A stretch of DNA of 64,000 bases from Alphaproteobacteria bacterium (GTDB lineage Bacteria > Pseudomonadota > Alphaproteobacteria > JAAXGF01). The notes beneath the pieces were generated by a model, which searched no databases, was not told where the DNA came from, and saw only the letters and a list, made by a program, of their open reading frames with translations. Made by a program: the position numbers and the translations under genes. The stretch lies in contig JAYGED010000075.1 of assembly GCA_046582565.1 (NCBI GenBank), positions 4,876 to 68,875 on the forward strand, written 5' to 3'. This document shows positions 1-64,000 of this stretch, piece after piece. The stretch's first letter is position 1. Each line of letters starts with the position of its first letter.

Positions 1-647
1 AAGCCATTCGGAAATCCGTCTCCCAGCACGGACGCTTCAAACGCCAGACCGGCGGACACGGCATGTTCGGCGACGTCCATCTCGACGTTAAGCCCCTGCC
101 CCGCGGTAGCGGTTTCCAGTTTGAGAGCAAGGTCGTCGGCGGCAATGTGCCGCGCCAATACATCCCCGCCGTTGAAGCCGGTGTGCGGGAATTCCTGGTC
201 TCCGGCCCGAACGGGTTTCCGCTTGTCGATGTATCGGTCACCTTGACCGACGGCTCCTATCACGCGGTCGATTCAAACGAGCAGTCCTTCAAGCTGGCCG
301 CCCGGGTCGCCATGGTCGAAGCCATGCCGAAATGTTCCCCCGTGTTGCTCGAGCCAATCTGTACGGTGACGATTTCCATCCCCAACGACGCAACCTCGAA
401 AGTCCATGCCGTGATCAGTGGCCGGCGCGGACAGATTCTCGGATTCCAGGCCAAGGAGAACTGGGAAGGCTGGGATGAAATTTCCGCCTATATGCCGCAA
501 GCCGAACTTCATGACCTGATCGTCGAGCTTCGCTCACTGACCCTGGGCATCGGTTGGTACAGTTGGGAATACGACCATCTCTCCGAGATAACCGGCCGCA
601 TCGCCGAGCAGGTACTTGAACAGTTCGCCGTCGAGGCCGAGGCATGA
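1..647 (+). CDS. Elongation factor G family protein, C-terminal part; the 5' end lies outside the window
   Basis: The 194-aa translation matches EF-G domains IV-V (motifs such as ...GSYHAVDS..., ...VLLEPI..., and a C-terminal region resembling EF-G). The frame is open from position 1. The sequence diverges from canonical FusA, so this may be an EF-G paralog. Confidence 0.7.
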   Translation, partial: AIRKSVSQHGRFKRQTGGHGMFGDVHLDVKPLPRGSGFQFESKVVGGNVPRQYIPAVEAGVREFLVSGPNGFPLVDVSVTLTDGSYHAVDSNEQSFKLAARVAMVEAMPKCSPVLLEPICTVTISIPNDATSKVHAVISGRRGQILGFQAKENWEGWDEISAYMPQAELHDLIVELRSLTLGIGWYSWEYDHLSEITGRIAEQVLEQFAVEAEA

Positions 648-657
648 GCGCCCCGTC

Positions 658-1440
658 ATGAGCAACACCTTGGCGGTGACCGCCCTGGTCGCCGAAGACA
701 TCCACAAGAGTTTCGGATCGCTGGAAGTTCTCAAGGGCGTCTCGCTGACCGCCCATCAAGGCGACGTCATCGCCATGCTGGGATCAAGCGGCTCGGGCAA
801 AAGCACTTTCCTGCGCTGCATCAACCTGCTTGAGACCCCGGACTCGGGAAAAGTCTTTGTCGGCAACGAAATGATCCGCATGACCAAGACCTCGTCCGGC
901 GAGCCGGTGCCCGAAGACAGCGATCAGGTCGACCGCATCCGCTCGCGCATCGGCATGGTCTTTCAGCAGTTCAATCTATGGTCCCATATGACCGTGCTGC
1001 AGAACGTCATCGAGGCGCCCATCCATGTGCTCAAGATTGCCAAGCCCGAGGCGCTCGATCGGGGACGTGCAATGCTCGAAAAAGTCGGCCTCAGCGACAA
1101 GCTGGACTATTACCCGGCCCATCTCTCGGGCGGGCAGCAACAGCGCGCCGCCATCGCCCGGACGCTGGCTATGGAGCCCGAAATCATGTTATTTGATGAG
1201 CCGACATCGGCGCTCGATCCGGAACTCATCGGCGAGGTGCTCAGGGTTATCCGCCAACTCGCCGAGGAAGGCCGCACCATGATCGTGGTCACCCACGAAG
1301 TCGGTTTCGCGCGCGAGGTTTCTAATCACGCCGTGTTTCTACATGAAGGCCGCATCGAAGAAGAAGGCCCGCCGAGCGAAATTTTCGACAACCAGAAGTC
1401 CGAACGATTCCGTCAATTTCTGTCTTCGCATCTGCATTGA
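658..1440 (+). CDS. hisP: Polar amino-acid (His/Lys/Arg-type) ABC transporter, ATP-binding protein
   Basis: Walker A GSSGSGKST, ABC signature LSGGQQQRAAIAR and Walker B MLFDEPTSALD are present, and the fold resembles HisP/ArtP. I placed the start at the ATG at 658, which is in frame with ORF 616..1440 and avoids overlap with the upstream gene. Confidence 0.88.
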   Translation: MSNTLAVTALVAEDIHKSFGSLEVLKGVSLTAHQGDVIAMLGSSGSGKSTFLRCINLLETPDSGKVFVGNEMIRMTKTSSGEPVPEDSDQVDRIRSRIGMVFQQFNLWSHMTVLQNVIEAPIHVLKIAKPEALDRGRAMLEKVGLSDKLDYYPAHLSGGQQQRAAIARTLAMEPEIMLFDEPTSALDPELIGEVLRVIRQLAEEGRTMIVVTHEVGFAREVSNHAVFLHEGRIEEEGPPSEIFDNQKSERFRQFLSSHLH

Positions 1441-1472
1441 TTCACAAGATTTAACCACTAGGGAGAGTAACC

Positions 1473-2243
1473 ATGAAAAAACTATTTAGCGCCATTATCG
1501 CAACCGCGGCTCTAGGCCTGCTGGCCACCAGCGTCTCGGCGCAGACCGTGCGCATCGGCACCGAGGGCGCCTACCCGCCATTCAACTCGATCGATTCGAA
1601 CGGCAATCTGGTCGGCTTCGACATCGACATCGCCGATGCCATCTGCGAAGCGGCGAAAATTCAGTGCGAATTCGTCGTCCAGGATTGGGACGGCATGATC
1701 CCCGGCCTGCTGGCCAAGAAGTACGACGCCATCATCGCCTCCATGTCGATCACCGAAGAGCGTAAAAAGAAGGTCGATTTCACCGGCAAGTACTACAACA
1801 CCCCGGCCAAGTTTGTCGCGCCCGAGGGCAAGAACCTCGACGTTTCGCCGGAAGGCCTCAAAGGCATGAGCGTCGCCGTTCAGCGCGCCACCACCCACGA
1901 GAACTTCCTGCGCGACAACTTCCCCGGCCTGGAAATCCGTGTCTATGCGACCCAGGACGAAGCCAACGCCGATCTCGCCTCGGGCCGTGTCGATCTCGGT
2001 CACGCGGACTCCGTCGCTCTCATGGACGGCTTCCTGAGCACCGATATGGGCAAGGGCTTTGAGTTCGTCGGCCCCGACTACAATGTGCCCGAGTGGCATG
2101 GCGTCGGCGCCGGGATTGCGGTGCGCAAGGGCGAAGACGATCTGCGTATGAAGCTCGATGCGGCGATCAATACGATTCGCGCCAACGGCACCTACGCGAA
2201 GATCAACGCCAAGTACTTCGACTTCGACGTCTTCGGCGACTAA
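1473..2243 (+). CDS. Periplasmic lysine/arginine/ornithine/histidine-binding protein (LAO/HisJ family)
   Basis: The N terminus has a signal peptide (MKKLFSAIIATAALGLLATSVSAQT) and the rest is a type-2 solute-binding domain. A GGAGA ribosome-binding site lies upstream. The gene sits in an operon with the permease and ATPase genes. Confidence 0.85.
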   Translation: MKKLFSAIIATAALGLLATSVSAQTVRIGTEGAYPPFNSIDSNGNLVGFDIDIADAICEAAKIQCEFVVQDWDGMIPGLLAKKYDAIIASMSITEERKKKVDFTGKYYNTPAKFVAPEGKNLDVSPEGLKGMSVAVQRATTHENFLRDNFPGLEIRVYATQDEANADLASGRVDLGHADSVALMDGFLSTDMGKGFEFVGPDYNVPEWHGVGAGIAVRKGEDDLRMKLDAAINTIRANGTYAKINAKYFDFDVFGD

Positions 2244-2270
2244 GCGTAACAACATAAACCAAACTAAGGA

Positions 2271-2314
2271 GGCGCTCCCGCACGCCGCGTTGTAGGCGGG
2301 GGCGCCTTTTCTTT
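2271..2314 (+). terminator. GC-rich hairpin followed by a T-tract between the binding-protein and permease genes; an intrinsic terminator or attenuator
   Basis: The sequence is ggcgctcccgc...gcgggggcgcc, a stem of about 11 bp with one mismatch, followed by ttttcttt immediately downstream of the binding-protein stop codon. Confidence 0.55.
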
Positions 2315-2318
2315 GGGT

Positions 2319-3008
2319 ATGCTGGATTTAAAAGGATATGGCTGGATGCTGTTGGACGGCGTCCAGGTCACTGTGTCGGTGGCGCTCTGCTCCATGGCGC
2401 TCGCCCTGGTCTGCGGCCTGCTCGGCGCCTGGGGGAAACTGTCGTCCAACAAGCTCGCCCATACCACGGCGCAAACCTACACTACGGTGATCCGCGGCGT
2501 GCCCGAGTTGATCCTGATCCTCATCGTCTATTACGGCACGCCAACCTTGATCCAGAACAGCCTTGAAGCCTACGGCATCGATATCATCATCGACATCAAC
2601 CCCTTCCTGGCCGGCTTCATGACCCTCGGCGTGATTTACGGCGCCTTCGCCACCGAGGTCTTTCGCGGCGCCTATCACGCGGTTCCCAAGGGCCAGATCG
2701 AGGCCGCCAAGGCCATCGGCATGAGCCGTATGCTGCTCGCGCGACGTGTCCTGTTGCCGCAGATGTGGCGCTTCGCCCTGCCCGGCCTGGGTAATGTCTG
2801 GATGGTGCTGATCAAGGCAACCGCCCTGATTTCGGTTATCCAACTGCCCGAGCTGCTGCGCAATTCCGACATTGCCGCGCGCGCCGTGCGCATGCCCTTT
2901 ACCTTCTATTTCGCGGCATCGCTCTATTACCTCGCCATCGTCACCGTCTCGATGTTGTTGCAAAAGCGCGCCGAGACCTGGGCGGCGCGCGGCGTACGGC
3001 GGGCGTAG
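2319..3008 (+). CDS. hisQ: Amino-acid ABC transporter permease (HisQ-like)
   Basis: The protein is a multi-pass membrane protein with the permease EAA-type loop (...EAAKAIGMSRMLLARRVLLPQ...). The track ORF begins at a TTG at 2313, but the ATG at 2319 is the more likely start. Confidence 0.82.
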   Translation: MLDLKGYGWMLLDGVQVTVSVALCSMALALVCGLLGAWGKLSSNKLAHTTAQTYTTVIRGVPELILILIVYYGTPTLIQNSLEAYGIDIIIDINPFLAGFMTLGVIYGAFATEVFRGAYHAVPKGQIEAAKAIGMSRMLLARRVLLPQMWRFALPGLGNVWMVLIKATALISVIQLPELLRNSDIAARAVRMPFTFYFAASLYYLAIVTVSMLLQKRAETWAARGVRRA

Positions 3009-3012
3009 GACA

Positions 3013-3738
3013 ATGAGCGATATCATCGACATCATCTGGGACAGCCTGCCGCGCATGCTTAACGGCATCCTGTTGACCATCGAGCTGACCGCCTTCAGCG
3101 TCGCCCTCGGTCTCGCCCTCGCGGTGCCCTTGGCGCTGCTCTATATCGCCAAGAATCCGCTGCTTTTCCTGCCGGTTCGAACCTTTGTCTTTTACTTCCG
3201 CGGCACCCCCCTGCTGGTCCAGATTTTCCTGATTTATTACGGCAGCGGGCAGTTCGTCGATGCCCTGAAGGAGGTTGGTCTTTGGACCTACTTCCGTGAG
3301 CCCTATTTCTGCGCGGTGTTGTCGCTCACTCTGAACACCGCCGCCTATACCGCCTATATCTTACGCGGCGCCATCGAGAACGTACCCTTCGGCGAGGTCG
3401 AGGCGGCGCGCGCCTGCGGCATGTCGCGCAGCCTGCTCTATCGCCGGATCATCTTGCCCCTGGCCTTCCGCATGGCCCTGCCGGCCTATACCAACGAGGT
3501 GGTTTTTCTGTTCCAGGCGACATCCCTGGTCAGCATCATCACCCTGCTGGATCTGACCGGGGTTGCGCGCATCATCGTCGCGCGCTCCTTCGCGGTTTAT
3601 GAAATTTATATCACCGCCGCCGTGCTCTACCTGATCGTCACCTACGTCATGCTCTGGGGATTCAGAAAGCTCGAACATTGGTGGTCCGGCCATTTACGCG
3701 CCCGGACCGACATGGGCGAGGGGTTCACCGCGCGTTGA
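3013..3738 (+). CDS. hisM: Amino-acid ABC transporter permease (HisM-like)
   Basis: This is the second permease, with motif EAARACGMSRSLLYRRIILP. The ATG at 3013 (MSDIIDIIWD...) is in frame with ORF 2872..3738. Confidence 0.82.
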   Translation: MSDIIDIIWDSLPRMLNGILLTIELTAFSVALGLALAVPLALLYIAKNPLLFLPVRTFVFYFRGTPLLVQIFLIYYGSGQFVDALKEVGLWTYFREPYFCAVLSLTLNTAAYTAYILRGAIENVPFGEVEAARACGMSRSLLYRRIILPLAFRMALPAYTNEVVFLFQATSLVSIITLLDLTGVARIIVARSFAVYEIYITAAVLYLIVTYVMLWGFRKLEHWWSGHLRARTDMGEGFTAR

Positions 3739-3744
3739 GCTAAC

Positions 3745-4548
3745 TTAGGCTTCGTCCCGCGACGGCAGGCCGAGCCTGCCAATGCCCGGCAGCTTTAGCG
3801 CCGGGCGGTTGATATCGATGCCGAAGGTGAGGCCGAGAATATTGATCTCGAGGCCCTCTTCCACGGCCACCATAACGCCCAGTAAACCGAACAGAGAGAC
3901 CTGCCAGCCGGTGCCGCTGGGCGCCTTGTCGAAGGGGCCGCCGTTGGTGGGGTAATCCTTGCCGATCGCCGTCGGCGGCAGGTCGAGGACCAGTTCCGGC
4001 ACCATGCGCGCCACATAGGCGGTAAAGGTGTTGCTGTTGGGGCCGGGCCATACCGTGTAGCTTTTCGGATAGGGATAGGTCGCCACCGCCTGCTCGATCC
4101 GCGTAATGACATCGTCGACCCCATCGCCGCGCAGATCGAAGATGATCTCGGGCTCATTGCCGAACCACATGCCGTCGGCCGGACGGTTGCTCACCATTAT
4201 GGCGTCGCCGCCGCCGTGCAGCACACGCCAGCCGAAAACTTCATAGATGGTAAATTGCGGGGCGTTCGTCGGCTTGACCGCGATCCAGGTATGAACACCG
4301 AAAGCGGCGCGCCAGGAGAAGGCGCGGGCGGCATAGACCTGGACCACGGCCTCAAGCGTCTCGGCCGGGTCGGGCGCGATGCCGGTCGAATGCCGGGGCG
4401 CGGTGCGCCAGTCGTATGATTGCCCGAAGCCCACGCTAATCATACTTCCGAGTATGGGCAGCAGCACCGCCGCGATCCCCACGAACAGCCGTCTCAACCA
4501 ATGGCGCCGGAGTGGCTTTACGGTCTCTTGATCGCATTTGTCTCCCAT
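3745..4548 (-). CDS. DUF3750-family membrane-anchored protein
   Basis: The protein has an N-terminal transmembrane segment followed by a conserved domain of about 220 aa, which I recognise as DUF3750. Its function is unknown. Confidence 0.5.
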   Translation of the reverse strand: MGDKCDQETVKPLRRHWLRRLFVGIAAVLLPILGSMISVGFGQSYDWRTAPRHSTGIAPDPAETLEAVVQVYAARAFSWRAAFGVHTWIAVKPTNAPQFTIYEVFGWRVLHGGGDAIMVSNRPADGMWFGNEPEIIFDLRGDGVDDVITRIEQAVATYPYPKSYTVWPGPNSNTFTAYVARMVPELVLDLPPTAIGKDYPTNGGPFDKAPSGTGWQVSLFGLLGVMVAVEEGLEINILGLTFGIDINRPALKLPGIGRLGLPSRDEA

Positions 4549-4674
4549 GGAAACTCGCCTCTAACCGTCGTTGGTTACCAAGATGGCGTGTGGGCACATT
4601 CAAAACAACCCCCCAGGTCTTCAGCCCCATCGCCCGTGCTGTACAATTGCCCGCTGCGACCATAGAATCGCCCC

Positions 4675-5199
4675 ATGAGCCAGCGCGCCATCGTTTCCAT
4701 CTCCTGCGTCAGCCAAAGCGGCCTGTTGACCACGGTCACCGAAAGCCTGGCGGCGCAGGGCTGCAATCTGGCCGACACCACCTTCGCGGTTCTCTCGGGC
4801 AGCGCCGAGTTTACCACGGTCTGTGAAATGCCCGAGGGCATGGCCGAGGAAACCCTGGCGCTCGAACTTCACCGCCTGCCCGCCCTGGCCGGCGCCAAAG
4901 TCATCGTCAGCCCCTTCGATCCGGTGGTCAGCGAGGCGCGTGAGCAACGCATCACCCACCGCTTCGAATTCTCCGGGCCCGACAAGGCAGGCAAGATATT
5001 GCACCTCTCCCAGGTTATCAGCGACGCCGGGGGAACGGTCATGCGGCTGAATTCTCAACGCTCAAGCCAGGACGGCGCGGCCTACAGCACCATCCGTATC
5101 GCGGTCATACTGTCTGAGGACGGCGCGGACGCGGCCTTGGATGCCATCGCCAAGGCCGCCCGCTCGCTTGGCCTGACCTACCAGGTCGACATTGTTTAA
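4675..5199 (+). CDS. ACT-domain regulatory protein (GcvR-like, glycine cleavage system regulator family)
   Basis: The protein carries two tandem ACT-like domains and is about 174 aa long. Confidence 0.55.
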   Translation: MSQRAIVSISCVSQSGLLTTVTESLAAQGCNLADTTFAVLSGSAEFTTVCEMPEGMAEETLALELHRLPALAGAKVIVSPFDPVVSEAREQRITHRFEFSGPDKAGKILHLSQVISDAGGTVMRLNSQRSSQDGAAYSTIRIAVILSEDGADAALDAIAKAARSLGLTYQVDIV

Positions 5200-6065
5200 A
5201 TCGACCGCTTCGCCCTCGCCTGGCGATTTCCAAAGATCACCCAGCCGCCGATGGCGGTAGCGACCACGGCGCCGCCCATAAGCGTGTAGTTGGTCGGCAC
5301 CTCGTCCATGATAAGCCAGACCCAAAACGGGCTGGTGATCATCTCGACCAGGGAGAGCAGGGTTATTTCCGCCGCCGGCACATGGCGCGAAGCGTAGGTG
5401 TAGATGCTATGGGCGACGCCCGACAGCAGGAAGCCCCAGACCAGACAGATCAGGATATCGCGCAAGGCAACATCGACGCCGCTGGACATAATCCCGCCAA
5501 CAGCCATCGAGATCAGCGCCCCCAGGGCGACCGCCGGCAGCATGTCGACATGGCGGCCATGGCGCAGGGCGACCACGAAGCTGGCAAACATGATGGCGGT
5601 TATCAGCGCCAATATGTTGCCGATCAGCACACCGCTGGCGAAGCCGTCGAACAGCATTAAAGCGATGCCGGCCATGGCTGTGATAATGGCGATCCAGGTT
5701 GCTCTGGAGACGATCTCACCGAGGATTACCCAGGCGAAGATCGCCGTGAAAAACGGCACCGAGGACAAGGTAAACATGGTGTTGGCGACAGTCGTCAGGC
5801 TGAGCGACTGAAGAAAACATATACCGGCGACGCCCAACAACGGCCCAGCGATCAGGGCGCTTCGCCGGGAACGGCGCAGCTCGACGCGCCAGCGCCCCTT
5901 ATGGCGCGCCAGGAACAGACTGATCACCGCCACCGCCAGCCCGCCCGAACGATAGAAAGTCACCTGCCAGGCGCTCGCCTCGGCGATTTGACGGAAGATC
6001 AGCCCGTTGAAACTCAGCGCCACCGCCGACAATAAAATCAATATCACCGCGTTGCGATGACGCAA
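5196..6065 (-). CDS. EamA/DMT-superfamily transporter
   Basis: About 10 predicted transmembrane helices are arranged as a duplicated EamA domain. Confidence 0.8.
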   Translation of the reverse strand: MRHRNAVILILLSAVALSFNGLIFRQIAEASAWQVTFYRSGGLAVAVISLFLARHKGRWRVELRRSRRSALIAGPLLGVAGICFLQSLSLTTVANTMFTLSSVPFFTAIFAWVILGEIVSRATWIAIITAMAGIALMLFDGFASGVLIGNILALITAIMFASFVVALRHGRHVDMLPAVALGALISMAVGGIMSSGVDVALRDILICLVWGFLLSGVAHSIYTYASRHVPAAEITLLSLVEMITSPFWVWLIMDEVPTNYTLMGGAVVATAIGGWVIFGNRQARAKRSI

Positions 6066-6100
6066 CGCCGTGGCGACAGGATTATGAGCAGCCAGCGCCG

Positions 6101-6775
6101 TTATCCACCAAGATGCCGGCCCCAGAATTCAAGCGTACGCACCCAGGACTGATCGGCGATGGCGGCGTCGTAAACATCGGGGCGCTCATGATTCAAGAAG
6201 GCGTGCTGACCGTCGTAGCGGAAGATTTCGTAATCGCTGTCGGACTCCGCCAGCGACGCCTCTAGAGCATCAACGGCTGGCGGATTGCACCAGTCGTCCG
6301 TATTGGCAAAATGACCCTGGAAGGGGATGCTGATGTCCTTGGGATCGGCGGCCTCGACGGGCGGGATGCCGTAGAAACAGACCGCCGCGGCGATTTCGGG
6401 CACGCGTACGGCGCCGATGATGGTGACCGCGCCGCCCAGGCAATAGCCGGTGAGCCCGACCTTGGCCCCGCCGCGGCCCAGATGCTGGGCAGCGCCCCGC
6501 ACCATTTGATCGGTGGCGCCGAGGAAATCGAGGGAATTCATCTCGCGCGCGGCGCCGTCGAGGTCGTGGTATTCGATGGCCGTGCCGCTGTAGAGGTCGG
6601 GGGCCAGCACATTATAGCCCTCGCCAGCGAGCTTATCGCACATGCCCTTGATCTGGTCGATCAACCCCCACCATTCCTGAATGAGCACGACGCCCGGCGC
6701 CCCGGCCCCGCTCTCGGCAATATAGCCCGTGGCCTGGCCTCCATCGGGCTGCGCGAATGTAATGTCCTGTCCCAT
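6101..6775 (-). CDS. Dienelactone hydrolase family protein (carboxymethylenebutenolidase-like)
   Basis: It has an alpha/beta-hydrolase fold with the nucleophile motif GYCLGG and the overall length expected for the DLH family. Confidence 0.8.
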   Translation of the reverse strand: MGQDITFAQPDGGQATGYIAESGAGAPGVVLIQEWWGLIDQIKGMCDKLAGEGYNVLAPDLYSGTAIEYHDLDGAAREMNSLDFLGATDQMVRGAAQHLGRGGAKVGLTGYCLGGAVTIIGAVRVPEIAAAVCFYGIPPVEAADPKDISIPFQGHFANTDDWCNPPAVDALEASLAESDSDYEIFRYDGQHAFLNHERPDVYDAAIADQSWVRTLEFWGRHLGG

Positions 6776-6813
6776 AATCGGCGTCTCCTGTTTAAAATAT
6801 TCTTGGGGGCAGT

Positions 6814-6952
6814 TTAGATCAATACCCGAAGGGACTGAACCCTAGTGGTTCAATCCCTTCGGGTAAAATTGATCTAGCTTTTAAGAAGTTAGAGCATCTT
6901 TATCCGCCAGTTAAATCGCTGAAAGCGATTCTAACTGATCGGATGATGCTCT
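6814..6952. repeat. Two long nested palindromes (hairpin-forming) in the cupin/DLH intergenic region
   Basis: The first is tagatcaat(ttt)acccgaaggga(c/t)tgaacc-ctag-ggttcaatcccttcgggtaaaattgatcta, with arms of about 30 bp. The second has outer arms tagagcatc...gatgctcta and inner arms gttaaatcgct-gaa-agcgatt(c)taac. Confidence 0.6.
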
Positions 6953-7319
6953 AGCCGTTTGGATCGGCCGTGGGATAGGCGATTTGTTTGCTCGTCGAGG
7001 GCGACTTCCCGGCCGGGCAGACCGCGTAGAAGAAGGTCGTTTTGGCGCCCGCCTCATAGACCAGAGCGGTGTCCTTGGGGATCCATATAACGTCGCCCGG
7101 CCCGACATCATAGGCGTCGTCGCCGACACGGATAGTCAGCACCCCGTCGATCACGAACAAGACCTCGTCATACGTCACCGTCCATTCATTGGCGCAATCT
7201 TCGAAGGTGCCGATGCCGGCGCCGAGATTATCACTGAACGACGTGTTGACGAGACCGAGCACGGCGCCGCCGTTGCTCGCCGTGAAGGTCTGATCGGCCT
7301 TCCTGAAAAGCTTGACCAT
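6951..7319 (-). CDS. Cupin-domain protein (EutQ/cupin_2-like small beta-barrel)
   Basis: The 122-aa protein has a cupin motif pattern (...VLFVIDGVLTI...GPGDVIWIPKD...). Confidence 0.6.
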   Translation of the reverse strand: MVKLFRKADQTFTASNGGAVLGLVNTSFSDNLGAGIGTFEDCANEWTVTYDEVLFVIDGVLTIRVGDDAYDVGPGDVIWIPKDTALVYEAGAKTTFFYAVCPAGKSPSTSKQIAYPTADPNG

Positions 7320-7330
7320 ATGCTGATTCC

Positions 7331-8194
7331 TTATTGTGTGAATTCGATGATCGCACCTTCCGCCTGGTCCGGGGCGATCCAGGGATTTCCGCCCGGGCCG
7401 GTGTTGAAGGGGACGCCGTTGGCCGCCAGCAGATCAGCCAGAGCCTGCCTGTCATCGAGAGCGAAGGTGACCGCCGCAACCCAGGGCAGAGAGGGCGGCG
7501 CGACACCCGGATAGCACATTCCCAGAGCCGCCTCGTCGAGCAGGCTGATCGACCCGGCGGCGAGATCGAAGCGCACCCCGCCGTCTTGATCGTCGCCGTC
7601 CTTGCCGCACAGAGCCGCAAAACGCGCCCGCGATTGATCGAGATCGCCGACACAGATTGTCACGCCCTCAAGCCCGGTGACGCCGTTGGCATGTTCCATC
7701 AGGTCCGGCTGCCACAACACGTCGCGGCTGCGGTGCTCGATAAGGAAACAATCACCCTCGGGCAGTGCCGTCTCGTCGATCTGGTAAATCCGAAAGCGCC
7801 CCTCGCGCACATCACCGTGCTTGGCCCCGTAGGGCACATCGCGCACCAGATCATAGGGCTCAGCGACACCCGCCATGCGCTCGCGCAAGGCGGCCGCTTC
7901 GGCGTCGCCATCCTCACAGCCCAGGGCGATGATATGAAGCCCGGCATACTTCTCCAGGCGCGCCGCCACCATGGGATGGGGCAGGTTCGGGTCGGTCACG
8001 CCGATCAGCTCGTAATAGCCGCGCTTGAGCATGATGCAGTAGTTGCCCGAGCCCCAGGGGCCGGTCTCGCCATGGGGCGGCACCGGCCCTTGATGGGTGC
8101 TCTTGGCCGTCAAGGTGAAGCCGAGACGCGCATAGATGTCACGGCCGTGATCAAGGTCATGGGTCGCCAGCCCGAGATGGTCGAGATCAATCAT
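7331..8194 (-). CDS. VOC (glyoxalase/bleomycin-resistance/dioxygenase) family protein with two domains
   Basis: The N terminus carries a MIDLDHLGLATHDL-type VOC motif, and the protein contains two beta-alpha-beta-beta-beta modules. Confidence 0.6.
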   Translation of the reverse strand: MIDLDHLGLATHDLDHGRDIYARLGFTLTAKSTHQGPVPPHGETGPWGSGNYCIMLKRGYYELIGVTDPNLPHPMVAARLEKYAGLHIIALGCEDGDAEAAALRERMAGVAEPYDLVRDVPYGAKHGDVREGRFRIYQIDETALPEGDCFLIEHRSRDVLWQPDLMEHANGVTGLEGVTICVGDLDQSRARFAALCGKDGDDQDGGVRFDLAAGSISLLDEAALGMCYPGVAPPSLPWVAAVTFALDDRQALADLLAANGVPFNTGPGGNPWIAPDQAEGAIIEFTQ

Positions 8195-8206
8195 GAAGTC
8201 TATCCA

Positions 8207-8854
8207 TCAGAGATTGATTTCCAAGAGTTCCAGGGAGCGGCGCCATTTGGTCCCGTCGTCGCTGTCGAATACGAGATCCTCGTCGGCCTTTACCGCGATC
8301 CAGTCATCGCGCTTGAGTTCATGCTCGAGCTGGCCCGGCGCCCAGCCCGCATAGCCAAACAGCAGCAGGCTGCGCCTGGGCCCTTCGCCGGCGGCAATGG
8401 CGCGCATCAACTCTATGCTCCTGGAAAGCTCAAACTCTCCAGCCCCACTTAAAGAATCGTCGGCATGAAGGATGAATCCCCGTCCCGTATCGACCGGCCC
8501 GCCGCTATAGACTCTGATCGGAATATCGGCCAAATCGCCGTCGATCTCCGGCTCAAGGCCAAGACCTTTGAAGATGCTGGCGAACGGCAGAATGCCCATG
8601 GGAATGTTCACCACCACGCCCATGGCGCCGGTCTCGTCATGCTGCAGCATGTAGATCACCGAGCGGGCAAAATAACCTGACGGCATGCTGGGCGCCGCGA
8701 CCAGGAGCTTGCCCTTGAGGGTCTCAGTCTGGATGAGAGATTGGGCCTGGACGGCAACCGAGACAACCAGCGCAAAGGCCAGGGCAAAAGCCGCCCAGGC
8801 CGTTCTATGAAGCCGCCCCGTCACCACTCGCCCGTATTGCCCATCGACGCCCAA
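8207..8854 (-). CDS. YqgE/AlgH family protein (UPF0301)
   Basis: The conserved core LLVAAPSM...SVIYM..H...GAMGVVVN..., with SGGPV, is present. The ORF as given carries a hydrophobic, signal-like N-terminal extension and overlaps the gloA 3' end by 34 nt. The real start may be an internal TTG or GTG. Confidence 0.7.
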
Positions 8855-9240
8855 GGCTCCTGGATCGGCATTGCATCGCCATTCTGCAACAGCTCCACAG
8901 AGATATTATCGGGCGAGCGAATGAAGGCCATGCAGCCGTCACGCGGCGGACGGTTGATGGTGACACCGGCGTCCATGAGCTTTTGGCAGGTCTCATAGAT
9001 ATCGTCGACTCCATAGGCGAGATGGCCGAAGTTGCGGCCGCCCTTGTAGTCTTCCGGATCGTAATTGTAGGTCAGCTCCACCTGAGCATCCTCGTCGCCG
9101 GGCGCGGCCAGCATAACAAGGGTGAAGCGGCCCTTGGGGCTGTCATAGCGACTGACCTCATGGAGTCCGAGCTTGTTGCAAAAGAAATCCATCGAATCAT
9201 CGAGAGAGGTCACGCGGACCATGGTGTGCAGGTACTTCAT
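8821..9240 (-). CDS. gloA: Lactoylglutathione lyase (glyoxalase I)
   Basis: The 139-aa protein has the characteristic HTM(V/L)RV...ELTYN...GH sequence. Confidence 0.85.
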
Positions 9241-9474
9241 GGAAATCGGTCTCCATCCGGTTAAAAGTCATTGAATCAATTACCAGCGCGCCGCCGCCGC
9301 CGCGCGCAACAATCATATTATGTCGCAAGCATGGAACCCATACAATTGCCTTGGCGGGCAATCGCTCCTGGCATGGCCATTTATCCACGTTTCTTTAATC
9401 TTTGCATGTGATCCTCACGACTAAATTTATACGATGGGGAAAATTCTCGAGTTCAACGGGATAAGATAAAATTC

Positions 9475-10005
9475 ATGGCCTACGAGCCAAGCAAAGACAA
9501 GTCAGTCGAGACATCACCGAGATACCAGCCAGATCGTGAGCGTCGAGCAACCCTGCGCGCCTTAAAAACCTGGACAACCGCCCAGCACGAAGATGAGATT
9601 CCCGATCTTGCCAGCTTGACGGGAAAGCCGAGCCTGGAGGAAGAACAGAAGGTCTTAACGGAAAACCAGTTTCTCATTTTATTCGAGCCCTATACGTCGA
9701 ATTCGGTAGTTATTTTCTACGGTAGCGAACTGCCGAACATGCTGGAGCAGCGCAATCTGGGAAATGACCTGCAACAGACCTTGCCCTCCTGCTTGAGAGA
9801 TTTGTTCCACGAGGCTTGCAGGGAAGCGGTCGAAAAGGGCGACGTCGTCTATCGCGACGGGAGTATCTACACGCCTTCCGGCGCCGACGTGCTTTACCGC
9901 AGCATCTTCATGCCGTTACGGTCGGATAACTTTTCCAACCGCATATACATCTTCGGTTCATTCAGCAATCAGGACGGCGGCACGGCGCTCCTCGCCGCCG
10001 CCTGA
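9475..10005 (+). CDS. Hypothetical protein (possibly PAS-like fold)
   Basis: The 176-aa ORF has lower GC than its surroundings and is preceded by a 234-bp AT-rich untranslated region. I recognise no named family with confidence. Confidence 0.4.
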   Translation: MAYEPSKDKSVETSPRYQPDRERRATLRALKTWTTAQHEDEIPDLASLTGKPSLEEEQKVLTENQFLILFEPYTSNSVVIFYGSELPNMLEQRNLGNDLQQTLPSCLRDLFHEACREAVEKGDVVYRDGSIYTPSGADVLYRSIFMPLRSDNFSNRIYIFGSFSNQDGGTALLAAA

Positions 10006-10102
10006 ATCGAGCGTCAAGCCGGGCCGGGAGAGGCACGTCTTGTAAAAGTAATTTGTAGACGCGTCTTGTTGACGCGGTGAAATCCAGCGTTAGGGTACGA
10101 CC

Positions 10103-10720
10103 ATGCCTGTCCGTAGACTGCTCATAATGGTGATTGTTGCCGCCCTGCTCGGCGTAACCGGGAGTGCTCGCGCCACGGTCAATGACGCCGCGCTTTTCAT
10201 CAACCAGCTCGGCAATCAGGCTATTACCGCCCTACGCGCGACCGACCTCACTCTCAGTCAGCGCGAGGCCAAATTCCGTAGCCTGTTATCGCAGGGTTTC
10301 GATCTCCGCTTCATCGGCCGGTTCGTGCTGGGGCGCTATTGGCGCCGCGCGACGCCCGAACAGCAAAATGACTATATCGCCCTGTACGGTGAATTTTTGT
10401 TACAGACTTATGCGTCGCGCCTGGGCGGCTATTCGGGCGAGACCATGACGGTTACCGGCGCGCGCCAGGCGAGCGAGAAGGAAATCGTTGTCAGCACCAC
10501 GCTTGATCGGCCGGGTGGCCTGGACATCAACGCCGACTGGCGGGTGCGGGTGATCGAGGGGCGATATCGCATCATCGATGTCGCGGTTGAAGGCATCAGC
10601 ATGGCGTTCACCCAGCGTTCGGATTTCGCCGCGGTGATAAAGCGCGACGGAATCGAGGGTTTACTGACCATTCTGCGCGCCCGCACCACCAAGATTTCAG
10701 CAACAGCATCGATTAACTGA
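10103..10720 (+). CDS. mlaC: MlaC/Ttg2D-family periplasmic phospholipid-binding protein
   Basis: The protein has a signal peptide and toluene-tolerance Ttg2D-like motifs such as ...FDLRFIGRFVLGRYWR... and ...Y.EFLLQTYASRL... . Confidence 0.72.
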   Translation: MPVRRLLIMVIVAALLGVTGSARATVNDAALFINQLGNQAITALRATDLTLSQREAKFRSLLSQGFDLRFIGRFVLGRYWRRATPEQQNDYIALYGEFLLQTYASRLGGYSGETMTVTGARQASEKEIVVSTTLDRPGGLDINADWRVRVIEGRYRIIDVAVEGISMAFTQRSDFAAVIKRDGIEGLLTILRARTTKISATASIN

Positions 10721-10733
10721 GCGGGAATACAAT

Positions 10734-11591
10734 ATGAGCCTATTTGGCAACCGCCGCCGCAAGGCGACAAAGAAAAGACAAACCAGATCCGGCGCAGCGC
10801 CCCTCCTCGGCCTGCTGGCCGTTATGGCGATCAGCCTTGCGGCATCGCCACTCAGAGCCGGTTTTGAAGAAGGCTGGGAAGCCTATCAGCGGGGCGACTT
10901 CATGACCGCGGTCAGCGAGTGGAAGCAGCTCGCCATGGCCGGCGACGCGCGCGCTCAATTCAATCTCGGCGTACTGTTCGATCAAGGCAAGGGTGTCCCC
11001 TTAAACCAAATCACCGCGGTGCATTGGTGGCGTAAGGCGGCGGAAGGGGGTTTTGCTTCCGCCCAGCATAACCTAGCCAACAGCCTGATCGCCGGCGACG
11101 GCGTTGCCCAGGACTACGGCGCCGCTATCGATTGGCTCAAACAGGCATCGAACCTGGGGCTCTCCCGCTCGAAATACACCCTGGGCAAGATGTACGCCTA
11201 CGGGCTGGGAGTCGAAGCCGATAAAACCCAATCCATGCGCTGGATTGTCGAGGCGGCCGAGGCGGGCAATCTCGCTGCTCAATACAACGCCGCCAAGATG
11301 TACCGTGACGGCGACGGAGTCGCTCAGAATTATACAGAGGCGGTTAAATGGTATCGCCTGGCCGCCAATGCCGGCTACAGCAAAGCGCAAGCCGGGTTGG
11401 CTAAGCGCTACGCCGCGGGCGAGGGCGTCGAGAAGGACTTGGTGCAGGCGCTCATGTGGACGACACTGGCCGCCAATCAGGGACTCGGGCGCGCCATCAC
11501 CACGCGCGAGGATTTGCTCACCACCATGAGCGTCGATGATATCGCCGCCGCCGACGGGCTGGTTAAAGATTGGACCGCTCCGGCGGACTGA
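10734..11591 (+). CDS. Sel1-repeat (TPR-like) protein, secreted
   Basis: A signal-peptide-like N terminus is followed by about six Sel1 repeats (A.AQ..LG..Y..G.GV..D...A..W..KAA..G). Confidence 0.82.
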   Translation: MSLFGNRRRKATKKRQTRSGAAPLLGLLAVMAISLAASPLRAGFEEGWEAYQRGDFMTAVSEWKQLAMAGDARAQFNLGVLFDQGKGVPLNQITAVHWWRKAAEGGFASAQHNLANSLIAGDGVAQDYGAAIDWLKQASNLGLSRSKYTLGKMYAYGLGVEADKTQSMRWIVEAAEAGNLAAQYNAAKMYRDGDGVAQNYTEAVKWYRLAANAGYSKAQAGLAKRYAAGEGVEKDLVQALMWTTLAANQGLGRAITTREDLLTTMSVDDIAAADGLVKDWTAPAD

Positions 11592-11635
11592 ACCCTGTTA
11601 TAACCGGGCGGCGTTAAAGAGGGGGAAGCCAGGCG

Positions 11636-12856
11636 ATGAGAATGCGCAAGAGACCGATGATCATCGGGGTGGTGCTGCTGTTCGTCTTTGCGCTCACCTC
11701 TGCCACGATTGGCGCCCGGGCGGCCGTGCCGCCGAGCATCGCTGCCGAGCTGCAACGGGTGGCGAGTGAAATTCAGTTTCTGTTCCAGAACGAGATCGCC
11801 CTGGCCAACGGCATGACCGACCCGGCCATGGCCGACATTCTGGTGCGCCGCGCCAGCGACCGCGCCGGCGACGCCATCAGCGCCGCCGTGGTCGGTGCGG
11901 TGGCGCGCTCACCTGCCGATCACAGCGATATCGTCGCCCTGGCCGGCGCCGTTGCACCGATGTTCCGTGACCGCATCGCTGCCGGCATCGCCCGCGCCTT
12001 TCCCGGCTTCGCAACCGGCTATCAGCCCGTCGTCATTTCTTATCCGACGACGATTTATGACCCGACCACAAGTTACGGTCTGGCGACGACCTATACCCCA
12101 CCGGCGACGCAGACAGCGTTCAACTATGCACCACCACCGCCCGCGCCCGCTTCCCTAAGCGGCGATCCCATGGATGTCTATTTCGACGACGGCGCCATGG
12201 ACGAAATCTACGATCCTCTGGAATCATTCAACCGCTTCATTCTCTGGTTCAACGATCAGATCGACAGCTTCATCTTCAAGCCCATCGCCATGGTCTATGG
12301 CTTTGTGACGCCGGATGTCGCCAAGCGGGCCATCGCCCGGGGCTTCGACAATCTCGGCGCCCCGGCGCGCTTCGCCAACGATCTCCTGCAGGGCGAATTC
12401 AGAGACGCCGGCACTACCGGCGCCCGCTTTCTAATCAACTCGTCCGTCGGTATCGCCGGCCTGATCGATGTCGCCGAAAATTTCGGCCATGAAGCCCACA
12501 CAGCGGATTTCGGCCAGACCCTGTATGTCTACGGAGTCGGCCCCGGCCCCTATCTGGTGATCCCGCTCCTCGGGCCGACGACCCTACGCGACGGCTTCGG
12601 CCAGATCGTCGATACCGCATTCGTTCCGTTCAATTACATGTTTAGTGAGATACCGGTGAATCTAGCGCTCGCTGGTGCTGAGGGCATCGTGGTGCGCGAA
12701 TCCTTCATCGAACCGCTCGACGACCTCAGGGCCAATTCCATCGACTTTTACTCCGCCCTGCGCGGCGCTTTTTTCCAGGACCGCACCGCCGATTTGCAGC
12801 GCGGCGCCGCGGCGGAATCGGCCATGTTCGACGACGCTTTCGCCGCGTTTGAATAG
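11636..12856 (+). CDS. mlaA: MlaA/VacJ-family outer-membrane lipoprotein with an N-terminal extension of about 190 aa
   Basis: The C-terminal 210 aa match the VacJ/MlaA core (DPLESFNR..F.FND..D......P.A..Y......RGFDNL..P..F.NDLLQG). The N-terminal 190 aa are Ala/Pro-rich and resemble no family I know. Confidence 0.78.
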   Translation: MRMRKRPMIIGVVLLFVFALTSATIGARAAVPPSIAAELQRVASEIQFLFQNEIALANGMTDPAMADILVRRASDRAGDAISAAVVGAVARSPADHSDIVALAGAVAPMFRDRIAAGIARAFPGFATGYQPVVISYPTTIYDPTTSYGLATTYTPPATQTAFNYAPPPPAPASLSGDPMDVYFDDGAMDEIYDPLESFNRFILWFNDQIDSFIFKPIAMVYGFVTPDVAKRAIARGFDNLGAPARFANDLLQGEFRDAGTTGARFLINSSVGIAGLIDVAENFGHEAHTADFGQTLYVYGVGPGPYLVIPLLGPTTLRDGFGQIVDTAFVPFNYMFSEIPVNLALAGAEGIVVRESFIEPLDDLRANSIDFYSALRGAFFQDRTADLQRGAAAESAMFDDAFAAFE

Positions 12857-12964
12857 GGCGACGACACCCTCCCATTAAGAATTAGCTTGCCTTGAGGGCC
12901 TCGGGTTTGTTCATTAGCGCGAACAGATAACATTTATCGCTACAGCGTCGCCTGGAGGGCAGCC

Positions 12965-14464
<1,500 letters not shown>

Positions 14465-14472
14465 AGCAGGCT

Positions 14473-15594
14473 TTGAGCGAAACCCCGCTAGCCGCCTATC
14501 GGGCGCTGGTTCGCGAGGGGACCATCGAGCGCGACCCGGCCCAGGAACTGGCCGCCGAAAAACTCAACCTGCTGCACCGCAGGCTCAAGGTCTACAAGCC
14601 GCTCGATCCTGGCGAGGGCGGCTTGTTTTCGCGCCTTGGCTTCGGCCGTACCGCGCCTGAGCCGAGCAAAGCCCCCCAGGGACTTTATCTGGTCGGCGGG
14701 GTGGGGCGCGGCAAGTCGATGATCATAGATCTGTTCTTCGACTTAGCCCCGGTGACGCGCAAACGACGGCTTCATTTCCACGCCTTCATGATCGAGATCC
14801 ATGACCGCATCAACGCCGCGCGCAATGCAGGCGGCGCCGACCCCATACCGGCTGTCGCGCATGGCTTCGCGGAAGATACCTGGCTGCTCTGTTTCGACGA
14901 GTTTCAGGTCAATGACCCGGTCGACGCGCTGATCCTCGACCGGCTGTTCAACGCCCTGTTCGAGCGCGGCGTGGTGATGGTGGCGACCTCGAATGTGGCG
15001 CCGCGCGATCTTTATGCCGGCGGCCTGAACCGCGATCGCTTCCTGCCCTTCCTCGATCTCATCGCCGAGCGCCTCGATGTCATGGAACTCGATGCCGGCA
15101 TCGATTACCGGCGCGGCCGGATGGAAAGCATGGCGGTCTATTTCACGCCGCTCGGCGCGGCGTCGGCGGCGGCCCTGGATGCTGCCTATCTCAAACTCAC
15201 AAACAATGATCCCGGCGAGCCCGGCGAAATCGTCCTGCGCGGCCGCACTGTGGCGGTGCCCACGGCGGTGGGCGGCGTCGCCCGCTTCAGCTTCGCCGAG
15301 CTCTGCGAAACCCCGCTGGGGGCGGCCGACTACATCGCCATCGCCGAGCTTTATCATACCCTGGTGCTGGCGGACGTGCCGCGCCTGACGCCGGAAAAGC
15401 GCAACGAGGCGACCCGCTTCGTCACCCTGATCGACGCGCTCTATGAGCATAAGGTGAAACTGGTCTGCACCGCCGACATGGGTCCTGAAGATCTCTACCC
15501 GGAAGGCGACGGCAGCTTCGCCTTCGCCCGCACGGTTTCGCGCCTGCACGAGATGCAATCAGACGACTATATGGCGGCGCCGCATTTAACCTAG
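14473..15594 (+). CDS. zapE: AFG1-family ATPase / cell division protein ZapE
   Basis: The P-loop GGVGRGKSM is present and the architecture is AFG1-like. The gene starts with TTG. Confidence 0.82.
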   Translation: MSETPLAAYRALVREGTIERDPAQELAAEKLNLLHRRLKVYKPLDPGEGGLFSRLGFGRTAPEPSKAPQGLYLVGGVGRGKSMIIDLFFDLAPVTRKRRLHFHAFMIEIHDRINAARNAGGADPIPAVAHGFAEDTWLLCFDEFQVNDPVDALILDRLFNALFERGVVMVATSNVAPRDLYAGGLNRDRFLPFLDLIAERLDVMELDAGIDYRRGRMESMAVYFTPLGAASAAALDAAYLKLTNNDPGEPGEIVLRGRTVAVPTAVGGVARFSFAELCETPLGAADYIAIAELYHTLVLADVPRLTPEKRNEATRFVTLIDALYEHKVKLVCTADMGPEDLYPEGDGSFAFARTVSRLHEMQSDDYMAAPHLT

Positions 15595-16307
15595 GGCCTC
15601 GCGGAATATGCCTCGCGGAATATGACTGTGAGGATTTTGCTGCCCGCCCGGAAGACGCCGGAGACGGTTCCGGAAATCTTCGAGCGGCCGGCCAGACGCT
15701 CTCGGTAGGAGACCGGCACCTCGATGATGGCCAGCTTCCGTTTGACGGCCCTGATCTGCATTTCCACGGTCCAGCCGAAATCCGGGTCTTCCATGGCGAG
15801 ACCCATGAGGGCGGCGCGGCGGATGGCGCGAAAGGGCCCGAGATCATGGTATCGGTACGCCCAGAACAGGCGGATCAGCAGGCAGGCCAGCCGATTGCCG
15901 TAGAACTGGGCGGCGCTTAAGGCGGCACGGCCCTCTGCCGTCGATGTGCGGTCACTGATGGCGATGTCCGCCTGGCCGGCGATGATTGGATCGACCAGAC
16001 GATCCATATGGGAAGAGTCATCGCTGAAATCCGCATCCAGGAAGACCAGGATATCGGCATCCTGCGCCGTCTCTATGCCGCGAAGGCAGGCGGCGCCATA
16101 GCCGCGTCGGGATTCCTTGATCACCCGGGCGCCATGCTGCAAGGCGACAGCGGCTGTGTTGTCCGAACAGCCGTTATCAACCAGGATGCGCTCATCGACC
16201 CAAGCCGGTATGGCATCGAGAACGGCGCCGACGGAAGCCTCTTCATCGAGCGCCGGGATGATCACCGCAATATGCTGTCCGTCCCTCATACCCGGCGCCC
16301 CCGCCAA
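15591..16307 (-). CDS. Family-2 glycosyltransferase (polyprenyl-phosphate sugar synthase-like, DPM1/ArnC-like)
   Basis: The protein has the GT-A fold, a DAD motif (FLDADFSDD), and DNGCSD. Confidence 0.78.
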   Translation of the reverse strand: MAGAPGMRDGQHIAVIIPALDEEASVGAVLDAIPAWVDERILVDNGCSDNTAAVALQHGARVIKESRRGYGAACLRGIETAQDADILVFLDADFSDDSSHMDRLVDPIIAGQADIAISDRTSTAEGRAALSAAQFYGNRLACLLIRLFWAYRYHDLGPFRAIRRAALMGLAMEDPDFGWTVEMQIRAVKRKLAIIEVPVSYRERLAGRSKISGTVSGVFRAGSKILTVIFREAYSARP

Positions 16308-17653
16308 GCCAAAAAGAGCAGGAGAAAAATGGGGCCCTGTTCGAGCCAGACGACATAATCGGTAAAGGCCTGGGAATGATCCTGAATCCAGGGATGAAAC
16401 TGTAAGTAATACAACGGTAATACAACGCTAAACGCCAGTAGCCCAGTGATTGGGACCAATGCCAGGAACGGGACAAGCCCGGTGTAATACCAGGGATATA
16501 GGGTTGGGCCGAGCAACAGGAGCGTGGCAATCACAATGATAATGCGCCGAACCGTCATCTCCGGGCCGGTGGCGGCGCGCCGGTTGATGCCGAGGGCAAC
16601 CATGACCACCACCACAGCCACCACAAAGCGCAAGATCCGGCCCGCATCCAGATCAAACAAGCCATAGCCATCGAGAGCCGACCGCAGCCCGCCCAGAAGC
16701 ACATGAAACAGGGCCGCATTGCGTTCCCAGGAAACCCCATAAGCGCGGAAACCGGCGTCCAGTTGAAAAGCCTGGCTGATGAAAGGCCAGAGCAGAGCCG
16801 CCGTGACCACAGCGAAGACAACGGCGGCCCGCAACGACCGGGTCAGGGTCGGCAGCAACAACAGCGGCCACAGCTTAATGGCGGTGGCGACGGCCAAACA
16901 GACGGCCGCCATGCAGCCGCGCGCCCTGATGGCAAGCAGGGTCGCGCCGAGCAGGGCCGGCAGCAGGATGGCGTCCATATGCGCGGCATTGCTGAACTCG
17001 GTGATCACCACCGGATTCCACCAGTAGAGAATGATCCAAACAGCGGGCCGCTCAAGCTGGATCAGAAGGCCGTAGAGCAACGCAAGCGTCGCAAACTCAA
17101 AAGCCAGAATGACCAGCCGCCAGACCAGCAAGTCCCAAGGCTTGATCCAGCTGGTCACGGCAAAGACAAATTCGGCAGCCGGCGGATAGATGGTCGTCAA
17201 CCGGGGGTAATTGATCCGGCCGATCATGCCGGATGATTCTTGTGCGAGCTGCGACAGCGCCTCGGGTCCGGCGCCTGAGACGATCCGGTCGGGCGACCAT
17301 TCGTAGGGTGATAAACCACTCATAATGACGGCGCCATCCCACAGATAGCGGTAGTAGTCGATCTTCAGTATGGGCTCCGGGACCATCATCACCAGGCGCA
17401 GGGCAAGGCCAATGCCGAACACCCAATAGAGGCCGGTGGGCAGCCCATCGAGATAGGGCAGTGTCGCGGGAAGCAGCATATAGGCGCCGCCGGCGACAAT
17501 GCCCGCGGCAACAATCCAGCTGACCGGCTGTATGCCGATGAACGGCTGATCAAACGGCTGCAGGGCGATGAAACCCTTGCTCAGCATGGCAAGAACCAAG
17601 GCGGTAGCCGCCCAGGCCAGTCTGGGACAATCACGCCAGAGGTTAGGCTCCAC
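16286..17653 (-). CDS. Integral-membrane GT-C-fold glycosyltransferase (DUF2029/GT87-like)
   Basis: The protein has about 12 transmembrane helices in a polyprenyl-phosphate-sugar-dependent transferase-like topology. It appears to be translationally coupled to the GT2 gene downstream. Confidence 0.5.
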   Translation of the reverse strand: MEPNLWRDCPRLAWAATALVLAMLSKGFIALQPFDQPFIGIQPVSWIVAAGIVAGGAYMLLPATLPYLDGLPTGLYWVFGIGLALRLVMMVPEPILKIDYYRYLWDGAVIMSGLSPYEWSPDRIVSGAGPEALSQLAQESSGMIGRINYPRLTTIYPPAAEFVFAVTSWIKPWDLLVWRLVILAFEFATLALLYGLLIQLERPAVWIILYWWNPVVITEFSNAAHMDAILLPALLGATLLAIRARGCMAAVCLAVATAIKLWPLLLLPTLTRSLRAAVVFAVVTAALLWPFISQAFQLDAGFRAYGVSWERNAALFHVLLGGLRSALDGYGLFDLDAGRILRFVVAVVVVMVALGINRRAATGPEMTVRRIIIVIATLLLLGPTLYPWYYTGLVPFLALVPITGLLAFSVVLPLYYLQFHPWIQDHSQAFTDYVVWLEQGPIFLLLFLAWRGRRV

Positions 17654-17656
17654 TCA

Positions 17657-18664
17657 CTAGCTGCCCCGTTTGGTCAGGCGATCCGAAATGGACGGCGACA
17701 CATCATAGAGCGCCCAATCATATTTATAACCGCTGATGGTCGTGGTGGCGCTCAAGGTCGCCGCCAGGGACGGGTCCGCATAGGCCGCCAGGTGGCGCAG
17801 CAGGGCCTCGGCTGAGCCGCCGAAATCTTCCGCATACCATTCGTATAGAGACGACAGGATCAACGCGCCCGATTTCACCCGAACCGCGCGCGGATGGTTG
17901 ATGTAGGCCCGGGCCGAATAGTCGAGATACTCTTCGAGCTTGCCGGCGTCAAAGGCGCCGGTGCCGATGTTGGGGCAGCCCAGGGCGGCGCAACTGACCG
18001 CATAATGGATGCGCGGATCGCGCCAGATGGGGCGCAGGATGCGATGCTCGATGTCATCGAGAGAAAGCGCTTGGCCCTCGACCTCAACCAGCGCCTTGCC
18101 CCAAGGCCCATCCGAAAACAGGCCGGGGGATATGTCTATGCTGCGGATCGATAGAACCGGATAGGCTTCCAGTACCACCCGCACCGTCAGCGCGTTATAG
18201 AGATTGAACCAATAAGCCATCTGCTCATCCCGGTTCAATTTGGTAACGGCTACGGCGGCCAATGAGTCCACATATTTATCGAGCGCCGAGCGGTCGTAGA
18301 ACAAGACATTATCGTAAGCCAACCGGTTGATGCTGTCATCGCCGGGAAAGACATGCTTGACTAGAAATTGCTCCCACGCACTGTGATCCACGGTTTCGGT
18401 CGAGGCCGGATCATGAGCCTCCCAATAGGCCCATAGCTCTGAGTCCGGCGCGGCCTGCACCGGCGCCGGCATGATCAGCAGAGCCAGCGCCAAAGTGACG
18501 CCGGCCACGCGGGATAATGTTCTTTGTCGTTGTGGGTTCAAACCCGACCCTCGGTATGAGTTGCCCCCGTACAGTATCCAATCCCAGGGCAAAGAGAAAT
18601 CTATGCGCCCTTCATTTCGCTTCACATGTTTGTCAACAGGGCCAGGCCCTCGCCCTTGCGACAA
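17657..18664 (-). CDS. DUF547-domain protein, secreted or periplasmic
   Basis: The DUF547 core (...YWFNLYNALTV..., then a C...C pair in AVSCAALGCPNI) is present along with a signal peptide. The exact start is uncertain. Confidence 0.6.
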   Translation of the reverse strand: MSQGRGPGPVDKHVKRNEGRIDFSLPWDWILYGGNSYRGSGLNPQRQRTLSRVAGVTLALALLIMPAPVQAAPDSELWAYWEAHDPASTETVDHSAWEQFLVKHVFPGDDSINRLAYDNVLFYDRSALDKYVDSLAAVAVTKLNRDEQMAYWFNLYNALTVRVVLEAYPVLSIRSIDISPGLFSDGPWGKALVEVEGQALSLDDIEHRILRPIWRDPRIHYAVSCAALGCPNIGTGAFDAGKLEEYLDYSARAYINHPRAVRVKSGALILSSLYEWYAEDFGGSAEALLRHLAAYADPSLAATLSATTTISGYKYDWALYDVSPSISDRLTKRGS

Positions 18665-18685
18665 GCCCTAAATGGGAGTAGTTAG

Positions 18686-19660
<975 letters not shown>

Positions 19661-19833
19661 GCCAGCGTTAATCATGAATTAACTGATTCATGGTTCAAAT
19701 AACCGTGTAATTTCTGACGTCTAACCGGTTGCTTGGCGGGATCGACTGAACTATTAAATATAATTGATTCCAGCTTCCCATACGGACGCGCCCTTTAGGA
19801 ACACATCGGCTAAAGTTCGATGATTATCGCTCG

Positions 19834-21023
<1,190 letters not shown>

Positions 21024-21024
<1 letters not shown>

Positions 21025-21899
21025 TGGCGGTTCTCGTGGATGCGGATACCAAGGTCATTTGCCAAGGCTTCACCGGCGCACAGGGCAGCTTCCATTCCGA
21101 GCAGGCGATCGCCTACGGCACCAATATGGTGGGCGGCGTCACCCCGGGCAAAGGCGGCACGGCCCTTCTCGATCTGCCGGTCTTTAATACGGTCGCCGAT
21201 GCGGTCCACGCCACCGGCGCCGAGGCCACGGTAATCTATGTGCCGCCGCCCTTCGCCGCCGACGCCATCCTCGAAGCCATCGACGCGGAGCTGGCTCTGG
21301 CGGTCTGCATCACCGAAGGAATCCCGGTGCTCGACATGGTGCGCGTCAAACGCGCCCTGGAGGGTTCCAAGACCCGCCTGATCGGCCCCAATTGTCCGGG
21401 GATAATCACGCCCGAAGCCTGCAAGATCGGCATCATGCCCGGCCATATCCATGTTCGCGGCAAGATCGGCATCGTCTCGCGGTCGGGCACCCTGACCTAT
21501 GAGGGCGTGGCCCAGACCACAGCCGCGGGCCTCGGCCAATCGACCTGTATCGGCATCGGCGGCGATCCTATCAACGGCACGAACTTTGTCGATTGCCTTG
21601 AGCTGTTCCTGGCCGACGACGAGACCGAAGGCATCATCATGATCGGTGAGATCGGCGGCAGCGCCGAAGAAGAGGCCGCTGCCTTTATCGCGGCGAACAA
21701 ACGCAAGAAACCCGTGGTCGGCTTCATTGCCGGCCGCACCGCACCGCCCGGCCGCCGCATGGGCCATGCCGGCGCAATCATCGCCGGCGGCAAGGGGGGC
21801 GCTGGCGACAAAATCGAAGCCATGAAGAGCGCCGGCATCGCCGTCTCCGATTCACCGGCGAGCCTTGGCAGCACCATGCTCAAGATGATGAAAGGCTAG
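21024..21899 (+). CDS. sucD: Succinyl-CoA ligase, alpha subunit
   Basis: The sequence begins [14 protein letters not shown]... and includes the catalytic His region. It overlaps sucC by ATGG-type coupling. Confidence 0.95.
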
Positions 21900-21954
21900 C
21901 GCGTGGCTCACCAGTTCCACGCCCAACACGCTTGAAAGGCACAGCATACAACCT

Positions 21955-24876
21955 ATGGCGCGACGCATAGAAGACACCTCCTTCCTGTTTGGCTCCAACA
22001 GTATTTTCGTTGAAGAGCTTTATGCTCGTTATTTGGACGACCCCAACTCGGTTGACGTCAGTTGGCAGCAGGTTTTCGCCGAGTTCGGCGACGACTCGAA
22101 AGCCGTCGCCGACGAGACACGGGGGGCGACCTGGGCGCCGCGCGGTTGCGGCGGTGAACCTGTTGGCGAGGACGAAGACGATATCAACGGCGAGACCATC
22201 GTCCGCATGGCGCCAGCCCAGGCGCGAACGCAAGCGCCCGACCCAAGGCCCAGCGGACAGGCTGTTATCGACGAAGACGCGGCCCATGCGGCGACCCGCG
22301 ACAGCATTCGCCTGATCATGTTGATCCGCGCCTATCGTGTTCGCGGCCATCTCATCGCCGATCTCGATCCGCTCGCCCTCGACGGTGAGAAGCACCATCC
22401 CGAACTCGATCCCGCGACCTACGGCTTCACCGCCCAGGATTATGACCGCGAATATTACCTCGACGGCGTGCTCGGCCTCGACACGGCGACCCTGCGCGAT
22501 GTGCATGACATCATCAAGCAGACCTATTGCTCGAAAATCGGCGTCGAGTTCATGCATATTCAGTACCCGGATCAAAAATCCTGGGTCCAGGTGCAGTTGG
22601 AAGGCTCGCGCAACCGCACCCAAATGTCGGCCGAGAAGCGCATCGAAATTCTTAGCCAGCTCTATTCCTCGGAAGGATTCGAGCGTTTTCTGCATATTAA
22701 ATACCCCGGCACCAAGCGATTTTCTCTGGAGGGTGCTGAAAGCACAATCCCCATGCTGGAAGCCATCATCAACCGGGCCAGCGATCTCGACGTCGACGAG
22801 ATCGTTCTCGGCATGCCCCATCGCGGCCGCCTCAATGTGCTGACCACGGTGATGGGCAAGCCCCATGCGGCGGTTTTTTCAGAATTCCAGGGCGAAGCCA
22901 GCAGGCCCGACGATGTGCTCGGATCGGGCGACGTGAAATACCATCTCGGGGTCTCGTCGGATCGCGTCCTGGCCAACGGCAAGAACATGCATTTGAGCCT
23001 GGCCGCCAACCCCTCTCACCTGGAGGCGGTCAATCCCGTGGTCGCCGGCAAGACCCGCGCCAAGCAGGCCATGCGTGGCGACGAGGCCCGCAAGAAGGTA
23101 TTGGCGGTGTTGCTGCACGGCGATGCGGCGTTCGCCGGCCAGGGCCTGGTCGCGGAAACCCTCGGCCTCTCGGAACTTCGCGGCCACCGCGTCGGCGGCA
23201 CCATCCACATTATCGTCAACAACCAGATCGGCTTCACCACGAGCCCAAAATTTTCGCGTTCCTCGCCCTATCCGTCCGATGTCGCCAAGATGGTCCAGGC
23301 GCCGATCTTCCACGTCAACGGCGACGATCCGGAAGCCGTTGTCCATGTCGCCGAGCTGGCGGTGGATTTCCGCCTGCGCTTCAACCGCGACGTGGTCATC
23401 GACATGTTCTGCTATCGCCGCCACGGTCATAACGAAGGCGACGAGCCGGCTTTTACCCAGCCGAAAATGTATCGCAAGATCGCCCAGCATCCGACCACGC
23501 GGCAGCTATACACCGAGCGCTTGATTGCCGACGGTGTGCTGACGGCCAAGGCGGCCGAGGCGTTGATCGCTGAATTCAATCAGAGCCTCGAGGACTCCCT
23601 GACCGCGTCGAAGAGCTATCGTGTCAACAAGGCCGATATGCTGGAAGGTGTCTGGGAGGGCCTGGAGGTCGCCGAAAGCAAGGGGCCACGCCGCGGTAAT
23701 ACCGGCTTCGCTGTCAAACGCCTCAAGGAAGTCGGCATGGCTATCACCGCCGATCCCGAGGAATTCGAATTGAACCGCAAAGTCGTGCGCATGCTGGGCA
23801 ACCGCCGCGAGATGATCGAAACCGGTAAGGGTATCGATTGGGCCACGGCCGAGTCGCTGGCCTTCGGCACCCTGCTCAGCGAAGGCCACGGAGTGCGCCT
23901 GGTGGGACAGGATTCCGGGCGCGGCACTTTCAGCCAGCGCCATTCCGTACTGATCGATCAAAATAATGAAGAACGCTACGTACCGCTCAACCATATCTCC
24001 GAAAAACAGGGATATTTCGAGGTCATCGACAGCACGCTCTCGGAGCAGGCGGTGCTCGGCTACGAGTACGGCTATTCCCTCGCCGATCCCAGCAAGCTGG
24101 TGCTGTGGGAGGCCCAGTTCGGCGATTTCGCCAACGGCGCCCAGGTTATCATCGATCAGTTCGTCGCCTCGGGCGAATCGAAATGGCTGCGCATGTGCGG
24201 CTTGGTGATGCTGTTGCCGCACGGCTTCGAAGGCCAGGGGCCGGAACATTCCTCGGCGCGCATCGAGCGTTATCTGCAGCTCTGTGCTGAAGACAATTTA
24301 CAGGTCGTCAACTGCACTACGCCGTCATCCTATTTCCACGTGCTCAGGCGCCAGATCAAACGTAACTTCCGCAAGCCCCTGGTGGTGTTCACGCCGAAAT
24401 CCCTGCTCCGCCACAAGCGCTGCGTCTCGAAGCTGGCCGACATGGGGGCGAAGACCGCCTTCCACCGGGTGCTTCATGAAAATGTCATGCCCGGACCCGA
24501 TGACTCAATTCGTCGGGTTGTGCTGTGCAGCGGTAAGGTTTTCTACGATCTTGATGCCGAGCGCGATGCGCGCGGCATCAAGGACATCACCATCCTGCGC
24601 TTCGAACAGATCGCCCCGTTCCCCAAGACGCCGCTTCGCGAGGAGCTTTCGCGCTTCCCCAACGCCGATGTTATCTGGTGCCAGGAAGAACCTCAGAATA
24701 TGGGTCCCTGGAGCTATGTGGAGCCACGCATCGAAGCTCTGATCAAGCGCATGGACGGGGCATCCAAACGGCCGCGTTACGTCGGGCGAACCGAGGCCGC
24801 ATCGCTAGCCGCCGGCGCGATCAAGGTTCATCTCGCCGAACAGGCCGATCTGGTCGATAGGGCCCTCACATTATGA
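21955..24876 (+). CDS. sucA: 2-oxoglutarate dehydrogenase E1 component
   Basis: The 973-aa protein has a ThDP-binding fold. Confidence 0.95.
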   Translation: MARRIEDTSFLFGSNSIFVEELYARYLDDPNSVDVSWQQVFAEFGDDSKAVADETRGATWAPRGCGGEPVGEDEDDINGETIVRMAPAQARTQAPDPRPSGQAVIDEDAAHAATRDSIRLIMLIRAYRVRGHLIADLDPLALDGEKHHPELDPATYGFTAQDYDREYYLDGVLGLDTATLRDVHDIIKQTYCSKIGVEFMHIQYPDQKSWVQVQLEGSRNRTQMSAEKRIEILSQLYSSEGFERFLHIKYPGTKRFSLEGAESTIPMLEAIINRASDLDVDEIVLGMPHRGRLNVLTTVMGKPHAAVFSEFQGEASRPDDVLGSGDVKYHLGVSSDRVLANGKNMHLSLAANPSHLEAVNPVVAGKTRAKQAMRGDEARKKVLAVLLHGDAAFAGQGLVAETLGLSELRGHRVGGTIHIIVNNQIGFTTSPKFSRSSPYPSDVAKMVQAPIFHVNGDDPEAVVHVAELAVDFRLRFNRDVVIDMFCYRRHGHNEGDEPAFTQPKMYRKIAQHPTTRQLYTERLIADGVLTAKAAEALIAEFNQSLEDSLTASKSYRVNKADMLEGVWEGLEVAESKGPRRGNTGFAVKRLKEVGMAITADPEEFELNRKVVRMLGNRREMIETGKGIDWATAESLAFGTLLSEGHGVRLVGQDSGRGTFSQRHSVLIDQNNEERYVPLNHISEKQGYFEVIDSTLSEQAVLGYEYGYSLADPSKLVLWEAQFGDFANGAQVIIDQFVASGESKWLRMCGLVMLLPHGFEGQGPEHSSARIERYLQLCAEDNLQVVNCTTPSSYFHVLRRQIKRNFRKPLVVFTPKSLLRHKRCVSKLADMGAKTAFHRVLHENVMPGPDDSIRRVVLCSGKVFYDLDAERDARGIKDITILRFEQIAPFPKTPLREELSRFPNADVIWCQEEPQNMGPWSYVEPRIEALIKRMDGASKRPRYVGRTEAASLAAGAIKVHLAEQADLVDRALTL

Positions 24877-24894
24877 CCATCAAACGGTAAGCAT

Positions 24895-26166
24895 ATGACT
24901 GTAGAGATCAAGGTCCCCACCCTGGGTGAATCAGTGACCGAAGCGACGGTCATCCAGTGGTTCAAATCGGCCGGAGAGGCCATCGCCACGGACGAGATGC
25001 TGCTCGAGCTCGAAACCGACAAGGTGACCCTGGAGGTGCCGTCGCCGGCGGGCGGGCGGCTATCCGAGATTCGCGTCGAAGCCGGTGACAATGTGGAGGT
25101 CGGGGCCATCCTCGGGCTCATCGAGGAAGGCGCCGCCGGTGATGCGCCCAAGCCTGCTAAGAAAACCGAGGCCGCGCCAGAAGCGGCACCCGAGGTTCCG
25201 GCCGCCGCCGCCCTGCACAACCTGTCGCCGGCGGTGCGCAAGCTGGTGGATGAGAACAATCTCGACCCGGCGGCGATCCCGGCGACCGGCAAGGACGGCC
25301 GCATCACCAAGGGCGATGTGCTCAAGGTGATCGAAGGCGCCGCCCCGGAATCCGTCCCAGCGCCCGCCCCAGAATCCGTCCCCGCACCCGCCCCCGTGGC
25401 GCCTGCTCCGGCCCCGGCCCCCGCGCCCCAGCCGGCGCCCGCGCCCGTCCCGCCGCGCACCGATAACGAGCGCGAAGAGCGGGTGCGCATGACGCGCCTG
25501 CGCCAGCGCATCGCCGAGCGTCTCAAGGAAGCCCAGAACACCGCCGCCATGCTGACCACCTTCAACGAGGCCGACATGAGCAATTGCATGGCCCTGCGAA
25601 AGGAATACCGCGAAACTTTCGAGAAGAAGCACGGCGTCCGCCTCGGCTACATGTCGTTGTTCGTCAAGGCGGTGATCACCGCCTTGAAGGAGATTCCGGC
25701 GGTCAATGCCGAGATCGACGGCACCGATATCATCTATAAAAACTATTATCACATCGGCGTCGCCATCGGCTCGCCCCAGGGCCTGGTGGTGCCTGTGCTG
25801 CGCGACGCCGATACGCTCAGCCTGGCCGGCATCGAGCAATCCATCAAAGACCTCGCGCTTAAGGCGCGCGACGGCAAGCTCGCCATCGATGACCTGATGG
25901 GCGGCACCTTCACCATTACCAATGGCGGCGTCTACGGCTCGCTGCTGTCGACGCCGATCCTCAATCCGCCACAATCGGGCATCCTCGGCATGCATGCCAT
26001 CAAGCAGCGGCCCATCGTGGTTGAAGACGGCATCGAGGCGCGGCCGATGATGAACCTGGCGCTCAGCTATGACCATCGCATCATCGACGGCAGCGAGGCG
26101 GTAACCTTCCTGGTGCGCATCAAGGAATGCATCGAGAACCCCGAACGCATGCTGCTCGAAGTCTAA
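24895..26166 (+). CDS. sucB: Dihydrolipoamide succinyltransferase (E2 of 2-oxoglutarate dehydrogenase)
   Basis: The protein has a lipoyl domain (ETDKVT), an Ala/Pro linker, and a catalytic domain ending ...DHRIIDG. Confidence 0.95.
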
Positions 26167-26191
26167 TCATTAAATCTAAGAGGTAAGGCCC

Positions 26192-27595
26192 ATGGCCGAA
26201 GACAGCTTTGATCTGGTCGTCATCGGCGGCGGACCCGGTGGCTATGTGGCCGCCATTCGCGCCGCCCAGCTTGGTTTGAACGTTGCCTGCGTGGAGAGCT
26301 ACGGCGCTCTCGGCGGCACCTGCCTGAACGTCGGCTGCATTCCCTCGAAGGCGCTACTCCATGATTCCGAGCTCTACGAAATGGCCCGCCACGACCTCGC
26401 GAATCACGGCATCAAGGTGAGCGGCGTGAAGCTCGACCTGGCGGCCATGATGAAGCGCAAGGACGGCGTTGTCGGCGACCTGACCAAGGGTATCGAGCAT
26501 CTGTTCAAGAAGAACAAGGTCGCCTACGTCAAGGGCCTGGGCCGGATCACCGGCAAAAACGAAGTCACCGTCTCTGGCGACGACGCGCGGGTACTGAACG
26601 CGAAAAACATCATCATCGCCACGGGCTCCGTATCGGCCCCCCTGCCCGGCATAAAGATCGATGAGAAGCGCATTGTCACCTCGACCGGCGCCCTGGCGCT
26701 GGGCAAGGTGCCCAAGCATCTGGTGGTCATCGGCGGCGGCGTTATCGGCCTGGAACTCGGCTCCGTATGGAGCCGGCTTGGCGCCCAGGTCACCGTGGTC
26801 GAATTCCTCGATCGCATCCTGCCGACCATGGACGGCGAAATCTCGAAGCACTTCAAACGTATCCTCGGCAAGCAGGGTTTCGCCTTCAAGCTCAACACCA
26901 AGGTGACCGCCGCCAAGGCCTCGGCCAAGGGCGTTGCCCTAACCCTGGAACCGGCGGCAGGCGGCGAAAGTGAAACCCTGAACGCCGACGTGGTGCTGGT
27001 CTCCATCGGCCGCCGGCCCCTCACCGAGGGCCTCGGTCTGGAAGATGTCGGCGTTGCCCTCGACGAGATGGGCCGGGTGATCACCGACGACCACCTGCGC
27101 AGCAATATCGACAGTATCTACGCCATCGGCGATGTCATCGACGGCCCCATGCTCGCCCATAAGGCCGAAGACGAAGGCATGGCGGCGGCCGAGACCATCG
27201 CCGGACAATCGGGCCATGTGAACTACGACGCCGTCCCCGGCGTGGTCTACACATCGCCCGAGGCGGCCAGCGTCGGCAAGACCGAGGAAGAGCTGAAAGC
27301 AGCCGATATCGCCTATAGGGTGGGCAAGTTTCCCTTCATGGCCAACAGCCGGGGCCGCGCCAACGCCCAGACCGACGGCTTCGTCAAAATCCTCGCCGAC
27401 GCGGCGACCGACCGGGTGCTCGGCGTCCATATCATCTGCGACGATGCCGGTGAGATGATCGCCGAAGCGGTGATCGCCATGGAATTCGGCGCCTCCGCCG
27501 AGGACATCGCCCGCACCTGCCACGCCCACCCATCGCTGACCGAGGCGGTGCGCGAAGCAGCCCTGGCGGTGGCGGGGCGCACGATTCATATTTAG
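26192..27595 (+). CDS. lpdA: Dihydrolipoyl dehydrogenase (E3)
   Basis: FAD-binding GGGPGGY and the redox-active disulfide [13 protein letters not shown] are both present. Confidence 0.95.
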
Positions 27596-27602
27596 TGGCT
27601 AT

Positions 27603-27635
27603 CAGCCGTCAGCCGTCAGCCGTCAGCCGTCAGCC
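27603..27635. repeat. Heptanucleotide tandem repeat (cagccgt) x4, plus a partial copy
   Basis: The repeat sits directly after the lpdA stop codon and 43 bp before the MFS transporter start. Confidence 0.85.
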
Positions 27636-27677
27636 AGTAAAAATCGCTTAAGCTGATAGCTGATTGCTAAAATCACC

Positions 27678-28874
27678 ATGTCCGACCGTTTCCTGATCTT
27701 CATCTTCAGCGCCGCCGAAGTGCTCGGCATGCTCGGGATATCGTCCTTTGCCGCCCTGTTGCCCGAAATGCAGGCGGAATGGGGACTGAGCAATTCCGAC
27801 GCCGGCTGGATCACCGGCATCTACTTCGCCGGCTATCTGGTGGCGGTTCCCGTGCTGGTCAGCCTCACCGATCACATGGACCCGCGCGGCATCTACCTCG
27901 CCTGCGCAGCACTTGGCGGGGTCAGCCTGCTCGGCTTTGCCCTGTTCGCCGAGGGCTTCTGGAGCGGGCTTCTGTTCCGTACCCTAAACGGGGTCGCCCT
28001 GGCGGGCACCTATATGCCCGGCCTCAAGGCCCTGACCGACCGGGTCAGCGACAAAATCAGGCCCCGCGCCGTGGCCTTCTACACGGCGAGCTTCGGCATC
28101 GGCGGCAGCCTGTCGTTTCTTATTGCGGGCGAGGCGTCGGCGGCCTGGTCCTGGCAGGGCGCCTTCGCCATCGCCGCCCTGGGAACGCCGGCTGCCATGG
28201 CTCTGGCGGCCTGGGCCATGACCGCTCGGCCCGGCGTCATCCACCCCAAACCGGAAACCCATCTGCTCGATTTCCGCCCGGTGTTCCGCAACCGCGAGGC
28301 AATGGCCTATATCCTGGCCTACACCGCCCACAACTTCGAACTGTTCGGCTTTCGGGGCTGGCTGGTCGCCTATATGGTGTTCAGCCTGTCGCTCCAGACC
28401 AGCGATTTCGCCTGGAACGTCACCCTGATCGTCACCATGGTCACTCTGCTCGCGGTGCCGGTGAGCGTCATCGGCAGCGAGTTGGCCCAACGCTATGGCC
28501 GCCGGCGCATGGTCACGATTCTGATGACCGGCTCGGCGATAATCGCCGTCCTGTTCGGCTTTGCCGGCGCCCTGCCTTATCCCCTGGTGGTCGCCCTCGC
28601 GGTTCTCTACGGCATGTTCATATCCGCCGATTCGGCGGCCATCACCACGGGCGCGGTAAACGCCGCCCCGCCGGGCGGGCGTGGGGCGGTCATGGCGGTG
28701 CATTCCAGCATCGGCTTCATGGGATCCTTCCTCGGCCCCCTGGCCTTCGGCCTGGTGCTCGACGGCGCCGGGGCCGATCACCTGTGGGGCTGGGGCCTGG
28801 CCTTCGCCGCCATGGGCGTCGTGGTCATCATGGGACCCCTGGCCCTCGCACTCTTGGGTGCGCGGACCAAATAA
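27678..28874 (+). CDS. MFS transporter
   Basis: The protein has about 12 transmembrane helices and MFS signature loops. Confidence 0.8.
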   Translation: MSDRFLIFIFSAAEVLGMLGISSFAALLPEMQAEWGLSNSDAGWITGIYFAGYLVAVPVLVSLTDHMDPRGIYLACAALGGVSLLGFALFAEGFWSGLLFRTLNGVALAGTYMPGLKALTDRVSDKIRPRAVAFYTASFGIGGSLSFLIAGEASAAWSWQGAFAIAALGTPAAMALAAWAMTARPGVIHPKPETHLLDFRPVFRNREAMAYILAYTAHNFELFGFRGWLVAYMVFSLSLQTSDFAWNVTLIVTMVTLLAVPVSVIGSELAQRYGRRRMVTILMTGSAIIAVLFGFAGALPYPLVVALAVLYGMFISADSAAITTGAVNAAPPGGRGAVMAVHSSIGFMGSFLGPLAFGLVLDGAGADHLWGWGLAFAAMGVVVIMGPLALALLGARTK

Positions 28875-28884
28875 CTGAACGATA

Positions 28885-28907
28885 GATAAAGGGGTCAGAC
28901 CCCTTTA
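28885..28907. terminator. Bidirectional intrinsic-terminator-like palindrome between the MFS gene (+) and xerC (-)
   Basis: The sequence ataaaggggtc-aga-cccctttat overlaps the last codons of xerC. Confidence 0.55.
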
Positions 28908-29899
28908 TCGGGCTCTTTGGCTCTTGGGTGCGCGGCGGCATAGCTCTTGAGCAGGGATTCCGCGTCGACCTCGGTGTAGCGTTGGGTGGTCGAGAGGGAG
29001 GCGTGGCCGAGCAGCTCCTGGATATCGCGCATGCCCGCCCCGCCGGCCAGCATATGGGTGGCGAAGCTGTGGCGCAGGGCATGGGGCGTCGCCGTCTCGG
29101 GCAGGCCCAGGGCGCCGCGCAAGGCTCGTAACTGGCGCTGGACAACGCCTGGGTTGAGCCGCCCGCCGCGCGCCCCGACGAACAACGGCCCGCCCGCTTC
29201 GAGCTTGTAAGGGCAAGCGGCGATATAGTCTTCAAGGGCGGCGCGGATCACGGCGAGCAGGGGCGTCATGCGCTGCTTGCCGCCCTTGCCGGTGATGGTG
29301 AGCGTCGCATCGCTGCCCGGCGCCGCCGCCGGCAAGTCAGCAAGGTTCAGACCAAGAGCCTCGCCAATGCGCAGGCCGGCGCCGTAGAGCAGCATGACCA
29401 GGGCGGTGTCGCGCTTGGCCAGCCAGGGCGTAGTGGCGAGGTCGCCGACGGTCGCCACCGACGCGCGCGCCTGATCGACCGACAGCGGGCGTGGCTCCGA
29501 CGGTCCGACAGCATGGGCGCGGAGCATTCCCAGGGCCGGGTTATGGCAAAGCTTCTCGTGATCGAGACGGCCGAAAAAGCCGCGAATGGCAGACAGGGCG
29601 CGGGAATTGGAGCGCTGGCTTATGCCGTCCATGAGCCGCCGCGCGAGGAAGGCGCGAAAATCCGCAACCTTCAGGGCCGCCAAATCGGCAAGGTCCGGCT
29701 CGGCGCCCAGATGATGGCTAAGAAACGTCAAAAACGAGGCGAGGTCGTAGGAGTAAGCCTCGATGGTATTGGCCGAGACGCGCCGCTCATGGGCGAGCCA
29801 GGACTGCCAGCGCCGCACCGCCGCGACCAGCCCCGGCGCGGCGGTGAAAGTGATCGTGGGGGCTACCCCTTGGGGAGCTCGAGCCAGCCGTTGAGGCAT
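28895..29899 (-). CDS. xerC: Tyrosine recombinase XerC (chromosome dimer resolution)
   Basis: The protein has the catalytic R..HxxR..Y tail (...LRHSFATHML...LGHASLSTTQRYT...). It is paired with an upstream DUF484 gene, as is usual for alphaproteobacterial xerC. Confidence 0.82.
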   Translation of the reverse strand: MPQRLARAPQGVAPTITFTAAPGLVAAVRRWQSWLAHERRVSANTIEAYSYDLASFLTFLSHHLGAEPDLADLAALKVADFRAFLARRLMDGISQRSNSRALSAIRGFFGRLDHEKLCHNPALGMLRAHAVGPSEPRPLSVDQARASVATVGDLATTPWLAKRDTALVMLLYGAGLRIGEALGLNLADLPAAAPGSDATLTITGKGGKQRMTPLLAVIRAALEDYIAACPYKLEAGGPLFVGARGGRLNPGVVQRQLRALRGALGLPETATPHALRHSFATHMLAGGAGMRDIQELLGHASLSTTQRYTEVDAESLLKSYAAAHPRAKEPDKGV

Positions 29900-30573
29900 C
29901 GCTCTAACACATGGCCGAGAAAGACCAGCGCCTCGCCGCCCTGGCCGGTTGGAAAGCGCTCCCCATGGCGCGAACCCAGGGCAAGCAGGGCAGGCGGCGC
30001 TCCACAGCCGAGCCTGAGCCTGATCAAGGCCGCCGAAGCGACCAGCCCGGCGCCGGCGCCGAAGATGCGTTCGTCTCCGGTGGCATCGCCATCGTCATTG
30101 GCAATAATAAAGTCGCGGCCCGGTCCGAGCAGTTCGTCGATCAACCCGGCCGCCAGACAGTTAACACCCGAGACGCAGCGTTCTCGCCGCGGCCGGTCCA
30201 CGCCCTCAACACAGAGCGCCGCCACATCAAGATTGAGCGCACCGAGAAAATCGGTCGAGACGATCTCGATGAGATGTTCCAGAGTGGCCGCGCCGAGCAC
30301 GGCGATAACCGCTTGGTTGATCTGGGATTGCCGGGACAGATTGCACCTGCCCGATTGCAGCAGGTCGTCGTGGCGGCTGCGCAGGCGTTCGATTATGACG
30401 CTCTGCAAATCGACCACGCCATCGCCCGTGGCCCGCGACGGCGGCATCAATCGATCAAGCAATTCCGGGTGAGTGGTGAGAAAATCCGGATTGCGCCGGA
30501 GATAGTCGATGACCTGCTCCGCGCTCACTTCGGATGCGTCTAAAGCCGGGGCGCTGTCGGACGGTGACGTCAA
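29863..30573 (-). CDS. DUF484-family protein
   Basis: The N terminus is a conserved DUF484 region (YLRRNPDFL), and the gene partners with xerC as expected. Confidence 0.65.
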   Translation of the reverse strand: MTSPSDSAPALDASEVSAEQVIDYLRRNPDFLTTHPELLDRLMPPSRATGDGVVDLQSVIIERLRSRHDDLLQSGRCNLSRQSQINQAVIAVLGAATLEHLIEIVSTDFLGALNLDVAALCVEGVDRPRRERCVSGVNCLAAGLIDELLGPGRDFIIANDDGDATGDERIFGAGAGLVASAALIRLRLGCGAPPALLALGSRHGERFPTGQGGEALVFLGHVLERCLNGWLELPKG

Positions 30574-30582
30574 AGCCCGCCC

Positions 30583-31248
30583 CTAATCCTTGGTGATGCT
30601 CTGGCCGGTCTTCTCCCAATCGGCGAGGAAGGCGGCAAGGCCCTTGTCGGTAAGGGTGTGATTGACCAGTTGGCGTAGGATTTTCGGCGGCACGGTAACC
30701 ACCTCGGCGCCGATCTTGGCGGCTTCGACCACATGCATGGGATGGCGAATCGAGGCAACCAGAATCTGAGTATTCAGCGAGCCTACATAATTGTCATAAA
30801 TCTGGCGGATATCGCTGATCAGCGCCATGCCGTCATGGCCGATGTCGTCGAGTCGGCCGACGAAGGGCGAGACATAGCTTGCCCCCGCCTTGGCCGCGAG
30901 GATGGCCTGGGCCGCCGAGAAGCAGAGGGTGACGTTGACCCCGACGCCATCATTGCTAAGCGCCCGGCAGGCCTTGAGCCCCTCCCAGGTCAGCGGTACC
31001 TTGATGACCACATTGTCGGCGACTTTGATCAGCCGCTCGGCCTCGGCCAGCATGCCGTCTGCCTCGGTAGCAGCGACTTCCGCGCTGACCGGTCCCGGCA
31101 CCAGGGCGCAGATTTCCTCGAGCACCTGGAAAAAATCCCGTCCCGTCTTGGCCACCAGCGACGGGTTGGTGGTCACCCCGTCAAGCAATCCGCTATCAAC
31201 AAGCTCGGCGATTTCATCCACATCCGCCGTATCGACAAAGAACTTCAT
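30583..31248 (-). CDS. tal: Transaldolase (short Tal/FSA-type)
   Basis: The protein is [13 protein letters not shown]... with TTNPSL, and it is about 221 aa when started at the internal Met. The track ORF is extended at its 5' end. Confidence 0.85.
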
Positions 31249-31303
31249 ACACTCACTCCAACTGAACTTGAATCCCGACCGTGACACAGCCACAGTGTAA
31301 TCG

Positions 31304-33478
31304 ATGGCAACCTCGCACACCAGTTCAAGCGTCAGCGTCTTGCTGCCGCTGCCGCTTGCCGGCGCTTACGACTACGCCCTGGCCAACGGCGTGAGCCTGC
31401 CCCTGGGCAGTTTCGTGCGCGCCCCCCTGGGCCGCCGCGAGCTGGTCGGCGTGGTCTGGGGCCCGGCCAGCGGCGAGGTCGCGGCGGCGCGGCTCAAGCC
31501 GCTTCTCGGGGTCCTTGAAGCGCCGCCCCTGGGTCAGCCCTTGCGCGACCTCATTGACTGGGTCGCCGCCTATACCCTGGCGCCGCCGGGATCGGTGCTC
31601 CGCATGGCCATGAGCGCGCCCAAGGCCCTCGGGCCGCGCCCACCGCGCCTGGCATATCAACGCGGCGGCAAAGAACCAAAGCGTATGACCGCGGCGCGCG
31701 GCCGCGTCATGGCCGCCGCCGAGGGCCCGCCCCGCCCCGCCGCAGAGCTGGCTCGCGCCGCCGGGGTCGGCGCCGGCGTGGTGCGCGGACTGGCCCGTGC
31801 GGGCGTGTTGGAAACCGTCGAGATACCCGCCTATGCGCCCTTCCTGGAGCCCGACTGGCGGCTGCCGGGACCGACGCTGTCGGCCGAGCAGGCGACCGCC
31901 GCCGAAGGTCTGGCCGCCAAGGTGGCGGCGAACGAATACGACGTGACCCTGCTCGACGGGGTCAACGGCGCTGGCAAGACCGAGGTCTATTTCGCCGCCG
32001 TCGCCGCCGCCCTTGAGGCCAAACGGCAGACCCTGGTGCTGCTGCCCGAGATCGCCCTCGGCGCGCAATGGCTGGCGCGCTTTCATGAGCGCTTCGGGGT
32101 CGAGCCGGCGCAATGGCACTCGGAGATGACCGAGGCCCAGCGCCGCCGCACCTGGCGCGCCGTCGCCGAGGGCGAGGCCGGTGTGGTGGTCGGCGCGCGC
32201 TCGGCGCTGTTCCTGCCCTTCCCTGACCTCGGGCTGATCGTCGTCGATGAAGAGCACGACGCCTCGTTCAAGCAGGAAGAGGGCGTCATCTACCACGCCC
32301 GCGACATGGCGGTGGCCCGCGCCCGCTTCGAGAATGCGCTCATCATCCTGGCTTCGGCGACGCCCTCTCTGGAGACCGTGACCAACGCCGCGACCGGCCG
32401 TTATGGGCGCTATCACCTGCCCGACCGCCACGGCTCCGCCGGGCTGGCCGCCGTCGCGGCCATCGACATGCGCAAAGTAACCCTGCCCGCCACCCGCTGG
32501 CTGTCGCCCCAGCTAATCGAGGCGGTGAACCAGTCTCTGGCCAGGGGTGAGCAGGCCATGCTGTTCCTCAACCGCCGGGGCTATGCGCCGCTCACCCTGT
32601 GCCGGGCCTGCGGCCATCGCCTGGGCTGTCCCCATTGCTCTTCTTGGCTGGTCGAGCACCGCCGCCCCGGCGAGTTGCAATGCCATCATTGCGGCTTCGC
32701 CATGCATTGCCCCGAAATTTGCCCCGCCTGTGAAGCCGAGGACCGCTTCGCCGCCTGCGGGCCGGGGGTCGAACGCCTCGCCGAAGAAGCCGCCGCCACA
32801 TTCCCCGAGGCCCGGCTCGCGGTGATGGCCAGCGACACCATCACCAGCCCGGCAGGCGCCGCCGAGCTGGTGCGCCGCATGACGGAGCGCGAGGTCGATA
32901 TCCTGATCGGCACCCAGATCATGGCCAAGGGCCATCACTTCCCCCTGCTCACCCTGGTCGGCGTTATCGACGGCGACCTCGGCCTCGCCGGCGGCGACCT
33001 GCGCGCCGCCGAGCGGACCTACCAGCTGCTCCATCAGGTCTCCGGGCGGGCGGGCCGGGCCGAGCATCCCGGCCAGGTGCTGTTGCAGACCTACATGCCG
33101 GAACATCCGGTGATGGCGGCGCTGATCGCCGGCGACCGCGAGGGCTTCCTGGCCCAGGAGACCAGCGATCGTAAGGCGCGGTCCCTGCCGCCGTTCGGCC
33201 GCCTGGCGGCGCTCATCGTCTCGGGCCATAACGAGGCCGCCGTGCAGAGCCTGGCGCGGGACCTGGCGCGCACCGCACCGCGCGGCGGCGGCATCGAAGT
33301 GCTTGGCCCGGCGCCGGCTCCGCTCACTCTGTTGCGCGACCGATACCGCTATCGTCTGCTGCTCAAGGCGACGCGCGAGGTGCGGGTCCAGCGCCCGCTA
33401 CACGACTGGCTGGGCCGCGTGAACATCCCCCGCAGCCTTCGTGTACAGGTCGATATCGACCCCTATAGTTTCCTATGA
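31304..33478 (+). CDS. priA: Primosomal protein N' (replication restart helicase PriA)
   Basis: The Walker A helicase motif [11 protein letters not shown] and a Cys4-Cys4 zinc ribbon ([17 protein letters not shown]...CHHCGF...CPEICPAC) are present. Confidence 0.9.
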
Positions 33479-46445: not shown

Positions 46446-47982
46446 GGAGAGATTCGCCGGTCATGGCCGCCGGCAGCGCCAGACCCATCAAGGCGAGTAG
46501 GGTCGGCGCCACATCAGCCAGCCGGCCGTCGGCTAGGCCCTTGTCTTCGGTCCCCCGCCCCATGGCGATCAGGGGCACCGGGCTCAAGGTATGGGCCGTG
46601 TGGGGCTGGGCGGTATCATGGTCGTGCATTTTCTCCGCATTGCCATGATCCGCGGTGATCAGCAGCGTCCCACCCGCTTCCGCGACCGCGGCGGCGAGGC
46701 GGGCCAGGCAGCCGTCAATGGTCTCCACGGCTCGGACCGTGGCTTCGAGTTTGCCCGTATGACCGACCATGTCGCAATTGGCGTAATTGACCACCAGCAG
46801 CCCGAAGGCGCCCCGGGACAGGGCTTCGACCAGCCGGTCTGTGACTTCCTCGGCCGACATTTCCGGTTGCAGATCGTAGGTCGCAATCTTCGGCGAAGGA
46901 ACCAGGATGCGCTCCTCGCCGGGGAACAATTCCTCCCGCCCGCCATTGAGGAAAAACGTCACATGGGCATATTTCTCGGTCTCGGCAATACGAAGCTGCG
47001 CCAATCCGGCCTCGGCCACCACCTCGCCGAGAATGCCGCCGAGTTCGATGGGCGGAAACAGGCAGCTAAGGAAACCACTGAGATGGCTGGAATATTCCAC
47101 CATGCCGCAAGCCGCCCCCCAATCAATAAAATCTGTACGCGGAAATTCATCGAAATCCGGATCGACCAGAGCGGCGAGTATTTGGCGCATCCTGTCAGCG
47201 CGAAAATTACTCGCCAGCAGGCCGTCGCCCGACGCTATACCGGCATAATCGCCGATTACCATGGGGGTGATGAATTCATCGGTCTCGCCGCGCTGGTAGG
47301 CCGCATCGATCGCCGCATCGGCATCGCTCGCGGGGGCGCCGCTTGCCGACACCAGATTGTCATAGGCCAGAACAATGCGATCCCAGCGCTTATCGCGGTC
47401 CATGGCGTAATAGCGCCCGGTGACCGTGGCGATGTGAATATTGGTCTCGCCCGCCGTCGCCGCCATGAAACCGTCGAGAAAGCCCTTGGCGCTCGATGGC
47501 GGTACGTCCCGGCCATCGGTGAAAATATGCACCGCCACGGTGACGCCATGGCCGGCGACGATGCGTGCGAGTGCTGCTGTCTGTCGCAGGTGGCTGTGTA
47601 CGCCGCCATCCGAAAGGACGCCCAGGAGATGGCATGTCCCGCCGCTGGCCTTCAGCTTGGCGGCGAATTCCGCCAGGGTGGGATTGCCGGCGAGCGCGCC
47701 ATCGGCGATGGCCGCGTCGATGCGCGGCATGACCTGTTCGACCACCCGGCCGGCCCCGAGATTCATATGGCCGACTTCGGAATTACCCATTTGACCGGCG
47801 GCAAGACCGACCGCGCCGCCCGAGGCGGATAGCAGACTATGGGGGCATGTCGCCATGAAACCATCCCACGCCGGGGTTTGGGCCTGGGCGATAGCGTTGT
47901 TCTCGCTGTCCTCTCGATGGCCCCAGCCGTCGAGGATGCAAAGTACGACCGGGGGCACGACGGGAGGCGGATCGCTTGTCAT
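46420..47982 (-). CDS. gpmI: 2,3-bisphosphoglycerate-independent phosphoglycerate mutase
   Basis: The sequence is ...CILDGWG... with ...NSEVGH... metal-site motifs. The probable start is the Met of MTSDPP, and the track ORF is extended at the N terminus. Confidence 0.88.
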   Translation of the reverse strand: MTSDPPPVVPPVVLCILDGWGHREDSENNAIAQAQTPAWDGFMATCPHSLLSASGGAVGLAAGQMGNSEVGHMNLGAGRVVEQVMPRIDAAIADGALAGNPTLAEFAAKLKASGGTCHLLGVLSDGGVHSHLRQTAALARIVAGHGVTVAVHIFTDGRDVPPSSAKGFLDGFMAATAGETNIHIATVTGRYYAMDRDKRWDRIVLAYDNLVSASGAPASDADAAIDAAYQRGETDEFITPMVIGDYAGIASGDGLLASNFRADRMRQILAALVDPDFDEFPRTDFIDWGAACGMVEYSSHLSGFLSCLFPPIELGGILGEVVAEAGLAQLRIAETEKYAHVTFFLNGGREELFPGEERILVPSPKIATYDLQPEMSAEEVTDRLVEALSRGAFGLLVVNYANCDMVGHTGKLEATVRAVETIDGCLARLAAAVAEAGGTLLITADHGNAEKMHDHDTAQPHTAHTLSPVPLIAMGRGTEDKGLADGRLADVAPTLLALMGLALPAAMTGESLLVARRDPA

Positions 47983-47987
47983 GACGG

Positions 47988-48419
47988 TCAGACTGAGCCG
48001 CCGAGAACCGCGTTCTGCCCATCGTCGGGCAGGGCCATTTCCCACATTTTTTCCAAATTATAGAAAGCGCGAACCTCGGGCCGGAACAGATGCACGATGA
48101 CATCGCCGGCATCGATCAGCACCCAATCGCCTTGGGACAGCCCTTCGACCCCGGGAGATCCGTACTTCGCGGTTTTAATGCCGCGCATGAGCCTCTCGGA
48201 CAGAGCATTGATCTGGCGGCTGGAGCCGCCCGACGCAACCACCATGCAATCGGCCATAGCCGACTTGCCGGCAAGATCGATGACGATGACATCCAGCGCC
48301 TTGCCGTCATCAAGGATGGTCTTGATCAAGGCCAGAAGGCGCGCGGAAGGATCTCTGGTTTTTTTCGCCTTGGGATTGGGCTGGGGCTGGGGCTTCACGG
48401 CCACTGATTTCTTGGCCAC
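47988..48419 (-). CDS. rsfS: Ribosome silencing factor RsfS (Iojap)
   Basis: The Iojap core (...DVIVIDL.G.S...D.MVVASG.S.R...A...) is present with a basic N-terminal extension. Confidence 0.82.
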   Translation of the reverse strand: MAKKSVAVKPQPQPNPKAKKTRDPSARLLALIKTILDDGKALDVIVIDLAGKSAMADCMVVASGGSSRQINALSERLMRGIKTAKYGSPGVEGLSQGDWVLIDAGDVIVHLFRPEVRAFYNLEKMWEMALPDDGQNAVLGGSV

Positions 48420-48533
48420 TGATGTTTTGGATGTTGGCTTTTTAGGCGCGGCCTTGGATTTACCGGTCGCGGCTTTGGTCTTTTTAGGGCTGGGGATGGA
48501 AAGCTCCTCGGTGATGGTGTTGGGCTTTGACTG

Positions 48534-49094
48534 TTACGTCGTTTCGGCTTGGGTCTCTCGGATCTGGGTCGCCGATGTGCTGTTCAATTCGCCTTGGACA
48601 AAAACCCAGGCGGGCGGCGTTTGTCCGGCAAGTTCGTGCGCCCGGCCGGCCTCCAAACGGGACGAGGCAAAGCGCGTCGCCGCCGGACAAGACAGGGCGT
48701 CGTCAGAATAGGTGGGGCGGTCGAAAACGGCAATGGGCAGGGTGGCAAAAATCGTCGTCCAGTCCTTCCATTGTTCCAGTTGCACCAGATTGTCGGCGCC
48801 CATGACCCAGACAAAATCAACAGCGGGATAGCGTTTGATCAGCGCCGCCAGGGTATCGGCAGTATAACGGGTATCCAACTCGCGCTCTATATCGCTGACC
48901 AGGATGCGGCGATCGTCGACCAGCGCCCGGGCGGCATCAAGCCGCGTCTCGAAAGGCGCCATGCCGTGCGCCGGTTTGAGAGGGTTCTGCGGCGATACCA
49001 GCCACCACAGGGCTTCAAGGCCGAGGGTCTCGAGCGCTACCCGGCTGATATGCAGATGTCCCGCGTGAGCTGGATTGAACGATCCGCCGAGCAA
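48534..49094 (-). CDS. nadD: Nicotinate-nucleotide adenylyltransferase
   Basis: The motif GGSFNPAHAGH is present. The real start is probably a few codons upstream at a non-ATG codon. Confidence 0.85.
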   Translation of the reverse strand: MLGGSFNPAHAGHLHISRVALETLGLEALWWLVSPQNPLKPAHGMAPFETRLDAARALVDDRRILVSDIERELDTRYTADTLAALIKRYPAVDFVWVMGADNLVQLEQWKDWTTIFATLPIAVFDRPTYSDDALSCPAATRFASSRLEAGRAHELAGQTPPAWVFVQGELNSTSATQIRETQAETT

Positions 49095-49144
49095 GCCGAC
49101 CCGCTGGCCCGGCCCTTCAACAGACTCAATCGGGCCAGAATTAG

Positions 49145-50434
49145 TCAGGGCCGCACCTGCCCGCTGCCGCGCACCAGATATTTATAGCTGGTCAACTGTT
49201 CGACCCCGACCGGGCCGCGGGCGTGCAGCTTGCCCGTAGAGATGCCGATTTCAGCGCCCATGCCGAACTCGGCGCCGTCGGCGTACTGGGTCGAGGCGTT
49301 GTGCAGCAGAATGCCGCTGTCGACGCCCGCAAAAAACGCATTCGCCGCCGCCTCGTCTTCCGTGACGATGGTCTCCGTGTGGTGCGAGCCATAGCGGGAG
49401 ATATGGTCGACGGCGTCATCCAGGCCGTCGACCAGCTTGGCCGACAGGATGGCGTCGAGATATTCGGCAGGCCAGTCGTCGTCATTCGCCGGGGTCACCC
49501 GGGAGTCGGCCGCCTGGACGCCCGCATCGCCGCGTACGGCGCAACCGGCATCGAACAGGGCGGCGAGAATATCGGGCAGCAGGTGCTTCGCCGCGCGGTC
49601 GACGAGCAGGGTTTCGGTGGCCCCGCAAATGGCGGTTCTGCGCATCTTGCCGTTGAGCACGATATCGCGCGCCATGGCCGCATCGGCGGCGGCATGGACG
49701 TAGGTATGGCAGACGCCTTCGAGATGCTTGAACATGGGAATGCGGCTCTCGGCGCTGATCCGCTCAATCAGGTTGCGCCCGCCGCGCGGAATGATGACAT
49801 CGATGACATCGTCCATGGCAAGCATTTCGCCGACCGCCGCCCGGTCGCGGGTCGGCACCAGCTGGATGCAACCGGCGGGCAGGCCGGCCTCTTCGAGACC
49901 GCGCGCGAGACAGGCAGCGATGGCGCGTGACGACAGGAAGCTTTCGGAACCGCCTCGCAGGATGACCGGATTGCCCGACTTGAGGCACAGGCTTCCGGCG
50001 TCCGCTGTCACGTTGGGGCGCGACTCATAGATCACGCCGATGACTCCAAGAGGCACCCGCACGCGGCTGATGCGCAAGCCGTTGGGGCGCTCCCATTCGG
50101 CCATGATCGCGCCGATCGGGTCATCGAGCTTGGCAATATCCTCCAAGCCCTTGGCCATGGCCTCGATACGGGTTTCATCAAGCAATAATCTGTCGATCAT
50201 GGAAGCGCGCAGGCCCGCCGACCTGGCCTGGGCGACATCCTTCTCATTGGCGGCAAGGATCCCTGCGCGATCATCGCGGATCGCCGCCGCCATCGCCTGA
50301 AGCGCCGCGTTCTTGGTTTCGGTTGAAGCAACGGCCAGGGTCTTGGCCGCAGCGCGGGCGCGCCGGCCGATCTCGGCCATGGTGGTTTCCGGGCCGGTCT
50401 CTTCTGAGTCGATGGAATGAGGCATGGACATCAC
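49145..50434 (-). CDS. proA: Gamma-glutamyl phosphate reductase
   Basis: The protein is a 429-aa aldehyde-dehydrogenase-like ProA. Confidence 0.93.
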
Positions 50435-51549
50435 AGCATCGCCAAATCGTCTCGGTGGATTATTTCCTCGCGCCCACGGTAGCCGAGAAGGCGCTCAATT
50501 TCACGGCTTTTATGGCCCGCTATACGGCGCGCATCATCCGCCGAATAGGCGCAAAGACCCCGCGCCACCTCGACTCCCTCGGGGTCGCGTACGCTGATCG
50601 GGTCGCCGCGCCCGAAGTTGCCTTCGACGACGACCACCCCGGCTGGCAGCAGGCTCTTCCCATTGTTCAGAGCGCCCAGGGCGCCGGCGTCGATGACCAA
50701 GCAGCCGGCGGGCTTGAGGCTGGCCGCGATCCATTGCTTGCGCTGGGTCTTCGGGTTCGAGCCAGCGATAAACCAGGTGCAGCGCGCACCCTCGATCACC
50801 GCTTCCAGGGGATTCAGGCCCGTGCCGTCGACGATCACCATATGGCAGCCCGACGCCATGGCGATCTTCGCCGCCGCCAGCTTGGTCACCATGCCGCCCG
50901 AACCGCTGTCGGGGTTGGGCGGACCGGCCATGGCCTCGATTTCGCCAGTGACCTGGTGAACCTCGGGAATGAAGTTGGCAGACTTATTGCGCCTCGGATC
51001 GGCGTCATAGAGCCCGTCCACATCCGACAGCAGCACCAATAGATCGGCGCTGGTCATCTGGGAGACGCGGGCGGCCAGCCGGTCGTTGTCGCCGAAGCGA
51101 ATTTCGGCAGTCGCCACGGTGTCGTTCTCGTTGATCACCGGCACGGATTTCATACGAAGCAGGGTGTTGACCGTGCTGCGCGCGTTTATATAGCGGCGCC
51201 GGTCCTCGGTGTCGCCGAGGGTGACCAACACCTGCGCCGCCGACAGATCATGACGGGCGAGGGATTCCTGATAGGCATGGGCCAGCCTGATCTGGCCGCA
51301 GGCGGCGGCGGCCTGGCTCTCTTCGAGCTTGAGCGTGCGGCCCGCAGCACAGCCCAGCACCCGGCGGCCAAGCGCGATGGCGCCCGAGGAGACCAGCACG
51401 ACCTCCTGGCCGCGCTTGCACATGGCGGCCACATCGTCGCACAGGGCGTTGAGCCAGGCACGGTGCAGGGTTCCCCGCTCTGCATCGACCAACAGGGCCG
51501 AGCCGATCTTGATGACAACGCGCTTGGCAGCACTCATATGCGCCTTCAT
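50431..51549 (-). CDS. proB: Glutamate 5-kinase
   Basis: The sequence begins [20 protein letters not shown]... and includes a C-terminal PUA domain. The ATG overlaps the obg TGA stop (ATGA), and the track ORF is extended at the N terminus. Confidence 0.9.
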
Positions 51550-52553
51550 GACGCGACCTCGATGGCCGGCAAGGCGACCTTCGCAAACAGGGCGCGGAGC
51601 ACCGTCTCGACGCCGGAACCGGCGACCCCGGACAAGGGATAGACTTCGACCCCAGCCGCATCGGCGAGGCGACTGCACTGATCCGCGATGGCGGCATCGC
51701 TCAAGGCGTCGCATTTGTTGAGCCCGACAATGGCCGCTTTATCGACCAGGCCGCCGCCGTAGGCATCAAGCTCATGAAGTACTGTTTGGTAATCGCCAAC
51801 GATATCCTCGGCGGTGCCATCGACCAGATGGAGCAGCGCCTTGCAGCGCTCCACATGGCCAAGGAAGCGATCGCCGAGGCCGACCCCGTCATGGGCGCCC
51901 TCGATCAGCCCTGGAATATCGGCGATCACCATATCCTTGTCGTCGAGGACGACCACGCCGAGTTGGGGCACCAGGGTAGTGAAGGGATAGTCGGCGATCT
52001 TGGGCCGGGCGCGGGAGACCGCGGCGAGAAAGGTCGATTTTCCCGCATTGGGCAGGCCGACCAGGCCGACATCGGCAATCAACCTGAGCCGCAGGCTGAT
52101 ATTGCGCTCCTCACAGGGTACGCCATCATCGGCGCGGCGCGGCGCACGGTCGGTCGAGGTCTTGAAATGCTGGTTGCCATAGCCGCCGCCGCCGCCCACG
52201 GCGAGCACCACCTGCTCGCCAGGCTCGACGAGATCGGCAAGCAGGATATCGCCGGCTTCATCGAAAATCTGAGTGCCCGCCGGAAGCTGCAACTCGATGT
52301 TCTCGCCCATCGCTCCGGTGCGGTTGCGCCCCGAACCGGGACGGCCGTTCTTAGCCTTGAAATGCCGTTTGTAGCGAAAGTCGACCAGGGTGTTGAGAGC
52401 CGGCACGCAAACCGCCACCACATCGCCGCCGCGGCCGCCGTCGCCACCGTCGGGACCGCCGTATTCGACGTTTTTTTCACGCCGAAAGCTGACACAGCCG
52501 GCGCCGCCATCGCCGCTGCGGATATAGACATGGGCTTCGTCAAAAAATTTCAT
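51546..52553 (-). CDS. obgE: GTPase ObgE/CgtA
   Basis: The sequence begins MKFFDEAH.Y...G.GG.G..SFRREK, and the G-domain carries GLPNAGKST. Confidence 0.95.
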
Positions 52554-52562
52554 GGCCGCCTT

Positions 52563-52620
52563 GGTCTTAGGACAAAGAAAAAGGGGAATGGGGTCTTAGG
52601 ACAAAGAAAAAGGGGAATGG
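52563..52620. repeat. Perfect 29-bp tandem direct repeat x2 (ggtcttaggacaaagaaaaaggggaatgg)
   Basis: The repeat lies between obg and rpmA, and its second copy runs into the rpmA terminator hairpin. Confidence 0.85.
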
Positions 52621-52633
52621 AAAACCATTCCCC
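52598..52633 (-). terminator. Rho-independent terminator downstream of rpmA (minus strand)
   Basis: On the minus strand the sequence reads ggggaatggttttccattcccc followed by ttttttctttg. Confidence 0.65.
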
Positions 52634-52671
52634 CGACAACCGGGCCCCAATTAGGGAAACTGCCGGGGTTT

Positions 52672-52938
52672 CTAACTCGACGGAACCGGCGGCTCCACGG
52701 AGACATACGGGCGGTCGTCCTTGCGGCGGCTGAACTTGACGTTGCCGTCGGTGAGCGCGAACAGGGTGTGGTCGCGGCCCACGCCGACGCCGGCCCCGGC
52801 ATTGATCTTCGTGCCGCGCTGACGAACCAGGATGTTGCCGGCGAGAACCTTCTCGCCGCCGTATTTCTTGACGCCTAATCTGCGGCCCGCTGAGTCGCGT
52901 CCGTTGCGGGAACTGCCGCCTGCCTTTTTATGTGCCAT
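52672..52938 (-). CDS. rpmA: 50S ribosomal protein L27
   Basis: The N terminus is [22 protein letters not shown]. Confidence 0.95.
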
Positions 52939-53459
52939 CAGGAAGTCTCCTCGGAACTCTGTTTCTTCGCGGCCGGCTTTTTCGCCTTGGCCGGTGCCTT
53001 CTTGGCAGCGGCGGCCTTTGTCTTGGGTGCTGCCTTGACCTCGGCCTCGGCCTTTTTCTTGGGTGCTGCCTTGGCCTTGGGCTCGGCTTTGGCCTTGGGC
53101 TCGGCTTTGGCCTTGGGCTCGGCTTTGGCCTTGGCGGGTTTCTCGCCGGCGGTCAGCAAATCGGTGACCCGCAGGACGGTGATGTCCTGGCGATGACCAT
53201 GGGTGCGGCGGTATTTCTTGCGCCGTTTCTTCTTGAAGACGAGGATTTTATCGGCGCGGGTCTGCTCCAGCACCTTGGCCACGACCTTAGCGCCAGCGAC
53301 CAGGGGGTCGCCCACAGCGGCGTCGGCGCCTTCGCCGATCATGAGAACCTCGTTGAGCTCAATAGACGCGCCCGCCTCGCCCGAGAGTTTCTCGACCGTA
53401 ATAACGTCGTCTTTGGCAACCTTATACTGCTTCCCGCCGGTGCGGATAATTGCGTACAT
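52938..53459 (-). CDS. rplU: 50S ribosomal protein L21 with a Lys/Ala-rich C-terminal extension
   Basis: The sequence begins [14 protein letters not shown]..., and the C-terminal region carries KAKAEP repeats encoded by an 18-nt DNA tandem repeat at about 53040-53140. Confidence 0.9.
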
Positions 53460-53688
53460 GAGTATTTCCTGAGCGGCGCAGCCGAGGCGCAGCGCTGGGC
53501 TGAATAAGCGTTGATGGATGAGGCGCGCACTATACCCGCGAGACGCCTCCTGTCAACGGATTAAGGCGGCAGGCGCCAAGGTTTTCTACGGCAATGGCCG
53601 GGTTGCGGGCCGAGGGTCAATTCGCTACTCTCCGCGCCACGCCGGAAGGGGGCGGCCTGAGCGCCGCGCCGCGACGGGATCGGGACTT

Positions 53689-53778
53689 GGTTGGGTGCTA
53701 GAGTGGTTGAATAGGCTGGTCTCGAAAACCAGTGTGGGTGCAAGCCCACCGTGGGTTCGAATCCCACCCCAACCGCCA
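53689..53778 (+). tRNA. tRNA-Ser (anticodon CGA)
   Basis: I folded this by hand. The acceptor stem is GGTTGGG/CCCAACC, the D-stem CTA/TAG, and the anticodon stem CTGGT/ACCAG with loop CTCGAAA. It has a long variable arm, T-stem GTGGG-TTCGAAT-CCCAC, a discriminator G and a 3' CCA. The total length is 90 nt. Confidence 0.8.
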
Positions 53779-53895
53779 CCCTATGCCTTCGGCTTCGGGT
53801 GGCAGGCCACCCTTGTGGACTGACATTCGAAGACGTTTAGGCGTAGGAGTGTCTCCCGAAGCTCTGTTAGGAGCGTAGGGAGACTGGTACGGCCA

Positions 53896-54075
53896 ATGTG
53901 GTACGTCTATTTTCTTCATTTGAACAATGACGACGTATACGTCGGATCAACGAATGATCTCAAGTGAAGAGTCGAATCGCATCGTCAGGGTCACGTGGTT
54001 TCGATTAAAGCTCACTTACCGGTCACGTTGAAATCGTATGTAGCCGTATTGACCGAGCAGAATGCTCAAACTTGA
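53896..54075 (+). pseudogene. Decayed GIY-YIG nuclease family gene (UPF0213/YhbQ-like) with an in-frame TGA, also C-terminally truncated
   Basis: The translation is MWYVYFLHLNNDDVYVGSTNDLK*RVESHRQGHVVSIKAHLPVTLKSYVAVLTEQNAQT*. It matches the GIY...YVG.T.DL.RR...H motif, and the stop replaces the conserved Arg (CGA to TGA). Confidence 0.5.
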
Positions 54076-54264
54076 GCGATATTTTAAATCCGGCGTCGGC
54101 CTGATCGCAATTCAACAATTTGCGGAAGAAAAACTGGCGCGGGCGTTGAGCAGCTCGAAAGCGGAACAGTTCCACGCTTCGATAGCGGTGCGGCGAATGA
54201 ATTAGCCGAACAGCTGAGCAAATTATAAGTAAGCTGTCTTCTGACTTACAGAGAGATGCAATTC

Positions 54265-54405
54265 ATGACCATACGGTCGGCTATCGATATCGGCGGCACA
54301 TATACCGACCTGCTGTTGGATCGGGGCGGGCTTTGCCGTGTATGCCCCACGAAGGCATACGGATACGCTACAACTAATCAGCACGACATCGAATGGGGAC
54401 GTTAG
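54265..54405 (+). pseudogene. Duplicated 5' fragment of the hydantoinase gene (MTIRSAIDIGGTYTDLLLDRGG...), about 85% identical at the nucleotide level to the start of the gene at 57395
   Basis: Nucleotides 54265-54330 read atgaccatacggtcggctatcgatatcggcggcacatataccgacctgctgttggatcgg, and nucleotides 57395-57460 read atgaccatacggctggctatcgatatcggcggtacttttaccgacctggtgttggatcgg. Reading frame decays after about 22 codons, and the TAG lies 1 nt before the cupin ATG. Confidence 0.55.
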
Positions 54406-54406
54406 A

Positions 54407-54787
54407 ATGACCGATAAGGTGATCACGCGGTTGCTGCCTGACGGAGCGCTGGACGGCGGCATGAAGCCGATGGGCTACATAGACCCCGACACCGTCGTTG
54501 ACGGGGTCGAATTCGACGAACGGGGGCATCTGTTCTTCACTAACGCAGCTGGCAATGTAAACGCCGGCGTGTGGCAGTGTTCGCCCTGCACGGAACAGAT
54601 CAGCGATTATCCCTATGATCAAGTTTGCTTCGTTCTCGAGGGTTCGATTACCATCACGGATAAAAGCGGCCATGCTGAGATGTTCGGGCCGGGCGATTCC
54701 TTCTCCATCCCCCGCGGCTTCAATGGTCTTTGGCAGATGACCGAGCGCTACAAGAATTATTTCGTAACCGTGGAACCGGAGCCTTGA
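54407..54787 (+). CDS. Cupin-domain protein (cupin_3/DUF861-like)
   Basis: Started at the ATG at 54407, the protein is MTDKVITRLLPDG...GVWQCSP...FVLEGSITITD...FGPGDSFSIPRGF.G.W. This start gives about 126 aa and is in frame with the track ORF 54338..54787. Confidence 0.62.
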   Translation: MTDKVITRLLPDGALDGGMKPMGYIDPDTVVDGVEFDERGHLFFTNAAGNVNAGVWQCSPCTEQISDYPYDQVCFVLEGSITITDKSGHAEMFGPGDSFSIPRGFNGLWQMTERYKNYFVTVEPEP

Positions 54788-54846
54788 TAGCCTGATGCCG
54801 GGTGATGAGCCTATCGTCATTGCGCCAAAGAATAAGGACTTAGCAG

Positions 54847-55146
54847 ATGTATGAGATCGACCCGTCGCGAACCGACCTGGCCGAGGAATTCAAGAAAAAT
54901 CCCGGCGGCCCTTATAGCCCCGAACTCACGCTGGTGGTCAACCGGCTGCGCCTGGGGCCGATGGAGGAGCGCACCATCATGGTCTGCACCAAGCGCGGGC
55001 GCGAATGGACCCTGGCGAAAATGCCGACGGTTCGTGGCGCCAAGCTGGAATACTACGAGGACCTCGTGTTCGACGACTACTATGACGCCGCCAGGGAAAT
55101 TTTCCGCATGCGCTGGCATACGGTGACCGGCCAAGAGCTGGCATAA
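54847..55146 (+). CDS. Hypothetical 99-aa protein, possibly the small-subunit partner of the downstream amidase-like protein
   Basis: The ORF lies 26 nt upstream of the 736-aa gene, in an operon-like arrangement. I recognise no family for it. Confidence 0.45.
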   Translation: MYEIDPSRTDLAEEFKKNPGGPYSPELTLVVNRLRLGPMEERTIMVCTKRGREWTLAKMPTVRGAKLEYYEDLVFDDYYDAAREIFRMRWHTVTGQELA

Positions 55147-55172
55147 AAATATTTATCCGAAGGAACGAATCG

Positions 55173-64000: not shown

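Follow-up and report, generated by a model that had tools for sequence, protein, structure and literature searches.

The borders of genomic islands and prophages (attL and attR) are direct repeats, and the element brings along a replacement copy of the end of its target gene. tRNA and tmRNA genes reportedly serve as integration sites. Transposons usually leave a target-site duplication of 2-14 bp. Genes for REP-associated tyrosine transposases (RAYT) are also known to occur between inverted REPs, and elements of the related IS200/IS605 type do not duplicate larger stretches of their target (PMC2817692). Here, we analyse a locus in which the start of a hydantoinase gene occurs twice, once in front of a cupin gene and once at the intact gene, with three genes in between. 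All coordinates refer to the window, a stretch of 64,000 nucleotides from contig JAYGED010000075.1 of an Alphaproteobacteria bacterium (GTDB lineage JAAXGF01), read on the forward strand.

The locus resembles an island att site in that copies of one end of the target gene flank the insert as direct repeats (70 nt, starting at 54261 and 57391), with the intact gene on one side and a decaying truncated copy on the other. It differs in that there is no integrase or recombinase in the 3.05-kb insert, the insertion hit a protein-coding gene near its start and not the adjacent tRNA-Ser gene, and filler nucleotides are found at the junctions. Moreover, at the other module loci tested the module is not flanked by direct repeats, which argues that it is not a dedicated integrative element. 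As in a transposon target-site duplication, a direct duplication of the target flanks the insertion, but here it measures at least 70 nt, and 54331-57390 holds no transposase and has no inverted repeats at its ends.

The closest match is to gene relics left by segmental duplication or illegitimate recombination, which are truncated, neutral and lineage-specific and have an empty site in relatives. Homology to the parent gene beyond family level, an empty site and, on small numbers, relaxed constraint are all found here, and the fragment is a gene relic, or insertion scar, of this known category. What is particular to this case is that the relic keeps the gene start together with its upstream region in front of newly inserted genes. 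The fragment also recalls leader peptides and upstream ORFs, given that a short ORF ends 1 nt before the ATG of the first operon gene. However, unlike these, it is unique to this lineage, has a weak ribosome-binding site and no regulatory codon run, and contains no alternative terminator/antiterminator structure.

Results

A pairwise alignment of 54261-54330 with 57391-57460 gives 62 identities over 70 ungapped positions, and blastn within the window recovers the pair at E = 1.5e-16. Counted from the ATGs at 54265 and 57395, 59 of 66 nt are identical (89%), so that the repeat first noticed in a sequence-only reading of this stretch stands, with its estimate of about 85% (58 of 66) being slightly low. 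The edges of the repeat are sharp, at 54330/54331 on the right and about 4 nt 5' of the ATG on the left. Translated, the fragment reads MTIRSAIDIGGTYTDLLLDRGG and then continues in frame into unrelated sequence up to a TAG (54403-54405), which lies 1 nt before the cupin ATG at 54407, as the same reading had described. This remainder of the ORF (54331-54406) is unlike later parts of the hydantoinase or anything else in the window, and the window holds no other hydantoinase (both by in-window blastn). The same arrangement is present on 12 distinct metagenome contigs (99.7-99.9% identity) from different samples and assemblers and is therefore not an assembly artefact.

Given that the N-terminus of hydantoinases holds the conserved motif DIGGTFTD, we also compared the 5' ends of 79 orthologues from other species. 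Their first 66 nt share on average 40 positions with the gene in the window (best 51/66), and at best 47/66 with the fragment. The 59/66 between fragment and neighbouring gene exceeds the best orthologue, which indicates a specific relationship beyond motif conservation; the match is not a low-complexity stretch either, the outcome that would have undone the original observation. The features of the locus are listed below, with relatives numbered as in the text (L136, closest hydantoinase relative; L139, one of the two closest module relatives; L141-L143, relatives with the same flanks).

Upstream of the tRNA-Ser gene, minus strand: proA, proB, obg, rpmA and rplU
53689-53778, plus strand: tRNA-Ser(CGA) (ARAGORN, Rfam); synteny with L141-L143 reaches its 3' end
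53896-54140, plus strand: GIY-YIG nuclease pseudogene, disrupted by a TGA in frame and by a frameshift (Pfam PF01541, E = 3.7e-10 for the repaired translation)
54197-54264, plus strand: ancestral upstream region of the hydantoinase gene (candidate promoter, 5' UTR and weak GAGAG ribosome-binding site), by blastn against L136
54256-54405, plus strand: upstream ORF arisen by chance, 49 codons long (46 when read from the ATG at 54265), the relic running into the module leader
54261-54330, plus strand: repeat copy 1, the decayed hydantoinase start, comprising 4 nt, the ATG at 54265 and 22 codons (62/70)
54331-54337, plus strand: left junction, the 7 nt CTTTGCC, unlike both the hydantoinase gene and the module relatives
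54338-54406, plus strand: last 69 nt of the native leader of the module (blastn to L139)
54407-54787, plus strand: Cupin_3 (EutQ-like) gene, first gene of the module (Pfam PF05899, E = 1.3e-14)
54847-55146, plus strand: gene like that of the dimethylformamidase (DMFase) small (alpha) subunit, 99 aa (precomputed PF26354, DMF_alpha)
55173-57383, plus strand: N,N-dimethylformamidase beta-subunit-like (DMFA2-like) gene, last gene of the module (Pfam PF20254, E = 1.6e-86)
57391-57460, plus strand: repeat copy 2, the functional 5' end of the intact hydantoinase gene (alignment to copy 1)
57395-61051, plus strand: intact fused HyuA/HyuB-type hydantoinase/oxoprolinase gene, 1218 aa (Pfam PF05378, PF01968, PF19278, PF02538)
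61050-61887, plus strand: REP-RAYT-REP insertion (NCBIfam NF047646, Pfam Y1_Tnp, REP copies)
61888-61911, plus strand: second relic, a decayed copy of the final 24 nt of the hydantoinase gene, TGA included (17/24 to 61028-61051)
61913-62077, minus strand: DUF1674 gene
61995-63425: rsmB

The GIY-YIG pseudogene sits in a variable stretch next to the tRNA gene, outside the duplication; its disruptions were read from a three-frame translation, and L141-L143 do not have it. In the population, SNPs and a 1-nt indel are concentrated at 53986-54129, within the pseudogene.

Several further features of the window and its population were recorded. The rplU gene (52938-53459, minus strand) encodes an L21 protein with a long Lys/Ala/Pro-rich C-terminal extension made of 18-nt repeats, and the number of repeat copies varies among metagenome contigs (indel at 53071-53088), giving products of 167, 173 and 179 aa. 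Farther away, a minus-strand ORF of 645 aa (41974-43911) holds imperfect tandem repeats of several families at 42816-43664, with periods of 66 nt and about 186-192 nt and 74-88% identity, and encodes a repeat-containing protein. In one population contig (L082, position 13450) the hydantoinase gene carries a G>T change, corresponding to 59537 in the window, that makes codon 715 a stop near the HyuA/HyuB domain boundary, and the 1218-aa gene is there called as two genes of 714 and 489 aa. This variant is either a polymorphic fission or the start of pseudogenization.

Closer relatives of the locus, among them L136 and L141-L143, were found by protein search and contig look-up. In L141-L143, whose hydantoinases are 82% identical at the amino-acid level, the gene order is ctpA...proA-proB-obg-rpmA-rplU, tRNA-Ser(CGA), hydantoinase, DUF1674, rsmB and rpe, the same on both flanks as in the window, and both the cupin/DMF-alpha/DMF-beta module and the RAYT gene are absent. 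By blastn, window 48438-53779, up to the end of the tRNA gene, corresponds to L141 4487-9739; 54251-54329 and 57391-61047 both land at L141 9987/9997 onward; and the window from 61888 onward picks up at L141 13643. The closest hydantoinase relative, L136 (89% amino-acid and 88% nucleotide identity), aligns over positions 134-266 with window 54197-54329 in one continuous blastn match (79%, E = 2e-24) that spans 68 nt upstream of its intact gene and the first 65 nt of the gene itself. This upstream collinearity, together with the shared locus in L141-L143, places the fragment at the ancestral start of the hydantoinase gene.

The empty site of the scar is thus seen in the synteny of L141-L143 and in L136, in which upstream region and gene are contiguous. 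Orthologues of the hydantoinase at 82-89% amino-acid identity keep the same downstream synteny (DUF1674/rsmB), and the cupin, alpha and beta genes are absent from 80 of 80 loci of hydantoinase orthologues in reference genomes (amino-acid identity of 68% or less). The comparison with block-free relatives that the sequence-only reading had proposed therefore bears out its core idea, an insertion of the block just behind an ancestral hydantoinase start, which is further upheld by the collinearity with the L136 upstream region and by the homology of 54338-57376 to L139 and L140 inside the repeat-bounded segment. Its alternative, recombination between paralogues, is not supported, given that the fragment has its nearest match in the adjacent gene and lies in the orthologous position. 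What now precedes the intact hydantoinase gene is the end of the beta gene, a context new to it.

In a further relative, L137, a MITE-like element of about 266 nt (9661-9926) with terminal inverted repeats of about 33 nt (ATACCAAGGGTCGTTAATAAAGAC...) lies upstream of the hydantoinase gene, and the right end of this element is also seen at the start of the L136 contig (L136 1-60). Insertions thus appear to favour the stretch in front of this gene as a hot spot.

For the inserted block the closest relatives are L139 and L140. Window 54338-57376 matches L139 292-3301 at 86.5% nucleotide identity (blastn), and the homology to L140 starts at window 54345. In both, the cupin gene is preceded by an intergenic region of 121 nt and then by a divergent ABC-transporter ATPase gene. 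Of that leader, just the final 69 nt remain in the window, and they comprise a conserved dyad (GTATGCC-N7-GGCATAC) as well as the Shine-Dalgarno (SD) sequence of the cupin gene itself, GGGGA. The dyad lies at 54335-54362, 45-70 nt 5' of the cupin ATG, is shared with L139 (about 290-320) and L140 (about 640-670), and may serve the DMFase module as an operator or 5'-UTR element. Modules farther removed (L106, L108, L110, L112 and L114) have a repeated CCTTTACATTT motif in common instead.

Homologues of the cupin (63-87% identity) are likewise encoded upstream of DMF-alpha/beta genes, and the start at 54407 agrees with theirs and is used by gene callers on the independent contigs. The alpha gene invariably adjoins the beta gene in relatives. 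Across 37 metagenome DMFase-beta loci (47-88% amino-acid identity) the conserved module is alpha-beta, with the cupin gene in front in a subset, and the hydantoinase gene is absent from all 37. In L139, too, the beta gene is not followed by a hydantoinase gene. Within the literature library searched, no paper names both dimethylformamidase and hydantoinase.

The beta protein ends in MPG-stop here versus MPD-stop in four close relatives (L099, L129, L134 and L139). Given this difference and the end of the L139 homology at 57376, the right junction is placed at about 57377-57390. About 8 nt around the beta stop codon match neither partner, as do the 7 nt at the left junction. We found no recombinase domain in the block, and its shadow ORFs have no Pfam matches; a mobile module was considered and rejected, as there is no recombinase in the insert and there are no flanking repeats at the other loci tested. 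A foreign origin judged by composition was rejected as well. The GC3 of the module genes (0.70-0.84) is like that of core genes, so that composition is equally compatible with a source in another genome and in the same genome, and the GC dip at 53.8-55.4 kb stems from the pseudogene, the non-coding DNA and the composition of the cupin gene itself, which is the same in L139.

Taken together, we consider it likely that the fragment is an insertion scar, formed when the three-gene module inserted behind the start of the hydantoinase gene and left the ancestral upstream region in front. The ancestral order would have been tRNA-Ser, upstream region, hydantoinase, DUF1674 and rsmB. After the split from the L136 lineage, the cupin/alpha/beta module of about 3.05 kb would have inserted co-directionally after codon 22, with its native leader cut down to the final 69 nt. 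The event would have duplicated 70 nt or more of the target (-4 to +66), possibly from about -10 to -20 and up to about 86 nt by alignment. Such a duplication would restore a complete hydantoinase gene downstream of the module, 11 nt after the beta stop codon.

The 7-8 nt of filler at both junctions, together with the absence of a recombinase, point to an illegitimate event. Candidate routes are a break with widely staggered ends that was filled in, or a template switch during replication that went to the donor and returned upstream of where it had left. A circle with a short 5' segment of the hydantoinase gene could also have integrated in the Campbell manner, but this would need a donor that already had a beta-hydantoinase junction; none was found among the retrieved loci.

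To polarize the seven differences between the two copies (66 nt), L136, L138, L137, L141 and L144 served as outgroups. The fragment has the derived state at six of them, which fall in five codons: codon 5 CTG>TCG (L5S), codon 12 ACT>ACA (T12, synonymous), codon 13 TTT>TAT (F13Y), codon 17 GTG>CTG (V17L) and codon 21 GAC>GGC (D21G). Four of the five codon changes are thus nonsynonymous, at residues that all six orthologues share. In the intact copy a single change is derived, and it is a synonymous one. Although only seven differences are available, this pattern indicates that the fragment drifts neutrally without coding constraint, consistent with a left copy that would have lost its function at the insertion and drifted ever since.

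The two copies also share the derived states GCT6, TTG18 and GGG22, which are absent from every outgroup. This dates the duplication to after L136, with its uninterrupted site, had branched off. The divergence of the fragment (6/66) is roughly half of the per-lineage synonymous distance to L136 (dS 0.31 in total), a rough figure given the few sites, and gene conversion between the copies could blur the dating. The intact hydantoinase gene shows no mosaicism, being uniformly closest to L136 along its length.

The 3' end of the same hydantoinase gene carries an insertion as well. A RAYT gene at 61142-61819 is flanked by two inverted REP pairs, with a REP unit of 26-27 nt (GAATTAAGTAAGGTGTCCCCTTAATTA) that has no further copies in the 64-kb window, and the hydantoinase stop codon, TGA, takes its last two letters from the first REP. 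The REP-RAYT-REP arrangement is absent from L137, L138 and L141-L143 and is a separate insertion. In L136, a REP-like sequence starts on the hydantoinase stop codon, at the same position as the first REP in the window. To the right of the REP-RAYT-REP insertion and abutting the DUF1674 stop codon, the second relic (61888-61911) matches window 61028-61051 at 17 of 24 positions and the end of the L138 hydantoinase gene at 18 of 20. By blastn, the match of the downstream flank continues for 20-30 nt inside the hydantoinase 3' ends of L137, L138 and L141. Both ends of one gene hence carry insertions bracketed by duplicated termini, 70 nt at the 5' end and 24 nt at the 3' end. Since elements of the IS200/IS605 type leave no larger duplications, the 24-nt duplication is not explained by the RAYT insertion.

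A separate REP-like match was seen upstream of the fragment, where the 12-mer AAGTAAGCTGTC at 54227-54238 matches the core of the RAYT-flanking REP (AAGTAAGGTGTC); the chance expectation is 0.04, for a pattern chosen after seeing the site. The proposal that this 12-mer is the REP end of a mobile unit was rejected, as it aligns with the hydantoinase upstream regions of relatives that have no RAYT gene and is probably ancestral sequence.

The relics of both gene termini bracket 54331-61887, which raises the alternative that the interior of a resident hydantoinase gene was swapped in one step for a 7.6-kb cassette of cupin, alpha, beta, a second, close hydantoinase and REP-RAYT-REP. One event would then account for two otherwise unusual flanking duplications, and the lack of larger target duplications by IS200/IS605-type elements (PMC2817692) speaks in its favour. 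However, L136 has no module and an intact junction between upstream region and hydantoinase gene, yet carries the REP-like sequence at its stop codon, which suggests that the REP is older than the module. In addition, the 3' relic (17/24) is far more diverged than the 5' relic (59/66), albeit on small counts, no donor with such a cassette is known and no beta-hydantoinase junction occurs in the other retrieved loci, and the intact gene is uniformly closest to L136 with no sign of a mosaic. Because of the REP in the module-free L136, the divergence of the 3' relic and the lack of mosaicism, we rank the single replacement below two separate events and regard it as unlikely.

More speculative, and in our view improbable, is a lineage-specific insertion process, independent of a recombinase, that regularly duplicates tens of bases and so preserves the gene that it interrupts, with the 5' relic being co-opted afterwards as a translated leader and promoter donor of the new cupin-DMFase-hydantoinase operon.

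Returning to the insertion scar, the relic ORF can be extended by an in-frame ATG at 54256, which adds MQF. Its 49-aa product has no Pfam or NCBIfam match, and no gene was called at this ORF on any independent contig. It keeps 22 residues of the 176-position PF05378 domain (Hydant_A_N), with F13Y in GGTFTD, and is not a member of that domain family. SD duplex energies are -3.6 kcal/mol for the relic ATG, -5.6 kcal/mol for the cupin and -8.3 kcal/mol for the intact hydantoinase gene, the native L136 hydantoinase SD being similar to the relic at -2.9 kcal/mol. The stronger SD of the intact gene, TAAGGA, is new and formed at the right junction, and the SD of the cupin gene is kept in its relatives. 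The relic would hence be a weakly translated, accidental upstream ORF, with the cupin gene initiating at its own SD.

With respect to transcription, the spacings from cupin through alpha and beta to hydantoinase are 11-59 nt, and the four genes probably form one transcript. A plus-strand scan to 54680 predicts no intrinsic terminator between 54079 and the cupin gene; the sole terminator-like site upstream on this strand is at 54063-54078, before the ancestral upstream region. A simple sigma-70 consensus scan finds no promoter-like site on the plus strand between the tRNA and cupin genes, and a promoter within 54197-54264 is suggested solely by the conservation of this stretch between the window and L136. 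The retained 69-nt leader with its dyad could also hold a promoter of the module's own. Most likely, cupin, alpha, beta and hydantoinase would be transcribed as a new operon from the ancestral upstream region, and the remaining role of the fragment would be positional, in that it holds this region in front of the module. The capture of a promoter by the module and a role of the fragment as leader ORF, both raised in the sequence-only reading, would be plausible but only partly supported, and the most economical reading of the relic would be that of a passive scar.

A stronger version of the leader role is that the relic ORF is translated and that its stop, so close to the cupin ATG (1 nt), serves to couple or adjust translation of the cupin/DMFase/hydantoinase operon; melting of the dyad at 54335-54362 would be one way to do so. 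The ORF is indeed open for 46-49 codons and ends in TAG-A-ATG, the ancestral initiation region of the hydantoinase is retained, and only one SNP falls in the ORF among the 12 population contigs. However, the population is 99.7-99.9% identical throughout, which makes a single SNP uninformative, and an open read-through of 25 codons into foreign sequence has a chance probability of about 0.3, estimated as (61/64)^25. The neutral decay, with four of five codon changes nonsynonymous at invariant residues, also speaks against it, as do the weak SD of the relic (-3.6 kcal/mol) next to the conserved SD of the cupin gene. RNA folding around the relic is no better than in shuffled sequences (z = 0.04), 54240-54420 has no match to an Rfam family (the Rfam scan found the tRNA only), and no terminator/antiterminator pair is present. 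Nor does such an ORF accompany the operon elsewhere, with neither an ORF of this kind nor hydantoinase-like sequence upstream of the cupin gene in L104-L130, L139 and L140. We therefore consider a co-opted leader very unlikely.

An origin of the fragment from a different hydantoinase paralogue, by paralogue recombination, or from chance or motif similarity could appeal to the highly conserved ASKHA phosphate-1 motif DIGGTFTD and to the fact that hydantoinase paralogues are common, but is effectively refuted by the match to the adjacent gene (59/66, against at best 47/66 among 79 orthologue 5' ends), the derived synonymous states common to both copies, the collinearity with the L136 upstream region at the locus shared with L141-L143, and the lack of any other hydantoinase in the window.

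Discussion

For annotation, the finding is a caution, given that the 49-codon ORF in front of the cupin gene is a relic and not a gene. In broader terms this is an ordinary case of operon assembly, and it leaves general concepts unchanged. It nevertheless provides a clean and fully bracketed natural example of operon birth, for which the empty site, a donor-like module, both junctions and the relative timing were recovered.

In this organism, a promoter-poor catabolic module, consisting of a cupin and a DMFase-like amidase, has come to lie behind the start of a gene of the ATP-dependent hydantoinase/lactamase type. The upstream region of the host gene was left before four genes, and the host gene itself was kept intact by the 70-nt duplication. 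Two predictions follow, namely that the genes would be transcribed together starting at 54.2 kb and that the DMFase-like enzyme and the hydantoinase would be functionally linked.
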